In this document: one piece after another, positions 1 to 64,000 of the stretch
Numbering within the stretch: position 1 is the first letter of the stretch
How the letters are laid out: the number at the start of each line of letters is the position of its first letter
IMG/VR virus record: IMGVR_UViG_3300046004_001116
Coordinates: 1-64,000 of that record
Source of the DNA: a virus
Reading direction: 5' to 3' (one strand)
Length of the DNA: 64,000 bases
Position numbers and translations under genes: made by a program
Notes under the pieces: model-generated
The model's input: the letters and a program-made list of their open reading frames with translations, nothing else
Told to the model about the DNA's origin: nothing
Databases searched by the model: none

Positions 1-93
1 GGAGCAAGTACACAAAGAATCATGTTAAACACGCACACAGAAAGAGTTAATCAGGTAATCAAAAATGTTATTGCTTACCGTAAAACAAAATAG
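1..93 (+). CDS. 3' end of a gene truncated by the window edge
   Basis: Open frame 1 ending ...VIAYRKTK-TAG. Confidence 0.5.
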   Translation, partial: GASTQRIMLNTHTERVNQVIKNVIAYRKTK

Positions 94-142
94 TTGCATA
101 ACTGAAATTCATATGATAGATATATAAAATAAAATCTACTGT

Positions 143-886
143 ATGGATTATCAATGGCATTACAATCGTTTAATTGAAACAAGAAAAGATCGTATACTTG
201 TTATTGGTGAATATTATGAAAAACATCATATTGTACCAAGAAGTATGGGCGGTACTAATTCTAAAGAGAATCTTGTACATTTAACAGCAAGAGAACATTT
301 CTTAGCGCATTGGTTGCTGTGGCGAATATATCGTAATGATCAAATGGCAAGAGCTTTCTATTTAATGTCTGCCGGCATAGGATCAACTAGTGATAGGAAA
401 GTTTTTTCTAGCATTGCATATCAAGAAGCAAAAATAGCAAAAGGAAAAGCTGTATCCGCTCTTAATAGAATAATAAAGAAAGGACATATCAAATCACAAG
501 ACACGTTGAATAAAATGTCAATAGCATTAAAAGATAAACCTAAATCTGATGAACATAGAAAAAACATTGGCTTAGGATTAAAGGATAAACCTAAATCTGA
601 AAAGCATAGAAAAAACATTTCTATTTCGTTAACTGGGTTTGATTGGTCTAATTATTCTGAACGTAATGATAAGATAGCAAAAGCAAATGCCGGGAAAGGA
701 AATGGCCGAGCTAAAAAGGTGTATCAACTTAAAGACGGTGAAGTCATTAATGAATTTGACACATTAAAAGATGCAAATATTTTTGTTAATCAATTAACAC
801 AGAAAATATTATCAAAATCAACGTTTCACAGATATGTTAGCAATAGCAAAATTATTGGTGAATATATTTGGACTTATAACATTTAA
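143..886 (+). CDS. HNH homing endonuclease with NUMOD3-type repeats
   Basis: EKHHIVPRSMGG...NLVHLTAREHFLAH HNH motif; repeated KPKS(D/E)xHRKNI. Confidence 0.85.
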   Translation: MDYQWHYNRLIETRKDRILVIGEYYEKHHIVPRSMGGTNSKENLVHLTAREHFLAHWLLWRIYRNDQMARAFYLMSAGIGSTSDRKVFSSIAYQEAKIAKGKAVSALNRIIKKGHIKSQDTLNKMSIALKDKPKSDEHRKNIGLGLKDKPKSEKHRKNISISLTGFDWSNYSERNDKIAKANAGKGNGRAKKVYQLKDGEVINEFDTLKDANIFVNQLTQKILSKSTFHRYVSNSKIIGEYIWTYNI

Positions 887-906
887 TTAACTAAAATACA
901 TTTATT

Positions 907-1476
907 ATGGATATGATGCAATGGTGCTTAGATAAGCACGCGGAAACAAACCATTACTATGACAAATATCTTCCGTATTCTTTTCATTTAAGAATGGTGG
1001 ACACGGTAGCTCAAGAATACAAATTTTTACTTGATGCTAGTTATGATTATTTTGGAAGAGGAGAACGTAAACCTTTTGCAGCGGAAGATAACTTTATTTC
1101 ATTAAGAACAGCTTGTCTTAGAGCAGTTTATGGGCATGATCTTATTGAAGACTGCCGGGTATCTTATAATGATTGTGCATCTGCTTTAGGACAGGCTGCT
1201 GCAGATATCATTTACGCGGTAACAAACGAAAAAGGAAAAACTCGAAAAGAGCGCGCCAATGATACTTATTATGCTGGAATCGTTGCTACACCTGGAGCAG
1301 TCTTTGTTAAACTATGTGATAGAATTGCAAACGTTCAGTACGGGATCTTGACAAAATCTCGAATGACTGAAATGTACAAAAAAGAAAATGAAAACTTTAT
1401 CACTAAACTTGGCTATACACCAGATCATGCGCTTGCTCCCATGTTTGAAGCACTAATCAAGTTGTTTGAGAACTAA
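907..1476 (+). CDS. HD-domain hydrolase, RelA/SpoT small alarmone hydrolase-like
   Basis: PYSFHL...HDLIED...VKLCDRIANV pattern. Confidence 0.7.
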   Translation: MDMMQWCLDKHAETNHYYDKYLPYSFHLRMVDTVAQEYKFLLDASYDYFGRGERKPFAAEDNFISLRTACLRAVYGHDLIEDCRVSYNDCASALGQAAADIIYAVTNEKGKTRKERANDTYYAGIVATPGAVFVKLCDRIANVQYGILTKSRMTEMYKKENENFITKLGYTPDHALAPMFEALIKLFEN

Positions 1477-1511
1477 TATGTGATAGAAGAATATAATTTC
1501 TAAATCATATT

Positions 1512-2372
1512 ATGAAAACTATAAAAGACTGTGTTAACTGTATAGTTACACCAAATCTTACTGGAACCATAACTTACCTGGACTTTGAGCAATCAGCAAC
1601 AAGTCCAGGTGAGTTGGGTTTAACGGTAAACCAAAAGATTATTCAACTTGAGCCACAAAGTACGTCAGCAACTATATCTGATGAACAAGTCAAAGATCTT
1701 GCTGCTACACATATAGATGCTGTTGGTATGTTAAAATCTTCCTTAGTAAATGAAGATGATCAACGAGTTACAAAACGCATCTTTGAAAAGATGTGGAACA
1801 TGGGACATACTTCATATCTTAAATCTTTCACGCTGTTTCAAAAATGGGCAAATAAGTGGTTTGGTTATATGCCTGTACAACTTGTTAAGTCTGACGAAGA
1901 TCTAATAAGAGTAATCGTTTTACATTCAAATAGAATTGCTGTAAAGTCACGTAGAGGACCTGGTAATTTTATAGTTGTTTCATCAGAGGTTGGTGCTAGG
2001 TTACAAGATTCACCAAACTTTGTTTTTGAACCATTAGAAGGACTTGTGTCAGGTGGTACGTGTGTTAAGATAGGCACATTAAATGGACGAATAGAAATTT
2101 ACGTCAATCCATATATGAAATATGATGAATGTAAATTTATTATAGGTAAGACTACACAATCTAATGATCCTGGACTTTATTACGTAACTCGTGATGTAGT
2201 TGATGAACTAGAAGTTAAACTACAAGATCCTTTAAACTCAACTAAATATGCAAATGTTCGTCATGAATGGCTAGGCAAAATTGGAAGTAATGCGTCTGAC
2301 CATTTTTACACAGTAAGATATTCTGATAAGAAACACAACTTATGGAAACACTTAATCTCTAAATACTTATAA
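1512..2372 (+). CDS. Major capsid protein paralogue (partial gp23/gp24-like)
   Basis: RRGPGNFIVVS...LQDSPNF...GTLNGRIEIYVNPYM matches RRGPGNFVVTN...LQDSAQF...GTLAGLTIYVDPNM of the 21129 capsid protein. Confidence 0.75.
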   Translation: MKTIKDCVNCIVTPNLTGTITYLDFEQSATSPGELGLTVNQKIIQLEPQSTSATISDEQVKDLAATHIDAVGMLKSSLVNEDDQRVTKRIFEKMWNMGHTSYLKSFTLFQKWANKWFGYMPVQLVKSDEDLIRVIVLHSNRIAVKSRRGPGNFIVVSSEVGARLQDSPNFVFEPLEGLVSGGTCVKIGTLNGRIEIYVNPYMKYDECKFIIGKTTQSNDPGLYYVTRDVVDELEVKLQDPLNSTKYANVRHEWLGKIGSNASDHFYTVRYSDKKHNLWKHLISKYL

Positions 2373-2427
2373 GTAAACTACATAAGATCTGTCTGCGGAT
2401 ATATACTAAAAATACGTAGACAGAATT

Positions 2428-4374
<1,947 letters not shown>

Positions 4375-4382
4375 CATTTTAA

Positions 4383-4697
4383 ATGGCAACAACTTGGAAT
4401 AACTTAAAAGTGAAAATCTTAATTGAAGAAAAACTTGCAGGATACTTCATCATTGAAGAATCTGCGTGTAATGTAGAAAGTCTAAATTTCTTTTATAATG
4501 ATATGGCAGATAATATCTTGCCAGCACAAATTGTGCCTGATGGTTTATCAAGATATTCGAATGATTGGACTATAATGACAATTACAAAAGATGAAAATGA
4601 ACCTCTTGTTATTGAACGTGATGATTTTGAAACCGAATTGATTACACAGAATGAAACTTTTGGTGATTACATACTATCAGTTTTACCAAACATATAA
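4383..4697 (+). CDS. Hypothetical protein
   Basis: ORF directly after the fibre gene. Confidence 0.6.
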   Translation: MATTWNNLKVKILIEEKLAGYFIIEESACNVESLNFFYNDMADNILPAQIVPDGLSRYSNDWTIMTITKDENEPLVIERDDFETELITQNETFGDYILSVLPNI

Positions 4698-4704
4698 ATA
4701 AAGT

Positions 4705-4760
4705 TGTTAATAACTTGAGACCCACAAATTTTTATTTGTGGGTTTTTTGTATTATTTTTA
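4705..4760 (+). promoter_or_regulatory. Early-type promoter overlapping a terminator hairpin; near-duplicate at 46486-46541
   Basis: TGTTAA box, TAnnTTTA -7 element, hairpin acccacaaat/atttgtgggt plus T-run. Confidence 0.6.
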
Positions 4761-4966
4761 ACTATCAATTTAAAACTACTACTTATGGAAAGTATAAAAT
4801 TATTAGGCATGTTTTTACTTGCCAACTTGTTTCTTTATGGTCTTGGATCATTTATTGCGTTTGATCCTAACCCACTGCACTGGTGGTTACTTAGTTCATG
4901 GGGTGGTCGAGTACTATTCTTATTCATTGAAATGTATATAATAGGAACTTTAATAAAAGATTAATT

Positions 4967-5260
4967 ATGAAAGAAATCACATTAGGAAAAAGGACTTTAC
5001 AGTTTCAAGTGCTTTGCGAAGCTAACGAAGCTGACAGCTATGAATACACAGAATTTTACGAAGGAACAGAAACCGTGACTCGCAAGAAGTGGTTATTCTT
5101 TGGTGAAACTATAACTGAAGAAAGACCAAAGTTAGTTTTTACAATTTATAGTGACATCACAAGCCCGAGACTTACAAAAGAATATTGGAGGCGTGAAATT
5201 AGTAAACAACTTGAATTACTTGACCGCAGGGACGAAATCCTAAAAGGAGAATACATTTAA
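4967..5260 (+). CDS. Hypothetical protein
   Basis: ORF in packed + strand array. Confidence 0.65.
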   Translation: MKEITLGKRTLQFQVLCEANEADSYEYTEFYEGTETVTRKKWLFFGETITEERPKLVFTIYSDITSPRLTKEYWRREISKQLELLDRRDEILKGEYI

Positions 5261-5275
5261 CTAAACATAAAAAGA

Positions 5276-5545
5276 ATGACAACATTAGAAAAAGTATGGT
5301 GGTACACAGTTATTGCAATTGTAGCAGGATTTGCTAGCGTAGGAATTTATATGATCGCGGCACCTAAACATATTGTAAGATATGAATTAGGAGGAGCATA
5401 TAACAACGGTGTTCCAGAGATTCATGTAGATATTGAAAATGGCACCGATGAAACAATTCGTTTATCCAAAGATGTATCTTGGCCCGCTGCAGTTCAAATG
5501 GTGGATTCATTAAACACTGGATTAGCAAAACATCCAATCAGATAA
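5276..5545 (+). CDS. Hypothetical membrane protein
   Basis: N-terminal hydrophobic helix. Confidence 0.65.
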   Translation: MTTLEKVWWYTVIAIVAGFASVGIYMIAAPKHIVRYELGGAYNNGVPEIHVDIENGTDETIRLSKDVSWPAAVQMVDSLNTGLAKHPIR

Positions 5546-5546
5546 T

Positions 5547-5816
5547 ATGGTTCAATCATCACCAAATTTTATTATTACTCTTACTCGAGAAATCAAAGTT
5601 TATAGCGATGGATCCGGTGACTTAGATGGTTTATCAGTCAATGAACTTAAAGAAATTGTGATTGCTTTAAAACGTAAGGAACTTAATAATTACATTGCAA
5701 AAAATAAGGCAGATGTATTTGTTCAAGCCCTGTACGAAGACATTGATGATTTACCTTTTAAAGATACTCGAGACATTGCCGTACTAAACAAAATAGGTAA
5801 ATACTTTAATTTATGA
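5547..5816 (+). CDS. Hypothetical protein
   Basis: Translationally coupled ORF. Confidence 0.6.
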   Translation: MVQSSPNFIITLTREIKVYSDGSGDLDGLSVNELKEIVIALKRKELNNYIAKNKADVFVQALYEDIDDLPFKDTRDIAVLNKIGKYFNL

Positions 5817-6298
5817 AAGTAATCTTTCTAGACATTGACGGTGTTTTGAATGTAATCCCACAAGGTCATGATGCTTTTGGTGGAATTTTTCATTCAGACT
5901 TTGTAGATAACCTAAAACGTATCATTGATGAAACTGATGCTAAGATCGTTATCAGTTCTTCTTGGAGACATAGCGGTTTACAAAAGATGCTTGATATGTG
6001 GGAGTTTAGAAATCTGCCTGGTGAAGTAATTGGTGTTACGCCAGATCTTTATCGTTTCTTAGATTTTGAAGGTGAAAGAACAATGGTTCGTGGAGATGAG
6101 ATACAAGCAGTTCTCAACATTCATCCAGAAATTACACATTATGTTATACTTGATGATGACACTGATATGTTAAAACATCAATTAGGAAACTTTGTGCAAA
6201 CGTCAAATAACATTAATCACCCAGACTGTATTGATATCGGATACGGGCTAACTAAAGAATGTACTAACAAAGCAATACGAATCTTAAATGCAAAATAA
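5813..6298 (+). CDS. HAD phosphatase (HAD_SAK_2, RNA-repair associated type)
   Basis: FLDIDGVL, IVISSSWR, RGDEI, YVILDDD. Confidence 0.8.
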   Translation: MKVIFLDIDGVLNVIPQGHDAFGGIFHSDFVDNLKRIIDETDAKIVISSSWRHSGLQKMLDMWEFRNLPGEVIGVTPDLYRFLDFEGERTMVRGDEIQAVLNIHPEITHYVILDDDTDMLKHQLGNFVQTSNNINHPDCIDIGYGLTKECTNKAIRILNAK

Positions 6299-6626
6299 AG
6301 AATTTATCCTATGTGCCGCTATATGGTACAAAGACATACCGATTAAAAAAGAAATCCCACAAGTTCTTCCAAAGAATTGCGATAAAGGATTAGTAGTCTT
6401 AGGACATCGTCACGGCCAATGTATGTGGACTATGAGTTCATTAACAGGTTTACGAACATGTGAAATTGGTGAAGACTGTGCTGGTGAATCCGAACAAGGG
6501 TTTCTTACAAGTCTAAATAGGTTTGTTGGACGGGAAGAAGGTTTGGAAATTGCTATGCGTGAAAACCAAGTAAAAGATCTTAGAGAAATTCGAGGTAACA
6601 GATTATTCTCTGAAGACCTCTATTAA
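6288..6626 (+). CDS. Phage hypothetical protein
   Basis: CAAIW...GHRHG...QGFLTS..RFVGR...LFSEDLY. Confidence 0.65.
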   Translation: MQNKEFILCAAIWYKDIPIKKEIPQVLPKNCDKGLVVLGHRHGQCMWTMSSLTGLRTCEIGEDCAGESEQGFLTSLNRFVGREEGLEIAMRENQVKDLREIRGNRLFSEDLY

Positions 6627-6708
6627 TTAATAATGGAATTGCTGTTAAAGTAATTAATGTACTGTAGATGTACATGGTTACATTGTAGCAGTCATAATAT
6701 AAACACAA

Positions 6709-7299
6709 ATGAAAGTAATATTTTTAGATAATGACGGAGTAATCTGCTTAGCAAATAACTGGGGTGGACGAACAAAGAAATTTGAGAAGTACCGCAAACT
6801 ACATCCTGAAGCAACTTCTTGGACTCAAGTTGATGTGTTTCATAGGTTTGATAATTTTGACAAGAAAGCTGTTAAAGTACTTAATGACATCTTAATTAGA
6901 ACCGGAGCGGAAATCGTTGTAAGTTCTGATTGGAAGAAACATGCTACACTTGAAGAACTTGGCGATTATTATGAATCTCAAGGTATTGTTAAACGTCCTA
7001 TTGCTTTTACTCCTTCATATATAGGTTGTGATAAACCTGAAGATTTTTCTTGGAGTTTTTCAATGAGATACGAACAAGAACGTGCTATTGAAATTGCACA
7101 ATACTTAAAAGATCATCCGGAGATCACTCATTGGGTTGCAGTTGATGATCTTGACATGCGTTATGATATCACTTGGACGGACGGAACTGAAGACATACAA
7201 CCTTGGGGTTTGAAAAACTTTGTTTACACTGCTATCATGAGTGAAGGTATAAAACAAGCTGGTAAGAAAGAAAAGATCATAAACTTTTTAATGGACTAA
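6709..7299 (+). CDS. HAD phosphatase (HAD_SAK_2 type), second paralogue
   Basis: FLDNDGVI, IVVSSDWK, WVAVDDLD. Confidence 0.75.
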   Translation: MKVIFLDNDGVICLANNWGGRTKKFEKYRKLHPEATSWTQVDVFHRFDNFDKKAVKVLNDILIRTGAEIVVSSDWKKHATLEELGDYYESQGIVKRPIAFTPSYIGCDKPEDFSWSFSMRYEQERAIEIAQYLKDHPEITHWVAVDDLDMRYDITWTDGTEDIQPWGLKNFVYTAIMSEGIKQAGKKEKIINFLMD

Positions 7300-7300
7300 T

Positions 7301-7508
7301 ATGTTTACATTTTCATTTAAAAGTATTGTCACGGATAAAGTTTATCGTGCTTACATTAACACGGGAAAAGTTCCAAAAGGAATTATAACAGTTTTAGCAA
7401 AAAAAGGCAATGGTTGGAACAGAATTAACTGATAAGGAATTTGCTATCTTCTGTGGATTAACATCAGAAATTAATGATGAAATTAAAAAATTAGCAAGAA
7501 ATGATTAA
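7301..7508 (+). pseudogene. Small gene split by a frameshift in an A7 run
   Basis: Removing one A at ~7400 gives one ORF filling the gap (...LAKKAMVGTELTDKEF...LARND). Confidence 0.45.
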
Positions 7509-7812
7509 TTGGAAAGAAACTGCCATTGGACACGAAATGGGTCTAGTGATAATTGAAGACAACAAGGTACAACATTCATTAGTGATAGTTCTTAAAGAAT
7601 ATGAATGGGCACCTAACCGTGAACCTTACATCGCGGACTTAGAGATTGTTGCTGCGGATAGCCCAACACTACATGTAGGAAACATTATTAAGTTGCCACT
7701 TCTTACTCATGAAGAAGAAGGTTTCTTAGTGTTTGCTCCGTATCCTAAACATCCAAACAATGAAATCCGAATGCATGCAAAACTTGAGTTTTATCAGTTA
7801 GTTGAGCCGTAA
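7501..7812 (+). CDS. Hypothetical protein
   Basis: ORF. Confidence 0.6.
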   Translation: MINWKETAIGHEMGLVIIEDNKVQHSLVIVLKEYEWAPNREPYIADLEIVAADSPTLHVGNIIKLPLLTHEEEGFLVFAPYPKHPNNEIRMHAKLEFYQLVEP

Positions 7813-7815
7813 AGT

Positions 7816-7880
7816 TTAACATAAATTTAACACTTTAAATTTGCTTGGTATGTAATTTTTGGTTAATTTTATACTATAAT
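7816..7880 (+). promoter_or_regulatory. Bacteroidota sigma-A type early promoter with tandem TTAACA boxes
   Basis: TTAACA 7816/7827, TTTG 7840, TAATTTTA 7864 (20-nt spacer). Confidence 0.7.
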
Positions 7881-7906
7881 TAAAAACAATATAAAACTTA
7901 TTCACT

Positions 7907-8431
7907 ATGTTAGACTGTACTCGTTTCAAATCTATTAAAAGCACCAAGCCGGTTGCTACCGTTTCTATTTCTTCAATCCTTGATGAAATCAAATCAGACA
8001 AATATCGTGATGCAATCCTAGAGATTCGTAAAGATGATAATCCGTCTAAATCTCCTCTTAAAGATAAATTACCTTGCTTTACTCCAACTGGTGTTTTTAA
8101 TCACAGGTCAATTGCCGGTATGGAAAACTATAACGGATTAATCTGTTTAGACATTGACCATGTTGAGGACGCCGAGGCTCTTAAGGCACGAGCCTCAAAA
8201 TTATCTTATGTACATGCTGCATTTGTTACTCCATCTGGAAACGGTCTAAAGGTCATGATTAAAACAAATGCTACTCCGGAAACTTACAAGGCTAAAGAAC
8301 TTGAGGTATCTGAAGCATTCGGTCTTGATACAGGCGGTATCCGTGATAACCGTTGCAAGGATATTGCAAGAATCCAATTCGTATCTTACGACCCAACATT
8401 ATACTTTAACCCATCATCAAAATTATTCTAA
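7907..8431 (+). CDS. VirE N-terminal / BT4734-like domain protein
   Basis: KDKLPCFTPTGVF...GLICLDID...FVTPSGNGLK...FVSYDP. Confidence 0.8.
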   Translation: MLDCTRFKSIKSTKPVATVSISSILDEIKSDKYRDAILEIRKDDNPSKSPLKDKLPCFTPTGVFNHRSIAGMENYNGLICLDIDHVEDAEALKARASKLSYVHAAFVTPSGNGLKVMIKTNATPETYKAKELEVSEAFGLDTGGIRDNRCKDIARIQFVSYDPTLYFNPSSKLF

Positions 8432-8432
8432 T

Positions 8433-8765
8433 ATGATAACAGAATTTCAACAATACCAGGTTGCAGCTCTAATCTATAATTTGGTTTTCTTAGGTTATTT
8501 TGGAACAGTATTTAGTTCCAAGGACGGTTTAAACCGTTTTATAAAACTTCTTACGTTGGTAATCTTTGTCGTAGGAACTATCTTTGCAATTGGAATGATT
8601 CGTAATGGTATTCATTTTAATATCATTACACATACTGTTTGTGTTTATGCCGCTGCAGTAGGAACACTGTTTTTATTTGCTAAAGATAGCAACTGGAGAG
8701 CTACTATTACTAAAATGTGTTGCCTTGCCTCGGTGGTTGCAACTATCATTTACTTTTACTTGTAA
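8433..8765 (+). CDS. Membrane protein (4 hydrophobic segments)
   Basis: Start moved to ATG 8433 just after the previous stop. Confidence 0.65.
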   Translation: MITEFQQYQVAALIYNLVFLGYFGTVFSSKDGLNRFIKLLTLVIFVVGTIFAIGMIRNGIHFNIITHTVCVYAAAVGTLFLFAKDSNWRATITKMCCLASVVATIIYFYL

Positions 8766-8783
8766 CAACTAATATGAAATAAT

Positions 8784-9779
8784 ATGAGTATCTTAAAAAA
8801 TCTTTTTGGGCAAAAAAACAAGCCCGCGGAATTGCCTATTGAAGGCGCGCAAGTTGTGGTTGCTGAAATCAGTGAAGACCAACGTTTAATTGATGAAATT
8901 CATAATGAATTTGACACAGCACCGGATAGAATCTTGCAAGAAGCACTTAACATCATCAACAAAGAAAAGGATGTTAAAGTTGTATTGGAAAGTTCAATTA
9001 CAGAAAAAGCGTTAAGACTTAAAACATTAGGTTTTGAAAAGAATGCGCTTGTTCACAATCTTACACACACTGAAAGAGACATTAAGAAGTCAGCTAGTGT
9101 AATTGACATGAATGCTGAAATGGCACATCGTGTTAAGTATTACACAAGCACATATCCATTCTTAAAGTTCTTACCAGAATCTGAACTTGACAGAATCTGT
9201 GACAAGTACGGATTGGTTTATGCACCAGTAAAACATTATAAAATGCCAGTTCCTGAAAAGAACTTACATGAGATTGAAAATGCACAAAGTCTTAAATCAT
9301 CTGATGAACAAAAGAATCTTATTACATATCAGTTTGCTCCTAAGTATGAATCTAGTCGTTCTGATTTTAACAAGTTAGTTAAACTATTTGGAAATGATAC
9401 TTTTACTGAAGATGAATTAAAAGCAATTCATATACAATATTTTGGTGATACTAATCAACACAGGCTATCTGATACTTTTTGGTATTATGGTTATCTTGCA
9501 GAGAAAGGAAAAGTAAAAGATCCTGTAGTCCCTAAAGGTTTTATCGCCGACGCAATAGAGACTACATATAATAGAACAGGGTTATTCATCGCTGCACCAA
9601 AAGAACACTTTGACTTGAGTGGATTAACCTTTGATGAAAAGAAAGGTTATTATCAAGCACAAGTTCGTGTGATTAAAGATCCAATTGTATTCCGTTATGT
9701 AAAAGGTGGAATCCAAGTATTATCTAAATGGGGTTTAGAAGCTGAGGATCCAGCTTTACAACATGAAATTTTAAACTAA
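8784..9779 (+). CDS. Hypothetical protein
   Basis: 331-aa ORF. Confidence 0.75.
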   Translation: MSILKNLFGQKNKPAELPIEGAQVVVAEISEDQRLIDEIHNEFDTAPDRILQEALNIINKEKDVKVVLESSITEKALRLKTLGFEKNALVHNLTHTERDIKKSASVIDMNAEMAHRVKYYTSTYPFLKFLPESELDRICDKYGLVYAPVKHYKMPVPEKNLHEIENAQSLKSSDEQKNLITYQFAPKYESSRSDFNKLVKLFGNDTFTEDELKAIHIQYFGDTNQHRLSDTFWYYGYLAEKGKVKDPVVPKGFIADAIETTYNRTGLFIAAPKEHFDLSGLTFDEKKGYYQAQVRVIKDPIVFRYVKGGIQVLSKWGLEAEDPALQHEILN

Positions 9780-9788
9780 TTATACAAT

Positions 9789-10064
9789 ATGACAGATATA
9801 GAAAAAGTAGACAGCTACAAAATTAAAGTTAAGGAAGCTTTAGCAAATAATCCTCAAATGATTATTGGAGAACTTACAGAAGAAGATGCCGCTCACGTTA
9901 GAGATATTGCGTTTTCAGTAATTATGTCTCGTGAAGGAATCTTTAGTGCAGGTGGATTCGTAAGTGCAATACTTGCCAACGATCTAGAAGATGCTATCGG
10001 TAGAGCTGATACTACTTGCTTACGTGCATTGAAGTTCTTTGTCTACATAAATCGTTACCTTTAA
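9789..10064 (+). CDS. Hypothetical protein
   Basis: ORF with GGFVSAILANDL motif. Confidence 0.65.
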   Translation: MTDIEKVDSYKIKVKEALANNPQMIIGELTEEDAAHVRDIAFSVIMSREGIFSAGGFVSAILANDLEDAIGRADTTCLRALKFFVYINRYL

Positions 10065-10112
10065 GTTTCACCTAAATTCATAAGGGATAAATAATAGAAA
10101 TAACTATCCCTT

Positions 10113-10466
10113 ATGAAAAACTATCAGGAGTTCTTGGTGCAAGAAGGTGAATCTATGACTATTGAAAACTTAGCTAACATATGTAAAGATATTGTTAGAA
10201 AAGTAGTTGAAACTGTAAGTGTTCCTCTTGGGTTAACACAACAAGCTATTGTTCTTATGGACAAGCCGTTTCCGCATATTCATTGTCAAAGAGAAATTTT
10301 TGAAGATAACCTAGATGAAAACAATAAGTTTATAGCAGATGAATGCTGTAAAACTTTTGAAGTTCTTGCTGAAGGTTTTGGTTTAACTGTTAACACTGTT
10401 AAAGATGGTGATGAACACGGAAGACCTGGTGATGTATTAGCAAAAGCTGAAATAGTTCAGCAATAA
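10113..10466 (+). CDS. Putative internal head protein
   Basis: N-terminus MKNYQEFLVQE resembles the T4 capsid-targeting sequence; GATAAATA upstream. Confidence 0.6.
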   Translation: MKNYQEFLVQEGESMTIENLANICKDIVRKVVETVSVPLGLTQQAIVLMDKPFPHIHCQREIFEDNLDENNKFIADECCKTFEVLAEGFGLTVNTVKDGDEHGRPGDVLAKAEIVQQ

Positions 10467-10480
10467 AAATATTAAAGATA

Positions 10481-10957
10481 ATGTCAGCAACTAAAATTTG
10501 GCCTATTAACGGTACTGGAAGTTACGCACCAGAAAGTAACACACAAATAGCATTCGGAGGTGTGGTAGGAACTACAGGCATTGATGGAGTACCAACAGCT
10601 GTAGTGACAGCGATTAATGCGCTTGGCGCAACAAATGTTAAAATAGCCGAACTTGATGTTTGGGTAGCAAGTGCCGCGTCAACAAGTATAGTTTTTGCAA
10701 GTACATATGCTGGCACAACTGGTGCTCGTCAAGTAAAATATTATAATGGAAAACGACCAGCATTTGGTTTAGATGGAGATATTACTGCAATACTTGTTGC
10801 TGCTGCATCACCAAATGATTTAACTATTATTGACAACAGTGGGAAAACTGGCACGTTTCCAGCAGGATCTCTTAAACAAGGTGCTATTTATCCAATCACA
10901 ATTAACTCGGTTGTTTCTGCTACAAGTGGTAACTTCATCGGGTTAAGCGAATACTAA
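10481..10957 (+). CDS. Putative virion structural protein
   Basis: G/T/A-rich beta-type composition in a late unit. Confidence 0.6.
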   Translation: MSATKIWPINGTGSYAPESNTQIAFGGVVGTTGIDGVPTAVVTAINALGATNVKIAELDVWVASAASTSIVFASTYAGTTGARQVKYYNGKRPAFGLDGDITAILVAAASPNDLTIIDNSGKTGTFPAGSLKQGAIYPITINSVVSATSGNFIGLSEY

Positions 10958-10971
10958 AAAGATAACTCAAT

Positions 10972-13773
10972 ATGTCTGTTAGATTAAGCGACATGTGGTC
11001 ATTAAGCACAGATGTATTTAATTACGATAACGTTATTACAGCAGAAGGGCCTTCAGCTAACTGGTTTTACTCAACATGGAACACAAGTAATACATCAACG
11101 GGGTCAAGCACAGCAACTCAAATTAAGTTACCTCTTGTTGCAACAGGTACTTATAACTTTGTGGTTGACTGGGGCGATGGAACTTCACCGGAAACAATAA
11201 CTGCTTGGAATCAAGCAGAAACAACACATACATACGCAACAGCTGCCACTTATATAATTCGTATCACAGGAACTATCACTGGATGGCAATTTAATAATGG
11301 AGGAGATAAACTTAAACTATTAAGTATATCACAATGGGGCACTTTAAGACCTGGGAATAACACTGCTATATTTATGGGTTGTGGTAATTTAAGGCTGGAC
11401 GATGTAAGAGGTGTTCTTGATACAACAGGAATGACAAGTTTCTATCGACTGTTTCATAGCTGTACAAGTCTAGTGCAAGTTAATAGGATTAATGAATGGA
11501 ATACTTTTAATGTTACAAACATGGGGTCAACTTTTGACTCGTCTTACAGGTTTAACGACAACATTGGAAATTGGAATACTTTTAATGTTACTACTTTTGA
11601 ATTAATGTTTGCACACGCAGGTGCGTTTAATAACGGTGGTAGTCCTGATATTGATAATTGGAACACTGCAAATGTCACAACAATGAGATTTATGTTTGGT
11701 ACCGACGGAACTGTACCCGGGGGTACTGCTATGAAATTTAATCAACCTATAGGAACATGGGACACAACAAAAGTTACAAATATGTCGGGAATGTTTGCTA
11801 GAAATAATGCGTTTAATCAAGACATATCAACTAAAGTTGTTACTAAAACTGTTTTTGAGGTTACTCAAAATTTCACTGTGAAATACGGAGTTACATTTTC
11901 CGCATGGGACACTAAAAATGTAACTGACATGGAAAGTATGCTAAGCGCCGCTGTGGTAGGGAACGGGCAATTTAATCAATACATTGGTAATTGGAACACT
12001 TCTAAAGTTACTCTAATGAACTCAATGTTTAACGAACAAACTGAATTTAACCAAGACGTGTCGACTAAAGTTGTTACTGTTGGCAGTGATACATATACTG
12101 CTTGGGATACTAAAGAAGTTACTAATATGTCGTTTATATTTAGTGGAACTACTGCAGTAGGTGGTTTAGGTAAATTTAATCAAAACATAGGTAATTGGAA
12201 CACTTCTAAAGTTACCAACATGGGTAGGATGTTTTTACAGAAGAATAAATTTAACCAAGACATATCAACTAAAGTTGTTACTGTTAATGGAGTTTCATAC
12301 ACTGCTTGGGATACTAAAGAAGTTACTGATATGGCATTTATGCTATACACATCTTCACCTGATGGCACAGCATATGGAGAATTTAATCAGAACATTGGTA
12401 ATTGGAACACTTCTAAAGTAACAACTTTATATGCTACTTTTTATAACCAAAAATCTTTTAATCAGAATATTGGAACAAAGTACACTACTGTTAATGGAGT
12501 TTCATACACTGCTTGGGATACTAAAGAAGTTACTAACATGTCATTTACATGTAGAGTAGGATCATCTATAGGTGGGGGCGTATTCAATAATGGTGAGTCT
12601 AATGACATTAAGGACTGGAACACATCAAAAGTTACTACGATGCAAAGTATGTTCAGCGGGCAACCCTTATTTAATCAAAATATTGGAACAAAGGCTTCTA
12701 CTGTTGGTTTTACTACTTGGACTGCTTGGGACACTTTAAATGTAACAAATATGTCATATATGCTTAATGCGTATGTTGCAACAAATACAAACGGTGGAGT
12801 ATTTAACAACGGTGGTAGTGGAACTTTTGGTAATTGGAATACATCAAAAGTTACAGATATGAGTTATATGTTACAGGATCAAGTTTTGTTTAACCAAACT
12901 ATGAACACCATGTTAGCTACTATTAATAGTGTTACATATACTGCTTGGGATACTTTAAACGTAACAAATATGGCGGGTCTTTTTGCTGTTTTCAACAAAA
13001 CGGGAATTTTTAATCAAAACCTTGGAAGTTGGAATACATCAAAAGTTACTAACATGAATGCTATGTTTATTGCACAAGTTCTTTTTGATAAAAATATAGG
13101 AACAAGGGAAGTAACAGTTGGGGCTTCTACATACACTGCTTGGAACACTTTAAATGTAACAAATATGTCATTTATGTTTAGCGCAAACCCTTTAAACTCA
13201 TCTTCACAAGGAGTATTTAATAATGGTGGTGCCACCGCGCTTACAAGTTGGAATACATCAAAAGTAACAACCTTTCAGGCAATGTTCCAAAATCAACCGC
13301 TGTTTAATCAAAATTTAAGAACAAAGACAGTTACGGTTGGCGCAAGTACTTACACTGCATGGGATACTTTGGACGCTACTAGCATGAGATATATGTTTTT
13401 TAATAAGACAGGAAATACCGCAAGCCAATTTAACCAAAACATAGGGAATTGGAACACTGCTAAAGTTACAGATATGACTGCTATGTTTTGTAACGCTGCT
13501 AGTTTTAATCAAAACATAGATAATTGGAATGTTTCATTAGTAACCGCATTTAATTCACCTACAGCATTAAATGAAACCTTTGCAGACGGAACAGCAATAT
13601 CAACTGCAAATTACGATGATATACTTGAAGGATGGTCATTGAGGCCAGTTCTTGCAAATAAAGTAATTAGTTTTGGAACAACTAAATATAGTGCAGCTGC
13701 AGTATCGGAAAGAGCAATATTAACATCAGCTCCAAATAATTGGACAATAGTTGATGGCGGTTTAGCAGCATAA
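10972..13773 (+). CDS. DUF285/BspA-like repeat surface protein with N-terminal PKD-like domain
   Basis: Many FNQNIGNWNTSKVTxM repeats; VDWGDG motif. Confidence 0.85.
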   Translation: MSVRLSDMWSLSTDVFNYDNVITAEGPSANWFYSTWNTSNTSTGSSTATQIKLPLVATGTYNFVVDWGDGTSPETITAWNQAETTHTYATAATYIIRITGTITGWQFNNGGDKLKLLSISQWGTLRPGNNTAIFMGCGNLRLDDVRGVLDTTGMTSFYRLFHSCTSLVQVNRINEWNTFNVTNMGSTFDSSYRFNDNIGNWNTFNVTTFELMFAHAGAFNNGGSPDIDNWNTANVTTMRFMFGTDGTVPGGTAMKFNQPIGTWDTTKVTNMSGMFARNNAFNQDISTKVVTKTVFEVTQNFTVKYGVTFSAWDTKNVTDMESMLSAAVVGNGQFNQYIGNWNTSKVTLMNSMFNEQTEFNQDVSTKVVTVGSDTYTAWDTKEVTNMSFIFSGTTAVGGLGKFNQNIGNWNTSKVTNMGRMFLQKNKFNQDISTKVVTVNGVSYTAWDTKEVTDMAFMLYTSSPDGTAYGEFNQNIGNWNTSKVTTLYATFYNQKSFNQNIGTKYTTVNGVSYTAWDTKEVTNMSFTCRVGSSIGGGVFNNGESNDIKDWNTSKVTTMQSMFSGQPLFNQNIGTKASTVGFTTWTAWDTLNVTNMSYMLNAYVATNTNGGVFNNGGSGTFGNWNTSKVTDMSYMLQDQVLFNQTMNTMLATINSVTYTAWDTLNVTNMAGLFAVFNKTGIFNQNLGSWNTSKVTNMNAMFIAQVLFDKNIGTREVTVGASTYTAWNTLNVTNMSFMFSANPLNSSSQGVFNNGGATALTSWNTSKVTTFQAMFQNQPLFNQNLRTKTVTVGASTYTAWDTLDATSMRYMFFNKTGNTASQFNQNIGNWNTAKVTDMTAMFCNAASFNQNIDNWNVSLVTAFNSPTALNETFADGTAISTANYDDILEGWSLRPVLANKVISFGTTKYSAAAVSERAILTSAPNNWTIVDGGLAA

Positions 13774-13791
13774 TAAAAATTAGAATTATGA

Positions 13792-14019
13792 ATGAAATAT
13801 TACTTAGCACATAACTCAATAGATGTTTTTCATTACGGTAGTATTCATGAGGATCAAGTTTTAACATCTGGGCAACCTTATGTAGAATACTTTAATACTC
13901 TTGTTGAATTACAAGAAAGATTAATATCTTTAGGACAGGAATACACAGAGACAGAAACGGTAATTAATTTGCCGTCTGAAGAACAATCTGAAGAACCATC
14001 TGAAGATCCAAGTATATAA
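13792..14019 (+). CDS. Hypothetical protein
   Basis: ORF after the DUF285 gene. Confidence 0.55.
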   Translation: MKYYLAHNSIDVFHYGSIHEDQVLTSGQPYVEYFNTLVELQERLISLGQEYTETETVINLPSEEQSEEPSEDPSI

Positions 14020-14033
14020 CAATAAATTAAAAC

Positions 14034-14510
14034 GGGCCATTCTGGAATTGATTGGCGGAACGTTATTCTTTGACATGCAGGCAGAGTTACATGGAAACTC
14101 TATAATAACCTATGGAACTTTTAAATGGCGATAAGTCAACAATGACCTTCGAAGATGCTATGGCATTCGTTGGTGCTTCTGAGTACGCGGTAGCTGCTTA
14201 ATGAAGGCGGGTCTCAATTACCTAGGAACAGAAATTTGAACACGGGAAAAAGGGTTAATAGTACCACATGCCGATGACCAATCAGTAACCCTGAGCGAAA
14301 GCAACAGACCACGGAGAAATCCAAGGAGCGCTGTTAATTGGAAGTCACCACCTTAATGTCAGGTGTATAATATCATTGAGTTGGTTGTTTGTTCGGAACT
14401 GGGTTAACTGAACTCTCTATTTTTGAAGTACTGAATAAACTTCATAAGCCTGTGAATGAATGCATCGGATAATCCGAACAAGATGTGGGGGTCGAGTCCC
14501 ACATGGTCCA
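14034..14510 (+). ncRNA. ssrA: tmRNA
   Basis: Acceptor GGGCCAT/ATGGTCC-A with G3-U pair; tag frame 14127-14201 GDKSTMTFEDAMAFVGASEYAVAA*. Confidence 0.9.
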
Positions 14511-14518
14511 CTACTAAT

Positions 14519-14546
14519 AAAGATCTGCCAAAAGCGGATCTTTTGT
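14519..14546 (+). terminator. Intrinsic terminator after tmRNA
   Basis: aagatctgc-caaaa-gcggatcttttt. Confidence 0.7.
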
Positions 14547-14601
14547 TGTATGTTCAGTTTTCATCATATTTAGGTTGTGATATATACTCAAATACAAATA
14601 T

Positions 14602-15501
14602 ATGAAAACAACTAAAGCACAAAAACTTAGAGACTTACTAAGTAGTGATCAATTAGAATTTATCATGGAGGCCCACAGTGGGTTATCAGCAAAGATAGTT
14701 GAAGAAGCAGGGTTCAAAGGAATTTGGGCAAGCGGTTTATCAATGTCAGCTGTACATGGTGTAAGAGACAATAATGAACTTTCCTGGACTGATGTAGTGA
14801 ATGCACTTAAGTTCATGAGTAATGCAACCACAATTCCAATCCTTCTTGACGCAGATACAGGCTACGGAAGTTTTAATAACTTCGTGCAATTGCTACAGGA
14901 ACTTGTTAAGCATGATATTGGTGGAGTTGTCATTGAGGATAAAATCTTTCCTAAAACCAATTCTTTCATTAACGGAGAAAAACAACAACTTGCAGATATT
15001 GTGGAGTTCTCTAGAAAAATCACAGCAGGTAAAGATTACTTAAAATCTATAGGCCGTGAAGATTTTGTAATCTGTGCAAGATTAGAAGCATACATTACAG
15101 GTTTAGGCCACGAAGAAGCGATGAAACGTGCTATTGCATATGCTGAAGCTGGCGCTGATGCTATTCTTTGTCATAGTAAACTCGCAGATTCTTCAGAGAT
15201 TGATATCTTTATGAATGATTGGAAAAGAACTCTAGTTGGAGAAACTACTCCAATTATTATTGTTCCTACCAAATATTATAAAGTTCCAACTCAACATTTT
15301 GCTGAAACTGGTGTTTCATTAATCATTTGGGCAAATCACAACTTAAGATCTAGCATTAAGTCAATGCAAGAAACTACACAACAAATTTTTGCTGACTCAT
15401 CATTAATTAATGTAGAACAAAATGTAGCAAAACTTGAAGAAGTTTTCCGTTTACAAAATGCTGAAGCATTAGAAATTGCTGAAAAGAAATATCTTCCTTA
15501 A
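14602..15501 (+). CDS. pepM: Phosphoenolpyruvate mutase
   Basis: EDKIFPKTNS (EDKx5NS signature), LDADTGYG, IWANHNLR. Confidence 0.95.
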   Translation: MKTTKAQKLRDLLSSDQLEFIMEAHSGLSAKIVEEAGFKGIWASGLSMSAVHGVRDNNELSWTDVVNALKFMSNATTIPILLDADTGYGSFNNFVQLLQELVKHDIGGVVIEDKIFPKTNSFINGEKQQLADIVEFSRKITAGKDYLKSIGREDFVICARLEAYITGLGHEEAMKRAIAYAEAGADAILCHSKLADSSEIDIFMNDWKRTLVGETTPIIIVPTKYYKVPTQHFAETGVSLIIWANHNLRSSIKSMQETTQQIFADSSLINVEQNVAKLEEVFRLQNAEALEIAEKKYLP

Positions 15502-15510
15502 AACTTTAGA

Positions 15511-16629
15511 ATGAATACAAAACAATTTGGTGATTGGTTGCAAGAATTGGAATTTGATGTCTTTACTGGCGTTCCATGTTCTTATCTTAAGTATTTGATT
15601 AACTATGCTTATTCTGACTGCACTTATATTAATGCACCTAATGAAGGTGATGCAGTAGCAGTTGCAGCGGGTGCCTATCTTGCAGGTAAACGTCCAGTGG
15701 TTCTTTTACAAAACTCTGGATTAGGAAATCTTATTTCTCCGCTTACTTCACTTAATCATATCTTTAAGATTCCTTTTCTTGGATTTGTTTCTTTAAGAGG
15801 TGGGCCTGACGATGAACCTCAGCATGAACTGATGGGTAAGATTACTCGAGAAATGCTTCAAGTAACACAAACACCAATTGCTACATTAAGTAAAGATCTA
15901 GAAGAAGCTAAAATGCAAATCATGGCTGCTCGAGATTTTATTGATGCAAATAAAATTCCATTCTTTTTTATCGTTGAAAAGGACACGTTTGATCCCTACA
16001 AGTTATCGATAGACTCAAAGCCAAAATATTCTAAAGGTACAAGCAAAACTTACGGTAAAGGTAATGAAGAATTATCATCAAGAACCGAAGCATTAGAAGA
16101 AATAGTTAGATCACGCGGTAAAGCTGGTGTTATTGCAACTACGGGAATGACAGGCCGAGAACTATATGAAGTTGAAGATCATGAGCAACATTTATACATT
16201 GTAGGATCTATGGGTTGTACATCAGCAATAGGTTTAGGAACTGCAATGTTTAGTGATAAGCCAGTCATTGTAGTTGATGGAGACGGCGCAGCACTTATGC
16301 GTTTAAGCGGTATGCCAATGTTAGGTCACGAAAAGCCGGATAATCTTTTACATATTCTTTTAGATAATAATGAACACAATTCAACTGGTGGACAGTCTAC
16401 AATATCTGCTATTATGAACTGGCCGCTATTTGCAGAATCTATTGGGTATCAAGCAATTACGGTTAGAACGTTAAAGCAACTTAATCATGCAATTGAAGAA
16501 TGGCATATGAATCCCAGCTTGACGTTTATTTACATGAAGATTAATAACACAGTAAAAGATAACCTTGGTAGACCTAAAGTAAAACCACATCAAGTTGGTT
16601 CACGTTTTAGAAACTACATTACATCATAA
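15511..16629 (+). CDS. ppd: Phosphonopyruvate decarboxylase
   Basis: GVPCSYL, NEGDAVA, QNSGLGN, DEPQH, GSMG, DGDGAALM. Confidence 0.95.
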   Translation: MNTKQFGDWLQELEFDVFTGVPCSYLKYLINYAYSDCTYINAPNEGDAVAVAAGAYLAGKRPVVLLQNSGLGNLISPLTSLNHIFKIPFLGFVSLRGGPDDEPQHELMGKITREMLQVTQTPIATLSKDLEEAKMQIMAARDFIDANKIPFFFIVEKDTFDPYKLSIDSKPKYSKGTSKTYGKGNEELSSRTEALEEIVRSRGKAGVIATTGMTGRELYEVEDHEQHLYIVGSMGCTSAIGLGTAMFSDKPVIVVDGDGAALMRLSGMPMLGHEKPDNLLHILLDNNEHNSTGGQSTISAIMNWPLFAESIGYQAITVRTLKQLNHAIEEWHMNPSLTFIYMKINNTVKDNLGRPKVKPHQVGSRFRNYITS

Positions 16630-16632
16630 GGT

Positions 16633-17310
16633 ATGGAAAATTGGAAAAACATTTGGAACCGTAAACCAGCTAAAGATGTTTATGATCTGCAAGATCTTAT
16701 AAACGCAAATGGGTTTGACACATCAAGTTTGCTAGTCAAAAATCTAACTGACTATATTGAATCTGTAAAAACTAGAATGGGAATGAAGCAAGGTCAGTCA
16801 GTATATGAAGTTGGCTGCGGCTGTGGTTCTATTCTTTATCTTTTACAACAGATGGGTTTACAAGTTGGTGGTTCTGATTATTCTGACTCACTTATAAAGA
16901 TAGCAAAAGACTTGAACATATCTAATGATATTAAAGTAAGTGTTGCGAATGGTATTCCTGTTGAACCTAAGTATGATTATGTTATAGCAAATAGTGTGTT
17001 TCAGTATTTCCCAGATCTTAATTATGTTGAAGAAGTAGCGTGTCTTATGATGAATAAGTCTATAAGTGGTTCTATTGCAATCTTAGACATAAATGATTTA
17101 TCTAAGCAAGAACTTTATTTAAGTATTCGTCGTAAAGCAGAACCTGACTATGATGAAAAGTATAAAGACTTTCAACATCTATTTATTGACAAGCAATTTT
17201 GGATTAAATTGGGTTCTAAATTAAATTGGAAAGTTATCATAGAAGATCAAGACATACCAGAGTACAAAAATTCTAAATTTAGATACAACATATTTATAAC
17301 AAAAGCATGA
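16633..17310 (+). CDS. Class I SAM-dependent methyltransferase
   Basis: VYEVGCGCG, NSVFQYFP. Confidence 0.85.
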   Translation: MENWKNIWNRKPAKDVYDLQDLINANGFDTSSLLVKNLTDYIESVKTRMGMKQGQSVYEVGCGCGSILYLLQQMGLQVGGSDYSDSLIKIAKDLNISNDIKVSVANGIPVEPKYDYVIANSVFQYFPDLNYVEEVACLMMNKSISGSIAILDINDLSKQELYLSIRRKAEPDYDEKYKDFQHLFIDKQFWIKLGSKLNWKVIIEDQDIPEYKNSKFRYNIFITKA

Positions 17311-18035
17311 ACACAGCAATAATTTTAGCGGCAGGTTTAGGAAGCCGTTTTGGTGATATTACAAAGTACGTTCCTAAAGGAATGATTAAAGTAGGGAAGC
17401 AACCTATGATCCAATCCTCAATTGAAGCTATTCTTGAATTAGGATATGATGAGATCATAATTGTAACAGGACACTGTTCTAGTGTTTATGAAGAGTTTTG
17501 TAAAAAGTGGGGCAATGTAAAGATTGTAAAGAATCCTTTCTATTCAACAACTGGAAGTCTATTCTCACTTTACATGGGGCTAATTGAAGCAAAAATGTAT
17601 TACCCACCGGTGAATATTACAATTTTTGAGTCGGATATTATTTATGATAAGAATATCTTAGTAGATATGAAAGCTGAAAACTGTATGGTGGTTTCTGCAC
17701 CAAGAGCTGCAGGTTTAGGTGATGAATGCTGGACTCAAATTGAAGACGGAGTAATTACCAAGATTACTAAAGACAAGAATGATTGTGCAAATCCTGAATA
17801 TGAAATGGTTGGAATTACTAACATTACATTAAGTACAGTGAGCACATTGGCAAATTTAGAAAAAATGATTAAACTTTCTATTGACATGCTATATGAAAAC
17901 AATCAACAGGATTATGAATCCTTATTCACAGAAATGAATATCTTTAAGCCGTATGTAACTACTAAGTTATGGGCAGAGATGGACAACATCAAACATTTAG
18001 AAGATGCAATAACCAAAGTATTACCTAACATATGA
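17307..18035 (+). CDS. Phosphonate/phosphocholine cytidylyltransferase (PntC/LicC-like)
   Basis: ILAAGLGSRF...PKGM; ESDIIY; WAEMD; operon context. Confidence 0.8.
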   Translation: MNTAIILAAGLGSRFGDITKYVPKGMIKVGKQPMIQSSIEAILELGYDEIIIVTGHCSSVYEEFCKKWGNVKIVKNPFYSTTGSLFSLYMGLIEAKMYYPPVNITIFESDIIYDKNILVDMKAENCMVVSAPRAAGLGDECWTQIEDGVITKITKDKNDCANPEYEMVGITNITLSTVSTLANLEKMIKLSIDMLYENNQQDYESLFTEMNIFKPYVTTKLWAEMDNIKHLEDAITKVLPNI

Positions 18036-19111
18036 AAAGAAACATTTTATTAAACCCTGGGCCAGCATGTACATCAGACGCAGTAAAACAAGCTGTACTT
18101 GATATTGGTGATGTTTGTCCTAGAGAAATAGAATTTGGCACTCTTATGAAGAATGCGTCTGAAAAGATTAAAACTCACTTAACATCGGATACTGATGAAT
18201 ATGAAGCTGTTCTTTTTACTACTTCAGGAACTGGCGCAATGGAATCTATTATAAGTTCATTACCTAAAGAAACCGACCGAGTTTTAAACATTGTGAATGG
18301 CGAGTACGGAAAACGTATTGGAGAAATGCTTGAGGTTTACGGAATAAGAAATAGCACATTGGATTTTGGTTATGATGCAATTGATTTAGACGTAATTGAA
18401 AAAGTATTGCAATCTGTGGAGTTTTCTCATATCTGTGTAGTTCATTGCGAAACTACCACTGGTGTAATTAACGATATAGAAAAGCTTGCGCAAATTGCTG
18501 CTAAGAAAAATGTTAAAGTGATTGTTGATGCTATGAGTTCTGCTTTTGCATATCCTATTAACATGAAGAAATGGGGAATTGATTTTCTTGCTTGCAGTTC
18601 AAACAAGTTAGTTCAAGGATTAGCTGGAATTGGAATTGTGGTTGGTTCTAAAAAACAAATCCAACGTTGCCACAAAAGAAACTTGTATCTTTCATTAAAA
18701 GACCAAGCTGATTACTTTAATAAAAGCAATCAAATGAGGTTTACTCCACCTGTTCAAATACTGAATGCTTTAGACGTGGCACTTGATGAATTAGCTGAAG
18801 AAGGATTGGCAAAACGTTACAAAAGATATGAAAAGCTAAATCTTTATATACGTAAGAAAATGGAAGCGTGTGGGTTCACTCCAGTTATTCCATTAAATGA
18901 ATCATCAATTATAATTACTGCATATCATGAGCCAGCTGGTTTTGATTTTGAAAACTTCCATTCTTATATGAAAGAAAGAGGTTTTATTGTTTATCCAGGA
19001 AAACTCACAGATGGCAAAAGTTTTAGAATTGCTAACATTGGCAATATAACATTAGATGATGTATATGAATTTTTAACATTAGTTAAAGATTATATGAAAA
19101 ACACAATCTAA
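18032..19111 (+). CDS. phnW: 2-aminoethylphosphonate aminotransferase (AepZ/PhnW family)
   Basis: LLNPGP, VHCETTTG, DAMSS, SSNKLVQG, RFTPP, VYPGK, FRIANIG. Confidence 0.9.
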   Translation: MKRNILLNPGPACTSDAVKQAVLDIGDVCPREIEFGTLMKNASEKIKTHLTSDTDEYEAVLFTTSGTGAMESIISSLPKETDRVLNIVNGEYGKRIGEMLEVYGIRNSTLDFGYDAIDLDVIEKVLQSVEFSHICVVHCETTTGVINDIEKLAQIAAKKNVKVIVDAMSSAFAYPINMKKWGIDFLACSSNKLVQGLAGIGIVVGSKKQIQRCHKRNLYLSLKDQADYFNKSNQMRFTPPVQILNALDVALDELAEEGLAKRYKRYEKLNLYIRKKMEACGFTPVIPLNESSIIITAYHEPAGFDFENFHSYMKERGFIVYPGKLTDGKSFRIANIGNITLDDVYEFLTLVKDYMKNTI

Positions 19112-19234
19112 GATTGAGTGATATATACTCAAAATAAACCAACTATAACATTTTATCATATTTAAGAATATTAAATTTCTTTAATATGAAAGAGTATATA
19201 TAGATTAGGAAATAATAAAAGTACTTTACCGACA

Positions 19235-21100
19235 ATGAATAATAACAATGTATTAATGATCCTTGAGCGTTCAGGGTCTAATCTTGAGGTTAACAAGTCA
19301 AACAACGAATATGTTCTTGAAGGGATATTCGCTCAGTTTGGTGTTGAGAACAATAATCATCGTATCTACGAAGAAAAGGAATATCTTCCACACTTGGACT
19401 ACTTAAAGAAAAAGATTTCAGAGAACCGCCTTTTGGGTGAACTTGACCACCCAGATAAGTTTGATATTTCATTATCAAAAGTAAGTCACCTTATTGAAGA
19501 TGTTAAGTATGATCCAAAGAAACGTCAGATCATCGGCCGTATTAAATTACTTGATACACCAAGTGGACAAATTGCTAAGAACCTTGTAGATACAGGTGTT
19601 CCAATTTCAATTTCTTCACGTGCTGCTGGAGTAGTTGGAGAAAATAAGAAAGTTCAAATTAAAAGAATCTTTACTTATGATCTTGTAGCTGATCCTGGGT
19701 TTGAAAACGCACAGATGAAAAAAATTAACGAAAGTTTCGGATTCAGCAATGAAGATGATACTGTTGCTATTTACGACATGGGTGCAGAATTTCCTTCTTT
19801 CTTAGAAGCTGTTAATACAGAAGAGATATATACTGAAACCGCAGAAAAAACTGAACCAAAAATGGAAAAAAACGACATAGTTTCTGTAGAAGAAATGAAC
19901 AAGTATTCGGTAGTGATTAAAAATGAAATTGAGAAAATCAATTCACGTTTAGATAAAATTGCTGAATCATCTGATAAAGACGAGAAAATTGCATCTCTTA
20001 CTGAAGAACTTGATAATCTTCGTAAATATACAAACTATCTTGCTGAATCACAAAACAAAGCAATCTCTCATCAAAACTACATTGCAGAGAATTTAGGTAA
20101 TTCAATTGCATATGCTGAGCAAATTGCTGAGAAAGCAGACCAAGGTTTACAATACTTAGAGCATGTTGCTGAAAAGGCTGATCGTGGTATTCAGTATTCT
20201 GAATTAATCGCTGAGAACCAAACAAACTCTAACAAGTATGTAAACGAGCACATTGCTGCTAAACTTGACGAGGCTATCCGTTACGGAGAATATCTTGCAG
20301 GTAAAATTAATGAAACTGTTGCTTATGCACAATACGTTGCTGAACACACAGACAACAGTATCAAATATGGTGAGTATCTTTCAGAGAATGCTACATCTAA
20401 GGAAGACTTCAAAAATCTAACAGAATACGCTGAGTATATGTTTGAAAACTTTGGAGCTAAACCAGACGGTAAATCTCAAGATATTACTGAAGAAACAAAA
20501 ACAAACAAAGGTATCATCGCCAACGCAATCGTTGAAGGTGAATCTATCAAGTCTCGTTATACGTTACTTGATGAAAAAATAGAAGCGGTATTGGAATCTG
20601 TTCAAAAACAAAAAACAGATGATAAATCTAATAACGCTGATTATCCATTCCTAACATTTTTGGGCGAAAGCAAACGCGACGAATTCATCGCCCTAAATGA
20701 GACCGAAAAGAAAAGGGTCGCTAAAGCTCTCGATGCTAAACCATCGTTCAATGAAGCAAATATTGTAGCGGTTTGGGAATCTGCTCTACAAAACGTTGAA
20801 GTAAACGAAGAATGGCTAACTAACATGCCAGCAGAATATTTTCCTTTATGGGAAAATGCATCAGCTGAAGTTAGAGACCGTATCGCTCGTCAATCTCGCG
20901 TATTTAGATTAGACAGCCCTTACCAAATCAAAAACTTTTGGCAAACACGTGGTTTAGGTAAACCAGAGGATTTCGTAGCAGAAAGTTTAAACGAATCAAA
21001 AAGAACTGAAACTGCTGTTGTAAAACAAACAGTATTAGGTTACGATAATGATTATGTAGACGCTATGAAAGCTAAACTAGGTAAATCGTTTAGTCGCTAA
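19235..21100 (+). CDS. Prohead protease (gp21-like) fused to scaffold-like region
   Basis: LGELDHP, ISSRAAG, YDLVADPG; 14-aa YxEYxAE repeats. Confidence 0.9.
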   Translation: MNNNNVLMILERSGSNLEVNKSNNEYVLEGIFAQFGVENNNHRIYEEKEYLPHLDYLKKKISENRLLGELDHPDKFDISLSKVSHLIEDVKYDPKKRQIIGRIKLLDTPSGQIAKNLVDTGVPISISSRAAGVVGENKKVQIKRIFTYDLVADPGFENAQMKKINESFGFSNEDDTVAIYDMGAEFPSFLEAVNTEEIYTETAEKTEPKMEKNDIVSVEEMNKYSVVIKNEIEKINSRLDKIAESSDKDEKIASLTEELDNLRKYTNYLAESQNKAISHQNYIAENLGNSIAYAEQIAEKADQGLQYLEHVAEKADRGIQYSELIAENQTNSNKYVNEHIAAKLDEAIRYGEYLAGKINETVAYAQYVAEHTDNSIKYGEYLSENATSKEDFKNLTEYAEYMFENFGAKPDGKSQDITEETKTNKGIIANAIVEGESIKSRYTLLDEKIEAVLESVQKQKTDDKSNNADYPFLTFLGESKRDEFIALNETEKKRVAKALDAKPSFNEANIVAVWESALQNVEVNEEWLTNMPAEYFPLWENASAEVRDRIARQSRVFRLDSPYQIKNFWQTRGLGKPEDFVAESLNESKRTETAVVKQTVLGYDNDYVDAMKAKLGKSFSR

Positions 21101-21128
21101 TAAACAAAGCAAAAAAAACAAAATTCAA

Positions 21129-23012
21129 ATGAACTTGATTAACGAATCTCAAGTGTTTGAAACTTGGGCTCCAATTCTTGAAGAAAAAACTGGAATCACA
21201 GAATCAAACAAATTAAAGTGGATGTCAACTTACGCACATTACCACTCATTAAATGAAGGATTTTCATATCCTCAAGCATCTTTACTTAATACTCCAGGTA
21301 TGGGTAACGTTGCGCCAGCTTCTACTGTTGCAGGTGGTGCTGCTTCTTTCTACGGTGCAGGTTCTCAAGGGTCTGGTGATAAATTCCCATCTCTTTTACC
21401 TTTAGCAATTCAAGTTGCTGCAAGAACTGTAGGATTTGACATTGTATCAGTTGTACCTATGAACGGACCATCTGGAGTATTAACTTACTTAGATTACGTT
21501 TATGCAGGTGGTAGAGATGTTAAAATGCCAGGTATTCCAAATACTACTGCTAGTAACTTTACAGATAAATTCTCTGTGTTTAAATTAAACACAAGTGGAA
21601 CTACTAATGTAAACGCAACTTTCAAAACTTATCTTGAAACAGCTAATACTGAATCATATGTAGTATTCACTAATGTAGTTCCTGCGGTTGCTCCTAACCA
21701 AGCAAATGCTCTTCTTTGTCAATACGTTGGTAAATCTCGTATCGATGGTTTCCCAATCTTTAGATTAGTTGGAGAATCTTCTAACGTAACTGTTTTAACA
21801 GCTCAAGACTTTACTGCAATTGAAGCTACTACTCAAAGTGTTTCTTACGCTCAAGTACTTGATGGTACAGCTACAGCATATACAACTACTGTAACTAAAG
21901 CTGGTAACACTTACACTACAGGTGCTCTTGCAATCTCTGGTGCTGCTGCAAGTATAACTACATACGCTGAATTAGTTAGAGCTCTTGAAGATCATATCTT
22001 TGGTTTCTCTGGTGCAGGACCACAAGATGCTGATCCTTACCAAGGTGATGGAACTAACGGTTTAACTTCTTACGAACCAATGCGTAGAGGTGTAGGTGAA
22101 ACTACTCAATACAGAACTATGGGTCTTACAGCATTCACGAAATTCGTTGAAGCTGAAACATTCCAAGTTGCTGCTACTGTAACAACTGAGCAAATTCAAG
22201 ATCTTAACCGTCAATACGGTATTGATGTAATCTCTATGATGGAAAATGCATTAGTAAATGAAATCTCTCAATCAATCAACAAACACATCTTATCTAGAGC
22301 GTTTGCATTAGGATGGGAAAATCACGTTACATTCAACAGTGCAGAAGGAGTTAACTTAAACTTATCTCTTGTATCTCAAGTTGGTACTGTAAATGCTCGT
22401 TTCCAAGGTGCTGTTCCAACATCAATTGGTAACTTACAACAACTAGCTTGTCCAGCATTTGCTAACTACGGTGGAACAACTGCTAACTTTGAAAACCAAG
22501 GTACTGTTCAAAGACGTATCCAATCTAAAGTTTTAGCTGCTGCTAACGTAGTTGCTCAAAGAGGTCGTAGAGGACCAGGTAACTTTGTGGTTACTAACCT
22601 TCAAATTGCTACTGCATTACAAGATTCAGCTCAATTCACATTCTACCCATTAGCTAACACAGTAAACCAAAACAATGGTGCTCTTTATCCATTAGGAACT
22701 CTTGCTGGTTTAACTATCTACGTAGACCCTAACATGAAATATGATGATACTCGTATCCTTGTAGGTCGTAAAGGTGCTGATGAAGAGCCAGGTCTTAAAT
22801 TCATGCCTTACTTAATGGCTGAATCAATCCAAACTATTGCTGAAGGAACTATGGCTCCTAAGCTTGCAGTTAAATCTCGTTACGCTCTTGTTGAGGCAGG
22901 TTTCCACCCAGAAACTCAATACTTAACATTACTTGTTAACTTGAAATCTGTTGGTACAGTTTCTACATCACAATACTGGGATTTACTTCCATCTGCTGCT
23001 ACTATTGCATAA
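21129..23012 (+). CDS. Major capsid protein (T4 gp23-like)
   Basis: VVPMNGPSG, TTEQIQDL, EISQSINK, RRGPGNF, FMPY, KSRYAL. Confidence 0.92.
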   Translation: MNLINESQVFETWAPILEEKTGITESNKLKWMSTYAHYHSLNEGFSYPQASLLNTPGMGNVAPASTVAGGAASFYGAGSQGSGDKFPSLLPLAIQVAARTVGFDIVSVVPMNGPSGVLTYLDYVYAGGRDVKMPGIPNTTASNFTDKFSVFKLNTSGTTNVNATFKTYLETANTESYVVFTNVVPAVAPNQANALLCQYVGKSRIDGFPIFRLVGESSNVTVLTAQDFTAIEATTQSVSYAQVLDGTATAYTTTVTKAGNTYTTGALAISGAAASITTYAELVRALEDHIFGFSGAGPQDADPYQGDGTNGLTSYEPMRRGVGETTQYRTMGLTAFTKFVEAETFQVAATVTTEQIQDLNRQYGIDVISMMENALVNEISQSINKHILSRAFALGWENHVTFNSAEGVNLNLSLVSQVGTVNARFQGAVPTSIGNLQQLACPAFANYGGTTANFENQGTVQRRIQSKVLAAANVVAQRGRRGPGNFVVTNLQIATALQDSAQFTFYPLANTVNQNNGALYPLGTLAGLTIYVDPNMKYDDTRILVGRKGADEEPGLKFMPYLMAESIQTIAEGTMAPKLAVKSRYALVEAGFHPETQYLTLLVNLKSVGTVSTSQYWDLLPSAATIA

Positions 23013-23037
23013 TTTTAGTTTAACAGATTAATATCTT

Positions 23038-23065
23038 AAAGAGAGACTTCGGTCTCTCTTTTTTT
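23038..23065 (+). terminator. Intrinsic terminator
   Basis: aaagagagac-ttcg-gtctctcttttttt. Confidence 0.85.
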
Positions 23066-23140
23066 GTCCTTATTTTCTACCACAACTTGTAGTAAAGTAG
23101 AAAGATATATAAAATGGAATAAAAACATAATAAAGATACT

Positions 23141-25513
23141 ATGACTTCATTTAAGAAATTTGTTCATGCTAAGGAAAAGATTACCGAAACTGTCGGTTTT
23201 CCTAAGACTATGAATAAGAACTATATTATACGCAAAGAACTTGAAACTATTAATGAATTTGCTGGAGCTGCTGCTGCAACAAAAGGTGGAGAGATTGATA
23301 GTTTAATGGTTGCCATTGGTGCAGCTGGTGCTTTATTTGCTAAAGCAATGTATAATGGAATAATCTATAAATCTTTAATGGGTGAAATGCCTGGTTACTT
23401 AGAAAAGTATAAGAAATGGAGTGCACCTAGCGCAGATGCTGTGTTTAAAGCTACTACTGGTAAAGCAATAGAAAAACTTAAACAACAAAAAGCAACGTTA
23501 TCAGGAACTGGTGGAGAGCGTGAAGATCGTAGCGGTTCTAAAGAAGAATCAGCAGAAGAAAAGATTACGAAAATGTTTAAAGCTAAAATTGACGCTGCTG
23601 AAGGTGATGCAAAAGACGCAGTTAGACAACAACGTGATGCTGCAATTGAAAAAGTTAAACTTAACATACAAAGTATATCAAAAAAAATTGAAGATCTACA
23701 AAACAAATCAGATGATGTTTTTGCTAAAGGTCAAGAGCAGTTTCGACAAGAGGAAGAAAAATGGACAAAGAAACAAGATGGGTTTGTCGAAGGTGGCGGA
23801 GCGCTTGGTAGTTCATGGAAAACCAAATGGGGTGTTGAATACAGAAATGCTAAAGAAGCAGCTAAATTAGAAGTTCTAGCGCAAGCAAAGAAAATTGCGA
23901 CTGATGCAAAGAATGATAAAGAAGTTGCAGCAATTACTAAAGCAGAAGAACGCGCTAAACAATCTCAAGCTGAAGCTGATAAAAGAATAAAAGAAGTTGA
24001 GGATGATAGTGAAAAAGCAGAACGTGAAATGGCGTCTGCTGGCGAATTTAAAATTCCTCAGTACTTGCAAGCTTTACAATCGTACGACATGGCATGTGCT
24101 ACTGCTTATGGCGAGTGGGATAAAAAATCTCAAGGATTAGACAAAGGCGAAGGCGATGATAAAGAAAGTGCAAATAAAGCTACACAAGCTAAAATTGACA
24201 AGTTAGAAGGTAAGATTACTAAAATAGAAGATATTATTAGTAAACTACGAGATTCTAAAGAAGAAGCTGACATTAAAAAAGTTGAAAAGGGTGATAGAAT
24301 CATAACACAAATTAAAAGTGATATTGATGCTGAAAAAGCAAAACTTGCAGCTGATGAATCTTTTAACGATTTTTACTCAATGCAACTACGTTTAATAGAA
24401 ACTAATGATATGATCAATAACTTGGTAATTGAATTAGGTTTATTTGAAGAAGAAGAATCAAGCTCTATTCCTGGTGACGATCAAGTTCCAAACTTATCTC
24501 AGATTAGAGCTATTATTAAAAAGGTTATTGCTAAAACTCCTGAGGAAGGTCGTCAAAAAGAAGCTGAAAATGGAATTGCTACTTTAACAAAATTAAAGAG
24601 TGCAAAAGAAGATATGAATAAAGCAAGAAACGACATGGCGGCTATATTCAAAGCACAAGCTGAAGAAGAAGATACTTCTAAAAGATTAAAGTTATCTCCT
24701 GAATTACAAAAAGGATTTGGATCTCTTAAAGCTGTTGATGAAACAGACGGTACTAAAACTTTTGATGAATACATAAAAGAGTTTCAAACGGATTATAAAG
24801 TTGATGATGAGGTTGCTAAAGAGGCTAAAGCTAAAGCTGACAAAGAAGCGGCTGAAAAAGCTGCGGCAGCGCAAACAACTCTTAATGCAACCGATAAAGA
24901 TGGTAAGCCCGAAGTTGATGAAGAAGCTGTTAAAGCAACAGAAGGCGAAGTATCAGCCGCTAAAGAAGAATACGACAAGGTAAAAGATGGCGATGATAAA
25001 AAAGCAACTTCTTTGGCAAAGATTAAACATCTTCAAGCGCAACAAAAACTTTCCAAATTAAAAGGTGATGACGCAGAGACTCAAGCAGGATTCCCACAAG
25101 AAATTGAATTGGAAATGAAAAAGATCCAGGATTTAGATAAAACAGCGGCTGCGCCCACTGATAATGATAGTGAAGCGGTTAAAAAACAAAAAGAGTCTAT
25201 TAAGAAAACAATGGATAATTTGGAATCTATGAAACGTGACGGTAAAATTCCACCTGCTTTAATGGAGCCCGGTAAAACAGGTCACAGCCAAACTGATCTT
25301 TTACAAAAACAATTAGATAAACTTAAAGAACTTCAGAATAAAGAAAAACCAACAGAAGAAGTAAAAGATTCTGTTGATCCTGATGATGAACTTGAAGATA
25401 CCGATGATGAACTGGAAAACACTAAGGATGAAACGCCAGATTTAGGAAAACCTAAATCTGCTCCGAAGTTTATGAAGTTTGAGGATTACATTATATCAAA
25501 ACAAAAGAAATAA
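23141..25513 (+). CDS. Large coiled-coil protein, probable internal head protein
   Basis: K/E/A-rich, late promoter, xxE processing-like sites. Confidence 0.7.
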   Translation: MTSFKKFVHAKEKITETVGFPKTMNKNYIIRKELETINEFAGAAAATKGGEIDSLMVAIGAAGALFAKAMYNGIIYKSLMGEMPGYLEKYKKWSAPSADAVFKATTGKAIEKLKQQKATLSGTGGEREDRSGSKEESAEEKITKMFKAKIDAAEGDAKDAVRQQRDAAIEKVKLNIQSISKKIEDLQNKSDDVFAKGQEQFRQEEEKWTKKQDGFVEGGGALGSSWKTKWGVEYRNAKEAAKLEVLAQAKKIATDAKNDKEVAAITKAEERAKQSQAEADKRIKEVEDDSEKAEREMASAGEFKIPQYLQALQSYDMACATAYGEWDKKSQGLDKGEGDDKESANKATQAKIDKLEGKITKIEDIISKLRDSKEEADIKKVEKGDRIITQIKSDIDAEKAKLAADESFNDFYSMQLRLIETNDMINNLVIELGLFEEEESSSIPGDDQVPNLSQIRAIIKKVIAKTPEEGRQKEAENGIATLTKLKSAKEDMNKARNDMAAIFKAQAEEEDTSKRLKLSPELQKGFGSLKAVDETDGTKTFDEYIKEFQTDYKVDDEVAKEAKAKADKEAAEKAAAAQTTLNATDKDGKPEVDEEAVKATEGEVSAAKEEYDKVKDGDDKKATSLAKIKHLQAQQKLSKLKGDDAETQAGFPQEIELEMKKIQDLDKTAAAPTDNDSEAVKKQKESIKKTMDNLESMKRDGKIPPALMEPGKTGHSQTDLLQKQLDKLKELQNKEKPTEEVKDSVDPDDELEDTDDELENTKDETPDLGKPKSAPKFMKFEDYIISKQKK

Positions 25514-25515
25514 GT

Positions 25516-25971
25516 ATGGACTTTAAAATGTTTGAAGAAACCGCTGGTGAAGTAACTACGGTTTACGTAAGAGAACCACAAGGAATGCTAAGAAAATCTG
25601 CAGCTGTAAAAATCTGGGATAAAATTGGCGTTGGTAAATCTGGAGACGGATTTGGTGTCTATGCTATTGCAGATATTGCAGATAATGAGTTAATAGAGGA
25701 ATGCTCGGTTATAGAAATGACCCGAGATGAATTTAATAGCAAGGTATTAATGGATTATATGTTTAAAATTTCCGGTGATCTATATGTACTTGCATTAGGG
25801 AACGGATCTATCTATAACCATAGAAACCAACCAAACGCACGTTGGGAATACGACGGAGAAAAGAAAATACTTAAAATAGTTGCTACTCGTCCTATTGAAA
25901 TGGGTGAAGAACTGTTTATATCATACGGTAGAGATTACTTCAAAACTCGTGAAACAAATATGAAAGCATAA
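25516..25971 (+). CDS. SET-domain protein lysine methyltransferase
   Basis: GFGVYA, YNHRNQPNA, GEELFISYG. Confidence 0.85.
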   Translation: MDFKMFEETAGEVTTVYVREPQGMLRKSAAVKIWDKIGVGKSGDGFGVYAIADIADNELIEECSVIEMTRDEFNSKVLMDYMFKISGDLYVLALGNGSIYNHRNQPNARWEYDGEKKILKIVATRPIEMGEELFISYGRDYFKTRETNMKA

Positions 25972-26270
25972 TGAAAACATTTTTAGAAGCAATTAATGAA
26001 GATAACAAATTTTCATCTTCAGGATTTACATTTAGTATTCGTGGTGTTCAAGATGGTAAAGGTGCTGCTATAGGTTTCATTCCAGATAGCAAAACTGTTG
26101 ATTCTTTTAGTAAAGACGAACAAGCTGCGTTTATTGAAAAATACTTTAATAACATGGAGTTCTTTAGAGACTGCATGATTTGGGATAAAAACCACAATGC
26201 GGCTGGTATAGTTTTTAGGATTAACCCAGACTATTTAGCTGACGCACTTGTAAAAGAATTTAAAAGATAA
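25971..26270 (+). CDS. Hypothetical, putative head protein
   Basis: MKTFLEAINE N-terminus. Confidence 0.6.
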   Translation: MKTFLEAINEDNKFSSSGFTFSIRGVQDGKGAAIGFIPDSKTVDSFSKDEQAAFIEKYFNNMEFFRDCMIWDKNHNAAGIVFRINPDYLADALVKEFKR

Positions 26271-26659
26271 TGAAAACATTTTTTGAAACAACAGCACCGG
26301 TTAAAGAAGTAACTGAGGATACAGTTGAAACACCAACTAATTTCCCTACATTCTCTCAAGTAGTGCATAACGAGGTTGCCGAGGGCTTTACAGGAAAGGA
26401 TGATGTCTCAGCTGCATTTGAGAAACTACATGCTTTACAATTAGAATTACAAAAGTTACAAACTCAAATGTTGGAAACTCGTTCTAAGTTTATGTCTTTT
26501 GCTAAAGAAGCACCACAAAGAAAGGCTATTGCTGCTGATCTTATTGGTTTAAGTAAAAAGAAAAATGATCTTGTGAAAAAGATCTCTGACGCTGAAGTAG
26601 TTGCTCAAAGAGCCCTTGCTTCAGATACTAGTGAATTAGAGGACTTAGATGTGCTATAA
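26270..26659 (+). CDS. Hypothetical coiled-coil protein
   Basis: MKTFFE N-terminus. Confidence 0.6.
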   Translation: MKTFFETTAPVKEVTEDTVETPTNFPTFSQVVHNEVAEGFTGKDDVSAAFEKLHALQLELQKLQTQMLETRSKFMSFAKEAPQRKAIAADLIGLSKKKNDLVKKISDAEVVAQRALASDTSELEDLDVL

Positions 26660-26696
26660 TTCCCAATGATAAATAGAATAACAAATAACAATAAAT

Positions 26697-26882
26697 ATGG
26701 AAACTTACAATTCAATCATTGCCTTAATTGAGGCAGCAAAACCAGATGTTGAAAAATTCTTCGCAGGAGGAAACAAATCTGCAGGAACACGCGTTCGTAA
26801 ACACATGCAAGATCTTAAAGCACTTGCTCAACAGTTAAGAACAGAAGTTCAAGACAACAAAAAAGGTGGAGCTGAAGCTTAA
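26697..26882 (+). CDS. Histone H1-like (Hc1 family) protein
   Basis: EKFFAGGNKSAGTRVRKHMQDLK. Confidence 0.8.
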   Translation: METYNSIIALIEAAKPDVEKFFAGGNKSAGTRVRKHMQDLKALAQQLRTEVQDNKKGGAEA

Positions 26883-26901
26883 TCTAGGACAAACAAGTAA
26901 C

Positions 26902-26935
26902 AAAAAGCAGGGTAGTCAAACATCCTGCTTTTTTT
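26902..26935 (+). terminator. Intrinsic terminator
   Basis: aaaaagcaggg...tcctgcttttttt. Confidence 0.75.
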
Positions 26936-26963
26936 GTGATATATACTAAGAAATTACAATATA

Positions 26964-27395
26964 ATGAAAGTGGAACTCTATATAGAAAAAGAAGAATATG
27001 ATATATTCTACCGCTGGATTAACAGAATTAGCCTTGGCATTTATTCGACGGCACCTGTTAGGTTTTCTCATAGAATAGAGGACATTGGAGACCCTCTAAA
27101 GGTATCTCTAGATTCTCGTGAATATACTCTAATAAAAGATATTCAAACCGATATAGAGGAAATACAGAAAACACACGGTCCAATAGAAATTGATTTTTCT
27201 CCAGTTAACACAGCAACACACCTTTTAGCAATACATGATGTAATTCGCGAAGCTGAAAGAAAAGATTTACTAACTGAAGTGGTTTATTCCGCTTTACAAA
27301 TAGCATTACAAATGCCTGACATAACTCCGACTGAAGCAATGGTTATTGCAGAACACGAGTGGCTGGGTATTCGTGGAGCAGACGATGATCTGTAA
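26964..27395 (+). CDS. Hypothetical protein
   Basis: ORF after GATATATA. Confidence 0.65.
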   Translation: MKVELYIEKEEYDIFYRWINRISLGIYSTAPVRFSHRIEDIGDPLKVSLDSREYTLIKDIQTDIEEIQKTHGPIEIDFSPVNTATHLLAIHDVIREAERKDLLTEVVYSALQIALQMPDITPTEAMVIAEHEWLGIRGADDDL

Positions 27396-27637
27396 CCACT
27401 TAAATTATTCTTTAAAGAACTATTATTCAATTCTGTATAAAAATACTATCTCTTAGTTTGGAAGGTAGAACAGTAAACAACAAAGTAAAGTTGATCTTTC
27501 TATGGATAAGATCCGAGATCCTTTGGAGGTTTCTACCTTGTTTAACAATGCAAAAGAAAAGAAAGGATCGTGAATGTATATTCAGTTCTTCTTTTATTAA
27601 AAGCAAGAGATATGAAAAACAACTATTTCCTAACGGC

Positions 27638-28315
27638 ATGTCAAAACTTAAAACATCAATAGTTTTATTTATAGCTGTACTTGTTGCTTCGGCCATGATG
27701 TCGGTTAACAAGAATAATCTTATAGTAGTAAAACACAAGTATTACAAATCAACATTTGATACTAACTTAAATTATCCAGTGAAAGTAGAATATTGGCTTA
27801 CTCGCAATATGCACTTATGTAATAAACATATTCCTCGTCCTGGAGATTTTAAAGAAGACCCACAAATTGGCAAATCCAATAACCTGGATATATCATATGT
27901 TAAAAGCGGTTACGATCGCGGTCATAACTTTCCAGCATACGATGGTTCTTGTGACCAAACTGGAATGTACGAATCATTCTATTATACAAACATGACACCA
28001 CAAGCACCTGGATTAAACAGAGGCGGTTGGAAATCACTTGAAGAGAACATAAGAAAAGAATCTGAGCTTAACGATAGTATATATGTAGCAACAGGTTCAA
28101 TCCAAGGAATCTCAACAAAAACTGTAGGTGGCAACGGTTGTCCTAAAGTAGCAATTCCAGCATCTTGTTGGAAAGCATATTGGGTAAAACGCACTGGTAA
28201 GAAAGTAGCTTATCTTTTTCCTAATTCTAAAGTTGACGTAAAAGACATTGATAAATACTTAATCAGTGTTAAACAACTCGAAAAAAGCGTTGGAAAACTA
28301 TTTCCAACCAATTAA
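27638..28315 (+). CDS. DNA/RNA non-specific endonuclease with N-terminal signal/TM segment
   Basis: YDRGHNFP, NMTPQ..LNRGGW..LEE; ATG 27638 preferred over upstream TTG. Confidence 0.85.
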   Translation: MSKLKTSIVLFIAVLVASAMMSVNKNNLIVVKHKYYKSTFDTNLNYPVKVEYWLTRNMHLCNKHIPRPGDFKEDPQIGKSNNLDISYVKSGYDRGHNFPAYDGSCDQTGMYESFYYTNMTPQAPGLNRGGWKSLEENIRKESELNDSIYVATGSIQGISTKTVGGNGCPKVAIPASCWKAYWVKRTGKKVAYLFPNSKVDVKDIDKYLISVKQLEKSVGKLFPTN

Positions 28316-28336
28316 TATAATAACTATAAACTTAAT

Positions 28337-28618
28337 ATGAAACATATTCATAACTTTACAGAATTTATTAATGAAGCTACATCTGCTTATACCGAAATGA
28401 TTTTGTCTAAAGACCAAGATTTCGATCAAGTTAAAAAGTTACTTATAACCGATAAGAAAGCAAATCATCTAAATTTTACTCATTGGTCTCATGGTCAACC
28501 TTTAGGTTCAATCCGAGGACATTTAATTACTATGTTCTTCAATAATCCAAAATCCGAAGTTTCCGATTTCATTCAAAGGAATGACATCAAAATAGCAAAT
28601 AAATCCTATTTCGAATAA
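28337..28618 (+). CDS. Putative internal head protein
   Basis: MKHIHNFTEFINEA. Confidence 0.65.
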   Translation: MKHIHNFTEFINEATSAYTEMILSKDQDFDQVKKLLITDKKANHLNFTHWSHGQPLGSIRGHLITMFFNNPKSEVSDFIQRNDIKIANKSYFE

Positions 28619-28635
28619 ATAACTATAAACTCAAT

Positions 28636-29061
28636 ATGAAACACGTACAACAATTTGATGAATTTATTAATGAAGCTGCAAATGCAATAGTTAAACCTAA
28701 TGCAAAACTAAAAAGTGGTACAGGGTTTCCATACGCTTCTTTTTACTTGTCAACTCAAGCATTAGACATAATGATAAATTTTGACGACCCAAAACATATT
28801 GCTGTTATTAAACTGCTAGCCGACCAAGAAAAAGAAATGAAAGACAACGGCTTTTTAAGTAAAAGTTCAATGGATAAAGCAAGAACAGCATATAAAAACG
28901 CACTTGGGACTTATGTAGTGCAGGCAAAGTACGACGGCCCGGATATAACTTTCCGTTTGTCTAGTACGCCAGACGCTAACTTAGATGACGGTAGTAAAAA
29001 GCAATGGTTACCTGGATCAGAGAGCAGCGGCGGTGGAATTACAATGGCAAAGTACATTTAA
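28636..29061 (+). CDS. Putative internal head protein
   Basis: MKHVQQFDEFINEA; 5' region duplicated from the previous gene. Confidence 0.65.
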   Translation: MKHVQQFDEFINEAANAIVKPNAKLKSGTGFPYASFYLSTQALDIMINFDDPKHIAVIKLLADQEKEMKDNGFLSKSSMDKARTAYKNALGTYVVQAKYDGPDITFRLSSTPDANLDDGSKKQWLPGSESSGGGITMAKYI

Positions 29062-29115
29062 AACTTTTCTATTAAAAACAATATTTGCTGGTATAAAAAA
29101 ACAAAATAAGTAATA

Positions 29116-29811
29116 ATGAACAAAACACAATTTACTAATCGTTGGTCAAATATGAATTTGTCCCAACAGGAGTTAGACCGCAAATGGCGTTTACAATTAG
29201 AAGCGCAAGAACAAGAACTTATGATGGCTGAACAAGCTGTTTATTTGGCAAGTATTAATCCTATGAATGCACTGCATGTTGGTGCTTTTGGCGGAGGAAC
29301 TTTAACACCTCCTGAACCACCTGCACCGTCTTCACCATTAACAGTTTTACGGTATGCTACTTCACAAGGTGAAGAAGTTGTGTGGCCTGAAGATTTTCCA
29401 TTAACTTTTACGTTAGATCCAACTTTACCTGATTTTTCTTATACTCTTGATGTATCCTATATCCCACCATCTCAAGTCCCAACTCCTGCTGCTTTAATAG
29501 GTGTTACAATTGGAAATACAGTTACAAGTATTGGTGACCTTGCTTTTACTAATTGTTTTAATTTGGCATCTGTTACATTTGCGCCAATTTCAACAGTTAC
29601 AAGTATTGGTTCTAACGCGTTTTCAACTTGCCCCTCATTAACATCTATTGAAATTCCAGATTCAGTTACAAGTGTGGGTGGTAATGCATTTGCTAGTTCA
29701 GGATTACAAACTGTAACTATATCTTCAGCAACCGCAATTGCTATTGGTATAACATCACCTACTGTTGGGGTTAACTTTTTTGGAGTGACTGTTGATACTA
29801 TTCTTCCTTAA
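29116..29811 (+). CDS. BspA-type LRR_5 protein with QQELDRKWR N-terminal module
   Basis: VTSIGxxAFxxC...IPDSVTSVGGNAF repeats. Confidence 0.75.
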   Translation: MNKTQFTNRWSNMNLSQQELDRKWRLQLEAQEQELMMAEQAVYLASINPMNALHVGAFGGGTLTPPEPPAPSSPLTVLRYATSQGEEVVWPEDFPLTFTLDPTLPDFSYTLDVSYIPPSQVPTPAALIGVTIGNTVTSIGDLAFTNCFNLASVTFAPISTVTSIGSNAFSTCPSLTSIEIPDSVTSVGGNAFASSGLQTVTISSATAIAIGITSPTVGVNFFGVTVDTILP

Positions 29812-29861
29812 TAACGTAAAAGTACATTTAAAACTTTTTTCAACTTTTTTCACTAAATGTA

Positions 29862-29890
29862 AAACTAAGTAAAAAGGCAAGTATATATAA
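29862..29890 (+). promoter_or_regulatory. RAACT-N17-TATATAA promoter driving leader 1
   Basis: Same geometry at 34546, 38315, 43745, 61728. Confidence 0.65.
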
Positions 29891-29919
29891 TAAACAAAAC
29901 AATTAATAAATCAAAAACA

Positions 29920-30021
29920 ATGAAATCTCAAGTAATAAATATGGTCCCTGCGTATATTGCCAATCAGCCGATTGAGCAAAAGGAATCTTATTCTAAATCT
30001 GGAGATATTATATTTGAGTAA
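29920..30021 (+). CDS. Leader peptide of tRNA operon 1 (MKSQVINMVPAYIANQPIEQKESYSKSGDIIFE)
   Basis: A-rich start; contains TCTGGAG (29998-30004) complementary to the terminator arm. Confidence 0.8.
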   Translation: MKSQVINMVPAYIANQPIEQKESYSKSGDIIFE

Positions 30022-30046
30022 ATACACAACTATAACCAACATATCT

Positions 30047-30079
30047 AAGCTCCAGAATTAATTTTCTGGAGCTTTTTTT
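30047..30079 (+). terminator. Attenuator terminator 1
   Basis: aagctccagaa-ttaatt-ttctggagcttttttt. Confidence 0.85.
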
Positions 30080-30091
30080 ATTGCGATTAAT

Positions 30092-30147
30092 TTAACAAAA
30101 CTTTAACATATAGAATTTGCTTGGTATGAAATTATTGGTTAATTTTG
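30092..30147 (+). promoter_or_regulatory. Bacteroidota sigma-A type promoter with TTAACA boxes
   Basis: TTTG 30116, TAATTTTG 30140. Confidence 0.75.
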
Positions 30148-30172
30148 CTCTATAATTAAAAACAACATTATT

Positions 30173-30325
30173 ATGGCAACAATTACAACATACAAGATTA
30201 AAGAAAAGTACAAATCACTTTTAGCTACATATGCTTGGACTAAACTTGATTTAAACGGATCTTATTCTAAAGAAGATTGGAATAAAGCTGGTTTTAAAGA
30301 TTCTGTCTTAGATATTAATTGTTAA
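30173..30325 (+). CDS. Small hypothetical protein (50 aa)
   Basis: ORF MATITTYKIKEKY... behind the promoter. Confidence 0.5.
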   Translation: MATITTYKIKEKYKSLLATYAWTKLDLNGSYSKEDWNKAGFKDSVLDINC

Positions 30326-30690
30326 TAACTTTATGAATAAAAGTTTGCATTAGTCAATTTAATTGGTTAATTTTAACTAACAATAAAAATTTAATTATCA
30401 TGTCTATACAAAATCGAAAGTTAATCAGAAGCATATACGGAATCCACGGTCTAATCAATATTTTAAGTGGGTTTGACGTAAACGGAAATAATTGTTAAAA
30501 TTTCATTTAGCTTCGGCTAAGTATTATTCGTGGTACCAGGCGGGCAGTAGGGGTTACCGAATTAAAACAAACAAGAATGGTGAAATATGGGCTGGCCAGG
30601 CAACATAAAGTAACAACGACGCTCAGCGGTATCAATTCAAAACCTCCTCGTGGTGATACTGGAAACTTGATTCGTCAAGGCTAATTTGAA

Positions 30691-30703
30691 GTTCATTGAC
30701 ATA
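30691..30703 (+). promoter_or_regulatory. boxA-like antitermination signal (second copy 34860-34872)
   Basis: gttcattgacata / attctttgacata just before the first tRNA of each operon. Confidence 0.55.
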
Positions 30704-30715
30704 GTGATAACATTT

Positions 30716-30790
30716 ACGAGATTAGCTCAGTTGGTTCAGAGCAACTCTTTTACACGGAGAAGGTCACAGGTTCGAATCCTGTATCTCGTA
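30716..30790 (+). tRNA. trnV: tRNA-Val(TAC)
   Basis: Cloverleaf, loop TTTACAC. Confidence 0.9.
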
Positions 30791-30993
30791 CTAATGAATT
30801 AAACGGTCTAAGGATTAGGACGCTGGCGTAAGGCACCGGCTGAAACGCCGACCATCGTTGGAGAGATTCTACTCTCTAATTCATAACACACTGCAGTGAT
30901 TGCCGGCCACACGCATCGGTTCTTAACGGGAAATCGTTCTCGTCGTTAGGTGAACAGACCGGACAAATTCCTTAGGTGGTGCTAGGGTCAACT

Positions 30994-31067
30994 GCTGCTA
31001 TAGACGAATTGGTTAAGTCGTCGCCCTTTCAAGGCGGAGGTTGCGGGTTCAAGTCCCGTTGGCAGTA
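30994..31067 (+). tRNA. trnE: tRNA-Glu(TTC)
   Basis: Cloverleaf, loop CTTTCAA. Confidence 0.9.
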
Positions 31068-31073
31068 CAACAT

Positions 31074-31148
31074 GAGCGCTGAAGCACAATCGGACGTGCA
31101 CCTGGCATACGGCCAGTAGGATATAGGTTCGAATCCTATCTTTGCTCC
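31074..31148 (+). tRNA. Atypical/pseudo tRNA, loop CATACGG (A33)
   Basis: D and T arms intact, weak acceptor, no U33. Confidence 0.5.
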
Positions 31149-31156
31149 AAATACTT

Positions 31157-31230
31157 TCTCCTGTCGTCTAGTCGGCTCAGGACGCTGCCCTTTCACGGCG
31201 GTAACGCGGGTTCGAATCCCGTCGGGAGAA
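31157..31230 (+). tRNA. trnE: tRNA-Glu(TTC)
   Basis: Cloverleaf, loop CTTTCAC. Confidence 0.9.
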
Positions 31231-31332
31231 CAACACTACCGAATGGTGTAATCTATGTGTTAAAAGAACAGCGCTGGCTGAGACCAGAGTTCCACCGTAA
31301 TTGTAGTAATCGGTGATTCGGTAAACAATATT

Positions 31333-31404
31333 GGTTTCGTAGCTCAGAGGCAGAGCGGCACCCTGTTAAGGTGAGGGTCGGGATTTCGATATTCCCCGAG
31401 ACCG
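31333..31404 (+). tRNA. trnN: tRNA-Asn(GTT)
   Basis: Cloverleaf, loop CTGTTAA. Confidence 0.88.
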
Positions 31405-31415
31405 CAATTAAAAAA

Positions 31416-31586
31416 TAGCTTTCAGCCAAAGGTGGCGGGCAATACTTTTACTCAGTTATGTATGGACTGTCTTAGACGTAAGGTGGAAAATCATAAAGGT
31501 TTAAATAGGATATGACTCTGATTGTCGACGAGATGAGAGTATCTGATAAGTATCGCTGGGTGGGTTCGATTCCCATTGTGAGCTCA
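31416..31586 (+). ncRNA. tRNA-like RNA with ~100-nt extended arm replacing the anticodon arm
   Basis: AGCTTTCA/TGTGAGCT stem, D-like arm, T arm gtgggTTCGATTcccat. Confidence 0.55.
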
Positions 31587-31590
31587 AGAT

Positions 31591-31664
31591 TCCTCAGTAG
31601 CTCAGTTGGTTAGAGCGTCGGACTGTTAATCCGTAGGTCCTAGGTTCGAGTCCTAGCTGGGGAG
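31591..31664 (+). tRNA. trnN: tRNA-Asn(GTT)
   Basis: Cloverleaf. Confidence 0.92.
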
Positions 31665-31822
31665 CAAAAGTTGATTACTTTAGGTTACAGGAATTACCAG
31701 AAACCTGTCGACATACTCTTGGGCGTAAGGCAAGAGCAGATTTTGAACCAGGTTTAATCTGTAATGTAAACCTACTCGTATTTAACAATTATACGTTAAG
31801 TCTAATCAACTAAATTGTAACT

Positions 31823-31908
31823 GGCCTTGTAGCTCAATTGGATTGCATTACGCTTAGAGCCACCGACTTTTAATCGGTAGGTTGGGGGTTCGAGTCCCTC
31901 CAGGGTCA
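31823..31908 (+). tRNA. trnK: tRNA-Lys(TTT) with enlarged D loop
   Basis: Loop CTTTTAA; ~12 extra nt in the D loop. Confidence 0.8.
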
Positions 31909-32006
31909 CAAAGGAATAATTACTCTGGCGGTGGTGCGGGTAAGCGCCGGGAAGTAACGCCCGGTTGGCAAAGTAAATTATTCAGAGGTAAGGAAAAGAC
32001 TAAACT

Positions 32007-32079
32007 GGGGCTATGGTATAGATGGCTAACACACTTGCCTTGCACGCAGGAATCCCGAGTTCGAGGCTCGGTAGCTCCA
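32007..32079 (+). tRNA. trnA: tRNA-Ala(TGC)
   Basis: G3-U70, loop CTTGCAC. Confidence 0.92.
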
Positions 32080-32336
32080 CGGGAGTTTTTGAAACGGCCT
32101 ACTCTTTGAGGCACGTGATATTTGTACTTTAACAAAATTCACAGTATGGCAAGAGGGTTTTTGGAAGCGGCTTTAAGGTATAAGCAATGTATTTGACCAG
32201 AACAAAATCATAGTATAACTATCTTCTGTCACGTTAGCAGACCGGGTATGGCTACGCACAGTTTGGAAGTAATATGTGTATTAAACAAAACTTTCACCGC
32301 GGCGAAACGTTTCCCAAAACAAAGTAGTCGCAAGAA

Positions 32337-32421
32337 GGGAGTACGCCGGAGTTGGAGAGCCGGAGCGGTCTGTAACACCGTTGGCATTACGCCTGAGTAG
32401 GTTCGAATCCTACTACTTTCA
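32337..32421 (+). tRNA. trnY: tRNA-Tyr(GTA)
   Basis: Long variable arm, loop CTGTAAC. Confidence 0.9.
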
Positions 32422-32424
32422 CAA

Positions 32425-32503
32425 AAATTGAAGCGGAGGTAAGAGTTACATCAACTTTTTATTGGAAAAAACAAACAAACACTCTTCCTAATATTCTCAA
32501 TTT
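32425..32503 (+). ncRNA. Minimal Y-RNA-like gene
   Basis: GAAGCGG...GAGTTACATC / CTC...TAATATTCTC stem shared with the RNAs upstream of Ro60. Confidence 0.7.
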
Positions 32504-32506
32504 CAT

Positions 32507-32577
32507 TGTCCGATGGTGTAACGGTAACACTACTGTTTTTGGTGCAGTCATTCAAGGTTCGAATCCTTGTCGGATAA
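32507..32577 (+). tRNA. trnQ: tRNA-Gln(TTG)
   Basis: Cloverleaf. Confidence 0.9.
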
Positions 32578-32586
32578 CTATTATAT

Positions 32587-32659
32587 TGGAATATGGTATA
32601 ATGGCTCATTACACGTGGTTTTGGTCCACGCAATCAAGGTTCGATTCCTTGTATTCCAA
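32587..32659 (+). tRNA. trnQ: tRNA-Gln(TTG)
   Basis: Cloverleaf. Confidence 0.9.
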
Positions 32660-32664
32660 CAATT

Positions 32665-32739
32665 CGCGTAGCGATCCACAGAGAGAGGTTACCCGCCTTG
32701 GACGCGGGGTTATTGCAGGTTCGAGTCCTGTCTACGCGA
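32665..32739 (+). tRNA. trnP: tRNA-Pro(TGG), divergent D arm
   Basis: Loop CTTGGAC; perfect acceptor and T arm. Confidence 0.8.
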
Positions 32740-32750
32740 CAAATTTTTAA

Positions 32751-32823
32751 CGGGGTGTAGATCAGTTGGTAGATCGCGTGCTTTGGGAGCATGAGGCCGC
32801 AGGTTCGAGTCCTGTCACCCCGA
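32751..32823 (+). tRNA. trnP: tRNA-Pro(TGG)
   Basis: Cloverleaf. Confidence 0.92.
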
Positions 32824-32889
32824 CGAGACGAGACTGTTACTAATTCATAGGGGCCCATTCACGCAAGTGTCTGCATAGAATTAGAATTT

Positions 32890-32963
32890 AGGTGGTTAGC
32901 TCAACTGGTTAGAGCACTCGCCTGATACGCGAGAGGTTATGAGTTCGACTCTCATATCACCTA
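32890..32963 (+). tRNA. trnI: tRNA-Ile(GAT)
   Basis: Cloverleaf. Confidence 0.92.
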
Positions 32964-33031
32964 CTAAAAAATATAAAAGTCAAATGAAACAAATTTTAGT
33001 CAACTCCTCATAGGTTAGCATTGCTAAACTT

Positions 33032-33262
33032 ATGACTCAGAAATTGAGAATTTGGAGAGTAGTTCCCGTTCGTAACGGCGTTCAGGCTCCCACTTTTTTT
33101 GTAGAAACTACAGAAGAAGGACGCGACAAGGCAGAAGTATCTGCTTTAAAACAAGCAAGACAAAGGTCAGGCTTGAGTAAATTTGATTGTTGGAATTTCA
33201 ATCTTATCAAAACAGAATTAAGGTTAGATAAGTTTGGAAGATATGTAAAGTATCACCAATAA
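33032..33262 (+). CDS. Small hypothetical protein within the tRNA array
   Basis: 76-aa ORF filling an inter-tRNA gap. Confidence 0.6.
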   Translation: MTQKLRIWRVVPVRNGVQAPTFFVETTEEGRDKAEVSALKQARQRSGLSKFDCWNFNLIKTELRLDKFGRYVKYHQ

Positions 33263-33308
33263 TAAACTGGGCAGTTTTCGGTCTGCGTAATAATTAAAAC
33301 CGAAATTT

Positions 33309-33380
33309 GGTGATGTAGCTCAGCGGCAGAGCACCCGGCTCATATCCGGAAGGTCGAGGTCTCGGAATCCTCCATCGCTA
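33309..33380 (+). tRNA. trnM: tRNA-Met(CAT), atypical T loop
   Basis: Loop CTCATAT; T loop CTCGGAA. Confidence 0.75.
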
Positions 33381-33384
33381 CAAA

Positions 33385-33443
33385 TGTATACTTTAATATA
33401 CAATATGGTCTAAAACGGCTATAATTGTATATTAAAGTATACA
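33385..33443. repeat. 20-bp perfect inverted repeat
   Basis: tgtatactttaatatacaat / attgtatattaaagtataca. Confidence 0.85.
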
Positions 33444-33452
33444 AACAATAAA

Positions 33453-33594
33453 TTCCAGAAGCGGCAAAGAGAGTTACTTCGTCTGTTAAACGAGAGGTCG
33501 TAGGTTCGAGTCCTACTGCGTGTACCTTGATGGGAAACGTATAGCTCAGTTGGTTAGAGCGCTAAAAATCTCTCTCTTAATTATTCTCTGGCAA
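33453..33594 (+). ncRNA. YrlA-like Y RNA with permuted tRNA-like domain
   Basis: Shared terminal stem enclosing GTT hairpin, T arm, loop-closed acceptor, then D arm. Confidence 0.8.
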
Positions 33595-33597
33595 TTT

Positions 33598-33671
33598 GAC
33601 TCGGTAGCTCAGTTGGTAGTAGCACCTCACTTTTAATGAGGGGGTCGTGGGTTCGAGTCCCACCCGGGTCA
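33598..33671 (+). tRNA. trnK: tRNA-Lys(TTT)
   Basis: Cloverleaf. Confidence 0.92.
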
Positions 33672-33685
33672 CAAATATTAATCAT

Positions 33686-33763
33686 GGGAGCAGCTGGGAT
33701 AGCGCGGGTGGTGTCGAGCCACCTTTCACCGGTAGCTTGAGGTTCGAGTCCTCTTTGTTCCCC
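33686..33763 (+). tRNA. Atypical tRNA-like gene, 8-bp acceptor, loop TGTCGAG (G33)
   Basis: T arm tgaggTTCGAGTcctct; reduced D arm. Confidence 0.5.
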
Positions 33764-33777
33764 TAAATGTTATCAGT

Positions 33778-34029
33778 ATGACACGAGAACAGAAAATAGC
33801 AAAAAGGAAACTTCGTGCTTCTATCCACAGAGAAAAAAGAAACGAAAAGTACTTTAAAAAAATACGAGCGGCAAATGATATAGGCGGGTGGGTTCCACTT
33901 TATGCCGTTGATAGCCGTGGATACGTTTCAGGTTCATGGCCTGACTCAAGTAGCCCTACAGGATATTCACAAAGATGTTCTTATGATGCCTGGGGAACTT
34001 GTCAAAGTCCATGCAACGGAGACTGTTAA
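33778..34029 (+). CDS. Small basic/Cys-containing hypothetical protein
   Basis: 83-aa ORF ending CQSPCNGDC. Confidence 0.6.
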   Translation: MTREQKIAKRKLRASIHREKRNEKYFKKIRAANDIGGWVPLYAVDSRGYVSGSWPDSSSPTGYSQRCSYDAWGTCQSPCNGDC

Positions 34030-34033
34030 AAAT

Positions 34034-34092
34034 TGGGAGGTCGCATAGTTGGTTAGTGCTCATCTTCGGTGGTTCGAGTCCACCCCTCCCCA
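34034..34092 (+). ncRNA. tRNA-like RNA lacking the anticodon arm
   Basis: Acceptor, D and T arms intact; 8-nt linker tcatcttc. Confidence 0.7.
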
Positions 34093-34281
34093 CTAAGATT
34101 TAATCTGCTAAACGCAAAATGGTATGTTGCCGCCGATAACTACGGAAACACAAGCAAGGAAGGAGGTCACTTGCCGCATACAGGAAACACAGATCCGTTC
34201 ATTTTGTTAGTAAGGTATCGGGTACATTCGGTTGTACTTGGGTATTCACCAATCTGTGCCGGTGACAGATTAAATTTTTAT

Positions 34282-34355
34282 GGCCATGTAACTCAGTTGG
34301 TTAGAGTGCCCGCCTCATAAGCGGAGAGTCCTTGGTTCGAGTCCAAGCTTGGCCA
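34282..34355 (+). tRNA. tRNA-CAT (elongator Met or Ile2)
   Basis: Loop CTCATAA. Confidence 0.85.
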
Positions 34356-34545
34356 CATGAAAACGCAAGTAACGGTATTATTCCGAAGCGATGATAAGAA
34401 TTACAATTGGTCATCAGTATTATCTAAAGAAGTAGGATATGAATTTGTTAAACTACAGAAAATAGAGAACACGGATAATCCAAGATGGCCAAAATGGTCT
34501 TTTATCATTACTTACAAAAAAAGTAAATAAAAATGCAAAAGTGTA

Positions 34546-34574
34546 AAACTAACCGTTTTCACGTGTATATATAA
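34546..34574 (+). promoter_or_regulatory. RAACT-N17-TATATAA promoter driving leader 2
   Basis: Matches the 29862 element. Confidence 0.65.
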
Positions 34575-34596
34575 TAAACAACAAATAAATTAAACA

Positions 34597-34704
34597 ATGC
34601 AAACACAATCATTACATACAAGATCGTTTACGTCAAGCTGGAACTTATGTTTCGGACTAGGGCGCGATTGTGACATAGATCTGGAGGATCTGACTACTAT
34701 CTAA
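34597..34704 (+). CDS. Leader peptide of tRNA operon 2 (MQTQSLHTRSFTSSWNLCFGLGRDCDIDLEDLTTI)
   Basis: A-rich start; TCTGGAG at 34680-34686. Confidence 0.8.
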   Translation: MQTQSLHTRSFTSSWNLCFGLGRDCDIDLEDLTTI

Positions 34705-34729
34705 TGTAATTTGCATACAAGATATTTTC

Positions 34730-34762
34730 AAAGCTCCAGAATTAATTTTCTGGAGCTTTTTT
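34730..34762 (+). terminator. Attenuator terminator 2 (identical hairpin to terminator 1)
   Basis: aaagctccagaa-ttaatt-ttctggagctttttt. Confidence 0.85.
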
Positions 34763-34774
34763 ATTGCGATTAAT

Positions 34775-34830
34775 TTAACAAAACTTTAACATATTAAATT
34801 TGCTTTACATCTTTTAATTGGTTAATTTTA
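34775..34830 (+). promoter_or_regulatory. Bacteroidota sigma-A type promoter with TTAACA boxes
   Basis: TTTG 34799, TAATTTTA 34823. Confidence 0.7.
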
Positions 34831-34887
34831 TACTGTAATTAAAAACAACCATTAATTGCATTCTTTGACATACTGAAAACTAAAATT

Positions 34888-34960
34888 GGTGCTGTGGCAG
34901 ATCAGGTGATTGCGGCGGACTGAAAATCCGTAGGAGTGGGTTCGATACCCACCGGCACCA
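34888..34960 (+). tRNA. trnF: tRNA-Phe(GAA)
   Basis: Cloverleaf. Confidence 0.9.
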
Positions 34961-35075
34961 CACAAACTTATTTAAGGTTCGACCCTCACCCATTTTGCGC
35001 TCAATTCGCATTTACTTTGGAAGACTGGTTCTAGAGGGAGCTACCGACTGATAAGTGGCCGCACACGCGGCAAAT

Positions 35076-35150
35076 GCCTGAGTGGGTAAACTGGTAAAGC
35101 CGCTTGACTTAGGATCAAGAGTTCTGTGGGTTCGACTCCCACCTCGGGTA
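35076..35150 (+). tRNA. trnL: tRNA-Leu(TAG), short variable arm
   Basis: Loop CTTAGGA; A73. Confidence 0.85.
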
Positions 35151-35234
35151 CAAATTATTTAGTTCCATGCATAAGCTCAAACAGCTCCCTGAAATTACAT
35201 GGTTTAAAGGAGCTTAAACTAAATAATAAATTTT

Positions 35235-35311
35235 GGTGCCGCAGCATATCGGCGTATGATGCTCGCCTGTCACGTGGGAGATTGCGGGTTCGAATCCCGT
35301 CGGTACCGCCA
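35235..35311 (+). tRNA. trnD: tRNA-Asp(GTC), CCA encoded
   Basis: Cloverleaf, weak D arm. Confidence 0.88.
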
Positions 35312-35351
35312 TCTGGTTAAGATTCCAGAGAACAATCAAAAATCTACAAAC

Positions 35352-35425
35352 ACCCTCATGGTCCAGTTGGAGTGGATGTCGCCCTGTCACGGCGAAGATC
35401 GCGGGTTCGAGTCCCGCTGGGGGTG
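35352..35425 (+). tRNA. trnD: tRNA-Asp(GTC)
   Basis: Cloverleaf. Confidence 0.9.
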
Positions 35426-35531
35426 CAAAAAACTGGGGTAGAAAAATCTTAGGACGGCAATCCGTAGATGTAATACGATGGTTACTGCACAAAGAGAAAA
35501 GTAATTTGCCGATGAAATTCACTTAGCAGTT

Positions 35532-35619
35532 TTCCTTTTGATGAAATTGGCAAACATGGCTCGCGCGAAGCGAGTGCTCAGGGTTTACTCTGATAAAGGT
35601 TCGAGTCCTTTAAGGGAAA
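35532..35619 (+). tRNA. Atypical class II tRNA, loop CGCGAAG (CGA anticodon, G33, Leu-like body)
   Basis: Full cloverleaf with long variable arm, A73. Confidence 0.6.
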
Positions 35620-35644
35620 CAAATTTCAGGAGTAATTAACCTGA

Positions 35645-35781
35645 AGCTGAATGGTTCGAAACATTCGATTGGTCATGGTGTATTGGGCACGGTAGAACGG
35701 AGTAATCGTACGCAGAGCGTTAGGCTCTCAACGGCGGTGAAAGGGAAAACAGGTTAAAGGTTCGAATCCTTAGGATCAGCT
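35645..35781 (+). ncRNA. tRNA-like RNA with two T-loop hairpins
   Basis: AGCTGA/TCAGCT closure; gttcgaa motifs at ~35654 and ~35760; D-like arm. Confidence 0.45.
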
Positions 35782-35852
35782 TGCGTTAAAGTGTAAAGGT
35801 TGCATGGGACTCTCATAAGGTCTACGGGGTGGTTCGAGTCCACGCTACGCTA
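35782..35852 (+). tRNA. Degenerate tRNA-CAT
   Basis: Loop CTCATAA, mismatched acceptor stem. Confidence 0.5.
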
Positions 35853-35939
35853 CAAAATTCTAAGTGTGTCTTGGTACGCTCTGACAACCGTCAACGACAA
35901 GGTCTCGGTAGGCAAAACGCGTTTGATCCTACCCATTCT

Positions 35940-36013
35940 GCAGTAGTAGCTCAGTTGGTAGAGCGCTGCCTTGCCAAGGCAGAGGTTCGCGGGTTCGAAT
36001 CCCGTCTACTGCT
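35940..36013 (+). tRNA. trnG: tRNA-Gly(GCC)
   Basis: Cloverleaf. Confidence 0.92.
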
Positions 36014-36020
36014 CAAATAT

Positions 36021-36094
36021 GCGGGTATGGTGTTTAACGGTTAGCACGTGAGCCTTCCAAGTTTGAAGTTTCGGTTCGAATCCGAATATCCGCT
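36021..36094 (+). tRNA. trnG: tRNA-Gly(TCC)
   Basis: Cloverleaf. Confidence 0.9.
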
Positions 36095-36099
36095 CAACT

Positions 36100-36173
36100 G
36101 GTCTTGTAGCTCAACTGGATAGAGCATTGGTTTTCTAAACCAACGGTTATGGGTTCGATTCCCGTCAAGATCA
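36100..36173 (+). tRNA. trnR: tRNA-Arg(TCT)
   Basis: Cloverleaf. Confidence 0.92.
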
Positions 36174-36180
36174 CAAACAT

Positions 36181-36251
36181 ACGCCTATGGTGCAACGGTA
36201 GCATGACGGTCTCCAAAACCGTTGATAAAGGTTCGAATCCTTTTGGGCGTG
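36181..36251 (+). tRNA. trnW: tRNA-Trp(CCA)
   Basis: Cloverleaf. Confidence 0.92.
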
Positions 36252-36260
36252 CAAATATAA

Positions 36261-36347
36261 GGAGAGGTGCCAGAGTGGTCGATTGGACCGGTCTTGAAAA
36301 CCGGAGAGCGTGAAAGCGCTCCGTGGGTTCGAATCCCACCCTCTCTT
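36261..36347 (+). tRNA. trnS: tRNA-Ser(TGA)
   Basis: Class II cloverleaf. Confidence 0.92.
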
Positions 36348-36350
36348 CAA

Positions 36351-36498
36351 AATTAGAAGCGGTACATTGAGATACTTCAATATCCAAAACTGCCATTTGT
36401 TGGTTCGAGTCCAACCTGAGGTGTTAATAGCACCTCGGTGGTGAAATGGTAAACACAGCAGTCCCAAAACAAGACGCTCATGTAAACATTCTCTAATT
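36351..36498 (+). ncRNA. Second YrlA-like Y RNA with permuted tRNA-like domain
   Basis: TTAGAAGCGG-TACATTGAG / CTCATGTA-AACATTCTCTAA stem; T arm, loop-closed acceptor, D arm. Confidence 0.8.
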
Positions 36499-36503
36499 GA
36501 ATT

Positions 36504-36577
36504 GCTGGCGACGCATGAATGGTGGTGCACCGGATTTGTAACCCGGACTAGAGTCGGTTCGATCCCGACCGTCAGCT
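36504..36577 (+). tRNA. trnT: tRNA-Thr(TGT)
   Basis: Cloverleaf. Confidence 0.85.
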
Positions 36578-36583
36578 CAAAAT

Positions 36584-36654
36584 GGCCCTATGACCGAGCG
36601 GTTAGGTGCAGGTCTGCAAAATCTGTTAGGTTGGTTCGACTCCAACTGGTGCCT
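36584..36654 (+). tRNA. trnC: tRNA-Cys(GCA)
   Basis: Cloverleaf, U73. Confidence 0.9.
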
Positions 36655-36657
36655 CGA

Positions 36658-36852
36658 GAATAATCAGAGGACTCATCGCTGGAAACAGAGGAAGTTCGCG
36701 ACAACTAAACCTAACATGGGAGATGTAAAAATCGTTCGTACCACGGAAGTTGCAAGTTAAACAGTTTGAGGGTGTCGGTTTCCCTATGAGAACGGGTTAA
36801 TGCAAAGTCAAATGATGGGATAAAACAGAAACGCGGCTACGCTCAATTATTC
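36658..36852 (+). ncRNA. rnpB: Minimal RNase P RNA
   Basis: GAGGAAGTTCGCG (CR-I) and AACAGAAACGCGGCTA (CR-V) forming P4; P1 GAATAAT/ATTATTC. Confidence 0.8.
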
Positions 36853-36857
36853 AAATT

Positions 36858-36939
36858 GCCCAGGTGGAGAAATTGGTAGACTCGCCAGCCTAAGGAGCTG
36901 GTGCCGCAAGGCGTGAGGGTTCGAGTCCCTCCTTGGGTA
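36858..36939 (+). tRNA. trnL: tRNA-Leu(AAG)
   Basis: Class II cloverleaf, loop CTAAGGA. Confidence 0.88.
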
Positions 36940-36951
36940 CAAAATTAAAAT

Positions 36952-37041
36952 GGGCCGATTGGTGTAACTGGGAATGAATACCAGCTTGGGTTAACACGAA
37001 CCTGTAGGTTCGGCTGAGAGTTCGAATCTCTCATCGGTCCC
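36952..37041 (+). ncRNA. Atypical tRNA-like gene with 8-bp acceptor and no clear anticodon
   Basis: GGGCCGAT/ATCGGTCC; T arm gagagTTCGAATctctc. Confidence 0.55.
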
Positions 37042-37157
37042 GGTATCTCCCAAGGGAGAAAACTCTGGTTGGTGGTCTGACCTTATAGACCGCAATAAGA
37101 CTGTCAAGGTAGGACGTCAGTTATAGAGAGGTGAGCCATACCTATTCCTCTCAACAT

Positions 37158-37232
37158 GGTGATTGTAGCTCAGTTGGTTAGAGCGCTGGTTTGTGGTACC
37201 AGAGGTCGCGGGTTCGACCCCCGTCATTCACC
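37158..37232 (+). tRNA. trnH: tRNA-His(GTG)
   Basis: G-1/C73, loop TTGTGGT. Confidence 0.92.
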
Positions 37233-37247
37233 CTAAAAAGAATACTT

Positions 37248-37397
37248 ATGAAAGGCATTGAATTAATTCCAATTGGGCCTGTTTCTGAAGAAGCAAAGGC
37301 TAGGTTAAAGAAACGATCTGAAAGGGATAAAGCAAGATTAGACCAAATGGTTAAAGACGCTAAAGAAGGCAAGTATGATCATATAATAAACAAATAG
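37248..37397 (+). CDS. Small hypothetical protein
   Basis: ATG 37248, MKGIELIPIG... Confidence 0.5.
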   Translation: MKGIELIPIGPVSEEAKARLKKRSERDKARLDQMVKDAKEGKYDHIINK

Positions 37398-37402
37398 AAA
37401 GC

Positions 37403-37624
37403 ATGAAAGCGGGAGCTAAAACAACAGACAAAGATTTTAATAACTTAATTACATACTTGGAAAGATTCAAAGGTGCTAATATTACAATCACTGTTGATAA
37501 AAATCCTTCGCCTGAAAAGATTGCTTATATAAAAGAAAGAATAAAGATAAGTGAGCAACGTGCTCAAAACGGCCGGGTGGTGGAACTGGTAGACACGCTG
37601 GGTTTAAGCCCCAGTGGGCAGTAA
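37403..37624 (+). CDS. Small hypothetical protein whose 3' end overlaps tRNA-Leu
   Basis: ORF reads into the tRNA at 37571. Confidence 0.45.
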   Translation: MKAGAKTTDKDFNNLITYLERFKGANITITVDKNPSPEKIAYIKERIKISEQRAQNGRVVELVDTLGLSPSGQ

Positions 37625-37656
37625 TGCCCGTGCGGGTTCGAATCCCGCTCTGGTCA
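37571..37656 (+). tRNA. trnL: tRNA-Leu(TAA)
   Basis: Class II cloverleaf. Confidence 0.92.
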
Positions 37657-37660
37657 CAAA

Positions 37661-37746
37661 GGAGAGGTAAGCATAGTGGTACTGCAGCGGATTGCTAATC
37701 CGTTCGGCGTTTATTCGTCGCGTGGGTTCGATCCCCACTCTCTCCG
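37661..37746 (+). tRNA. trnS: tRNA-Ser(GCT)
   Basis: Class II cloverleaf. Confidence 0.9.
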
Positions 37747-37765
37747 CAATATATAATAAAACAAT

Positions 37766-37837
37766 GGCCTGTTAGTTTAACGGATAGAACTCTGGTTTAC
37801 GGCATCAGCGATGGGGGTTCGAGTCCCTCACGGGTCA
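37766..37837 (+). tRNA. trnR: tRNA-Arg(ACG)
   Basis: Loop TTACGGC. Confidence 0.88.
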
Positions 37838-37861
37838 CTAATCAAATAAAAAACAAATGTC

Positions 37862-38314
37862 ATGGTATTTAGAAAGCTCGCAGATAGGCAGGAAGTTGAC
37901 TTATTACCATACGCACATGATTTCCTAACGGAACATCCAGAGCATAAACTCTACGTGGGTACGGATAGTCAAAACATCGGAAAAACTACAGTTTATGCAA
38001 CAGTTATTGTGTTTCATAATAACAACGGTGGTGGTCACGTTTTATATTCTAAGGTAACAGTACCTAGAATCGCGGACAGATGGACCAGATTGTGGAAAGA
38101 AGTAGAAATGTCAGTTCAAGCAGCTGACCTTTTAAAAGAAGGAGATTTTCATCCGGTAGATTTTATTGACTTGGATTTAAACCCAGACCCAAGATACAAA
38201 TCGAATATGGTCTTAAGATCAGCTGTTGGTTATGTTGAGAGTTTTGGTTACAAAGCAAGAGTAAAACCGAATGCGACTATTGCATCTTGTGTTGCAGATA
38301 GTATCTTCCGTTAA
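37862..38314 (+). CDS. RNase H-like YkuK (DUF458) family protein
   Basis: YVGTDSQ, RLWKEV..S, KPNA.IAS.VAD. Confidence 0.8.
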   Translation: MVFRKLADRQEVDLLPYAHDFLTEHPEHKLYVGTDSQNIGKTTVYATVIVFHNNNGGGHVLYSKVTVPRIADRWTRLWKEVEMSVQAADLLKEGDFHPVDFIDLDLNPDPRYKSNMVLRSAVGYVESFGYKARVKPNATIASCVADSIFR

Positions 38315-38407
38315 GAACTATTATATAAGAAGTGAATATATAATCTATAATACTTTGGGGTGTAAAAGCCCCAAATATTTTTACTAACTAAAATAAAACA
38401 AAAAAAC

Positions 38408-38764
38408 ATGAAGTAGGTACAAACAAAATTCTCCGAAACAAAATTAATCGTTGTCACTAGATCTGATATTTCTCCGGGCTATCAAGTAGTCCAATCAACA
38501 CACTCAATCGCTGATTTCTCATATCAGCATCCTGAAGCTTTCCAACAGTGGAAGAATGATTCAAACTCAATCATTTGCCTTTCAGTGCCTTCAGAAGAGA
38601 AACTTCTCAAACTATTTAATAAATTCGAAAACCGTATACCGGCTACAGCGTTCTATGAACCAGACGTATCCGAATGGACTTCCGTGTGCTTACTTGGCAC
38701 CCCAGAGATTCGTAAAGCACTTTCGCATTTACCGCTATCATTAAAAAACTCCGATGTATTATGA
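38408..38764 (+). CDS. Peptidyl-tRNA hydrolase Pth2-like protein with in-frame TAG at codon 3 (not in ORF track)
   Basis: ATG AAG TAG then open frame ...KLIVVTRSDISPGYQVVQSTHS...IICLSV...FYEPD...TSVCL...LSHLPL. Confidence 0.7.
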
Positions 38765-39186
38765 AAGGAATCTTAAAAGTTAGAAGCTTTGATGCGCTTA
38801 AAAAATTAAGTACAAAAAGAGCTTACGGTAAACACAAAAGATTACATGAAAGAATGAGACATATTCATACGTCTATTCTATTTCTTGAAGAACACAAATT
38901 ACTTACTGTGGATATGCTATGGGATATGTTATGTGTTTACATTAGCTATCAAAGAGAAGCAGGTAAACTTTATTATGTTTACGCTTACGCTAGACCAGAT
39001 AGTTGGTATAAGACAAACAATCGAATATTTACCGAATTTACACCAGAACATGTTGATTCGTATATTAATCATATACTTACAAATGCTTATAGCCATGTAA
39101 TGAATCTGCCGTATGAACTACATAAAAAATACAGAGACATTATCATCGGGAGAGAAAAAGAACTAAAATTAAAAAACAACAATTAA
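38761..39186 (+). CDS. Hypothetical protein
   Basis: ATGA overlap with the Pth2-like gene. Confidence 0.6.
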   Translation: MKGILKVRSFDALKKLSTKRAYGKHKRLHERMRHIHTSILFLEEHKLLTVDMLWDMLCVYISYQREAGKLYYVYAYARPDSWYKTNNRIFTEFTPEHVDSYINHILTNAYSHVMNLPYELHKKYRDIIIGREKELKLKNNN

Positions 39187-39196
39187 AACAAACATT

Positions 39197-39490
39197 ATGA
39201 AAACACAAGCACAACACAGACAAGACGTAGTTAATTATTTAAGATTAACAGCACAACACAAATTCCTAAAAGGGGAAAGTAATTTATTAGGATTAATAGA
39301 AACTGCAGATGGAAGTTTCTTTCGAGTAGACAATGGAACTCCAGTAACATCACAAATTAACATCGATTGGTTTGTAGAGCATTATAAAGGTGATGCTAAA
39401 AACGTAATCAAAAACCAAATCTTTTTTCATGGCCATGGTTACACTAGTATTAAAAGAAAATATTATGAAAAGTTGTTAGCCGCTAAATAA
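39197..39490 (+). CDS. Hypothetical protein
   Basis: ORF. Confidence 0.6.
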   Translation: MKTQAQHRQDVVNYLRLTAQHKFLKGESNLLGLIETADGSFFRVDNGTPVTSQINIDWFVEHYKGDAKNVIKNQIFFHGHGYTSIKRKYYEKLLAAK

Positions 39491-39541
39491 AACTAAAGAT
39501 AACTCCTGAATATAAATACTCAATAAAATAAAACACAGACT

Positions 39542-39820
39542 ATGAACAAAGTAATTAAATTCTCAGCAGATTGGTGTGGACCATGCAAAGTATACAAACC
39601 AAACTATATAAAATTTGCTGAACAAGTTAGTGGAGATGGAAAGGACATTGATGTGCTTGATCTTGATGTAGATAAAAATTCAGATGAGGCAAGTAAATAC
39701 GGAGTAAGATCTATCCCACTTACACTTTTTATTAAAGATGGTGAAGTTGTTGATAAAATCAGCGGTGTAATACCAACAAGTGCATTACTTGACAAATATG
39801 CAGCAGTTTATCAGAATTAA
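39542..39820 (+). CDS. Thioredoxin
   Basis: WCGPC. Confidence 0.92.
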   Translation: MNKVIKFSADWCGPCKVYKPNYIKFAEQVSGDGKDIDVLDLDVDKNSDEASKYGVRSIPLTLFIKDGEVVDKISGVIPTSALLDKYAAVYQN

Positions 39821-39844
39821 AATACTTTTAAAGAATTAGAAATC

Positions 39845-39868
39845 AGGGACCAAAAGGTCCCTTTTTTT
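39845..39868 (+). terminator. Intrinsic terminator
   Basis: agggacc-aaaa-ggtcccttttttt. Confidence 0.8.
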
Positions 39869-39915
39869 GACATCTCAAATGATAAATACTGTAACTAAAA
39901 TAACTCAGTATTCAT

Positions 39916-40203
39916 ATGGGACAAAAAGAAAACGTGTTTAAAAGAATATTCACCTGGTTAGGTGGTGTCTTACAAGACGAAACGGGAACTCCGTCATCAA
40001 AAAGAGTAGTAGGGCTTTTATGTGGTGTTACTCTATGTATTACTTTATATGCAAACAGCTTCTCACATGGAGATATTAAACCATCAGACATATTGGTTGA
40101 AGCAGTTACTGCTTTAGCTTTTGGTTGTTTAGGATTATCTTCAATTGACAAAATTTGGGGTAAAAAGAAAACAGAACCTGCTGCTGAAGAACCTGCTGAA
40201 TAA
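39916..40203 (+). CDS. Two-TM membrane protein (holin-like)
   Basis: SSKRV followed by two hydrophobic helices; late promoter. Confidence 0.55.
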   Translation: MGQKENVFKRIFTWLGGVLQDETGTPSSKRVVGLLCGVTLCITLYANSFSHGDIKPSDILVEAVTALAFGCLGLSSIDKIWGKKKTEPAAEEPAE

Positions 40204-40460
40204 GTAAACTTAAAATTATCCTTAAAACAATGTCAGACCAACTACGAATAGAGTTGGACATAATCATAGTTTTAATGAAAGCAGGTATTCCTGCAGACAT
40301 AGCAAGAATTATGGCCAGACAGATAATGATTGATAGCACTACAGCATAGTTTTTAACAATTAGAAAAAAAGTTTAAAAAAATGTAAAAATGCAAAAACTA
40401 TCTGAAATGATATGTATAAATATACTATAAATTAATTACAATAATACGTTCTTACAATAC

Positions 40461-40700
40461 TTTGTCATCTCGAAGCGGTCATCAGAGTTACATCAAACTA
40501 TAACTATGACAGCCAATTCTTTAAAAACGCAGTAGGTGTAAAAGCCTAACCGTTTTAGAGATCCTACCGTCTTTTACCTCTACAGGCCAGGCGGCTATCG
40601 CAAGATAGGAAATCAGTAGATCGGTGATCCACTTAATATCGGATCGACTCGCGCACGTAAGGCGCAATCCTTTGAGGAGAAATTCTCGGGCACTGACAAA
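40461..40700 (+). ncRNA. Large (~240 nt) Y-RNA-like gene upstream of Ro60
   Basis: TTTGTCA/TGACAAA closure; CGAAGCGG..GAGTTACATC / AATTCTCG; several internal hairpins. Confidence 0.7.
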
Positions 40701-40713
40701 TTGCATACAAAAC

Positions 40714-40793
40714 ATAACCGACGCGGAGATAGGAGTTACATCAAACTTTAAGCAAAATTCGAACAAACGCTCCTTTCTAATATTCTCGGTCAT
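40714..40793 (+). ncRNA. Minimal Y-RNA-like gene upstream of Ro60
   Basis: ACCGACGCGG..GGAGTTACATC / CTCC..TAATATTCTCGGT. Confidence 0.7.
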
Positions 40794-40827
40794 TTTGAAA
40801 TTTCTTGCCACATTGGCATTTCTATAA

Positions 40828-40865
40828 TGACGAGTATCGCTTCACAGCTTTACTCGTCTTTTTTT
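40828..40865 (+). terminator. Terminator between the Y RNAs and the Ro60 gene
   Basis: gacgagta...tactcgtcttttttt. Confidence 0.65.
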
Positions 40866-40889
40866 GTTTAATAACTAAAACCAATTATA

Positions 40890-42512
40890 ATGAGCAGATT
40901 AACACCTTATTCAGACAAAAGAACAGCTACATCTAATGAAGCTTATTCTACCGTAGTGGAAAACTACATGGGCGGAAACTCTTTTAACGTTTCTCCGCTT
41001 GCAACTCTTAAAATTGTAACCGCAAGTTCAATCTTTGGAGAACCAAGATATTACCAAGACGGTATAGGATCTTCTAAAACTATTAAGAATCATTCAACTC
41101 TTATGGAGTATGATATCTTTAGTGATGGGGTGAAAGATAACCGAAGTGTAGTGGATGTATTTACTTCTGCAATTGACAATGCATTAGACTTTGACTTCAA
41201 AGCAACATTGGATTTTGCATTAGAACTACGTACAGAATACTTCATGCGTCTTAACCCAGCGGTTATCTTTGTTCGTGCTTCACAGCATCCAAACAGAGTT
41301 GCGTTTAATGAAGCTAATCCAGGCTACATGAAATCTATCGGAAAAGCAATCGCTTTAAGACCTGATGACGTAACAAACCAATTGGATTACTACATGTTCT
41401 TAAACGGTTCTAAGAAAGGTTTGCCTTCTTTACTTAAAAGAACTTGGGCTGATACTCTTGAGTCATTCTCTAGATATCAATTAAACAAATATAAAGGTAA
41501 AAGTCTTATTGACCTTGTAAGAATCTCACACGCAAGTAACGATGATATTACTGAGTTAATGAAGACAGGAACAATTAAAGTTACATCATCTGAACAAACT
41601 TGGGAAAGTTTAAAGAGTGCTGGAAAAACTTGGGTTGAGATTCTTGACACAATTAAAGTTCCTCACATGGCTCTTTTAAGAAACCTTCGTGGAATCTTTA
41701 CAGAAATCAATGATGCGGCTATTGCGGCTAAAGTTCTTGAGCAATTGGAATCTGGTGTTTTATACGGAAAGCAATTTCCTTTTAGATACTGGAGTGCTTT
41801 TAAAGCAATTCAATCCGCGGACGTTAATCACTCTGGATTAATTAAAGACAGTCTTGAAAAATGTATGGACCTTGCGGTTGCTAACATGCCAAAACTTGAC
41901 GGTCGAGTAATGTCTCTTTGTGATAACTCAGGTTCTGCTTGGGGATCTCTTAATTCAGAATACGGTTCTGTTACAGTGGCAGAGATTGCCAACTTGTCAG
42001 CAATCATTACTGCACAACAATCTGCGGAAGGTTATGTAGGAGTATTTGGTGACAGACTTAAAACTCGTTCTATCTCTAAAAGAAATGGTCTTTTAACTCA
42101 GTTAAATGAATCAAACACTGAAGGAAGAGGAATTGGTGGAGGAACTGAAAACGGAATTTGGTTATTCTGGGATAAAGCAATCAAGGATAAACAACACTGG
42201 GACACCGTGTTTATCTATTCTGATATGCAAGCAGGTCACGGAAACCTTTACGGCACAAACGAAAGAGACTATGCAGAGTTTGCGCACAAACGTTCTAACC
42301 GATACATTGATGTACTTGCATTAGTGGAAAAATATAGAAAAACTGTTAATCCAAAAGTTAACGTTTTCTCAGTACAAGTTGCTGGGTACGATAATACAGT
42401 ACTTCCTGAAAACTTATACCGTGGTGCAATCTTAGCAGGGTGGACGGGTAAAGAATGTCACTATGCCGACGCTGTTATAAAAGCTTGGAATGAAATAGAG
42501 AATCAAAAATAA
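40890..42512 (+). CDS. rsr: Ro60/TROVE-domain RNA-binding protein with vWA domain
   Basis: MALLRNLR, QFPFRY, DNSGSA (MIDAS), IYSDMQ. Confidence 0.9.
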   Translation: MSRLTPYSDKRTATSNEAYSTVVENYMGGNSFNVSPLATLKIVTASSIFGEPRYYQDGIGSSKTIKNHSTLMEYDIFSDGVKDNRSVVDVFTSAIDNALDFDFKATLDFALELRTEYFMRLNPAVIFVRASQHPNRVAFNEANPGYMKSIGKAIALRPDDVTNQLDYYMFLNGSKKGLPSLLKRTWADTLESFSRYQLNKYKGKSLIDLVRISHASNDDITELMKTGTIKVTSSEQTWESLKSAGKTWVEILDTIKVPHMALLRNLRGIFTEINDAAIAAKVLEQLESGVLYGKQFPFRYWSAFKAIQSADVNHSGLIKDSLEKCMDLAVANMPKLDGRVMSLCDNSGSAWGSLNSEYGSVTVAEIANLSAIITAQQSAEGYVGVFGDRLKTRSISKRNGLLTQLNESNTEGRGIGGGTENGIWLFWDKAIKDKQHWDTVFIYSDMQAGHGNLYGTNERDYAEFAHKRSNRYIDVLALVEKYRKTVNPKVNVFSVQVAGYDNTVLPENLYRGAILAGWTGKECHYADAVIKAWNEIENQK

Positions 42513-42516
42513 ATTA

Positions 42517-42540
42517 AAGGAGCTTCGGCTCCTTTCTTTT
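42517..42540 (+). terminator. Intrinsic terminator
   Basis: aaaggagc-ttcg-gctcctttctttt. Confidence 0.8.
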
Positions 42541-42586
42541 GCATATATAAGTACTTAACCTAATGATATATAAAATAAACAAAATT

Positions 42587-43480
42587 ATGTATCATTACGT
42601 CTATAAAGTAAAAGATCCTATTACTAAAGAATATTACATAGGTAGTAGAAGTTGCAACTGTTTACCGTCTGAAGACACTAGTTATAAAGGGTCTATGAAA
42701 ACTTGGATTCCTAATAATTATGTTTTTTTAGAAAAAGAAATCTTACAAGAAGATTTTGAAAGCAGAGAAGATGCGCTTATCTTTGAAAGCAGCTTGATAG
42801 GAAAACATATTAAAGATGCATTAAATAGAAATTACGCTCAACCTGGACCAAAATTTCATACAGTGGGTAAAGACTGTTCTGGTGAACTTAATGGCTTTCA
42901 TAATAAAAATCATGATGAGGCTACAAAAATAAAAATTGGGCGCTCAGGTAATCTTAATGCTGCATTTGGAAAAAAGTGGATTCATAAAGACGGCCAACGA
43001 AAATTTATTAAGAAAGAAGATTTAAACACTTACATTAATGCTGGTTGGTCTTTAGGTAATCTTATTTTAAATAATCCACTTAAAGAGACAAGAATTTGGA
43101 TAACTGATGGATCTGCTAACAAATATGTTAAAGAAAATGAATTAAATTTGCCTGATGGTTGGAGAATAGGAAAGACTTATTCAAATGAGGCTAAAGAAAA
43201 ATTTGGTAACCAGCTTTCTAAAAGTAGAACTAAAGCTATACAGAATACAAAAGAAGTAACATCTAATACTGTTTGGATGAATGATGGCTTAAAGAATCAT
43301 CGAATAAAACTATTTAATGTTGAAGAATATAAAACTAAAGGATTTAATATGGGAAGACTAAATTATGAACCGTGGAATAAAGGCTTACCGCGAGTATCTG
43401 GCGCTGGTAGACAACCAAAAGAACCAGTGTATGCTAAAGCTATTATCGATGCTTGGGACTCTATTGAAAACAAACAATAA
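42587..43480 (+). mobile_element. GIY-YIG (Seg-like) homing endonuclease inserted in the 3' end of the Ro60 gene
   Basis: HYVYKV...YYIGSR...YKGS; WITDG/WMNDG repeats; C-terminus duplicates the Ro60 tail. Confidence 0.8.
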
Positions 43481-43707
43481 TGATTAGACAGCAACTCTAC
43501 AGAAATGGGGAGGACTTATATCTTATCCTACGCGAGGTAGAAATATCTCGCTTGTTGGATAAAGCTGGTCAGATTAGAGGTGACGCCTTTAATGCTCTCA
43601 AAGATTACTTAGGATCTGATAAGGTTCTTAAGAATCAATCCCACTTTTTGTTTTGTGAAACAGTGCAAGAAGCTAATTGGGAAGACATTACAGATACAAA
43701 TGATTAA
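43480..43707 (+). CDS. Hypothetical protein
   Basis: ORF followed by terminator aagagcc-ttcg-ggctctttt. Confidence 0.65.
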   Translation: MIRQQLYRNGEDLYLILREVEISRLLDKAGQIRGDAFNALKDYLGSDKVLKNQSHFLFCETVQEANWEDITDTND

Positions 43708-43882
43708 AAAAAGAGCCTTCGGGCTCTTTTTTTAGCTTACCATGAAACTTTATTCTTAAGCATGTATATATAATTAAATTCTGGGGAGCCAAACTTAGGC
43801 TTGCTTCGGGTGTCACAGCCTTGGAATATTCATACGTGGATATAAAGAAGTAAGAGTAATCAAAAACAACCAGACAACTATT

Positions 43883-44644
43883 ATGACAATAACAACTACT
43901 GCCACTAGTGGCACATGTGGTCTTAGCATCACAACCAACAGAAACCGTGTGAAAGAATACGGTTCTAATGTGTATTTAAGAGACGGACAAAAGTTCGAAA
44001 TTGAATTACACAACCCTCACACTTACAAAGTATTAGCAAAAATTAAACTTAATGGCTATTACATTTCTACAAGTGGGTTAGTCCTTAACCCAGGCCAACG
44101 AGTATTCTTGGAAAGATTCATTGACAAAGATGAAAGTTTTATCTTCTCAACTTATGATGTTGATGGCACTCCTGAATCTAAAGCGGCAATTGCTTACAAT
44201 GGTGATGTTGAAGTAGAGTACTATGCTCAATACATACCAAGCAATTTGAGTTTAGGTAATTGGAACACAGGACAAACTTACACTTACTTTAACGGTAAAA
44301 CTACAACTGACCTTAACAACACTTTTTATTGTTCATCAAATATCTCTAACACAGCAGGGATTTCAAGTGTAACACAGGATAGTTTTTCTTTTAATGCTTC
44401 AAACACATTATCAGAACCTGTAGAAACTGGAAGAATTGATGGCGGTAAGAAAACAGGACAAAAATTTGGAACATCAAATGATTCATTTAATTCTTGGGTG
44501 TTTGAGACTAAGAAAATGAAAATCATGCCTATTTCAGCTAAACCTGTTGAAGTAAGTGAACTTCGTAACTACTGCACTAACTGCGGAACAAGAGCGAAAA
44601 AAGCATCATGGAAATTCTGTCCATCTTGCGGAACTAAAATGTAA
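43883..44644 (+). CDS. Hypothetical protein with C-terminal zinc ribbon
   Basis: CTNCG...FCPSCG. Confidence 0.75.
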   Translation: MTITTTATSGTCGLSITTNRNRVKEYGSNVYLRDGQKFEIELHNPHTYKVLAKIKLNGYYISTSGLVLNPGQRVFLERFIDKDESFIFSTYDVDGTPESKAAIAYNGDVEVEYYAQYIPSNLSLGNWNTGQTYTYFNGKTTTDLNNTFYCSSNISNTAGISSVTQDSFSFNASNTLSEPVETGRIDGGKKTGQKFGTSNDSFNSWVFETKKMKIMPISAKPVEVSELRNYCTNCGTRAKKASWKFCPSCGTKM

Positions 44645-44716
44645 AAAACTGGGTTGGCTCCCTTAATTTTTTATCTTAAAAGTCTAAGAATATATACCAA
44701 AAATATAATGTAAAAG

Positions 44717-45460
44717 ATGAATAAGAATCAATTCTTTAACAAACATAAATTCCAGCAAATACCTCAACAAGAACTTGACAGAAAATGGCGAGTTTTTAAT
44801 GAGCAAGAAATGTTTAATAACATGAGTGCTCCTGCAACTGCTTTTGGCGGCGGCGGTATTAGTGATACTGAACCACCAGTACCTTCTTGTATTGATGGCT
44901 GGATGACTACAAATCTAGATGTAATTGCTTTTAGAGACGGCTATCCAATATTACAAGCATTAGATGCTTTAGAATGGACAGACGCTAATAACAGCCTTAT
45001 TCCAGTATGGTGTTACTATAATTTCGATTCTAATACAGGTCCAACTTACGGAAAACTTTATAATTACTATGTTGTTGAAGAATCATTAATAAGAGGAATT
45101 GGGCCTGCTGGGTATGCTGTTCCGTCAGAAGAGGATTGGACTATCTTAGAGAATTGTTTAGGAGGTAATGAAATTGCTGGTGGTAAATTAAAAACAACAG
45201 GAACTTCTGACGATACTGGATTATGGTTACCTCCAAATTCAGGAGCAACTGATGAAGTTGGATTCTCCGGTATACCTAGCGGATATATGTCAGATGGCGG
45301 AGTTGCTGGGAATCTGAAATCTCGAGGAAGTTTTTGGACAACTACTGAAGTTTCTGAAACCATAGCAATGGTTATGAACTTAAATTATAATAGTACTGCT
45401 GTTTATCACGGTCCAGATACTAAAAGTAAAGGATATTCTATTAGATTGAAAACTATTTAA
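44717..45460 (+). CDS. Fibrobacter succinogenes major domain (FISUMP) protein with QQELDRKWR module
   Basis: WMTTNL, YGKLYNY, VPSEEDW, GYSIRL. Confidence 0.8.
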   Translation: MNKNQFFNKHKFQQIPQQELDRKWRVFNEQEMFNNMSAPATAFGGGGISDTEPPVPSCIDGWMTTNLDVIAFRDGYPILQALDALEWTDANNSLIPVWCYYNFDSNTGPTYGKLYNYYVVEESLIRGIGPAGYAVPSEEDWTILENCLGGNEIAGGKLKTTGTSDDTGLWLPPNSGATDEVGFSGIPSGYMSDGGVAGNLKSRGSFWTTTEVSETIAMVMNLNYNSTAVYHGPDTKSKGYSIRLKTI

Positions 45461-45723
45461 TTTGTATTGAATATAACTATCAAATAAAAATAATACCACA
45501 GAAATTCTTTTGAGAGGTTACTCCGTTGCTAAACCCTGACGGACTTAATCGTTAAACTTAAATAAACATATCGGAAATCGCTAATGTGCAAGTTCTTGCA
45601 ATACTGCCAGTCCTTTCCCTGTTTAAATTTGTGTTTACTCATCACAGCAACATGATGCTGGAAATAGTCAAGAGTAAAGGGATATGAGACTATTGGGAAT
45701 TTCTTTTTTAACATATACATACC

Positions 45724-46071
45724 ATGATACAAGAAGAAAGAGTTATACTTACACTTGCTGATATTGCTGAAGAATTTGATGTAGTAGAAAATGAAGAAAT
45801 AGTTTTTGCTGAAGAGCTTGAACATATTGGTGCAAAAAATGCATCTGAAGTATTTTTTATTGGTATAATGGAAGATGACATCAATGAAGGTGAATTCATA
45901 TCTGAAACTGAGACAGAAACTATAAAAGGTTCAGACATTTACGGATTAATTGGATTAAATGATTGTTTTGTAACTAAAGGCAAAATTAAAGGATATCCAG
46001 CATTTAAAGTATATGATGGAATAAGCGAATTTGTTTTCGCAGGTCCAGATTTTAAATTGAATCTTCTATAA
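45724..46071 (+). CDS. Acidic hypothetical protein
   Basis: ORF. Confidence 0.6.
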   Translation: MIQEERVILTLADIAEEFDVVENEEIVFAEELEHIGAKNASEVFFIGIMEDDINEGEFISETETETIKGSDIYGLIGLNDCFVTKGKIKGYPAFKVYDGISEFVFAGPDFKLNLL

Positions 46072-46078
46072 AATATAT

Positions 46079-46151
46079 TGCGGGGTAGAGCAGTTGGTAG
46101 CTCAGTGGGCTCATAACCCAAAGGTCGCAGGTTCGAGTCCTGCCCCCGCTA
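46079..46151 (+). tRNA. trnfM: Initiator tRNA-fMet(CAT)
   Basis: 1-72 mismatch, three G-C pairs in the anticodon stem. Confidence 0.92.
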
Positions 46152-46170
46152 CTAACTTAAATTATTAAAA

Positions 46171-46341
46171 ATGGCGACAGCAGCTAAAAGATCGAGACAG
46201 GCAAGGGTTTTAGAAGTCTTAGAGAAGCAACTCAAAAGCGGTGTAAAAACTGAAAAGAAAACCACTGATGTGAAAGTTCCCTTAACCGAACATGACATCA
46301 AAAGAATTAAGAAAGAAATTGAAATACTACAAGGTAAGTAA
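46171..46341 (+). CDS. Small basic protein (56 aa)
   Basis: MATAAKRSRQARVLEVLEKQL... Confidence 0.55.
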   Translation: MATAAKRSRQARVLEVLEKQLKSGVKTEKKTTDVKVPLTEHDIKRIKKEIEILQGK

Positions 46342-46355
46342 TTTCTTGGATATAT

Positions 46356-46486
46356 AATTTAAGAGAGAGTAGCTCAGGTAGTAGAGCAAATCCTAGTAGT
46401 GCAACATTAGATAAGTTCTCGAGATTAGTCTATACGCAACAAACCCGATCGTGCCGCCGATGCAAGTCCGGCCTCTCTCTTAAATT
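46356..46486 (+). ncRNA. tRNA-like RNA with 14-bp closing stem and expanded middle domain
   Basis: aatttaagagagag/ctctctcttaaatt; D arm gctc..gagc; T-like arm gccga-tgcaagt-ccggc. Confidence 0.6.
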
Positions 46487-46547
46487 GTTAATAACTTAAG
46501 ACCTGCAAATTTTTATTTGTAGGTTTTTTTGTTTAATTTTATATACT

Positions 46548-47363
46548 ATGAAAACAATAAAAACATACAGCATTGGTGATATCCACGGTAGAAACGATTG
46601 GATGTACTTTACACACGGATCTCCTGTAGATTTTGAAACCTGGAGAACTCACGTAGAAGCTAGCGGCGGGCCAGATGGATATGCTGACTTTGACCAACCT
46701 GACTGGCATAACTATACAATGTATGACAAGATCATATTCGTTGGTGATTATGTAGATTCTTTTACTGTCTCTAACTTGGAGATTAAAAAGAATCTTGAGG
46801 ATATCATTTTCTTTAAGAAGACTTGTCCTGACAAAGTAGTTCTTCTTTTAGGAAATCATGACATATCTTACATTGTGCCTAATCAAGAATGTTCTGGGTT
46901 TAGATCTACTATGAAATGGGATTTAGCTGACATCTTTACTAAAAACGCTAATCTTTTTAAACTTGCTCATCAGATTGGTAATGTTCTTTGGACACATGCA
47001 GGTGTAACTGTTGGTTGGTGGAAAGAATTTGAAAAAGAGATGTATGATCCAAAGAATAGATTCATTGACGTTGCTAGAGATAACATGGGTGCAAACTTTG
47101 CGGACTTACTTAATCTTGGATGGGATATGAAACTCGAAAGCATTTATAACGTAGATCATATCTCTGGCGGGTTTCAAATGTGGGCAGGGCCTCTTTGGGT
47201 TAGACCTCATGTTTTAAATAAAAATGCTATGGGCGGTATCAAGCAAATTGTAGGTCATACACCACAAGCGGCTATTTGGGAATGTGAAAACGTAGTTTAC
47301 ATTGACTGCTTAGAGCACGGTGGTGATTCTGGTGATTGCTATGCACTTGATGTAGTAGTATAA
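46548..47363 (+). CDS. Calcineurin-like metallophosphoesterase
   Basis: GDIHG, GDYVD, GNHD, HAG, GPLWVR, VGHT. Confidence 0.88.
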   Translation: MKTIKTYSIGDIHGRNDWMYFTHGSPVDFETWRTHVEASGGPDGYADFDQPDWHNYTMYDKIIFVGDYVDSFTVSNLEIKKNLEDIIFFKKTCPDKVVLLLGNHDISYIVPNQECSGFRSTMKWDLADIFTKNANLFKLAHQIGNVLWTHAGVTVGWWKEFEKEMYDPKNRFIDVARDNMGANFADLLNLGWDMKLESIYNVDHISGGFQMWAGPLWVRPHVLNKNAMGGIKQIVGHTPQAAIWECENVVYIDCLEHGGDSGDCYALDVVV

Positions 47364-47410
47364 GAACTTTCGGGTTGCTCATGTATATAAGTTTAATAAA
47401 CTAACGATAC

Positions 47411-47935
47411 ATGAGCAAAACGTATATCATTACTGATACACACTTTAATGGGAATGTTTACAGCAATCCCAACTACACACAAACTATTTTTAACTATTGG
47501 TCTACTATCGTTGGTCCAGATGATACTATCATTCATGGCGGTGATGTTTGCTCGGGTTCTTGGAATAAGGTATCTGAACAAATTGCTTCAATGCCTGGAA
47601 AGAAAATCCTTGTCCGAGGAAATCATGACGGTGCTAAAGATGAAAAGTATCTTGAAGCATTTGATGAAGTCTATTCAACATATGTTGACACAGAGAATGA
47701 TGTAGTTTATTCTCACTACCCAGTAGATGCAGAGATATATAATTGTAAATATAACATCTTTGGACACTTCCATAAGTACCCCCAGAATATGAAAGACAGT
47801 CTTGTACGCAGGTACAAAGGTTTCTTTGATTTTAATCGTAACTTTACTTACTGTATTGTGGATTGGGAATACAAACCTGTAGAAGTTCAGGTGTTTCTTA
47901 AAAAATGTATAGATCATGCCAAATTTTGTGTTTAG
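47411..47935 (+). CDS. Metallophosphoesterase
   Basis: TDTH, GGD, GNHD, SHYP, GHFH. Confidence 0.85.
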   Translation: MSKTYIITDTHFNGNVYSNPNYTQTIFNYWSTIVGPDDTIIHGGDVCSGSWNKVSEQIASMPGKKILVRGNHDGAKDEKYLEAFDEVYSTYVDTENDVVYSHYPVDAEIYNCKYNIFGHFHKYPQNMKDSLVRRYKGFFDFNRNFTYCIVDWEYKPVEVQVFLKKCIDHAKFCV

Positions 47936-48683
47936 CTTTCAAGAGTTCTTAACAGAGAACGAAGTATTTGAAGGAACCAATAGAGTAGATAAAAGACTAT
48001 CTGACGAAGTACAAGAAGAGTACAACAAATTAAAAATCGAATCTTTAAAGAAACAAATTGACTTGTGTAAAAAACATAAAGTTAAGTGCTTTATAGATTA
48101 TGGTTCACTATTAGGTTTATACCGAGACAAAAAACTTATCAAGCACGATAACGATACTGATGTTGCTATCTTTGGTGAAACAGTAACAAAAGAATTTCTT
48201 GAAGATGTAGAGAAAGAATTTGTTTTACAACGTCCAACAAAAATGAGTGCTTTAATTAATAAGTTATTTGTAAGTGATGAAAATGCTGATGATTATCACC
48301 AGATTCCTTACGTAGGTCTTGCGCTTAAAGGTAAAGATGGTAAAGAAATTCAGGTTACCGCAATGTCTAAAAAGAAAATTGGCGTTCCTGGAGATTTCTT
48401 TTTCTATTATCCATACGGTGATGGGAAACGTATTACAAGATATCCAGGATGGGAAGTTCAATTAACTGATGCAAAGCATTTTGATAAACTTGGAACTTTA
48501 AAACATGATGGGTATGATTTTCCAATTCCTGGAGATCCTGAAGTCTATTTAGAATATCTTTATGGTAAAGATTGGAAAACACCAAAGTCAAATTCAGGTC
48601 TAAACGATGATTGCGAATTTATATCCAGAGCAAAAGGTAAAGCATACTGCTATTCCCATAAAGAAGGTAAGTACAAGAAGTAA
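47916..48683 (+). CDS. LicD-family phospho-transferase
   Basis: YGSLLGLYRD..LIKHDNDTDV; PEVYLEYLYGKDWKTP. Confidence 0.85.
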   Translation: MPNFVFSFQEFLTENEVFEGTNRVDKRLSDEVQEEYNKLKIESLKKQIDLCKKHKVKCFIDYGSLLGLYRDKKLIKHDNDTDVAIFGETVTKEFLEDVEKEFVLQRPTKMSALINKLFVSDENADDYHQIPYVGLALKGKDGKEIQVTAMSKKKIGVPGDFFFYYPYGDGKRITRYPGWEVQLTDAKHFDKLGTLKHDGYDFPIPGDPEVYLEYLYGKDWKTPKSNSGLNDDCEFISRAKGKAYCYSHKEGKYKK

Positions 48684-48810
48684 TATAATGTTGATATAGA
48701 TAATATCAATAATTTTTTTTTCACACATTGGAGGTCTTTATAGGTCCTCCATTGTTTTGCCCAGAAAACTATTAACTATTTAAAGTATATAATTTCAATA
48801 AAACTTATTT

Positions 48811-49203
48811 ATGATACATACATTTATTATTGATGTTGACGATACCATTTTAACCACGCCTCTCAAAGAAGATGGAAAGTATGATTATGATAATTCTCAG
48901 CCTATTCCACTAACCATTGAGAGGATTCGTAGTCTTAAAAAGGATGGTCATAGCATCATATTGTTTACAGCTCGCGGTATGAAAACATTTGCCGGAGATG
49001 TTAAAAAGATTAAGAAAGAACATGAAGATCGTTTACTTAATTGGCTTAAAGTCAATGACTGTCCTTACGATTCTATTATCTTTGGTAAACCTTGGGGTCC
49101 TAATCCTGTTTACGTAGATAATCGTAATTTATCTTTACATGCATTTGCTACAAGTGCTCCAGAATTTTTTGAACCAATCATCCTAGTCGAAAATAAACTA
49201 TGA
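48811..49203 (+). CDS. HAD phosphatase (capsule-biosynthesis EcbF/BcbF type)
   Basis: DVDDTI, FTARGM, FGKP, YVDNR. Confidence 0.8.
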   Translation: MIHTFIIDVDDTILTTPLKEDGKYDYDNSQPIPLTIERIRSLKKDGHSIILFTARGMKTFAGDVKKIKKEHEDRLLNWLKVNDCPYDSIIFGKPWGPNPVYVDNRNLSLHAFATSAPEFFEPIILVENKL

Positions 49204-50792
49204 CATCAGTAATTATTCCAGCCGCTGGTTTAGCCAGTAGAATGAAACCTCTTTCACGAGGTGTAAGTAAAGCAATGATCCCAGTTAACGGTCGTCCGTT
49301 AATTTCATATATCATTGAAACCCTACTTAAAGATTATCCAACTAGAGAAATCGTAATCGTTGAGAATGAACTTGGCGATATTAAAGAATTTGTTAACCGA
49401 GTCTATAATACTTCCAATATTAAAACTGTTGTTCAAGAGGAAAAACTTGGACCGCTGCATGCAATATCTTTAGGTCATAATGCCTTGGAGAATAAAGAAT
49501 CTGGTGTAACAGTTTGGTTAGGTGATACTATCTGTCTTGATGAATTTCCCTTTCATAAAGATTTCTTAGCAGTTCAATCTGTTGAAGATCCTCATCGTTG
49601 GTGTCTTGTAGACCAAGACGGTAAACTGTATGATAAACCTGATACTGCAGTTCCTACAGATTTAGCATTAATTGGTGTGTATAACTTTGCTAATCGTAAA
49701 GCATTTGATACTTCTATGAAAGTAGGCATGAAAAAACCAACACATAAAGGTGAGTACCAAATTGCTGCTCTATTAGAAAACTATATCTTAAGCTATAAAA
49801 TGCAACTTGTAGGTACTAATGAATGGTATGATTGTGGCGAACTTAATACTTATTACGAATCTAAAGCAAAATTGCTTCAAAGAACTGCCAGATCATTTAA
49901 CAAGATCAAGGTAGATACATTCTATAATATCATTTCTAAATCTAGTGATTCTCCGGAAAAGCAAAGAAAGATACAAGATGAAAAAGAATGGTTCTTAGCT
50001 CTAGATCCTTGGGCATCACAATTCATTCCAAGAATACTTCCGTCTGAGGTTGGTGAGTTATCAATGTCATTGGAACCGGGTATTGCTTTAAACGAAATTA
50101 TTGTGTATGATAATTTAAGAACAGATATTTGGCATGATATTATACGTAAGATTGTAAACATTCATCATGGTGTCTTTAAAAGACCTTCTAAAATATCAGA
50201 AGATCGCATGAAAGAAGAATGCTTCCGTGCTTATGTTCTAAAAAATGTAAACCGTCTTGACGGCATGAAGGATACTATTATTACTTCTCAAGATAAGTTT
50301 CAGATGGTTAGAGATTTCGTTGAGCAAACTGGCTACATGTTATGTTCAGATCCTCATCCATACTGGTCACAAATCATGCATGGTGATTCTCATTTAGGAA
50401 ATCTTATTTATGATCCACACTCAGGTTCTATTAAATTTGTTGATCCTCGAGGTTCATTTGGTAATCTTAAAGGTACTGAAGGCGACATGCGATATGATAT
50501 GGCAAAATTAATGCAAGATTTTTACTGCGGGTACAGTATGATTATGGCAGATCGTTATATCTTATTTGGAGAAACTTGTTCTATTGACTGGGTTCCTGGA
50601 ACGGAAAACTTATCAGCTATGCTTGAAGAGCAACTTGTAGAAAACTTTTACGATGTAAACTTACTTAAACGATTGGCAATTGTTTTATTAATCACAGCAA
50701 TTCCTTTTCATACTGATGATAAAAATCGACAAGAAGCATTTTGGTTAAGAGGTATTGAACTAATCGAGGCTATAAAAGACGGAGATAAATAA
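49200..50792 (+). CDS. Sugar nucleotidyltransferase fused to APH/choline-kinase-like domain
   Basis: IPAAGLASRM..SKAM; WYDCG; HGDSHLGN..FVDPRG..YDMAKL. Confidence 0.85.
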   Translation: MTSVIIPAAGLASRMKPLSRGVSKAMIPVNGRPLISYIIETLLKDYPTREIVIVENELGDIKEFVNRVYNTSNIKTVVQEEKLGPLHAISLGHNALENKESGVTVWLGDTICLDEFPFHKDFLAVQSVEDPHRWCLVDQDGKLYDKPDTAVPTDLALIGVYNFANRKAFDTSMKVGMKKPTHKGEYQIAALLENYILSYKMQLVGTNEWYDCGELNTYYESKAKLLQRTARSFNKIKVDTFYNIISKSSDSPEKQRKIQDEKEWFLALDPWASQFIPRILPSEVGELSMSLEPGIALNEIIVYDNLRTDIWHDIIRKIVNIHHGVFKRPSKISEDRMKEECFRAYVLKNVNRLDGMKDTIITSQDKFQMVRDFVEQTGYMLCSDPHPYWSQIMHGDSHLGNLIYDPHSGSIKFVDPRGSFGNLKGTEGDMRYDMAKLMQDFYCGYSMIMADRYILFGETCSIDWVPGTENLSAMLEEQLVENFYDVNLLKRLAIVLLITAIPFHTDDKNRQEAFWLRGIELIEAIKDGDK

Positions 50793-50806
50793 TCTATACA
50801 AAACAA

Positions 50807-52222
50807 ATGGCGCTATTTATAAAAACGCATGATCGTCCTTTAACAGGAAAACCTAAAGCAATGTTATTCTTTCCTCGTGACTTCGAGAAAATGGAATACA
50901 TTATGGGATTCGGTATTCCTGTTTTAGAATACCTAAGCGAACACTACGATCCAATCATAATCACGGGTTCTAACAGTGACACTACACACTTTAAAAAGTA
51001 CGGACAAGTTTGGGGTTTCTCAATTGCACATCTTTTAAAGCTGAAAGAGTTCTCAATGAAACGCGCTGATGAAATGGAAGGCGATGACACAAACTGGGAA
51101 TACAACCGAGACATTGTCACAGCTGAACTTGAACTATCATTTGGTAAAGAATTCTTTCAAGATCTTACCAAAATCTTTATGATAGATCCTATTGATTTTA
51201 TCTTACCACAAACTTCATACGTTCCTAAGAAATCTAGTGAACTTCTTTGTGAAAGAAAAAATGAATTTCATGATACGGTAAACGCAGATCTTCATGAACT
51301 TGCTACAATTACTGACTATAATAAAAAGACTGCTGAAAAGTATTATTCTCGTGCTTCGGTCTTAGCTTTTGGTAGTCACAACAAAAACATCAGTATGTCA
51401 TTAATTGACTGGAGTGTTAAACAAGCAAGTAATTTTGAGTGTGCTTATGGATTTATTAATGATCCTGCTTTTTACTATCCTATCTTTGAGCTTTGGGGTA
51501 TTCCGTTTAAAGCACTTTACTTTGCTGATGATAATCGAGGTACTCGTGATTTCCATGAATTTCCAATTGGCGAACTTCAACATATAGTATGGGACAGCCG
51601 CAAAAAAGTAAAAGATCTTCTTTCTTTTGATGAACCAGTGAAACAAGATAAAGATTTCTTTTTTGCTGGAACTATCTTTCAAGAAAAAGGTGGCCGAGTT
51701 GAGCTATATGAAAGATACTTAAAAGATTTAAGACTTCCTAACTCGGATCTGTTTATTCCACAAAGAGCAAACGGTATTGTTTACTCTAAAGATAACAATG
51801 ACAGATTTGTAAATAAACTTACAGATAAGTTTGCTGAACTGCATGCAAATGTTTTAGCTCATCCTATGTATGCTAATCATATTGTTCCTGCTGAATATGA
51901 AGATACTGTTAAGCACTACAAGTACGGAATGTTATTACGTTGTGTATCTTATTATGATTCTTTAAACTTCAGACCTATACTATATGCAAGATTAGGAATA
52001 CTTCCTTTCATAGATCCTCAATATGATCCGCTTGGATTACAAATTCCACTAGACATACAAGAGCACTTGGTTGTTCAAGATGCTGCGGATATTGAGAAAA
52101 AAGTTGCATATTTTAATGCAAATCCTGCACACAGACAAGAACTATTAAGTAAACTTGAATATAAATTTAAGGTTAAAACATTCAACAAGGAATGGAAAAC
52201 CATCTTATCTCAATACATATAA
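50807..52222 (+). CDS. Putative GT-B glycosyltransferase (phage DNA glucosyltransferase-like)
   Basis: FFFAGTI...R, NFRP...LPFIDPQYD; similar C-terminal layout to the next gene. Confidence 0.55.
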   Translation: MALFIKTHDRPLTGKPKAMLFFPRDFEKMEYIMGFGIPVLEYLSEHYDPIIITGSNSDTTHFKKYGQVWGFSIAHLLKLKEFSMKRADEMEGDDTNWEYNRDIVTAELELSFGKEFFQDLTKIFMIDPIDFILPQTSYVPKKSSELLCERKNEFHDTVNADLHELATITDYNKKTAEKYYSRASVLAFGSHNKNISMSLIDWSVKQASNFECAYGFINDPAFYYPIFELWGIPFKALYFADDNRGTRDFHEFPIGELQHIVWDSRKKVKDLLSFDEPVKQDKDFFFAGTIFQEKGGRVELYERYLKDLRLPNSDLFIPQRANGIVYSKDNNDRFVNKLTDKFAELHANVLAHPMYANHIVPAEYEDTVKHYKYGMLLRCVSYYDSLNFRPILYARLGILPFIDPQYDPLGLQIPLDIQEHLVVQDAADIEKKVAYFNANPAHRQELLSKLEYKFKVKTFNKEWKTILSQYI

Positions 52223-52225
52223 TTA

Positions 52226-53620
52226 ATGAAAACAGAAAATTTAACAGTTGCAGTTTATCCTATTGGATCTTCAATGAAGTTCAGTAAGGAAAAACTTAAA
52301 AGATCTGATGGATCATCTGAGTATTTTAAATTAATCTGGGCGCTTGTTCGTAACGAATCCATTAGTTCAGTTTGGTTAGTTCAGCGTAGTGATTGGAAAC
52401 GTTTATCTTTTGAAGAAAAGGCAGAAATTGACCCAAGAGGTGTTCTGCGTGATATTCATTCAGAATTTGCCGTTGAACTACCACCTGGTAGACGTCAAGG
52501 TCCTGATGGAAATCTTATTCCTCATACAAAAGAAGAACAAGAAAAATACATGGATCTTTGGAACAAAGTAAAAGATCTTCCACAACCTGACTTTGGGTTT
52601 GGATTTGCTTCACAAGGATTAACTATGGTAAATATTCCTGGAATAGTGCCAAGTATTAAAGATCCTTCAAGAATGACAGGTGCATTGGATATGACTCTTA
52701 TTTATGGAGCTCCACTTGTACACTACTTAAATATGTCAAACATCCCTTGGTTTATGATTATGACGGATCCTCGTTACATCAAGAAAAACCAAAAATGGCG
52801 TGATATGGTTAACGGTCCTAGAGAATGTATTGCACAATACAATTCTGACATTAACTTTACTCACTTTGACACTTACCCTGATTTAACAAGTGGAAACGAA
52901 ATCACTGAGAAACTTATTCTTACGTACTCCGGTATTGAGAAAATGAATCTTATTGGTGAAACTGTTGTACCACCTGATACTGAGCGTGATGTTAAATTCT
53001 CAATCGTTGCAATGCAATCTGCTTATGGTAAAACTACAACTGTAGATTATCGTTTAGAAGCATTAAAGAAATGGATCTTAACTCAACCTAATTCTAAAGA
53101 TTGTGAAATCTTTGGTAAATGGGACGAGCGCTTCATTAAACAATACCCACAGTTTAAAGGTTATAAGGCTCCCGAGGAAATTGATGAAATCTTTAAAAGA
53201 ACTCGATACACACTTATCATACCTATTCGTCCTGACTGGGTTACAAGTAAATATGCAGAAATGCTTCGCGTAGGTGTACTTCCTTTTTATCACCCTGATT
53301 ACGATACACAATTTTCAACTATTCCTAAAGATCATTATCTTAGAGTAAAAACTCCTAAAGAAATGTTTGATAAGATTGAAGATCTTGAAGCAAATCCAGA
53401 GAAACGAATTGCTTTGGTTAAACAATTACAATTAATGTTCTTACGGGGTGTTCGTCAAGGTTCGTTTATTGCTGATGTGGTTAATCCTTTCTTAGAGCGT
53501 GCAGGTGTTCCTGTCGTTGTAGGTAAAGGCTATTCTGATGAATTACTTCGTACACCACAAATGTCAGATTATAATAAACCAACTAAAGCACCGGTGATTA
53601 ATTCTGCAGCATTATTTTAG
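52226..53620 (+). CDS. Putative GT-B glycosyltransferase (beta-glucosyltransferase-like)
   Basis: MTDPRY, IFGKW, TSKYAEM..GVLPFYHPDYD. Confidence 0.6.
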   Translation: MKTENLTVAVYPIGSSMKFSKEKLKRSDGSSEYFKLIWALVRNESISSVWLVQRSDWKRLSFEEKAEIDPRGVLRDIHSEFAVELPPGRRQGPDGNLIPHTKEEQEKYMDLWNKVKDLPQPDFGFGFASQGLTMVNIPGIVPSIKDPSRMTGALDMTLIYGAPLVHYLNMSNIPWFMIMTDPRYIKKNQKWRDMVNGPRECIAQYNSDINFTHFDTYPDLTSGNEITEKLILTYSGIEKMNLIGETVVPPDTERDVKFSIVAMQSAYGKTTTVDYRLEALKKWILTQPNSKDCEIFGKWDERFIKQYPQFKGYKAPEEIDEIFKRTRYTLIIPIRPDWVTSKYAEMLRVGVLPFYHPDYDTQFSTIPKDHYLRVKTPKEMFDKIEDLEANPEKRIALVKQLQLMFLRGVRQGSFIADVVNPFLERAGVPVVVGKGYSDELLRTPQMSDYNKPTKAPVINSAALF

Positions 53621-53621
53621 T

Positions 53622-54359
53622 ATGAAAGATTATTCAAAATTTTGGGATGCGGTCTACGTAATCAATCTTGATTTTAGACAAGACCGCTGGGAAAGCATAC
53701 AGGCAAAAGCAGCGGTCATAGGATTACCTATAGAACGCTGGAATGCTGTTAAAGCAACTGATGTTAATTTAGAAAAGGACCGAGTTGGAATCCGAGTGAA
53801 AAAGACTTCATGTGTTGCTTGCGCTTTATCACATTATGGAATTTATCGTGATGCACTATCTAAAGGATATGATAACATACTTGTTCTTGAAGACGACGCT
53901 GATCTTCCTCTTGACTTATATGAACAAGTGGATAATATGTTTAACACAAATGAATATTACTTAAAGAATTATGATCTTATCTATTTAGGATGTGCTGACA
54001 AATATCCAAATGTTTCTTTAACAGAAAATTTAGCATTATCACAATTTACATTACTTACGCATGCACTTCTATTTTCTAAAAGAGGTATGGAAAAAGTAAT
54101 AGAAATCATTGATACTCAAGATGACGGTAAATGTCGTATGAGTGTTGATGTATTCCTTGCAGAAAGATTACAACCGCTAAATAAAACTTTTCAAGCGGTT
54201 CCTTCAATTATAACAACTATTACAAGCACATCAGATATCGCAGGTTGGAAAAGAACTTGGAGCTCTATGCTATCTGACTGCAAACATCAAGGATTAAAGA
54301 ATCCGAAAAAATGGGAATCTTTTGAGAAAAGAGCCAAATCAATAAAACAATACTTATAA
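53622..54359 (+). CDS. Glycosyltransferase family 25
   Basis: YVINLDFRQDR, CALSH, LVLEDDA. Confidence 0.85.
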   Translation: MKDYSKFWDAVYVINLDFRQDRWESIQAKAAVIGLPIERWNAVKATDVNLEKDRVGIRVKKTSCVACALSHYGIYRDALSKGYDNILVLEDDADLPLDLYEQVDNMFNTNEYYLKNYDLIYLGCADKYPNVSLTENLALSQFTLLTHALLFSKRGMEKVIEIIDTQDDGKCRMSVDVFLAERLQPLNKTFQAVPSIITTITSTSDIAGWKRTWSSMLSDCKHQGLKNPKKWESFEKRAKSIKQYL

Positions 54360-54368
54360 AAATTAATT

Positions 54369-55583
54369 ATGACAAAAGACGGAAAAATAAAGTACGGTGT
54401 CGCAGTTCCATTAATTGGTGGAATGGCCGTTGCCAATAAAAATTCTACTGGGGAAGATCCAAGTTTCATTGTGTCTTTTCCTGCGTTTGCTGGTAACGAT
54501 GCCCACTGTGTGAACAGATTTAAAGACGTGCCATATTTGCTAGCAGATGAAGAAACTAATGAGTTAGGAGATTATGAAAGTGCACTTTTTGATGATGTAG
54601 ATTTTGTATCTGCCGTTTGTCCTTGTGCAGGTTTATCAATGCTTAACTCAAGTACAACAGGTTCAGCAAAAGCAAGAGGTGGAGACGCCGCTCAAAATGA
54701 CTGGATGTACAAAAGTGCTCGTCTTGTTCTTGGTACTGTTAAACCAAAAGTATTCTGGGGCGAAAACGCGCCAGGACTATACAGTGCTATGGGTGAAAAG
54801 GTTGTTGAGAATTTAAAAGTAATTGGTAAAGAATTTGGTTATTCTTTCTCACTTGTTAAAACTGATACATTCTTACATGGTATTCCTCAACACAGAATGA
54901 GATCGTTTTACTTTTTCTGGAAAGACAGTGAAGCACCAATCTTAGGTTACACAAAACGTGAGGCTCCAATGTTAAAAGATTACCTTGATATGATTCCTGA
55001 AGGTGTTACAGAAATGGACAGACCGTTTGGACTTGGTGATATTTCTGAAAATGGATGGTTCTTGTTTGCAAAAACTCAAGGATGGGATACGCAAAAATTA
55101 CTAGAGAGTCATTATAAAACTATGTTCCACTTTGTTTCTGGTGAAGGTTTAGTTCAGGAAGCACTTGATTGGGCAGAAGCTAATGAAAATCTACAAATGA
55201 AAAAGTTTATTGCACACACGCAAAAGAAACTCGCAGATAATAAAGGTTGGTGGGACGGAACTCCACTTATCTTTAATGAAGCAACCAATGCTATCATTGC
55301 AAAGAACTCAGCAATTATACGACCTGGGCATGAAAGAGGTATTACAATTCGTGAAGCAATGTGGTTAATGGGTCTTCCTCATGATTTTGAATTGGTAGGT
55401 GGTTCTTTTAATCATATCTGTCAGAATGTTCCTGTAACAACTGCAACCGATTGGACAAATGAAATCGTAAGATTCATTAAAGGAGAGATAACAGAATTTG
55501 GTGGTGATTTTGTAAAACAGAATAACATTAACCAAAGAATTGACTATGCTGCTAAAACTATGACCTCAAAAAAATTATTCTAA
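54369..55583 (+). CDS. C5 cytosine DNA methyltransferase-like protein
   Basis: PCAGLS (IV), ENAP (VI), PQHRMR (VIII), QNVP (X); divergent motif I PLIGG. Confidence 0.75.
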   Translation: MTKDGKIKYGVAVPLIGGMAVANKNSTGEDPSFIVSFPAFAGNDAHCVNRFKDVPYLLADEETNELGDYESALFDDVDFVSAVCPCAGLSMLNSSTTGSAKARGGDAAQNDWMYKSARLVLGTVKPKVFWGENAPGLYSAMGEKVVENLKVIGKEFGYSFSLVKTDTFLHGIPQHRMRSFYFFWKDSEAPILGYTKREAPMLKDYLDMIPEGVTEMDRPFGLGDISENGWFLFAKTQGWDTQKLLESHYKTMFHFVSGEGLVQEALDWAEANENLQMKKFIAHTQKKLADNKGWWDGTPLIFNEATNAIIAKNSAIIRPGHERGITIREAMWLMGLPHDFELVGGSFNHICQNVPVTTATDWTNEIVRFIKGEITEFGGDFVKQNNINQRIDYAAKTMTSKKLF

Positions 55584-56290
55584 TGCTTGGAGATTGTTTT
55601 TTAGCCACTATTGCATACGAGAATCACGAGTACTTGCCTCTACTTGTAGAACAGTTTCCTGATTTGATAATATATGATGCCTCTGTAAAAAACATTTATA
55701 GAGGTCCTGGTAAGATTGTAAAAATTCCTAATGAAGGTTTCACTGGTAATTGGAATCTTATCTTTGAAGATTTTGAACATTCAGACAAAAAGTTTATTTG
55801 GATGACAAATAACGATATCACAATTGAGACTTCGACTGTTGAGAGAATGAGAGAAGTGCTATGGAGTGAACCTAAAGCAGCTTGTGTGGTTGCTTCTTAT
55901 AATTCTCATCATCAACCATTAAGATGTCAGGAAAAGGGAATTCGTCCTGTGCCTTTCATGGAACAAACTTCACCTTTATACCGTAAAGAAGCACTGCTAT
56001 CACTTTTTAATTCTAAAGGATATTTCTTATATCCAGGTATTAAAATGGGTTGGGGCGTTGATGTAATCTCATCATTTCAATTAAGAGAATTAGGCTGGGA
56101 TTTACTTGTTATTGATGACGTAGAATTTAAACATCATATTGCTGAAAATGCAAAAGCAGAATATGGTTCTAAAAAGGAATACTCTAAGATTGCTGCTGCT
56201 GACCGAGGCAGACATATTGTTGAAGTATTAGGAACAGGTTACAAAAAGAAATTACTTAAAGGTCTTGAAGAATACAAATACAAAATTTAA
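55583..56290 (+). CDS. GT2-like glycosyltransferase
   Basis: NEGFTGNWN, NNDI, GWGVD. Confidence 0.7.
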   Translation: MLGDCFLATIAYENHEYLPLLVEQFPDLIIYDASVKNIYRGPGKIVKIPNEGFTGNWNLIFEDFEHSDKKFIWMTNNDITIETSTVERMREVLWSEPKAACVVASYNSHHQPLRCQEKGIRPVPFMEQTSPLYRKEALLSLFNSKGYFLYPGIKMGWGVDVISSFQLRELGWDLLVIDDVEFKHHIAENAKAEYGSKKEYSKIAAADRGRHIVEVLGTGYKKKLLKGLEEYKYKI

Positions 56291-56291
56291 C

Positions 56292-56903
56292 ATGAGAAAA
56301 TTAAACATTACACGAGAAGAATTTATTACGCTCTGGCCTAAAGGACTTAAAGTAGCAGAGATTGGTGTGTTTAAAGGAGTTCATTCAAAAGAACTAATAA
56401 AATCTAACCCATCACAATTAACATTAATTGATATCTGGCGTCATATTGAAGACGATGGAGTTTACAGCACACTTGATGCATGTAATTTATCAAACCGCGG
56501 TCATATCCGTATTTGGAATAAAGTAATTAAAGCGTTTGCCGATAATCCTGAAGTAGAAATTGTCAGAGAATTTGGTGATGTTCATGCTCAGACTGTTGCT
56601 GATGAACACTACGACGTAGTTTATATTGATGGCGACCATTCATATGAAGGTTGCTTGAGAGATATGGAAGCTTGGAAAACTAAAGTTGCTAAAGGTGGAT
56701 TTATGTATGGCCATGATTACACAGATTCATACGCTTGGATTGAGGTAATCAAATCAGTAACACAATTTTTACAAGATAACCTAGATTGGCATTTAGTAGC
56801 AATCACAGGAGAAAGACCAAGAAAATCACCAAGCTGGATCATAGCTCGTAAAGAATCTTTTGTGTGGGATCTGTTAACATTATCACCAGAAACCGAGAAT
56901 TAA
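56292..56903 (+). CDS. Class I methyltransferase (Methyltransf_24)
   Basis: EIGVFKG, YIDGDHSY, GHDY. Confidence 0.85.
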   Translation: MRKLNITREEFITLWPKGLKVAEIGVFKGVHSKELIKSNPSQLTLIDIWRHIEDDGVYSTLDACNLSNRGHIRIWNKVIKAFADNPEVEIVREFGDVHAQTVADEHYDVVYIDGDHSYEGCLRDMEAWKTKVAKGGFMYGHDYTDSYAWIEVIKSVTQFLQDNLDWHLVAITGERPRKSPSWIIARKESFVWDLLTLSPETEN

Positions 56904-56942
56904 TAGTTCTTGGATGTATATAAAATTTAACTAACTTATTAT

Positions 56943-57512
56943 ATGAAACTATTAATCATAGAAGGCACAGATCGTTGTGGCAAAGATACTCTTATAGAAT
57001 CTATAGCTCGCGAATATAAGCATGTCATCAAACGTCATTGGGGCTATCCTTTAGGTGAAACCAATGAAGATAAAACAGCGTATCAAAAAGATTCTTTTAA
57101 CTGGGAATTTAAGTTGCACAACATCTTACAAACTGCAAGTAATGAAGTTGATAAAAACTCCATCATAATTTGGAATCGTTCTCACATTGGAGAATTGGTT
57201 TACGGAACTATTTACAGAGATAGCCAGCCTGAAACGTGGGTAATGGATCTTGAAAGAAAATACTGTTTTGATCAAGCTGATAACATTTACTTGGTTTATT
57301 TACACGCAGATCCAGAGTTTGTTGTAAAACAAGATGATGGCAAATCATATTCAGCAAATCTTAAAGATAAACAGACTGAACTATCAAAATTCAATAGTGC
57401 TTGTAACCGATCTACTATCCGTAAAAAACTTTTTGTAAAAGTAAATGAAAACGGAGAATATAAAAGTCAACAAGATATCCTTAACTCAGTATTTACATTT
57501 ATTAACGACTAA
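56943..57512 (+). CDS. dNMP (thymidylate-like) kinase
   Basis: IEGTDRCGKDT P-loop; NRSHIGELVYG. Confidence 0.8.
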   Translation: MKLLIIEGTDRCGKDTLIESIAREYKHVIKRHWGYPLGETNEDKTAYQKDSFNWEFKLHNILQTASNEVDKNSIIIWNRSHIGELVYGTIYRDSQPETWVMDLERKYCFDQADNIYLVYLHADPEFVVKQDDGKSYSANLKDKQTELSKFNSACNRSTIRKKLFVKVNENGEYKSQQDILNSVFTFIND

Positions 57513-57514
57513 AC

Positions 57515-58363
57515 ATGCAGCATTCTTTAAATTCAGAATTTCACAAACTAATTAACAAGATAGAAAATCAAGGTTTCTTATCACAGCCTAGAGGATTAAA
57601 AGTTAAAGAATTAGAAATGGAAAGGTTAACGATTAACCCAACCATGCCTTTAGCTGATTTTGATGCTCGTCCTTTTAACTGGAAGTATTTCATGGGTGAG
57701 ATGGCTTGGTATTTAAAACAAGATAGAAATGTTGATTACATTAATAACTTTTCATCTTTTTGGAAAAACATTGCTGATGAAGAAGGCAACATACATTCAA
57801 ACTACGGGCATTTACTTTTTGGAAAACAAATTCAATGGGCACTTGACTCATTAAAGAAAGACATTAACACAAGACAAGGAATTGCTTTTATCAGTAACCC
57901 AGGCGTGCAATATCCTGGTAATAAAGATTTTGTTTGCACAATTTATCTTAACTTTTGGGTAAGAAACAATAAGTTAAATATGAAAGTTCAGATGCGCTCA
58001 AATGATATCTTTTACGGATTAACTTTTGATGCACCATTCTTTGCGTTTGTGCAACAAACAATGCATCAGTGGTTATTAGAATCGTATCCTGACTTAACAT
58101 TAGGTACTTATTATCATTGTGCAGATAACATTCACTTTTATGAAAGACACTTTGAGCTTGCTCAAGAAATCATAAAAGAACCAATTAAAAATCCAAACTT
58201 CTTTTTACTTAAAACTCCGTTATTTGTTATGAAAGATAACATTATGGTATTAACTGTAGCAGGTATTAAGTTCTTAAATGAAGTTGAAGAACTAATTCAA
58301 AACAAACCTATAACACAAGAACAATCTAAAGCTGTTCTAAACAATTATTTTTACATTCAATAA
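57515..58363 (+). CDS. dCMP hydroxymethylase-like thymidylate synthase homologue
   Basis: DFVCT catalytic Cys; MRSNDIFYGLTFD with Asp at the Asn177 specificity position; HFYERH. Confidence 0.8.
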   Translation: MQHSLNSEFHKLINKIENQGFLSQPRGLKVKELEMERLTINPTMPLADFDARPFNWKYFMGEMAWYLKQDRNVDYINNFSSFWKNIADEEGNIHSNYGHLLFGKQIQWALDSLKKDINTRQGIAFISNPGVQYPGNKDFVCTIYLNFWVRNNKLNMKVQMRSNDIFYGLTFDAPFFAFVQQTMHQWLLESYPDLTLGTYYHCADNIHFYERHFELAQEIIKEPIKNPNFFLLKTPLFVMKDNIMVLTVAGIKFLNEVEELIQNKPITQEQSKAVLNNYFYIQ

Positions 58364-58375
58364 ACACAATCAATC

Positions 58376-58810
58376 ATGGAAGAAATTATCGACAAGAGAA
58401 TTAAAATAGCAAGAACAAGAACTGGTGTACCATGTCTTTGGGAAAGCACAATGAAATTTGCTGACTTAAGAAGAGCTACTGCAATTCTTGATAAAAATGG
58501 AAAATCAAAAGCAGCTGTATTTTTAAACGCTGATAAAGAAAAGCAAGCCTTAGTGCCTATTCAACAAAATGACTACATAGCAAAAGCATTTGAAGATAAA
58601 CACGGAGTTGCTTTATCAGTATTTAAAGTTACTGAAATTTCATCAATGGAAAACACGGCAACAATAGTTCCGGTGTACCGCAAATCATCTTTAATTGCTG
58701 AGTATGAAGTTCCTACTGAATATAAGCATATGATAGAATCTGTTATTAGTAAATTAGGAAACACAAAACACGTAGTTTCTTATATGTCAGAATTTGAAAC
58801 TGCTAAATAA
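58376..58810 (+). CDS. Hypothetical protein
   Basis: ORF. Confidence 0.65.
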   Translation: MEEIIDKRIKIARTRTGVPCLWESTMKFADLRRATAILDKNGKSKAAVFLNADKEKQALVPIQQNDYIAKAFEDKHGVALSVFKVTEISSMENTATIVPVYRKSSLIAEYEVPTEYKHMIESVISKLGNTKHVVSYMSEFETAK

Positions 58811-58812
58811 GT

Positions 58813-58868
58813 TGTTAAAAACTTTAAGGTAAAACTATTGCTTATTCAGATTATTTAGATTAAATTTA
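58813..58868 (+). promoter_or_regulatory. Early-type promoter
   Basis: TGTTAA 58813, ATTG 58837, TAAATTTA 58861. Confidence 0.55.
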
Positions 58869-58884
58869 TACAAATAATAAAACT

Positions 58885-59247
58885 ATGACACAATACTTAA
58901 TCTATGTAAGAGGTGAAAAGGTGGAAAGCCTTTCTTCTTGGTTTAGACATCAATTTGGTCCTCATTCAAAATTACTTAGGTTAAACAAATCTGATGTTGC
59001 TTTTGACGTAGAGGCTAGAAAATCAGGCTTTGTCTCTATGATGATAGGACATGAAGAATTTACTAGACTGCAAGATTTTCTCGATGACCCTGAAAATATA
59101 AAGAAACCTATTAATAGAGAAGCTGTGTTAGTAGAATACTTAACAAGAATGGGTGATTCTCCTAGAAATAGATTTTCACCCGCTGCACAAAGTGTTGAAG
59201 ACATCATTACCATAGTTGCTGATATAATTGAAGAAAAATACTTTTAA
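58885..59247 (+). CDS. Hypothetical protein
   Basis: ORF. Confidence 0.6.
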   Translation: MTQYLIYVRGEKVESLSSWFRHQFGPHSKLLRLNKSDVAFDVEARKSGFVSMMIGHEEFTRLQDFLDDPENIKKPINREAVLVEYLTRMGDSPRNRFSPAAQSVEDIITIVADIIEEKYF

Positions 59248-59249
59248 TC

Positions 59250-59693
59250 ATGAGTTACAAATTATACCTTGACGATATCCGAATGCCACATGTAAGTGCA
59301 AAGAAATTTCCTTACTTGGCTGAACTATACAATGATCCGACTTGGATTATAGTTAGAAGTTACGATGAATTTACAAGTCAAATTAAAAATAGTTGGGAAA
59401 CTACAAAAGAAGCACCAAGTATTATATCTTTTGACCATGATCTTGGCCCAGAACATACAAAATACTTTTTTGATAATGGTGGGCGAGAAAACCCACCTAA
59501 TCCAGACGATGCTACTTTTACTGAAAAGACAGGAAAAGACTGCGCAAATTGGTTAGTTGATTTTTGTGAGACCAAAGGAATGCCGTTACCCGATTTTTAT
59601 ATTCATAGCGCAAATCCTGTAGGTGGTAAAAACATTGAGTCATTATTAACACAATACAAAAAATTCTTAAGACAAGTCAATGAGCTGGAATAA
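59250..59693 (+). CDS. Cyclic-phosphate-processing receiver-domain protein
   Basis: YLDDIR, SFDHDLG, TGKDCANWL, HSANPVG. Confidence 0.8.
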   Translation: MSYKLYLDDIRMPHVSAKKFPYLAELYNDPTWIIVRSYDEFTSQIKNSWETTKEAPSIISFDHDLGPEHTKYFFDNGGRENPPNPDDATFTEKTGKDCANWLVDFCETKGMPLPDFYIHSANPVGGKNIESLLTQYKKFLRQVNELE

Positions 59694-59946
59694 ATATGAT
59701 GAAGAAGAAGAAAAAATGTATCTTGAAGATGCAAAAGTTCTACACCGTATGACTAGACCAAGAAGTCCACTTATACGTGAATACATACAAGATCCTAAAG
59801 ACCACGAACTTATTCACGTTATCATCAAAAGACGTGTAGGTAATGTATGGACAAATTCTTCAATGATTGTTGATACACATTTATGTACTTGGCTAAACCA
59901 TGATTTATCACAAGGCTGGATTGATGAACTAGCCGTACCAAAATAA
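59680..59946 (+). CDS. Hypothetical protein
   Basis: ORF. Confidence 0.55.
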   Translation: MSWNKYDEEEEKMYLEDAKVLHRMTRPRSPLIREYIQDPKDHELIHVIIKRRVGNVWTNSSMIVDTHLCTWLNHDLSQGWIDELAVPK

Positions 59947-59952
59947 TTAACT

Positions 59953-60651
59953 ATGATATACTTTACATCAGATTCCCATTATAACCACAAGAATATTGTA
60001 AGTGGTGTTACCCGTTGGGAAGACAAAAGCGGATGTCGTGATTTCGCAACAAAAGAAGAAATGGACGAGGCAATTATTGCTAACATAAACAAAGTTGTCA
60101 AAACTGACGATACACTGTTTCATTTAGGTGATGTTGCTTTTCAAGGTCCTGACAAAGTAAAAGAATTTAGAGCTAGAATAAAATGTAAGACTGTTCATTT
60201 AATCTTGGGTAATCATGATGTGGATATTCATACATTAAAAGAACTACAAGAATTATTCACTACTGTTGATTTCTATCGTGAGATTAACATTAACGGACAA
60301 AAGATTATTCTTTGTCATTATCCGCTAAGAACTTGGAATAAATGGCACCACGGAAGTTGGATGTTACACGGACACTGTCACGGTAAACTTCAACACCAAA
60401 TTCCTGCAAGTTTACTTAAACGTTTACTTGAAGAAAAAGAAATGGATGTTCTATGGGCTCTTGCTAATAATGAAGATGTTGAAGGCTACTGTCCTAACGG
60501 TAGATCTCTTGATGTTGGACTTGATACACACCCGCAATTCCGTCCGTATAGCATGTCTGAATTACATGATATTATGGCAAAGAAAACCTTTACTGCTACT
60601 GATGCACATAATGAAGATTCCGCAAGGAAAACTAATATGGGAGCAAGATAA
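59953..60651 (+). CDS. Metallophosphoesterase
   Basis: FTSDSH, HLGD, GNHD, CHYP, HGHCH, DVGLD. Confidence 0.88.
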   Translation: MIYFTSDSHYNHKNIVSGVTRWEDKSGCRDFATKEEMDEAIIANINKVVKTDDTLFHLGDVAFQGPDKVKEFRARIKCKTVHLILGNHDVDIHTLKELQELFTTVDFYREININGQKIILCHYPLRTWNKWHHGSWMLHGHCHGKLQHQIPASLLKRLLEEKEMDVLWALANNEDVEGYCPNGRSLDVGLDTHPQFRPYSMSELHDIMAKKTFTATDAHNEDSARKTNMGAR

Positions 60652-60671
60652 ATACTAAAAATCTAGTTACG

Positions 60672-61727
60672 ATGCTATCATATACAGAATGGATATTAAA
60701 TGAAGGAGGATGGTCTTCTATTAAAACTCAAGGAATAAAAATCACACCAGCAATACTAAAAGTTGCTGATGATTATGTTAAGCAATTATTTGCTGACTTT
60801 GAGAAATGGATGTCTAAGACTTATCCTGATACATTACCTTTAAAAGGAATCCGTCCTGTAGGCTCAGGAATCTATTACGAAGAAGATTTAAAGAATGAAC
60901 CGGAGAAAATATACGGAGATATAGATTATCTTGTAGAATATCCTGTCTATGGTGATTCTTCAGATCCTCGTAAAACTGAAACTGACGCTATTCGTTTTTA
61001 CAATAAAGCAATGTTTCAATTCTTCAATGAAACAAAATACAAAGGTGTAGATTTAAAAGATTCTCGAGGTGCAGACGGTACCGGAGCAGTTCTTATTGCT
61101 GAAGTACAACCCAATGTATACATTCAAGTAGATTTTGTCTCTACACACGCAAAATATGTAGAATGGGCGCTTGACCGTTTTACACCTATTCACAATATTA
61201 AAGGATTCGTCTCAGGAAACCTTTACTCTTCACTTGCTGATGCACTTTCTATTTCTATGGGAGATAGAGGTGCACGAGCAAAACTTCAAGCAGGAGCACT
61301 TGTTCCGTTTCGTATGAGAAAAGATGTTGAAGAACTTGCAATCTCTATGAATTTCAAAACGCTTTTCACAGACATTGTCAGTTTCTTCATGTCTTTAAAA
61401 GATAACACTACATCACCAGAATTTCAGCAGTCAGATATTGCAGGTATTGATTCTAAGAATCTTACATTAGCAGGAATTGCTAAAGGAATCTCTTCACTTG
61501 CAGATGTTCTTGAAAGAAACGGTATTCTTGATGGAAAAACTGTTCAGTTTAAAAATGCAGCAGATATGAAAAGAGCCGTTGCACAAAATTACTCTGCTAA
61601 GATGGCTGAATTACGTGGAGATTCTAAATTTAACAAAGCCGCTGACCCAATGGCAATAGCCACACGAGATAAGATATTTAAAGTTTCTAAAGATTCAGAG
61701 GATGAAGTTGCCTCTATCTTAAAATAA
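60672..61727 (+). CDS. Putative nucleotidyltransferase-fold head protein
   Basis: VGSG...GDIDYLV...IQVDFV; N-terminus SYTEWILNEGG. Confidence 0.6.
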   Translation: MLSYTEWILNEGGWSSIKTQGIKITPAILKVADDYVKQLFADFEKWMSKTYPDTLPLKGIRPVGSGIYYEEDLKNEPEKIYGDIDYLVEYPVYGDSSDPRKTETDAIRFYNKAMFQFFNETKYKGVDLKDSRGADGTGAVLIAEVQPNVYIQVDFVSTHAKYVEWALDRFTPIHNIKGFVSGNLYSSLADALSISMGDRGARAKLQAGALVPFRMRKDVEELAISMNFKTLFTDIVSFFMSLKDNTTSPEFQQSDIAGIDSKNLTLAGIAKGISSLADVLERNGILDGKTVQFKNAADMKRAVAQNYSAKMAELRGDSKFNKAADPMAIATRDKIFKVSKDSEDEVASILK

Positions 61728-61796
61728 GAACTATTGTATTACTTGTGAATATATAATCTATAACCATGTGATCTTTAATCACGCAAAACTACATTT

Positions 61797-62123
61797 ATGT
61801 TAAAAAGAATTTGGAACTTCTTCTTTGGAAGAAAAGAGGTCCCTACTATTGCCGTTGAAATAAACACAATAGAAGTTACTGAAGCTAAAACAGTAAAACC
61901 TTTAAAAGACGTTCACTTCCCAGTTACTGCATTAGCGGAAACTTTAGCTCCTGCTGAAGTGAAAAAAGCTCGTAAACCGAGAAAACCAAAACCAGCTGTT
62001 GCTAAAGAAGAAGTTGTTACTGACTCTGCTGATGCTCCAGTAAAAAAGAAACGCAGATACTACAAACCGCGTAAAAAGAAAACTGACGATGGCTCAGCTA
62101 AACCTACAGAAAAGAGCCTTTAA
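61797..62123 (+). CDS. Lys/Arg/Pro-rich basic protein
   Basis: KKARKPRKPK, KKKRRYYKPRKKK. Confidence 0.65.
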   Translation: MLKRIWNFFFGRKEVPTIAVEINTIEVTEAKTVKPLKDVHFPVTALAETLAPAEVKKARKPRKPKPAVAKEEVVTDSADAPVKKKRRYYKPRKKKTDDGSAKPTEKSL

Positions 62124-62166
62124 TCCGGCTCTTTTCAATGTAAGAAATCAATTGTAAATATATTAT

Positions 62167-63318
62167 ATGAAAAAAGACAAATCTCCTACTATATGTCTTA
62201 ACATGATCGTCAAGAATGAATCTCGAATCATGAAAAGATGTTTGGAATCTGTACTACCTTTTATAGATACATGGTGTATTGTTGACACAGGTTCTACTGA
62301 TGGCACACAAGATATCATAAAAGAAATCTTAAAAGATAAACCTGGAATACTTCATGAAAAACCTTGGGTTAACTTTGGCCACAACCGTAATGAAGCATTA
62401 GCACTCGCAAGATCATGGGGTGATTTTACTTTATTAACTGATGCTGACATGGTATTAGTTGATAAAGGATTTAAGAAAGACAAACTTGATATTAACATCG
62501 ATGTTTATGATATTGCTCAAGATAACTTAGGAACATATTATCATAACATGCGAGTTCTTAATAATAAAAAGACTTGGAGATGTATTGGCGTAACACATGA
62601 ATATTATGACTGTGTTGAAGGTGTTCAATCAAGAGCGGTTCTTGATACATTGTTTTTTGATGATGTATCTGACGGCGGATCTAAAGGTGATAAGTTTCCT
62701 CGTGATATTGCTTTACTAGAGCAAGGACTTATTGACGAACCTGAGAATGGCCGTTATATGTTTTATCTTGCTCAATCCTACCGAGATTTTGGCAATCTTG
62801 ACAAAGCTATTGAATGGTACACAAAACGTGTTGAGTTTGGTGGATGGGAAGAAGAGCAATGGTTTGCGCAGTATATGATAGGTTGGTGCATGATACAAAA
62901 AGACTTACCATTTGATGAAGTATATCCAGTGACAATGAAAGCTTGGATGATGAGACCTTGGAGATCTGAACCAATTTCAGTGTTAGCAGCGCATGCTAAA
63001 AAATTAGGAATGTGGCAACACGCGTATCAATTATCAAAAATATGTGCTACTACACCTTGGCCTGCTAATGATGTTCTATTTATAGTAAAATCTATTTATG
63101 GACCGTTTAGTGTTGATGAATTTGCAGTTGCTGCATTTTGGGCTGGCCAGTATGCTGAAGCAGAACAAGCCAATCTTTCATTGCTAAATAACCCAGAACT
63201 TGATAAACATCAAATACCAAGAATTAAGAAAAATCTTTGGTTCTCACGAAAAAACTTAGGTGTATACAACGAAGAATCTTTAAATAATTACTTCGAAGAA
63301 AAACGAAAAACAATATGA
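62167..63318 (+). CDS. GT2 glycosyltransferase with TPR repeats
   Basis: LNMIVKNE, VDTGSTDGT, DAD, THE, FYLAQSY. Confidence 0.88.
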   Translation: MKKDKSPTICLNMIVKNESRIMKRCLESVLPFIDTWCIVDTGSTDGTQDIIKEILKDKPGILHEKPWVNFGHNRNEALALARSWGDFTLLTDADMVLVDKGFKKDKLDINIDVYDIAQDNLGTYYHNMRVLNNKKTWRCIGVTHEYYDCVEGVQSRAVLDTLFFDDVSDGGSKGDKFPRDIALLEQGLIDEPENGRYMFYLAQSYRDFGNLDKAIEWYTKRVEFGGWEEEQWFAQYMIGWCMIQKDLPFDEVYPVTMKAWMMRPWRSEPISVLAAHAKKLGMWQHAYQLSKICATTPWPANDVLFIVKSIYGPFSVDEFAVAAFWAGQYAEAEQANLSLLNNPELDKHQIPRIKKNLWFSRKNLGVYNEESLNNYFEEKRKTI

Positions 63319-64000
63319 ACATAGGAATACTCGCATCTGTCTATGGATATGGTCCTGAACAGATTAAACCTTGGGTTGAAAGTTTAAAAGCAACAAAATT
63401 TGGTGGTAAAGTTTTTGTGGTAGTTTACAACCCACAAGATTCTATTTTATTAGATTACCTAAAAGAAAACGGAATCTTTACTTTTACTAGTGAATTAAAC
63501 GGTGATACCAACATGGCTACTCAAAGATTTTTGGAATATTCAGAAATCTTAAAATCTGAATACACAAGTGATGTTGATGCATTTATCGCAACAGACATAC
63601 GTGATGTAATCTTTCAGTCAGACCCAGGTGTTTGGTTAAAAAATAACATTCAAGATTATGATTTAGTTGCAACATCAGAAGGTGTTACATTTAGACACGA
63701 AGATTGGAATGGGGATAACTTAGAATTACATTTAGGTAAGAACTTGTTCCTAAAACTTGCAGACAAAGAAACTTTATGTTCTGGAATCATTGCAGGCAAA
63801 AAGGAAATGTTAATTAAATTGTTTCAAACAGTTTATGAATTAGCATTCTTTTCAGCTGACCCAGGTGCTTTTGTTGACCAAATCTTTTACGCTGCCGCAA
63901 TATACGAAGTATTTGCTGAAAGAACAAAAATAGTTCCTGCTAGTGATAACTGGTGCGCAAACTTAGGAACAATTAAAGCAATTCCTGAAAGTTCACAAGA
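63315..64000 (+). CDS. GT-A fold glycosyltransferase-like protein (truncated)
   Basis: TDIRDVIFQSDP, CSGIIAG, DQ motifs; runs off the window. Confidence 0.7.
   Translation, partial: MNIGILASVYGYGPEQIKPWVESLKATKFGGKVFVVVYNPQDSILLDYLKENGIFTFTSELNGDTNMATQRFLEYSEILKSEYTSDVDAFIATDIRDVIFQSDPGVWLKNNIQDYDLVATSEGVTFRHEDWNGDNLELHLGKNLFLKLADKETLCSGIIAGKKEMLIKLFQTVYELAFFSADPGAFVDQIFYAAAIYEVFAERTKIVPASDNWCANLGTIKAIPESSQ

What the first reader, a model, noticed from the sequence alone, without database searches (positions are those of the whole stretch)
30501..37152. About ten unexplained, self-closed structured RNAs interleaved with the tRNAs
Seen: inter-tRNA spacers whose two ends pair and which contain internal hairpins: 30501-30691, 30794-30884 (ATGAATTA/TAATTCAT), 31237-31323 (TACCGAAT/ATTCGGTA), 31669-31811 (AGTTGATTA/TAATCAACT), 31914-31983, 32082-32295, 34098-34275 (TTTAATCTG/CAGATTAAA), 34966-35056, 35429-35531, 37045-37152. 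Most are richer in G/C than the flanking DNA and lack ORFs. Inference: discrete ncRNAs released by tRNA processing, perhaps decoys for RNA-sensing or RNA-cleaving defences.
Basis: partly seen in the sequence, partly recalled or inferred. Interest (0 to 1): 0.7.

Follow-up and report, generated by a model that had tools for sequence, protein, structure and literature searches.

The report
Folded RNA cassettes between phage tRNAs
Between the tRNA genes of an uncultured lake jumbo phage lie small folded RNA units: one is a self-cutting ribozyme cassette shared with other phages, about five are end-paired orphans of unknown role, and the rest look like ordinary spacers.

Summary
The four quoted arm pairs are at the stated coordinates. 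Five elements have a terminal helix rarer than in shuffles: 30794-30884, 31237-31323, 31669-31811, 31914-31983 and 34098-34275 (p 0.001-0.026). One is borderline (34966-35056). Four are not end-closed (30501-30691, 32082-32295, 35429-35531, 37045-37152). Folding energy as a group does not beat control windows (p 0.07).

Element 1 is composite. It holds a small hairpin, a conserved ~100-nt RNA I call X (30526-30627), and a complete HDV-like self-cleaving ribozyme (30628-30690). I found this X-plus-ribozyme cassette in 10 phage loci, mostly inside tRNA arrays. P1, P2 and P3 covary (99 of 99 pair cells paired; 4 of 11 pairs changed on both sides).

Elements 2-10 have no homologue in about 1.4 Mb of related arrays, no tRNA likeness and no Rfam match.

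End-paired spacers are common in related arrays (58 of 196, against 9.8 expected). There they come and go as cassettes bounded by the closing helix.

Release by tRNA end-processing is plausible. The decoy idea has no support. Earlier notes of this scan describe similar tRNA-array RNA modules on other DNA.

The parts
30507..30520 (+). Small hairpin TTAGC/GCTAA with a TTCG loop, followed by a T-rich run, at the 5' end of element 1 just after a 32-codon ORF (30400-30498). It looks like a terminator or attenuator.
   Evidence: Read from the sequence. The terminator scan did not list it, because it has only 2 G-C pairs.
30526..30627 (+). 'X' RNA, a conserved ~100-nt RNA with no known family. It has hairpin H1 (30526-35/30555-62) with a conserved 19-nt G-rich loop, a small hairpin H2 (30578-80/30596-98), an 8-nt palindrome (30592-99) and a conserved A-rich single-stranded tail. 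The ribozyme makes its 3' end.
   Evidence: nhmmer hit to L118/L121/L130 at E 7.5e-8. The pattern scan gave 11 true loci of 13. Alignments A2-A5. The H1 arms differ between members but stay complementary. No Rfam hit.
30628..30690 (+). HDV-like self-cleaving ribozyme, with the predicted cut between C30627 and G30628. Helices: P1 30628-33/30655-60 (G.U at its base), P2 30636-41/30685-90, P3 30642-44/30652-54, P1.1 30646-47/30661-62, P4 30666-70/30675-79. The catalytic C candidate is 30681.
   Evidence: Rfam RF02682 scores 33.1 bits over the full model, below the 44-bit cut-off. Descriptor scans. On alignment A5, 99 of 99 pair cells are paired and 4 of 11 pairs changed on both sides. P2 occurs in four complementary versions, with C-N-A-A in front of its 3' strand in all 9 members.
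30794..30884 (+). e2: an end-paired module (8 bp) with three inner hairpins. It fills the first half of the Val-Glu spacer. Orphan.
   Evidence: p 0.026. No homologue.
31237..31323 (+). e3: an end-paired module (8 bp, extendable to 11) spanning the Glu-Asn spacer. Orphan.
   Evidence: (p 0.0045). The single-sequence covariance model R2 found only itself in 1.44 Mb.
31669..31811 (+). e4: an end-paired module (9 bp) with a long inner arm and a 7-bp hairpin. It has the best folding z score (-2.64). Orphan.
   Evidence: (p 0.002). Model R1 found only itself. No match in GenBank phages.
31914..31983 (+). e5: a 70-nt end-paired module (8 bp perfect, about 10 bp with one bulge) with a G+C-rich tip. 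Orphan.
   Evidence: (p 0.002).
32082..32295 (+). e6: not supported as one closed RNA. Only a local hairpin around 32185-32213 has one compensatory change (32188 T>G with 32210 A>C) in a related strain.
   Evidence: z +0.75. Closure p 0.07 and 0.45. A natural variant breaks 6 of 11 paired positions of the minimum-energy fold.
34098..34275 (+). e7: an end-paired module (10 bp) with three inner arms, directly after a small tRNA-like unit without an anticodon arm (34035-34093). Orphan.
   Evidence: (p 0.001). It is absent from 5 metagenome relatives that keep the neighbouring ORF and the mini-tRNA. No match in GenBank phages.
34966..35056 (+). e8: a rod-like fold with borderline end pairing (6 bp).
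   Evidence: p 0.052 and 0.17.
35154..35227 (+).
   Evidence: (p 0.0005).
35429..35531 (+). e9: not supported. It has two weak local hairpins and no end pairing.
   Evidence: z -0.45. Closure p 0.58 and 0.90. Probability of end pairing 0.16.
37045..37152 (+). e10: not end-closed. It is a row of local hairpins behind a tRNA-like remnant (36950-37035).
   Evidence: z -0.78. Closure p 0.60 and 0.58. Probability of end pairing 0.00.

Best explanation
The tRNA array of this uncultured lake jumbo phage is a mixed array of RNA genes. The ten flagged spacers fall into three classes.

(1) Element 1 is a cassette made of a conserved ~100-nt RNA, X, followed by an HDV-like ribozyme. The ribozyme very probably cuts between C30627 and G30628. 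That would free X with a 2',3'-cyclic phosphate end. The ribozyme would stay on the 5' leader of tRNA-Val until RNase P removes it.

(2) Five elements (e2, e3, e4, e5, e7), perhaps also e8, and the unlisted 35154-35227 are discrete, lineage-specific RNA cassettes whose two ends pair. They are co-transcribed with the tRNAs. They would be set free when the upstream tRNA is cut at its CCA-less 3' end and RNase P cuts the next tRNA. The terminal helix would then shield them from exonucleases. Whether they act in trans or only keep neighbouring tRNAs folding independently is unknown.

(3) e6, e9 and e10 are ordinary spacers with local hairpins.

Shown: the helices, their statistics, the ribozyme family and its covariation, and the cassette-like turnover in relatives. 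Inferred: transcription as one precursor, the cutting steps, RNA stability and any function.
For: Ribozyme. All HDV-like helices are present, with G.U at the base of P1 and C-N-A-A before the 3' strand of P2. Across 9 distinct family members, 99 of 99 pair cells form pairs. Four of 11 pairs changed on both sides, and slid controls reach only 24-67%. P2 occurs in four complementary versions. Of the 3 listed variants in e1, the 2 that lie in the ribozyme fall in the P4 loop and at the N of C-N-A-A.

Family. There are 10 members among the 94 sources searched with model R3. Seven of 9 loci lie inside same-strand tRNA arrays.

End-paired cassettes. Closure p is 0.001-0.026 for five listed elements and 0.0005 for 35154-35227. 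The predicted probability of end pairing is 0.70-0.98. The closing helices start 3-6 nt after the discriminator. Thirty of 31 tRNAs lack CCA and all 31 have C next.

Generality. 58 of 196 distinct spacers in related arrays are end-paired at p<0.05, against 9.8 expected. Forty of these 58 have neither a T-loop motif nor the Y-RNA motif, although this 40 still includes the mini RNase P homologues. In relatives such units are present or absent between otherwise conserved linkers, with the gap matching the closing helix: Phe-Lys 70 vs 9 nt, Pro-Ile 66 vs 6-7 nt, Met-Leu 90 vs 8 nt.

Known RNA genes in the same array (the RNase-P-like and Y-like RNAs) show the same end pairing.
Against: No homologue of e2-e10 was found. 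This holds for nhmmer against about 130 related loci, nhmmer against 323 spacers, single-sequence covariance models of e4 and e3 over 1.44 Mb, and GenBank phages for e2, e4 and e7. So there is no covariation test for them.

e7 is missing from 5 relatives that keep its neighbours.

Folding energies of the ten are not clearly better than control windows (p 0.07).

A hairpin abutting the 3' strand of the closing helix, as in a tRNA top half, is not clearly more frequent than one abutting the 5' strand (16 vs 12 of 19).

No data show that any of these RNAs accumulates. The RNA-library records were long contigs and may hold DNA.

The ribozyme scores below Rfam's cut-off (33.1 vs 44 bits) and its cleavage is untested.
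Confidence: 0.55

Rival explanations
1. The spacers act only in cis. The end-paired folds have no life of their own. They keep each spacer folded on itself so that neighbouring tRNAs fold and are cut correctly, and they are degraded after processing.
For: The spacers are not conserved in sequence while the end pairing recurs widely. The helices sit a few nt from the tRNA ends. Many tRNA junctions in this and related arrays need only 1-10 nt, so function need not lie in the inner sequence.
Against: If 1-10 nt suffice, 70-180-nt folded inserts are not needed for processing. Their multi-branched interiors are more than an insulator needs. This reading differs from the best explanation only in the fate of the RNA, which was not measured.
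Confidence: 0.22
2. They are decayed or highly aberrant tRNA genes, and their acceptor stems survive as the closing helix.
For: Other spacers of the same array do hold tRNA-like remnants: 33464-33524, 35782-35852, 36941-37044 and 34035-34093. Spacer lengths near 85, 166 and 250 nt in relatives could be multiples of a tRNA unit. In e3 and e7 a hairpin abuts the 3' strand of the closing helix, as a T arm does.
Against: None of e1-e10 matches any of 740 distinct phage tRNAs at E<=1, while four other spacers do. There is no tRNA model hit in them at E<=10. Perfect 8-10-bp helices would not outlast the loss of every other tRNA feature.
Confidence: 0.07
3. They are DNA-level inverted repeats. The arms would be ends of tiny mobile elements, recombination scars or protein-binding palindromes, not RNA helices.
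For: Presence or absence is bounded by the inverted repeat in relatives. All closing helices are pure Watson-Crick, so they carry no strand information. X holds an 8-nt palindrome that changes yet stays palindromic.
Against: Each element has its own arms and occurs once. There are no repeated copies in the genome, no flanking direct repeats seen by eye and no transposase. Hairpin-bounded deletion during replication would give the same pattern without any mobility.
Confidence: 0.08
4. They are decoys or sponges for host RNA-sensing or RNA-cutting defences, or clients of the phage's own Ro60 protein.
For: The phage carries a Ro60/TROVE gene at 40890-42512 and Y-RNA-like genes in the array. Fast turnover of sequences would fit an arms race.
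Against: There are no anticodon-arm-like hairpins (0 found, 1.5 expected). The Y-RNA end motif seen in this clade (GAAGCGG with a matching 3' strand) is absent from the ten, except for an unpaired GGAAGCGG in e6. Nothing ties them to any defence system, and the host is unknown.
Confidence: 0.08

Closest known systems
Theta ribozymes: minimal HDV-like ribozymes next to tRNA genes of gut Caudoviricetes (PMC10879173; abstract and passages read)
   Same: An HDV-like double-pseudoknot ribozyme inside a phage tRNA cluster that would shape RNA ends without a host nuclease. Five relatives of the cassette (L145, L146, L149, L151, L154) lack P4, like the minimal forms.
   Different: The cleavage site abuts a conserved non-tRNA RNA (X), not a tRNA 3' end. 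The window's copy and three others have a P4. The phages come from lake water rather than mammalian gut, and the paper says the association is 'currently limited to' gut phages. No suppressor tRNA or recoding is involved. The paper's lists of examples are in supplements that I could not see.
Phage T4 RNAC and RNAD, small RNAs 'of yet unknown functions' (PMC9697503, passages read). That they lie in the T4 tRNA cluster is my recollection.
   Same: Non-tRNA small RNAs made together with phage tRNAs, with function unknown after decades.
   Different: No sequence comparison was made. The elements here are many, lineage-specific and end-paired, and their accumulation is untested.
[quoted passage not shown]
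   Same: Structured non-coding RNAs that travel with phage tRNA genes. A relative of this phage has a GOLLD-like match inside its array (L041 14632-15091, 96 bits).
   Different: Those are 400-800-nt conserved families. The elements here are 70-180 nt, have no family, and gave no GOLLD or ROOL match in the window.
Other RNA genes of the same array: the Y-RNA-like RNA (33455-33594) and the miniature RNase-P-like RNA (36658-36852)
   Same: Same transcription unit, same end-paired architecture and same tight spacing to the flanking tRNAs.
   Different: Those two match known families in sequence and have homologues in many related phages. e2-e10 have neither.

Membership tests
HDV-like (delta-like) self-cleaving ribozymes | Nested double pseudoknot P1, P1.1, P2, P3 (P4 optional) in the canonical order | tested here: met
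   All helices can be drawn at 30628-30690. P1, P3 and P1.1 are paired in 99 of 99 cells across 9 members, and 4 of 11 pairs changed on both sides. P2 occurs in four complementary versions.
HDV-like (delta-like) self-cleaving ribozymes | G at +1 forming a G.U wobble at the base of P1. That this feature defines the family is recalled. | tested here: met
   The G.U pair is kept in 9 of 9 members.
HDV-like (delta-like) self-cleaving ribozymes | Catalytic cytosine in J4/2 | tested here: met
   C-N-A-A lies directly before the 3' strand of P2 in all 9 members. In the window it is C30681.
HDV-like (delta-like) self-cleaving ribozymes | Score at or above a curated Rfam cut-off | tested here: not met
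   RF02682 scores 33.1 bits against a cut-off of 44. The same model misses the four relatives searched, L147, L148, L151 and L154, so it is narrow.
HDV-like (delta-like) self-cleaving ribozymes | Self-cleavage in vitro | not testable with these tools
   Needs transcription and a cleavage assay.
Theta ribozymes (PMC10879173) | Minimal form without P4 | tested here: not met
   The window's copy has a 5-bp P4 with a UUCG loop. Five relatives lack P4.
Theta ribozymes (PMC10879173) | Cleavage site at the 3' end of a tRNA | tested here: not met
   The site abuts X RNA. In L145, L146 and L149 a tRNA ends about 105 nt upstream.
tRNA (RF00005), for e1-e10 | Cloverleaf with D and T arms that the tRNA models can detect | tested here: not met
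   No tRNA hit inside any of the ten at E<=10. ARAGORN finds none. No nhmmer likeness to 740 tRNAs.
Y-RNA-like (YrlA, RF02553), for e1-e10 | Terminal stem with the Ro-binding region and a tRNA-like module | tested here: not met
   YrlA hits fall at 33455-33594 and elsewhere, none inside the ten. The clade's GAAGCGG end motif occurs only in e6, without a pairing partner.
GOLLD / ROOL | Match to the family model | tested here: not met
   No hit in the window at gathering score, or at E<=10 in 30300-38000.
Stable small RNAs of phage tRNA clusters (T4 RNAC/RNAD type) | Accumulate as discrete stable RNAs during infection | not testable with these tools
   Only contigs of RNA libraries were on hand.

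The most novel reading that the evidence does not exclude
tRNA arrays of lake jumbo phages are modular RNA-gene arrays. Short end-paired RNAs are gained and lost as precise cassettes between tRNAs. They would be matured by the phage's own RNA enzymes, namely a miniature RNase P RNA and HDV-like ribozymes, and would serve as fast-evolving trans-acting RNAs. Examples would be clients of the phage Ro60 or baits for host RNA-targeting defences. X RNA, released with a cyclic-phosphate end, would be the first conserved member of this set.
Probability: 0.15. Interest if true: 0.8.

Novelty: new variant of a known kind. Interest (0 to 1): 0.55.

Why it matters
Phage tRNA clusters are usually annotated as tRNAs plus junk spacers. 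Here at least one spacer is a self-cleaving ribozyme cassette with a conserved partner RNA of unknown function. This extends tRNA-cluster HDV-like ribozymes from gut phages to lake jumbo phages, and from tRNA 3' ends to a non-tRNA RNA. The wider pattern is that 30% of spacers in related arrays are end-paired and turn over as cassettes. That suggests a large, uncatalogued pool of small phage RNAs that could be tested directly by small-RNA sequencing.

Tried and rejected
Thermodynamics alone. z scores of the ten against shuffles and against 30 control windows do not set the group apart (p 0.07).

Rfam. Gathering mode on the window and E-value mode on the array, on the 20 spacers and on relatives gave nothing for e2-e10 or for X.

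RF02682 over 50 related records gave 0 hits, and the tool's own controls did not ring either. One search shows that the model misses true relatives, so this negative carries no weight. RF00373 over 45 records gave 0 hits. Homologues of the RNase-P-like RNA were later found with nhmmer in the other set of loci.

My first HDV descriptor was too loose: 27 rows, only one canonical. A second had a regex fault. The corrected one is.

The RNase P descriptor was too strict and found only the window.

Homologue searches for e2-e10 all gave nothing: blastn and nhmmer, covariance models of e4 and e3, and GenBank phages near and distant. e5, e6, e8, e9 and e10 were not tried with models of their own or in GenBank distant mode.

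Top-half-of-tRNA mimicry: 3'-abutting against 5'-abutting hairpins came out 16 vs 12 of 19, which is not decisive.

Anticodon-arm decoys: 0 found against 1.5 expected.

Shared motifs among the ten: one common 9-mer between e2 and e4, seen by eye, is within chance by my estimate.

The X pattern in 185,579 prokaryote genomes gave 41 hits, about the number chance gives by my estimate. None has the ribozyme core.

Reads. All four runs were contigs, so they show no RNA ends, levels or strands. Parts of the array without laid contigs mean nothing. I draw nothing from that. Only 40 of 465 difference rows were shown, so the variant analysis is a small sample.

Literature. Searches found no paper on a phage-encoded RNase P RNA. 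One search found three papers on theta ribozymes. PMC2330249 held none of the terms I asked for.

Full report
CONTEXT. The window is the first 64 kb of an 85.9-kb IMG/VR virus record, estimated about 30% complete. It encodes a T4-type major capsid protein, a prohead protease and a TROVE (Ro60) protein. Eleven sequencing runs hold half or more of the sampled words of the array. All are labelled lake water metagenome; two may be the source, and the other nine come from nine studies. The + strand between 30716 and 37838 holds 31 ARAGORN tRNAs plus three that only Rfam sees. Two identical strong terminators (30047-30074 and 34730-34759), each followed by a repeated promoter-like stretch, divide it into two operons. 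Thirty of 31 tRNAs lack an encoded CCA. All 31 have C after the discriminator, and 20 have CAA.

THE OBSERVATION. The four quoted arm pairs are present at the stated coordinates. I tested each spacer for a perfect Watson-Crick helix joining its first 12 and last 25 bases, against 2000 shuffles. Eight of 19 spacers reach p<0.05 (Fisher 1e-8):
- e3, 8 bp, p 0.0045
- e4, 9 bp, p 0.002
- e5, 8 bp, p 0.002
- e7, 10 bp, p 0.001
- the unlisted 35154-35227, 11 bp, p 0.0005
- three spacers that hold Y-RNA-like or RNase-P-like RNAs

e2 closes only the first half of its spacer (p 0.026 with a free 3' partner). e8 is borderline (0.052 and 0.17). e1, e6, e9 and e10 show nothing beyond chance. When each element is folded alone, the first eight bases pair with the 3' end with probability 0.70-0.98 for e2-e8, 0.16 for e9 and 0.00 for e10. 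Folding energy is a weak signal: mean z is -0.94 for the ten against -0.44 for 30 control windows (p 0.07).

ELEMENT 1 IS A RIBOZYME CASSETTE. A sub-threshold Rfam match (RF02682, 33.1 bits, full model) led to a hand model of a complete HDV-like ribozyme at 30628-30690. It has a P1 of 6 bp with G.U at its base, P2, P3, P1.1, a P4 with a UUCG loop, and C30681 in a C-N-A-A junction.

nhmmer then found a homologue of 30531-30665 in three related records. A pattern made from three shared motifs found 13 viral loci, of which 11 are true.

In the alignment of 9 distinct members, P1, P3 and P1.1 form pairs in 99 of 99 cells, and 4 of 11 pairs changed on both sides. With the partners slid by 1-3 columns, only 24-67% pair. 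P2 occurs as four different complementary pairs of strands. Five members lack P4.

Upstream of the cleavage site lies X, about 100 nt, with these features:
- a hairpin whose arms differ between members but stay complementary, with a conserved G-rich loop
- a small second hairpin with one compensated change
- an 8-nt palindrome that differs between the window and the others yet stays a palindrome
- conserved A-rich single strands

X matches no Rfam family. Seven of 9 cassette loci lie in same-strand tRNA arrays. A model of the whole cassette finds 10 members in 94 sources and nothing else above chance. The same pattern in prokaryote genomes gave only chance-level hits, none with a ribozyme core.

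ELEMENTS 2-10 ARE ORPHANS. I collected 45 related loci through the TROVE protein, 41 through the RNase-H-like protein next to the array and 5 through a small ORF inside the array.
- None of e2-e10 has an nhmmer match in these loci or in 323 inter-tRNA spacers cut from them.
- Single-sequence covariance models of e4 and e3 found only themselves in 1.44 Mb.
- GenBank phages gave nothing for e2, e4 or e7.
- None resembles any of 740 distinct tRNAs, whereas four other spacers do.
- The five relatives that keep the ORF 33778-34029 and the following tRNA-like unit lack e7.
- In a related strain, e6 carries 12 listed changes. These break 6 of 11 paired positions of its minimum-energy fold and compensate one pair in a local hairpin.

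By contrast, other spacers of the same array are conserved: the Y-like RNA, the RNase-P-like RNA, 35621-35939, and the mini-tRNA.

THE PATTERN IS GENERAL. In the related arrays, 58 of 196 distinct spacers of 55-260 nt are end-paired at p<0.05 (9.8 expected), and 36 at p<0.01. Fifteen of the 58 hold a T-loop motif, six hold the clade's Y-RNA motif, and 40 hold neither. Homologues of the miniature RNase P RNA are among these 40.

Between close relatives, such units are present or absent while the few linker bases on either side stay the same. Examples are Phe-Lys 70 vs 9 nt, Pro-Ile 66 vs 6-7 nt and Met-Leu 90 vs 8 nt. One small family shows a compensated change in an inner hairpin (L125 vs L136).

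MECHANISM. Shown: the helices, their positions 3-6 nt behind the upstream discriminator (and, for e3, e4, e5 and e7, 6-23 nt ahead of the next tRNA), the CCA-less tRNA ends, the ribozyme family, and cassette turnover.

Inferred from established tRNA processing (endonucleolytic 3' cutting of CCA-less precursors, RNase P at 5' ends):
- Each end-paired unit would be released as a discrete RNA whose terminal helix blocks exonucleases.
- X, which is not end-paired, instead gets its 3' end from the ribozyme.
- The ribozyme stays on the leader of the next tRNA until RNase P removes it.

Nothing shows what the released RNAs do. The decoy idea found no support: there are no anticodon-arm mimics, and no Y-RNA motif with a partner. 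A tRNA-top-half arrangement is not significantly enriched.

COMPARISON WITH THE KNOWN.
- The ribozyme works like the theta ribozymes of gut phages (PMC10879173; abstract and passages). It fails two of their defining features, since it has a P4 and no tRNA at the cleavage site, and it comes from another habitat.
- The orphan cassettes resemble T4 RNAC/RNAD in being unexplained small RNAs of a phage (PMC9697503, passages; their location in the T4 tRNA cluster is recalled).
- They resemble GOLLD/ROOL in travelling with phage tRNAs (PMC5737381, passages).
- Earlier notes of this scan describe similar tRNA-array RNA modules and HDV-like ribozymes in other viral genomes. I did not test those.

VERDICT. 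The new result inside the flagged coordinates is the X-plus-HDV-like cassette. The remaining end-paired units are real features of the sequence, but they are orphans. Their status as functional RNAs rests on architecture and on the behaviour of similar units in relatives, not on covariation or expression.

Noticed in passing
window 36658-36852 (+); L109 9401-9606, L110 8715-8920, L114 2845-3044, L115 1781-1986, L118 9566-9804, L120 8570-8778, L139 8944-9139: A miniature (~195 nt) RNase-P-like RNA between tRNA-Cys and tRNA-Leu. RF00373 scores 26.4 bits, with E 3.4e-7 for the genome. CR-I, CR-V and a 7-bp P4 with a bulged U are present, and most of the S-domain is absent. Eleven nhmmer homologues in related arrays reach E 5e-21. 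By eye, the P4 strands differ in L118 and L120 but stay complementary.
   Followed up: partly
window 33455-33594 (+) and 40890-42512 (+); also 32425-32503 and 36351-36498: A full-length YrlA-type Y-RNA-like match (34.3 bits, below the cut-off) with T arm, closed acceptor-like hairpin and D arm in permuted order, and a TROVE/Ro60 gene 7 kb downstream. Two more spacers carry the clade's GAAGCGG end motif. Thirty-four nhmmer hits in the TROVE-related loci.
   Followed up: partly
window 33778-34093 (+); L140-L144: An 83-codon ORF is always followed by a ~58-nt tRNA-like unit that has acceptor, D and T arms but no anticodon arm. The pair is conserved in 5 metagenome contigs, and the acceptor stems differ but stay complementary.
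   Followed up: partly
window 35621-35939 (+): This spacer is conserved over 150-290 nt in 13 related loci (E down to 1.8e-14) and holds T-loop motifs and a weak tRNA match (35782-35852, 24 bits). It may be a tRNA-like RNA with a long insertion.
   Followed up: no
L041 14632-15091 and 279-647: A 386-kb relative has a GOLLD-like match (96 bits, E 6e-24, below the cut-off of 150) with a tRNA inside it, and a tmRNA (62.5 bits), both in its tRNA region.
   Followed up: no
window 30716-37838: Thirty of 31 tRNAs lack an encoded CCA. All have C after the discriminator and 20 have CAA, which points to one uniform 3' processing rule.
   Followed up: partly
window 30044-30170 and 34728-34854; also near 7815 and 40720, and 67206, 68801, 69704 in the full record: A repeated module, made of a strong terminator hairpin plus a promoter-like stretch, precedes both tRNA operons. 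Parts of it recur at five other places in the genome.
   Followed up: no
window 35531-35620; 31075-31147, 31823-31908, 36504-36577: The two tRNA finders disagree. ARAGORN's tRNA-Ser(cga) at 35531-35620 has no Rfam tRNA match, and three Rfam tRNAs are missed by ARAGORN.
   Followed up: no
window 30592-30599; same place in L145-L154: X RNA holds an 8-nt palindrome that reads CTGGCCAG in the window and TCGGCCGA in most of the others. It changes but stays self-complementary, which may mean dimerisation or a DNA-level site.
   Followed up: no
L018, L021, L027, L028, L030, L034 tRNA arrays: Close relatives differ by clean presence or absence of 66-166-nt end-paired units between the same two tRNAs. 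A 166-nt Arg-Pro unit is kept in six distinct versions (seven loci).
   Followed up: partly

Follow-up and report, generated by a model that had tools for sequence, protein, structure and literature searches.

Among the leader peptides of amino-acid operon attenuators, trpL, hisL, leuL and pheL report on a single signal, and enterobacteria also possess multivalent attenuators, such as the ilvGMEDA leader with its Ile, Val and Leu codons and the thr leader with its Thr and Ile codons. It is an established principle of attenuation that a stalled ribosome cannot distinguish a missing tRNA from an uncharged one. T-box riboswitches bind one uncharged tRNA directly and do not need translation. PMC3082878 deals with pheL.

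The tRNA genes carried by phages are widespread; what they are for is debated, the two proposals being codon compensation and the replacement of tRNAs destroyed by host defences. In full-text literature, without supplementary files, no paper on leader peptides before tRNA genes was found, and nothing was found on the regulation of phage tRNA genes. Judged from the available text of two articles, the nearest published case found is the stress-induced trn tRNA operon of Anabaena PCC 7120, which is silent until translation is impaired (PMC8421152, PMC10272220) and is controlled by the transcriptional repressor TrcR (PMC10272220).

The stretch of DNA analysed here (the window, 64,000 nt) makes up the first 64 kb of a phage genome of 85.9 kb (85,919 nt; 35.5% GC), and the phage is found across many lake-water metagenomes (sequencing runs). 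It carries two tRNA arrays, each behind a short open reading frame and an intrinsic terminator. The reading preferred here, with a probability of about 0.68, is that the ORF before the second array, leader 2, serves as the sensor in ribosome-mediated attenuation of transcription, reporting the decoding speed of the codons served by that array.

Results

Two tRNA arrays divide the amino acids between them

The tRNA genes form a single cluster on one strand, and a gene for an RNase-H-like protein follows it:

30716-37838, + strand, tRNA cluster, which splits into arrays 1 and 2
30716-34356, + strand, tRNA array 1: V, E, V, E, N, N, K-like, A, Y, Q, Q, P, P, I, M, K, M (ARAGORN, Rfam)
34888-37838, + strand, tRNA array 2: F, L, D, D, S, G, G, R, W, S, T, C, L, H, L, S, R
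37862-38314, + strand, YkuK/DUF458 RNase-H-like gene (Pfam PF04308, E 1.9e-24)

The tRNAs of array 1 serve V, E, N, A, Y, Q, P, I, M and K only, and those of array 2 serve F, L, D, S, G, R, W, T, C and H only. The anticodons of array 2 are Phe gaa, Leu tag, aag and taa, Asp gtc (twice), Ser cga, tga and gct, Gly gcc and tcc, Arg tct and acg, together with those of Trp, Cys and His; the Thr tgt tRNA (36504-36578) rests only on Rfam (38.8 bits) and relaxed ARAGORN. Throughout this work the tRNA sets depend on ARAGORN defaults, and some contigs are incomplete. Four weak calls made in array 1 by relaxed ARAGORN (Ser 31206, Ile 31515, Arg 33687 and Ile 33878) were not counted because they had no Rfam tRNA match at E <= 0.1.

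Several other features of the cluster were recorded. The Lys(UUU)-like tRNA gene of array 1 (31823-31908, + strand; Rfam 58 bits) has a D loop enlarged by about 12 nt, and its region aligns near-identically to the contig of a close relative, L047, in which ARAGORN calls tRNA-Lys(ttt) at 5856. A weak Rfam match to the HDV-like ribozyme of F. prausnitzii (30629-30691, + strand; 33.1 bits, gathering score 44, E 0.004) ends 25 nt 5' of the first array-1 tRNA, a weak match to YrlA of the Y-RNA-like family lies within array 1 (33455-33594, + strand; 34.3 bits, gathering score 69), and a weak Rfam match to archaeal RNase P RNA lies in a gap of array 2 (36659-36851, + strand; 26.4 bits, gathering score 84). 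The motif TTGACATA(C/G)TG.. occurs at 34866-34880 and 30697-30711, and also in the unrelated phages L020, L021 and L028, 8-25 nt 5' of the first tRNA; it might serve as a promoter or as a signal for processing. The YkuK/DUF458 gene adjoins tRNA arrays in many unrelated phage contigs (loci L001-L121) and may have a role in tRNA processing.

A leader cassette precedes each array

The elements in front of the two arrays, with all genome copies of one of them, are as follows as sequence features:

29862-29890, + strand, promoter-like box of leader 1, the same AACT-N15-TATATATAA box as that of leader 2
29920-30021, + strand, leader 1 ORF, 33 codons, MKSQVINMVPAYIANQPIEQKESYSKSGDIIFE
29998-30004, + strand, TCTGGAG in leader 1, located by motif search
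30047-30080, + strand, leader-1 terminator (hairpin 30047-30074), the same hairpin as in leader 2, -17.5 kcal/mol
34546-34574, + strand, promoter-like box of leader 2: AAACT, 15 nt, TATATATAA; function inferred
34597-34704, + strand, leader 2 ORF, 35 codons, MQTQSLHTRSFTSSWNLCFGLGRDCDIDLEDLTTI, with an ATG after an A-rich stretch
34680-34686, + strand, TCTGGAG in leader 2, codons 28-30, the proposed antiterminator strand (region 2)
34730-34765, + strand, leader-2 intrinsic terminator with a 12-bp stem, 6-nt loop and T run, -18.5 kcal/mol
34769-34850, + strand, second promoter-like element, between the terminator and tRNA-Phe: TTTAACA repeats, TTTGC, 13 nt, TTGGTTAATTTTA
Genome positions 7840, 30116, 30344, 34799, 67231, 68826, 69729 and 70894, + strand, eight near-identical promoter-like elements (TTTAACA repeats, TTTGC, TTGGTTAATTTTR)

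The order is thus the same before each array: the AACT-N15-TATATATAA box, the leader ORF, a gap of about 25 nt from the leader stop codon to the terminator, the terminator, and a copy of the eight-copy promoter-like element. The terminators are near-identical (AAGCTCCAGAA, loop TTAATT, TTCTGGAGCTT, T run), and terminator and promoter together make up a duplicated cassette with 85% identity over 93 nt. The exact terminator pattern had 0 matches in IMG/VR, and megablast of 29800-35000 against the phage collection returned tRNA-sized matches only, in 4 records.

Promoter activity was inferred from recurring sequences. The pattern [GT]ATATATAA has 8 matches on the + strand, mostly 5' of genes or RNAs, 5 of them with AACT 15-16 nt upstream according to the authors' own reading of the sequences, and the leaders of relatives are preceded by similar ATATATAA or TATATTTATAT boxes. 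The eight-copy element resembles the Bacteroidota promoter consensus, -33 TTTG and -7 TAnnTTTG, which is a hint as to the phylum of the host. It lies between terminator and array at both window arrays and in the relatives L043, L045 and L047, and its other copies sit directly 5' of protein genes. Two small ORFs of 50 and 32 codons (30173-30325 and 30400-30498, + strand) lie between the leader-1 terminator and array 1, each after its own copy of the element; in L047 the array starts 127 nt past the terminator. One RNA-library contig spans 34221-34792 and is uninformative on transcription, RNA ends and read-through, the data from two RNA and two DNA runs being contigs only, with heavy cross-matching from the tRNAs of other organisms.

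Since this eight-copy promoter, which the original prediction had left out of account, comes after the terminator, leader 2 cannot be the sole gate in this phage, and the leader-terminator unit could be a separate small transcription unit. The window arrays probably also have a leader-independent supply through it, unregulated and perhaps early, and an attenuator would tune only the transcription arriving from upstream. That read-through is dispensable for array expression in this lineage lends weight to an alternative, on the whole unlikely, in which the leader is translated and tuned to the tRNAs of its array and the output is not classical antitermination. Through the terminated leader RNA or its state of translation, the output might instead be the stability or processing of upstream transcripts, interference with the downstream promoter, or a response of opposite sign, and the signal might be amino-acid charging or global translation capacity instead of tRNA amounts.

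The leader peptides match the arrays behind them

The match in composition between leader and array was observed directly. Of the 35 residues of leader 2, 28 are amino acids that array 2 serves (the array-2 set, {F,L,D,S,G,R,W,T,C,H}); in codons 2-24 the share rises to 20 of 23, and the three exceptions there, Q2, Q4 and N16, count against the attenuator reading. A, K, P, V and Y are absent, as stated in the original prediction, which had also noted that Lys is common in this genome (8.0% of 21,619 residues in 82 long ORFs). All the codons that it had listed (TCA, TCG, AGC, TTA, CTA, AGA, CGC, TTT, TTC, GGA, GGG, GAT, GAC, ACA, ACG, CAT, TGG and TGT) occur in leader 2, and every tRNA onto which it had mapped them was found in array 2, Thr tgt by Rfam and relaxed ARAGORN only. 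Its claim that nearly every isoacceptor of the array is covered held as well: leader 2 contains a readable codon for 15 of 16 anticodons, gcc being the sole miss, under wobble rules chosen by the authors (G34 reads C/U; U34 A/G; C34 G; A34 U/C/A). None of 200,000 coding windows equalled this coverage (maximum 14, mean 8.5 of 16). In the permutation test that had been suggested, the leader composition was compared with 200,000 random 34-residue windows of phage proteins, giving P = 7e-5.

Leader 1 is the mirror image. Its residues fall in the array-1 set {V,E,N,A,Y,Q,P,I,M,K} in 26 of 33 cases (P 0.006 against 200,000 phage protein windows) and, over codons 2-22, in 20 of 21, and its codons are readable by 10/10 array-1 anticodons (P 0.013). 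Taken jointly, the two leaders split between the sets with a Fisher P of 2e-6, and no draw in 200,000 protein windows reached both biases. Base composition (33% GC in leader 1, 42% in leader 2) was rejected as the source of either bias because 20,000 composition-keeping nucleotide shuffles of each leader gave P = 5e-4 for leader 1 and 1.5e-4 for leader 2, with no bias in the other five frames. Among 676 six-frame ORFs of 25-60 codons, five match the bias of leader 2, and it alone of these also holds all ten amino acids of the set.

Synonymous codons in both leaders are rarer than those of the phage genes (P = 0.0016 for leader 2, P 0.028 for leader 1). In leader 2, rare codons such as TCG, AGC, CTA, CTG, CGC, GGG and ACG address individual isoacceptors, a usage that fits the sampling of isoacceptors.

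A possible short antiterminator lies near the end of the leader ORF

In both leaders TCTGGAG can pair with CTCCAGA of the terminator 5' arm (7 bp, predicted at about -12.0 kcal/mol), and this possible alternative pairing is found within the minimum free energy (MFE) structure of both transcripts when they are cut before the terminator 3' arm. The heptamer occurs only 7 times on the + strand of the 85,919 nt, and 4 of the 7 are the two leaders and the two terminator 3' arms. Its spacing to the stop codon is 15 nt in leader 2 and 14 nt in leader 1, that is, within 1 nt as originally predicted. When compared with shuffled leaders, the pairing had P values of 0.004-0.006 for leader 1 and 0.026-0.038 for leader 2. 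The attenuator reading is weakened here, the antiterminator being only 7 bp long (-12 vs -18.5 kcal/mol for the terminator) and the shuffle P values modest; its shortness is a further point for an output other than classical antitermination.

Changes in close relatives

The same cassettes were found in the metagenome contigs L043, L045 and L046/L047, whose YkuK-like proteins are 99%, 97% and 93% identical to that of the window, respectively. Leader 1 of L047 differs from that of the window by 12 non-synonymous and 3 synonymous changes, and the peptide sequence is therefore not conserved. Within codons 2-22, all five amino-acid changes (V9I, P10A, I13N, N15I and I18N) stay in set 1; in codons 23-33, changes move freely in and out of the set. 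Leader 2 carries C18G and I27M in L047, and W15T, N16D, C18W, I27M and D28G in L045, so that in the latter the sole Trp codon is lost at codon 15 and regained at codon 18, with Cys kept at codon 25. The terminator and TCTGGAG are invariant across the leader-2 copies of L043, L045 and L047.

One observation counts against the attenuator reading: the near-identical contigs L043 (at 5588) and L044 (at 24) have an extra tRNA-Lys(ctt) within array 2, which breaks the ten/ten split, and leader 2 contains no Lys codon there.

Leader modules in other phages

A single-protein search for YkuK-like gene loci in IMG/VR confirmed 0 of 18 candidates. An alignment of 14 homologues led to 41 loci and a scan of metagenomes to 80, a total of 121, many with tRNA arrays. 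Modules were selected by a filter of the authors' own making, which asked for a hairpin and T run at most 900 nt 5' of a tRNA and an ATG ORF of 20-70 codons ending at most 60 nt before the hairpin.

Arrays that cover almost all amino acids have leaders with 19-20 kinds of amino acid. The leader of L020 contains all 20 in 27 residues (P 1.5e-4), those of L005, L009 and L022 all 20 in 38, 40 and 49 residues, and those of L041 and L011/L012 contain 19 kinds; for these complete-array leaders, nulls drawn from proteins of the window phage gave values from 1.5e-4 to 0.05. Such leaders include amino acids for which ARAGORN found no tRNA in their own array (F, L and Y in L005; A, C, I and Y in L022), which counts against the attenuator reading and would suit a general gauge of translation; two complementary leaders in one genome, as in the window, point instead to set-specific sensing.

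Partial arrays have correspondingly partial leaders. The leader of L069, which precedes the array H,S,S,R,Q,T,L,I,L,L, starts with MLHLSTISRLSLQHLTLR, and its residues 2-18 are drawn from the array's seven amino acids only. The L095 array is F,P,A,W,Q,I,K,N,G,V,Y,R, and of the 32 residues that its leader has upstream of the antiterminator segment, 30 come from that set. When ten leaders were swapped among arrays, the mean z was 2.3 with their own array and 0.15 with others (permutation P 3e-5). This swap test took 10 of 26 distinct ORFs, complete-array leaders, the homologues L046, L086, L104 and L121, and four overlapping or out-of-frame ORFs having been excluded. The last four (L009, 24 aa; L054, 22 aa; L050, 52 aa; L086, 60 aa) were also dropped before antiterminators were tabulated.

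Of 22 modules scored, 17 have the best partner for the terminator 5' arm at most 23 nt from the stop codon of the leader; in the other 5 it lies away from the stop codon, and P exceeds 0.1 in 8 of 22, two points against the attenuator reading. The antiterminator sequence varies by family and changes with the terminator (TCTGGAG, GCCGGGT, GTCAGGG, GGAGGCT, AGATCTGGA). Counted by family, a near-stop partner is present in 10 of 13 (P about 1e-4 if chance is taken as 0.25), both the grouping into 13 families and the chance level being the authors' own judgement. For the nine modules whose best partner is near the stop, residues before the antiterminator segment are in the set in 179 of 243 cases, vs 24 of 61 from the segment onward (P 1.3e-6), Thr having been added to the array-2 set of the window. 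Confinement of the match to the part upstream of the segment is what an attenuator predicts, because only stalls upstream leave the strand free. The head/tail test overcounts because three of its nine modules are homologous, and the pooled tests in general do so because some modules are homologous (L086, L095, L104, L121), the filter moreover being the authors' own.

Other phages contribute nine modules with a gap of 7-30 nt from the end of the terminator to the first tRNA, and read-through is therefore the only route into the array there. A dispensable read-through, which the window allows, thus does not extend to these phages, where the terminator abuts the first tRNA. That the composition match ends where the antiterminator segment begins, and that this segment changes together with the terminator arm across families, also argues against a non-classical output.

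Discussion

The locus was set against the features of a ribosome-mediated attenuator. A short ORF with a plausible start, on the same strand and upstream of the genes, is present as leader 2; it is enriched in codons that report on the pathway (P values from 7e-5 to below 5e-6); an intrinsic terminator stands between it and the genes; and, in silico only, the 3' part of the ORF can supply an antiterminator whose formation excludes the terminator. Dependence of the genes on read-through, with no promoter after the terminator, is not met in the window, where a promoter-like element occupies 34769-34850, and is met in the nine modules of other phages, with a gap of at most 30 nt. Enzymes of biosynthesis or transport, which would be expected downstream of an attenuator of the trp, his or ilv type, are absent, and 17 tRNA genes are found in their place.

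The original prediction, that leader 2 is a peptide surveying the isoacceptors of its array and controlling the terminator, is supported at the level of sequence. Within the window this support consists of the enrichment in the set, the anticodon coverage, the mirror-image leader 1 and the antiterminator present in the MFE of truncated transcripts; from comparison come the in-set changes of close relatives, whereby the evolution of the match could be followed, the matching leaders of other phages and the restriction of the match to the part upstream of the antiterminator.

In the mechanism proposed, transcription would start at the AACT-N15-TATATATAA box, and a ribosome would translate the 35-codon ORF, codons 2-24 of which would sample ten amino acids and 15 of 16 anticodons, often through rare synonymous codons. 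A ribosome that decodes fast would reach the last codons and cover TCTGGAG (34680-34686), the terminator at 34730-34765 would fold, and transcription would stop. If the ribosome waits at a codon whose tRNA is scarce, the free TCTGGAG would pair with CTCCAGA, no terminator would form, and RNA polymerase would enter the tRNA genes. The result would be negative feedback on the supply of the array-2 tRNA set, leader 1 acting likewise for the ten amino acids of array 1. Inference alone, with no evidence from expression, stands behind promoter activity, leader translation, terminator read-through, the direction of the response and what is sensed (amount or charging of tRNA). The inability of a stalled ribosome to tell a missing tRNA from an uncharged one leaves charging as a possible signal within the alternative of a non-classical output or input.

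That the leaders are merely ordinary small phage genes with insulating terminators, resembling the arrays by chance or as a by-product, is very improbable, since even if the shared TCTGGAG could have been inherited with the duplicated terminator-promoter cassette (85% identity, 93 nt), and even in the absence of expression evidence for the leader, there remain a joint probability of about 1e-7 for the two biases in shuffles, the outcome of the swap test across 10 modules (3e-5), a leader 1 that took 12 non-synonymous vs 3 synonymous changes and kept its set membership, unlike a folded functional peptide, and the failure of Pfam to find anything in a set of four small ORFs from the tRNA region that did not include the leaders.

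To return to the attenuator, a broader proposition, on which the evidence is evenly poised, is that several phage lineages carry a previously undescribed class of leader peptide, a 'test strip' on which the decoding repertoire of its own tRNA array is written out, each block being switched on only when its own codons are slow. Complete arrays would then go with leaders of all 20 amino acids, and split arrays with split leaders. Host anticodon nucleases or shut-off that deplete tRNAs could be the trigger, and in that case the leader would both act as a homeostat and form the sensing arm of a counter-defence. If the attenuator reading is true, a leader that reads the decoding speed of its own tRNAs would close a self-measuring feedback loop on translation capacity, attenuation of the trp type would extend to RNA genes, and annotators would gain a rule for recognising such mini-genes. 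A single genome in which two arrays take ten of the 20 amino acids each, and two leaders follow the same division, is an unusually clean natural experiment, and the idea is therefore directly testable with reporter constructs and codon swaps.

Among known systems, T-box riboswitches likewise couple the status of tRNA to terminator read-through; they do so by direct binding of one uncharged tRNA without translation, whereas the phage leader would need to be translated, and Rfam gave no T-box match in 28500-39000 at E <= 0.1. The drug-inducible leader peptides of erm and mef/mel, as presented in the available text of PMC4335068, share the principle that ribosome stalling in a leader ORF remodels the downstream RNA, but there the stall comes from an antibiotic and a specific nascent peptide, not from tRNA supply. 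With the Anabaena trn operon, as far as the accessible text of the two articles goes, the phage locus shares a horizontally mobile tRNA array, with expression that, on the attenuator reading, likewise increases when decoding is impaired; control in Anabaena is by a repressor, and the terms 'leader peptide', 'attenuat' and 'terminator' do not occur in that text of PMC8421152 and PMC10272220.

The closest likeness in design is to the attenuators of amino-acid operons, which also combine a short ORF rich in sensing codons, an intrinsic terminator, a 3' segment of the ORF that pairs with the 5' arm, and read-through upon stalling. The phage leader differs from them in having no runs of a single codon, with roughly 1-5 codons for each of ten amino acids and 15 anticodons addressed, and its relatives in other phages include leaders with all 20 amino acids. 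Furthermore, the genes behind the phage terminator encode tRNAs and not biosynthetic enzymes, so that, unlike in amino-acid operons, the regulated gene product is the sensed molecule itself.

What the first reader, a model, noticed from the sequence alone, without database searches (positions are those of the whole stretch)
36658..36852. ~195-nt RNase P RNA, apparently catalytic domain only
Seen: CR-I GAGGAAGTTCGCG and CR-V ACAGAAACGCGGCTA with TCGCG/CGCGG P4 pairing, separated by only ~140 nt. Established: bacterial RNase P RNAs are ~350-400 nt and use the S-domain to recognise the T/D elbow. Inference: an S-domain-less phage ribozyme that could process the many non-canonical tRNA-like stems here, itself under attenuator 2.
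Basis: partly seen in the sequence, partly recalled or inferred. Interest (0 to 1): 0.75.

Follow-up and report, generated by a model that had tools for sequence, protein, structure and literature searches.

The report
Phage-encoded miniature RNase P RNA
A freshwater T4-like phage carries, inside its block of about 30 tRNA genes, a 195-base cut-down gene for RNase P RNA (the ribozyme that trims new tRNAs) that keeps the catalytic half and almost none of the half that reads the tRNA's shape, and I found no paper describing such viral RNAs.

Summary
Window 36658-36852 (+), exactly filling the gap between tRNA-Cys and tRNA-Leu, matches an RNase P model end to end with the specificity (S) domain deleted (RF00373, 26.4 bits, E 1.5e-5; far below gathering). 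I collected 44 distinct relatives (193-281 nt) from phage contigs. On a structure-blind alignment of 40, a class-A-like catalytic domain (P1-P6, P15-P17, bulged-U P4, P6 pseudoknot) is 86.7% paired against 63.4% in shuffles, and 50 of 59 pairs change on both sides. CR-I, CR-V, the J15/2 strand and the L15 GGU are invariant or nearly so. The S-domain is a 36-nt stub.

The same 15-mer in cellular genomes gave 0 family members in 120 loci, against 43 of 118 in viral contigs. Two of 15 large phage records that carry the RNA also encode an RnpA protein and no full-size RNase P RNA. A cultured phage, Stenotrophomonas DLP6, has an unannotated copy.

Best reading: a working phage RNase P RNA that uses an RnpA-type protein. 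Catalysis is inferred, not shown. Eight literature searches found no description. This scan has noted the same family before on other phage DNA. New variant of a known kind.

The parts
36658..36852 (+). Whole miniature RNase P RNA (195 nt, first to last P1 pair)
   Evidence: RF00373 match at 36659-36851, model 1-288/288, 26.4 bits, E 1.5e-5. The P1 ends pair and covary in all 10 P1 pairs.
36658..36669 (+). P1 5' strand (36658-36664 and 36667-36669), pairing with 36842-36844 and 36846-36852
   Evidence: helix 1: 10 of 10 pairs change on both sides and 75.8% of cells are paired. duplexfold found a P1 in nearly all of the 44 relatives.
36670..36678 (+). P2 5' strand, pairing with 36813-36821
   Evidence: helix 2: 6 of 7 pairs change on both sides and 87.9% are paired. 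RNAalifold predicts it on its own and adds 36677/36814 and 36678/36813.
36679..36688 (+). P3, a 3-bp hairpin with a GAAA loop (longer in relatives)
   Evidence: helix 3: 4 of 5 pairs change on both sides and 87.0% are paired. Also predicted by RNAalifold.
36688..36700 (+). CR-I, GAGGAAGUUCGCG. P4 5' strand is 36693, 36694 and 36696-36700, with U36695 bulged.
   Evidence: G31, A32, G33, A35, A36, U39, C40 invariant. helix 4: 100% paired and 4 of 7 pairs change on both sides.
36702..36706 (+). P5 5' strand, pairing with 36748-36752
   Evidence: helix 5: 4 of 5 pairs change on both sides. Also predicted by RNAalifold.
36707..36711 (+). P6 pseudoknot 5' strand, pairing with the L17 loop at 36777-36781
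   Evidence: helix 6: 5 of 5 pairs change on both sides and 81.5% are paired.
36712..36747 (+). Remnant of the specificity domain: P7-like helix 36715-36719/36741-36745, hairpin 36722-36733, conserved strand CGUUCGUAC 36733-36741
   Evidence: helices 7 and 8 (4 of 5 and 2 of 3 pairs change on both sides). A83 and C84 are invariant. cmscan deletes the model's S-domain positions here.
36752..36801 (+). J5/15 (GCAA), P15 (36756-36759/36798-36801), P16 (36764-36767/36790-36793), P17 (36769-36772/36782-36785) and the L15 3' side GGGU (36794-36797)
   Evidence: helices 9-11: 96.9%, 97.4% and 83.8% paired, with 4/4, 3/4 and 4/4 pairs changing on both sides. G95, C96, A97, A98 and G138, G139, U140 are invariant.
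36802..36812 (+). J15/2 strand GCAAAGUCAAA (CR-IV-like). There is no P18 in this copy.
   Evidence: G145, C146, A149, G150 and A155 are invariant. The strand aligns to the AGAU.AAUG strand of RF00373 and RF00010. Relatives carry a P18-like insert here.
36822..36839 (+). J2/4 and CR-V, AAAACAGAAACGCGGCUA. P4 3' strand is 36832-36838.
   Evidence: C169, A170, A173, G178, G179, U181, A182 invariant. helix 4.
36584..36655 (+). tRNA-Cys(GCA), ending 3 nt before the RNA. No CCA is encoded.
36858..36940 (+). tRNA-Leu(AAG), starting 5 nt after the RNA, so the RNA is in effect this tRNA's 5' leader
34730..34759 (+).
   Evidence: A near-identical hairpin lies at 30047-30074.
38354..38375 (+). Terminator-like hairpin downstream of the tRNA array

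Best explanation
Window 36658-36852 (+) encodes a miniature, bacterial class-A-like RNase P RNA.

Shown here: it has the full set of catalytic-domain helices (P1, P2, P3, bulged-U P4, P5, the P6 pseudoknot, P15-P16-P17) and the conserved strands CR-I, J5/15 GCAA, L15 GGU, J15/2 and CR-V. All are maintained by selection across a diverse family that I found only in phage DNA. The specificity domain is reduced to a 36-nt stub.

Inferred: (1) The RNA is transcribed with the tRNA array. Its ends are made by the enzymes that trim the flanking tRNAs, with the 3' end set by an RNase P cut at +1 of tRNA-Leu. (2) It binds an RnpA-type protein through the conserved J15/2, J2/4 and P4 region. In this phage that is probably the host's protein; in at least two huge-phage relatives a phage rnpA is available. 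(3) It cleaves 5' leaders from pre-tRNAs using acceptor-stem, -1/+1, 3'-end (L15 GGU) and leader-protein contacts, without reading the T/D elbow. This would add tRNA-processing capacity for a phage that expresses about 30 tRNAs and may relax substrate requirements.
For: Model match: RF00373 aligns end to end with only the S-domain deleted (26.4 bits, E 1.5e-5; E 3.4e-7).

Family: the nhmmer profile hit 51 of 227 loci, giving 44 distinct full-length copies of 193-281 nt.

Covariation on a MAFFT alignment of 40 copies: 86.7% of cells are paired, against 63.4% in shuffles (0 of 500 reach it) and at most 42.5% when partners are slid. 50 of 59 pairs change on both sides. P4 is 100% paired with 4 of 7 compensatory pairs, and P6 has 5 of 5. 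RNAalifold independently predicts P2, P3, P5, P7, P15 and P16, with 22 of 26 pairs compensatory.

Invariant core strands are listed.

Phage-only in my samples: 43 of 118 viral-contig loci with the CR-I 15-mer are members, against 0 of 120 cellular-genome loci.

tRNA linkage: 24 of 44 loci have a same-strand tRNA within 300 nt.

Protein partner: RnpA (PF00825, 49-50 bits, cut-off 22.3, RNR motif) is encoded in 2 of 15 large phage records that carry the RNA. Those two records have no class A, class B or archaeal RNase P RNA at E<=1.

Cultured example: the DLP6 copy scores 54.7 bits on RF00010 over model 1-367, E 3.3e-17.

Literature: the E. coli C-domain alone is catalytically active, depends on a P6-like pairing and does not need P18 (abstract of PMC5839562). 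This matches what the family keeps (P6) and what it treats as optional (P18).

RNA-library contigs cover 36670-36940 and 36751-36984 with no mismatches.
Against: No activity data exist, and isolated C-domains cleave with reduced efficiency (PMC5839562 abstract).

No Rfam gathering score is reached (26.4 against 84). RF00010 and RF02357 give no match on this record at E<=10. cmscan found no RNase P match at E<=1 on the two huge-phage relatives L001 and L002.

The MFE fold is no better than shuffles (z -0.5).

P4 is nearly invariant in my sample because most relatives were fished out with the CR-I 15-mer, so its compensatory changes rest on 1-4 sequences per pair. I drew the structure from this sequence and a first 3-way alignment, which favours it over the slid controls. 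The shuffle control ignores relatedness.

13 of 15 large records, and this record (only about 30% complete), lack rnpA. The host is unknown.

The RNA-library contigs could derive from DNA.

This copy is slightly weaker than the consensus: an A.A mismatch in P2, A.C in the P7-like helix, A.A where most copies extend P4 by an A-U pair, and two changed bases in J15/2.
Confidence: 0.65

Rival explanations
1. Decoy or regulator. The RNA keeps the protein-binding and substrate-binding surfaces of RNase P RNA but does not cleave. It would soak up host RnpA or pre-tRNAs and so throttle or redirect host tRNA, tmRNA and 4.5S RNA maturation during takeover.
For: The S-domain is lost. 13 of 15 large records encode no protein of their own, so the RNA must compete for host RnpA. 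No activity is shown.
Against: Residues that matter for chemistry and substrate docking, rather than protein binding alone, are invariant or nearly so: the bulged-U P4, ACAGAA, J5/15 GCAA and L15 GGU. P6, which the C-domain needs for efficient cleavage (PMC5839562 abstract), covaries in 5 of 5 pairs. Two phages supply their own RnpA yet have no full-size RNase P RNA, which makes little sense for a sponge.
Confidence: 0.13
2. Cis-acting leader ribozyme. The RNA acts only on the tRNA fused to its own 3' end (here tRNA-Leu, 5 nt downstream), as a self-processing leader rather than a trans-acting enzyme.
For: In the window the RNA is literally the 5' leader of tRNA-Leu. 13 of 44 loci have a tRNA within 30 nt downstream.
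Against: 31 of 44 loci have no tRNA within 30 nt downstream. 20 of 44 have none within 300 nt on either side, including the huge-phage copies that sit between protein genes.
Confidence: 0.07
3. Decaying relic: a fragment of a host rnpB gene captured with tRNA genes and now functionless, or a chance resemblance.
For: Scores are far below Rfam gathering. The MFE z-score is -0.5.
Against: Mean column identity is only 42%, yet 86.7% of cells stay paired and 50 of 59 pairs show compensatory change. Copies occur in T4-like and in 200-735-kb phages. The motif pair is expected 0.00 times by chance.
Confidence: 0.03

Closest known systems
Bacterial class A RNase P RNA (Rfam RF00010, model of 367 positions; E. 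coli M1 RNA / rnpB)
   Same: Same catalytic-domain architecture: P1-P5, bulged-U P4, P6 pseudoknot, P15-P16-P17 with GGU on the 3' side of L15, the J18/2-like and J2/4 strands, CR-I and CR-V. The DLP6 copy aligns to RF00010 over positions 1-367. Two relatives' genomes encode the bacterial protein subunit RnpA.
   Different: About half the size (195 nt). The S-domain, with CR-II and CR-III, is replaced by a 36-nt stub. P18 is absent here. CR-I has one A fewer (GAGGAAGUU rather than the GAGGAAAGUC of the model consensus). A U.G pair next to the bulged U is invariant in 40 of 40 copies. It is encoded by phages and is below the gathering score (no RF00010 match on this record).
Type T RNase P RNA of Thermoproteaceae (Rfam RF02357; Lai et al. 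2010, cited in PMC7191817)
   Same: [quoted passage not shown] PMC7191817 reports it as still active (passages seen).
   Different: Type T is archaeal, works with archaeal proteins, and is said to occur only in Thermoproteaceae. RF02357 gives no match here at E<=10. The phage RNA has bacterial class-A features. The size reduction is most likely independent (inference).
Engineered C-domain constructs of bacterial RNase P RNA (Eco CP RPR; Mao et al. 2018, PMC5839562)
   Same: The catalytic domain works without the S-domain, depends on a P6-type pairing, and P18 is dispensable (abstract). The phage family conserves P6 and carries P18 only in some members.
   Different: Those are laboratory deletions with reduced efficiency. 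This is a natural, selected gene family with its own conserved stub.
Phage T4 small stable RNAs rnaC and rnaD (species 1 and 2) in the T4 tRNA cluster
   Same: Phage-encoded stable RNAs of unknown function that sit directly beside tRNA genes. By eye, rnaD has a hairpin followed by a CR-I-like strand and a CR-V-like 3' end, and both are invariant in 6 T-even phages.
   Different: The family profile gives no match at E<=10, and no RNase P Rfam model matches at E<=10. rnaD is 119 nt and has no recognisable P15-P17. This is a lead only.

Membership tests
RNase P RNA (universal core) | Long-range P4 helix with a bulged U, formed by CR-I and CR-V | tested here: met
   Pairs 36693, 36694 and 36696-36700 with 36832-36838, U36695 bulged. 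100% of cells are paired in 40 sequences and 4 of 7 pairs change on both sides.
RNase P RNA (universal core) | Conserved strands CR-I (GAGGAA...), CR-IV (J18/2, AGAU.AAUG-like) and CR-V (ACAGAA...). The CR names are recalled; positions come from the cmscan alignments. | tested here: met
   Invariant or >=90% conserved columns in A2. They align to the matching consensus strands of RF00373 and RF00010.
RNase P RNA (universal core) | P1-P2-P3 frame closing the molecule | tested here: met
   Helices 1-3: 10/10, 6/7 and 4/5 pairs change on both sides.
RNase P RNA (universal core) | Specificity domain with CR-II and CR-III (P8-P12 region) that reads the tRNA T/D elbow | tested here: not met
   Only 36 nt (36712-36747) lie between P6 and the P5 3' strand. 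cmscan deletes the corresponding model blocks.
RNase P RNA (universal core) | Score at or above an Rfam RNase P gathering threshold | tested here: not met
   RF00373 scores 26.4 against 84. RF00010 and RF02357 give no match at E<=10 on this record. Nothing appears at gathering. The DLP6 copy scores 54.7 against 100.
RNase P RNA (universal core) | Endonucleolytic removal of pre-tRNA 5' leaders | not testable with these tools
   Needs a cleavage assay.
Bacterial class A RNase P RNA | P6 pseudoknot between the strand after P5 and the L17 loop | tested here: met
   36707-36711 pairs with 36777-36781. 5 of 5 pairs change on both sides and 81.5% are paired.
Bacterial class A RNase P RNA | P15-P16-P17 arm with GGU on the 3' side of L15 (the 3'-CCA docking site; that role is recalled) | tested here: met
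   Helices 9-11 are 84-97% paired. G138, G139 and U140 are invariant.
Bacterial class A RNase P RNA | P18 hairpin | tested here: not met
   Absent in the window copy. A hairpin-sized insert sits at this place in 17 of the 40 aligned relatives, by my reading of columns 265-328 of A2.
Bacterial RNase P holoenzyme | Partnership with the RnpA (C5) protein | tested here: inconclusive
   No PF00825 in this record, which is about 30% complete. It is present in 2 of 15 large records that carry the RNA. Binding was not tested.
Type T RNase P RNA (RF02357) | Match to the type T model; archaeal (Thermoproteaceae) context | tested here: not met
   No match at E<=10. The record is a T4-like phage with Gp23 capsid and prohead protease.

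The most novel reading that the evidence does not exclude
Many large phages carry their own RNase P. The RNA is a natural, catalytically active, C-domain-only ribozyme, the smallest bacterial-type RNase P RNA. It is cut out of the phage's own tRNA transcript and pairs with host RnpA, or in some huge phages with a phage RnpA, which would make a fully viral holoenzyme. It ignores the tRNA elbow, and so takes over or widens tRNA and tRNA-like RNA processing during infection. The 50-year-old orphan T4 'species 2' RNA (rnaD) may be an even more reduced relative.
Probability: 0.35. Interest if true: 0.9.

Novelty: new variant of a known kind. Interest (0 to 1): 0.8.

Why it matters
RNase P RNA is one of the two universal ribozymes. 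As far as I could find, it has been treated as a strictly cellular or organellar gene.

A conserved phage family would be the first viral RNase P RNA. It would show that phages invest in tRNA maturation as well as in tRNAs. It would also be a natural experiment on how little RNA an RNase P needs.

It makes an old question directly testable: what does the S-domain contribute in vivo? The material is there: a cultured phage (DLP6) and dozens of natural sequence variants.

The co-occurrence of the RNA with a phage rnpA in huge phages hints at complete virus-encoded holoenzymes.

Compact, naturally optimised C-domain ribozymes could also serve RNase-P-based RNA-targeting tools.

Tried and rejected
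Single-sequence MFE folding gave z -0.5. This is uninformative for a pseudoknotted RNA.

Rfam at gathering thresholds found only tRNAs. RF00010 and RF02357 gave nothing on the window's record at E<=10. cmscan at E<=1 on the huge-phage loci L001-L003 found no RNase P match, although L001 and L002 are clear family members by profile and covariation. L003 (a weak 32-nt BLAST hit) was not supported by the profile and I dropped it.

My first pair count used a wrongly nested bracket string, because P2 and P4 cross. I repeated it with separate brackets, and only one search is used.

I looked for a conserved neighbouring protein in 44 loci (+/-3 kb) and found none that is universal. The largest cluster (7 loci) looks like an HTH/HNH homing endonuclease. 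A PF04308 protein recurs in 5 loci.

BLAST of two GC-rich members (L105, L096) against GenBank phages found nothing.

T4 rnaC and rnaD gave no match to the profile or to any RNase P model.

A third huge phage with an rnpA homologue, LR756502.1, was searched with one member RNA by BLAST and gave nothing. That is uninformative.

Read laying: stretches of the element without cover in some RNA runs, and all depths, are not evidence either way, because all four runs are contigs.

I could not see supplementary tables. Those of Al-Shayeb 2020 and of the DLP6 paper might list rnpA or small RNAs.

Full report
**Setting.** The window comes from an 85,919-bp IMG/VR virus record that is linear and about 30% complete by CheckV. 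It encodes a T4-type major capsid protein (Gp23, 141 bits) and a prohead protease, so it is a T4-like phage. Near-identical DNA occurs in many lake-water metagenomes. Positions 30.7-37.8 kb hold about 32 tRNA genes, all on the + strand. The finding fills the gap between tRNA-Cys (ending at 36654/36655) and tRNA-Leu (starting at 36858).

**Observation.** The joint pattern occurs once, with 0.00 expected by chance. At Rfam gathering thresholds only tRNAs are found. In E-value mode on 36300-37200, the archaeal RNase P model RF00373 aligns to 36659-36851 over model positions 1-288 of 288, at 26.4 bits and E 1.5e-5 (E 3.4e-7 in the one-genome search). The alignment keeps P1-P3, CR-I, P5, the P15 arm, the AGU.AAAU strand and CR-V, and deletes the specificity-domain blocks. 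RF00010 (class A) and RF02357 (type T) give no match on this record at E<=10. The single-sequence MFE is no better than shuffles (z -0.5).

**Relatives.** BLAST against GenBank phages found homologues in uncultured huge phages: LR756501/LR756503 (735 kb) and LR745206 (635 kb). In both, the homologue lies between protein genes with no tRNA nearby. Three were the seeds, 43 came from the 118 loci with the CR-I 15-mer, and 5 came from the second pattern. After removing 3 exact duplicates and 4 loci without the 3' motif, 44 distinct full-length copies of 193-281 nt remained, nearly all with a terminal P1 duplex.

None of them has more than a short profile match around the 15-mer itself. So in my samples the family occurs only in phage DNA.

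A cultured phage also has it. Stenotrophomonas phage DLP6 (KU682439.2) carries an unannotated copy at 105774-106022, just upstream of tRNA-Arg. It matches RF00010 over positions 1-367 at 54.7 bits, E 3.3e-17, still below the 100-bit threshold.

**Structure.** I aligned 40 copies with MAFFT (A2, mean column identity 42%). I left out L101 (cut by a contig end), L118 (almost identical to L020), and L035 and L005 (P1 unclear). I drew the structure from the window sequence and the first three-way alignment, then counted it on A2 with P4 and P6 written as pseudoknots.
- 86.7% of 2,315 cells form standard pairs, against 63.4% in shuffles (0 of 500 reach the observed value) and 33-42.5% when partners are slid by 1-3 columns.
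- 50 of 59 pairs show changes on both sides.
- The covariation score is 0.585, against 0.179 in shuffles.
- By helix: P1 10/10 pairs compensatory; P2 6/7; P3 4/5; P4 4/7 with 100% pairing; P5 4/5; P6 pseudoknot 5/5; P7-like 4/5; stub hairpin 2/3; P15 4/4; P16 3/4; P17 4/4.
- RNAalifold, which knows nothing of my drawing, predicts P2 (two pairs longer), P3, P5, P7, P15 and P16, with 22 of 26 pairs compensatory.

Caveats on these counts:
- Most relatives were fished out with the CR-I 15-mer, so P4 is nearly invariant by ascertainment. Its compensatory changes come from the few copies found otherwise (L002, L145, L168, L197, L186).
- The sequences are related, so the shuffle control is not a probability.
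- The structure was derived partly from these sequences.

**Anatomy of the window copy** (position 1 = 36658):
- P1: 1-7/189-195 and 10-12/185-187.
- P2: 13-21/156-164.
- P3: 22-24/29-31, with a GAAA loop.
- CR-I: 31-43.
- P4: 36, 37 and 39-43 with 175-181, with U38 bulged.
- P5: 45-49/91-95.
- P6: 50-54/120-124.
- Stub: 55-90, containing a P7-like helix (58-62/84-88), a 3-bp hairpin (65-76) and the conserved strand CGUUNGUAC.
- J5/15: GCAA.
- P15: 99-102/141-144. P16: 107-110/133-136. P17: 112-115/125-128.
- GGGU (137-140) on the 3' side of L15.
- J15/2 without P18, then J2/4 and CR-V (165-182).

The columns invariant in all 40 copies include GAG.AA..UC of CR-I, GCAA of J5/15, GGU of L15, GC..AG....AU of J15/2, and CA..A....GG.UA of CR-V. 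This is the architecture of a bacterial class-A catalytic domain. What is missing is the S-domain with CR-II and CR-III and, in this copy, P18. Other members carry a hairpin-sized insert at the P18 place. A family peculiarity is a U.G pair next to the bulged U in 40 of 40 copies.

**Context and expression.** In 24 of 44 loci a tRNA gene lies within 300 nt, always on the same strand. 13 loci have one within 30 nt upstream and 13 within 30 nt downstream. 34 loci hold at least one tRNA. In the window the spacers are 3 nt and 5 nt, and neither flanking tRNA encodes CCA. The RNA is therefore in effect the 5' leader of tRNA-Leu, and its 3' end would be made by an RNase P cut (inference). Terminator-like hairpins lie at 34730-34759 and 38354-38375, with none predicted between them on the + strand. 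Contigs from RNA libraries of two studies cover 36670-36940 (X19) and 36751-36984 (X20) with no mismatches. A sediment metatranscriptome (X21, X22) holds a relative in which 36704-36801 is replaced by 106 other letters while both ends are kept. These are contigs and may derive from DNA, so this is only a weak hint of transcription.

**Protein partner.** No universally conserved neighbouring gene was found. PF00825 (RnpA) is absent from this fragmentary record. Among 15 large records that carry the RNA, two encode it:
- LR745206.1 has rnpA at 76444-76752 (115 aa, 49.2 bits), with the RNA near 502 kb.
- A 476-kb IMG/VR record has rnpA of 99 aa (50.0 bits), with the RNA near 352-355 kb.

Both proteins carry the RNR motif, both genes sit next to a ClpP-like gene, and the LR745206.1 protein aligns to a solved RNase P protein. 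Neither genome has a class A, class B or archaeal RNase P RNA at E<=1. The mini RNA is therefore the only RNase P-like RNA I can detect beside these phage rnpA genes. A third huge phage, LR756502.1, has a homologue 51% identical. One BLAST query did not find the RNA there, which proves nothing. The other 13 records, several of them 100% complete, have no rnpA, so most members would depend on the host protein (inference).

**Mechanism.** What is shown is a conserved, covarying, class-A-like catalytic domain encoded only in phages, usually in tRNA clusters and sometimes alongside a phage rnpA. The rest is inferred: release from the tRNA transcript, assembly with RnpA, and cleavage of pre-tRNA 5' leaders without elbow recognition. 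The inference is biochemically plausible. According to the abstract of Mao et al. 2018 (PMC5839562), the E. coli C-domain alone is active, though less efficient; it depends on a P6-like pairing and does not need P18. The family keeps P6 under strong selection and treats P18 as optional. Keeping the L15 GGU and J5/15 GCAA argues for substrate docking and catalysis rather than mere protein binding, so I rank the decoy model lower. The cis-only model is weakened by the 20 of 44 loci with no tRNA within 300 nt.

**Comparison and novelty.** The closest relatives by architecture are bacterial class A RNAs. The closest analogue in lifestyle is the archaeal type T RNA. A 2020 survey says type T occurs only in Thermoproteaceae, and that paper contains no mention of phage or virus (PMC7191817, passages).

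None of my eight full-text searches turned up a phage- or virus-encoded RNase P RNA. The DLP6 genome paper has no occurrence of 'RNase P' (PMC5349666). The huge-phage paper has none of 'RNase P', 'ribonuclease P' or 'rnpA' in its main text (PMC7162821; supplements not visible). A 2024 review of RNase P uses 'phage-encoded' only for tRNAs (PMC11143913, passages). The library lacks most subscription journals, so I cannot exclude prior description.

Earlier notes of this same scan describe the same family on other phage DNA and also found no paper. I re-derived the evidence independently here. I add the rnpA co-occurrence, the cellular-genome control and the DLP6 copy, none of which is mentioned in the short note summaries returned.

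**Verdict.** An active, RnpA-dependent enzyme is the best reading (about 0.65). It is a new variant of a known kind and of high interest.

Noticed in passing
L356 1465-1812 (+) = LR745206.1 76408-76752; L355 1498-1797 (-) in a 476-kb IMG/VR record; LR756502.1 525156-525473: Huge uncultured phages encode an RnpA (RNase P protein) homologue with the RNR motif. In two of them it sits beside a ClpP-like gene. The same two genomes carry the mini RNase P RNA and no full-size one. The huge-phage paper's main text does not mention it.
   Followed up: partly
L348 2460-2708 = KU682439.2 105774-106022: The cultured Stenotrophomonas phage DLP6 has an unannotated member of the family (RF00010 54.7 bits) just upstream of tRNA-Arg(CCG). 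This offers a tractable system for experiments.
   Followed up: partly
L349 5054-5172 (-) = T4 NC_000866 71053-71171 (rnaD): T4 'species 2' RNA has a hairpin followed by a CR-I-like strand (UAAGUCGUCGGAC) and a CR-V-like 3' end (CACAGCAGAAACGGCG) that could form a bulged-U P4. Exactly these two ends are invariant in 6 T-even phages, while the middle varies. No profile or Rfam support, and no covariation available.
   Followed up: partly
window 30047-30074 and 34730-34759: Two nearly identical terminator-like hairpins (AAGCTCCAGAA...TTCTGGAGCTT followed by a T run), each ahead of a tRNA sub-array.
   Followed up: no
window 37862-38314 (+): A PF04308 'RNaseH_like' (YkuK-type) protein is encoded right after the tRNA array. 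Homologues lie within 3 kb of the mini RNase P RNA in 5 of 44 loci (L004, L010, L011, L081, L099).
   Followed up: partly
window 40890-42512 (+): A TROVE-domain (Ro60-like) protein lies 3 kb downstream of the tRNA array. Earlier notes of the scan report Y-RNA-like genes around it.
   Followed up: no
window 36504-36577 (+): A tRNA-like gene is found by the Rfam tRNA model (38.8 bits) but not by ARAGORN. 36351-36500 is a further structured spacer, and it is absent from a relative seen in RNA-library contigs (joint 36350 to 36500).
   Followed up: no
window 36704-36801: In sediment metatranscriptome contigs (X21, X22) a relative keeps both ends of the RNA but has 106 different letters in place of the stub and P15-P17 part.
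   Followed up: no
A2 columns 72/363 (window 36696/36836): The P4 pair next to the bulged U is U.G in 40 of 40 family members, where the class A and archaeal model consensus has C at the 5' position.
   Followed up: no
L186 3690-4433, L082 3782-4576 and five more loci: HTH/HNH homing-endonuclease-like ORFs recur within 3 kb of the RNA in 7 of 44 loci, as is usual for T4-like tRNA clusters.
   Followed up: partly

Follow-up and report, generated by a model that had tools for sequence, protein, structure and literature searches.

Layout of the locus

The gene described here comes from a giant lake phage. It lies in the first 64 kb (hereafter the window) of an 85,919-base viral contig (G000) that is estimated to be about 30% complete. 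The genome is A+T-rich, and nearly all genes in the window lie on one strand. The coordinates of the gene and its surroundings are collected in Table 1. Upstream, a terminator-like hairpin is placed after an RNaseH-like gene (PF04308, 86.6 bits in Pfam) and sets the PTH2 gene apart from both this neighbour and a block of tRNA genes. The PTH2 gene opens with a methionine and a lysine codon, meets TAG at its third position and then runs on in the same frame (sense codons 38417-38761; stop codon 38762-38764). The initial annotation had described ATG AAG TAG, 115 open codons and an ATGA overlap with the following gene, and sequence and translation bear out this arrangement.

Table 1. Features at and around the amber-gated PTH2 gene, in window coordinates.
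Feature	Position	Strand	Description or basis
Block of 31 tRNA genes	30716..37838	+	Ends 570 bases upstream of the gate; none with anticodon CTA
Terminator-like hairpin and T run	38354..38375	+	8-pair stem with 4 G-C pairs, then TATTTTTACT
A-rich leader, no Shine-Dalgarno sequence	38383..38407	+	Like this phage's other gene starts
Start ATG and AAG (Lys)	38408..38413	+	Two sense codons ahead of the gate; sequence, translation
In-frame amber codon TAG (gate)	38414..38416	+	Followed by GTA (+4 purine); sequence and homologue comparison
115-codon ORF and TGA	38417..38764	+	Predicted hydrolase of divergent PTH2 fold; Pfam, AlphaFold2, Foldseek
Next gene, 141 aa	38761..39186	+	Without family match; ATG shared with the PTH2 stop in an ATGA overlap

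The leader is typical of this phage, in which the 4-mer core of a Shine-Dalgarno sequence precedes just 2 of 71 long ORFs and the share of A at upstream positions is 40-68%. AAA is the most frequent second codon among its gene starts, and the gated gene likewise has lysine (AAG) in second place. As had also been claimed, no ATG, GTG or TTG lies in frame ahead of the conserved core: the first one past the TAG is GTG 38585, codon 57 after the TAG and well within the domain. The codons that lead from the TAG to the conserved SETKL motif are GTA CAA ACA AAA TTC TCC, none of which is one base from ATG.

An Rfam search over 38300-38800 gave no match, and no near-identical DNA was found in the phage collection. 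Two genes downstream of PTH2, the window contains a 92-aa ORF with a WCGPC motif (39542-39820, + strand) that looks thioredoxin-like by eye.

A predicted PTH2 fold of a divergent phage subfamily

The product had been annotated as Pth2-like. In agreement, the protein scores 24.6 bits against the Pfam family PTH2 (PF01981), above the cut-off of 23, and 23.9 bits in the genome search. The level of the NCBIfam equivalogs NF003314 and TIGR00283 is missed, with 23.3 bits versus 126 and 21.7 versus 82, respectively, and the PHROG assignment is phrog_1866. A profile of 42 homologues, compared with the PDB, retrieves 2zv3 at an E value of 3.5e-7. The AlphaFold2 model of the 115-codon ORF has a pLDDT of 93.8, and its leading Foldseek matches are the Pth2 structures 2zv3, 1wn2, 1q7s (Bit1), 3erj and 1xty, with TM scores of 0.70-0.74. 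All 12 best PDB matches belong to the Pth2 family, including the unannotated homologue 1rlk.

The active site of Pth2 comprises a conserved basic loop (GKGK) and an acidic DAG motif. When aligned to 2zv3 with HMMER, the phage protein places PGYQ opposite the archaeal KGKM, and FFEPD opposite IIRDAG. The PGYQ is invariant, and an acidic residue is retained as the invariant E81. On the basis of profile and model, the gated gene is predicted to encode a PTH2 fold of a divergent phage subfamily. Given this combination of fold, divergence and PGYQ loop, the substrate of the phage protein may deviate in detail from the archaeal one.

Conservation of the early amber codon

In tblastn searches of the phage collection, the best matches came from uncultured huge phages of 460-735 kb, and 205 mycobacteriophage records matched farther away; a pattern scan of 185,579 species genomes found no cellular relatives. 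The first four relatives examined all begin with ATG, one or two codons and an in-frame TAG. Altogether, 107 loci were compared, drawing on 23 viral-contig loci and the best 80 of 125 metagenome loci; two of the 107 lie at contig edges, and 83 distinct start regions were left. In 81 of these 83, L079 among them, we find the same gate of ATG, one to seven sense codons and an in-frame TAG. Between ATG and TAG there is one sense codon in 37 starts, two in 26, three in eight and four to seven in nine. The two ungated starts are ordinary ones and belong to the sequences that diverge most (42% and 32% identity). Two more distant huge-phage genomes, LR756500 and LR756501, share the gate. Neither TAA nor TGA ever takes the place of its TAG, even though 75-88% of the long ORFs in these genomes end in TAA.

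With one stop, at codon 3, in a gene that is intact apart from it, the window copy could also be a pseudogene, or show an assembly error or a private nonsense mutation. This reading is refuted by the recurrence of the gate in starts from independent assemblies, by synonymous changes around it and by a downstream ORF that is intact and under purifying selection; its probability is negligible. The idea that homologues might carry a sense codon at this position, which had been raised with the initial annotation, fails on the same comparison, and a chance origin is excluded because of the conservation. We thus interpret the early TAG, from the aligned homologues, as a conserved gate and not as an error or defect.

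The codon that follows the TAG is restricted as well. It is ATT in 69 of the 81 gates, GTA in eight, AAC in two (one of them L079), GTT in one and ACA in one, so that the next base is a purine every time (81/81); the +4 base is T in 31 of 75 real TAG stops. Codons GTA and GTT occur in at least three separate places of the tree, two of which are nested among ATT lineages with strong support. In LR756501, a second in-frame TAG lies inside the conserved PTH2 domain and is followed by ATT TAY. A stimulatory RNA structure 3' of the gate was not apparent, as local folds had a mean z of -0.66, with 7 of 79 below -2 and no shared hairpin.

Two observations were made beside this comparison. In Bxz1, Cane17 and IkeLoa (L336, L340 and L341), the annotated GTG start of pth comes directly after an in-frame ATG TAG; the three are near-identical at the pth start and hence count as one observation. 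At c94511-94921 and 83042-83464 (-), LR756500 (W05) contains a tmRNA gene and, in addition to its gated divergent PTH2 gene, a canonical one (118.5 bits).

A gated partner gene

Many relatives carry, about 0-1 kb downstream of PTH2, a gene for a protein of about 190 aa with a weak HD-domain match (20.8 bits), which belongs to phrog_14850. Its model (pLDDT 96.1) resembles a tRNA nucleotidyltransferase-type 'tRNA processing enzyme' (TMq about 0.6, E value 5e-3; E value by sequence 0.0024). The same module, here ATG, one to eight codons and TAG, is present in 40 of 41 distinct HD starts; the codon after the TAG is ATT in 35 of the 40 gated starts and CTA in one copy. In the HD model, the residues from the TAG to the first ATG form helix 1, with a pLDDT of 94 over the first ten residues. 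In L053/L060, PTH2 and HD are fused into one 304-codon frame (L053 2474-3412) with a single gate, whose ATG lies 53 bases beyond the end of a tRNA(CUA) gene. The HD gene was not found in the contig of this phage.

Module scans of the relatives W01, W02 and W03 found it only on PTH2, on HD and on one orphan ORF. The latter, a 229-codon frame of W02 (LR756502; L203:10590-11276, - strand), begins ATG AAA AAC AAT TAG ATT, is without Pfam or PHROG match and has no homologue in the other genomes. Counted genome-wide in G000 and W01, ATG-x-TAG modules are not enriched over TAA or TGA controls. A module match at 54592, out of frame within a larger gene, was rejected.

TAG is an ordinary stop elsewhere

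Among ORFs of at least 150 aa, TAG ends 4 of 58 in G000, 32 of 459 in W01 and 39 of 399 in W03 (7-10%). The four in G000 include the TAG at 53618-53620, which ends an ORF directly before ATG 53622; that TAG works as a stop elsewhere had been stated correctly in the initial annotation. After TAG, back-up stops occur no more often than they do after TAA. In-frame TAG affects one gene in the 86-kb contig, and two or three per genome in the relatives scanned. Since TAG is an ordinary stop elsewhere, the gating is gene-specific and not part of a genome-wide recoding.

Recoding of TAG throughout the genome (code 15), as in crAss-like and Lak phages, is nevertheless how public gene callers treat these genes, which they read with TAG as Q. 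Two database proteins are the exact TAG-to-Q reading of L084 and L126, and 57 of 115 database clusters (P0001-P0115) begin M-x(0-8)-Q-[IVNT]. Against this reading stand the long ORFs that end in TAG, the lack of excess back-up stops and the small number of genes concerned: passages on recoded phages report many in-frame stops in 26-71% of genes, with structural and lysis genes predominating (Borges et al., bioRxiv 10.1101/2021.08.26.457843). We regard genome-wide recoding as very improbable. Many other database entries of the family begin at an internal GTG, TTG or ATG and are shortened. As gene callers either truncate gated genes or apply code 15 to the whole contig, the family is mis-annotated in public databases.

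In LR756501 (W04), two regions at 103-124 kb and 400-422 kb contain long frames in which 'TAG TTC' is repeated tens of times. These multi-TAG frames are probably repeat proteins in the wrong frame and were not counted as recoding.

Amber-suppressor tRNA genes beside the gate

ARAGORN identified 49 tRNAs on the flanks of 103 viral and metagenome loci. The commonest anticodon beside gated PTH2 is CTA, with 12 of the 49 flank tRNAs at 10 loci; TTA accounts for two. In five distinct loci (L053/L060, L069, L078, L082 and L140) the tRNA(CUA) lies 27-53 bases upstream of the gate ATG. Downstream of the gene, LR756501 has two tandem tRNA(CUA) genes at a distance of 2.1 kb, LR756500 has one about 0.8 kb from its gated PTH2, and the mycobacteriophage IkeLoa has one 251 bases from pth. 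The 15 distinct tRNA(CUA) sequences are unlike one another, and crude similarity assigned an amino-acid identity to none of them.

None of the 32 tRNAs in the window and the whole 85,919-base contig has the anticodon CTA, which confirms the earlier statement on the window. The near-cognate tRNAs of this phage (Gln, Tyr, Lys, Glu and Trp) have ordinary anticodon stems of 5-6 bp; suppression by tRNAs with 4-bp anticodon stems was considered and dropped, as none of the near-cognate tRNAs has one. A tRNA(CUA) was likewise not found in G001, a 190-kb relative with no tRNAs, or in W01 and W02, both taken as complete genomes. A crude hairpin scan of the contig revealed no hidden CTA arm; it regained only two of the four ARAGORN suppressors in W04, W05 and IkeLoa, and its negatives are therefore weak.

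Several other tRNA and RF-1-domain genes were recorded in the relatives. ARAGORN reports tRNA-like genes with 6- or 8-base anticodon loops in W01 (407364-407437 and 419836-419923), W02 (435101), W03 (c136122, c281045, c402360 and c461088) and W04 (c204243, c228902 and c229021). One tRNA of W03 has the loop ATTCTAAC, readable as UCU, CUA or UCUA; this arm is also a common tRNA-Arg(UCU) arm, seen in at least 120 viral-contig stretches, which makes the tRNA ambiguous as a suppressor. A tRNA of the ochre suppressor type, with the anticodon TTA, adjoins an ungated distant PTH2 homologue in L058 (3092-3167; L059 has it in the same region). ORFs of 174-180 aa with an RF-1 domain occur in W01 (48139-48459, - strand), W02 (107309-107629, - strand) and W03 (568928-569242, + strand); their size is that of an ArfB-like rescue factor, not of a full release factor.

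Decoding of the UAG versus restart behind it

The conserved arrangement could be explained by a mini-ORF, ATG-x-TAG, from which terminating ribosomes reinitiate at the adjacent codon, mostly AUU, so that the TAG is never decoded. ATT stands directly after the TAG in most starts of both gene families, and its third base is fixed: all 69 Ile cases are ATT, whereas ATT, ATC and ATA all occur in six Ile columns conserved among the same 80 genes, and ATT makes up 293 of 668 Ile codons elsewhere in these genes. An AUU start codon would also explain this constraint. Moreover, the genes have no Shine-Dalgarno sequence, and a nearby terminating ribosome could therefore help a weak start. The ATG TAG of Bixzunavirus, followed by an annotated, canonical GTG start, fits restart too and counts against decoding. 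A usable start at or next to the upstream stop, present as ATT in most relatives, is however absent from the window, whose copy shares GTA with seven other distinct ones and has no near-cognate start before SETKL. A downstream non-canonical start, the other escape considered in the initial annotation, thus fails for the window copy, and this favours decoding over restart. The codons AAC, ACA and CTA also follow the TAG in some copies. Coupling would work with any stop, of which TAA is the most usual, yet only TAG occurs. Restart at the internal TAG-ATT of LR756501 would give a truncated, useless protein, and the adjacent tRNA(CUA) genes would be left unexplained. The scattered positions of the GTA and GTT copies in the tree, and helix 1 of the HD model, which is formed ahead of the first ATG, likewise speak for decoding. 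Restart is quite unlikely in our view.

Because ATT also follows the internal TAG of LR756501, and GTA takes its place in the window, the fixed ATT is more plausibly a 3' context that promotes decoding. This is in line with passages of a reporter study according to which a purine at +4 favours amber suppression (PMC6266110). Ribosome hopping was rejected, since only some copies have matching take-off and landing codons, and so was quadruplet reading of UAGA or another use of the +1 frame, which in the window closes within a few codons by eye.

A further alternative needs no suppressor. TAG is read by RF1 only, and the gate might sense failing termination or recycling, either by near-cognate readthrough when RF1 is limiting or by in-frame resumption after failed recycling. 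It is conserved in G000, G001, W01 and W02, where no tRNA(CUA) was found; that the window's own clade keeps the gate nonetheless also speaks against decoding by a suppressor. Ribosomes without RRF are described, in passages of one paper, as resuming in frame one codon past the stop, independently of a start codon (PMC9955659), and fMet-Lys dipeptidyl-tRNA is described in passages of another as dissociating fast (PMC10192219). Since G000 is about 30% complete, however, a suppressor may exist elsewhere in the genome, and in relatives the gate is linked to tRNA(CUA). Resumption after failed recycling could work with other stops as well as with TAG. As to readthrough, passages of the E. coli reporter study report negligible near-cognate reading of UAG even without RF1 (PMC6266110). 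Early miscoded peptidyl-tRNAs tend to drop off, according to passages of PMC10192219, and near-cognate readthrough at codon 3 would hence be inefficient. We regard a sensor that works without suppressor as unlikely.

The initial annotation had proposed a switch by which the hydrolase is made when RF1 limitation lets termination fail. Of this proposal, the conserved amber gate on a PTH2 gene stands. The trigger without a suppressor is not supported in the form proposed, as the gates of relatives adjoin phage tRNA(CUA) genes, which points to suppressor-dependent decoding. RF1 limitation is possible for this phage itself, given that its 86 kb and two complete relatives yielded no tRNA(CUA).

Discussion

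The reading that best accounts for the conserved gate, with a probability of about 0.68 in our estimate from the sequence data, is that PTH2 is made only when the UAG is decoded. Translation would start at ATG 38408 and meet the amber codon at position 3. Ribosomes that decode UAG as an amino acid would continue in frame to the full predicted tRNA hydrolase of PTH2 fold; otherwise, RF1 would release a dipeptide and no enzyme would result. The gate appears to be an old, selected feature of the phage PTH2 lineage and of its partner HD gene. In many relatives a phage-encoded tRNA(CUA) adjoins the gated gene, which would tie production of the enzyme to the moment at which an active suppressor tRNA is present. 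In this phage, the decoder may be a tRNA(CUA) in the other 70% of the genome, or near-cognate readthrough under RF1 limitation.

As for the purpose of such a gate, stop suppression may create extra stalled or dropped-off peptidyl-tRNA, which the PTH2 and HD pair would clear; alternatively, the enzyme may act on the suppressor tRNA itself. Tentatively, and at well below even odds, PTH2, HD and the amber-suppressor tRNA could form a self-regulating cassette, in which the enzyme needs the suppressor for its synthesis and has this tRNA or its by-products as target, deacylating the tRNA or freeing it from peptides.

Early stops and unusual starts are known from other genes of the translation apparatus. 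The gene for RF2, prfB, contains an early in-frame UGA and is autoregulated through a +1 frameshift, with the stop read by its own product. The gated PTH2 gene resembles it in having an early in-frame stop in a translation-factor gene, whose synthesis would depend on termination at that stop; it differs in that the frame is kept behind the stop and the product, PTH2, is no release factor. The gene infC has an AUU start codon and is subject to autoregulation by IF3. A conserved ATT with a fixed third base, where translation of the main ORF would begin, is reminiscent of infC, but the window copy has GTA, and ATT also follows the internal TAG in LR756501. Minigenes of the lambda bar type are free-standing and toxic; their two- or three-codon ORFs yield dipeptidyl-tRNA, a substrate of peptidyl-tRNA hydrolase. 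Met-Lys-stop is a sequence of the same kind (for drop-off, see passages of PMC10192219; also PMC2490762). Unlike the lambda minigenes, the mini-ORF described here is in frame, is joined directly to a hydrolase gene and ends in TAG only.

Two neighbouring findings are already known, namely PTH2 in jumbo phages and suppressor-based recoding in phages. PTH2 genes beside tRNA and RNA-repair genes have been described in jumbo phages and proposed to clear peptidyl-tRNA in ribosome rescue (Iyer, Anantharaman, Krishnan, Burroughs and Aravind 2021, PMC7824862, in passages on these genes). The likeness to our locus lies in a PTH2-type hydrolase of a large phage near tRNA genes; a term search of the paper gave no 'suppressor', and these passages mention neither an amber codon nor a link to tRNA(CUA). 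Recoded crAss-like and Lak phages share with the gated phages an in-frame TAG, a phage tRNA(CUA) and a standard-code host, and passages of that work propose that, before the suppressor has been produced, the stop delays or gates expression (bioRxiv 10.1101/2021.08.26.457843). In contrast to them, the gated phages have a single TAG at codon 2-9 in one to three of about 600 genes, always in the same two tRNA-related families; TAG stays a normal stop, and in several genomes no suppressor was found. Our literature search, with supplementary gene tables outside its scope, turned up no description of a pth gene gated by an amber codon or of a cassette of PTH2 and tRNA(CUA).

If UAG decoding indeed opens the gate, the gene would represent a natural, gene-specific amber switch, with a single stop at the gene start that is preserved in phages of wide divergence and goes together with suppressor tRNA genes. 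It would join phage suppressor tRNAs and phage peptidyl-tRNA hydrolases, which so far have been handled apart, and it suggests a route to stop-codon suppression in a standard-code host with the damage limited. Should the cassette prove true, suppression would be held at a level that the phage tolerates, and lineages that lose the tRNA, perhaps including this phage, would keep the gate as a sensor of failed termination at UAG.
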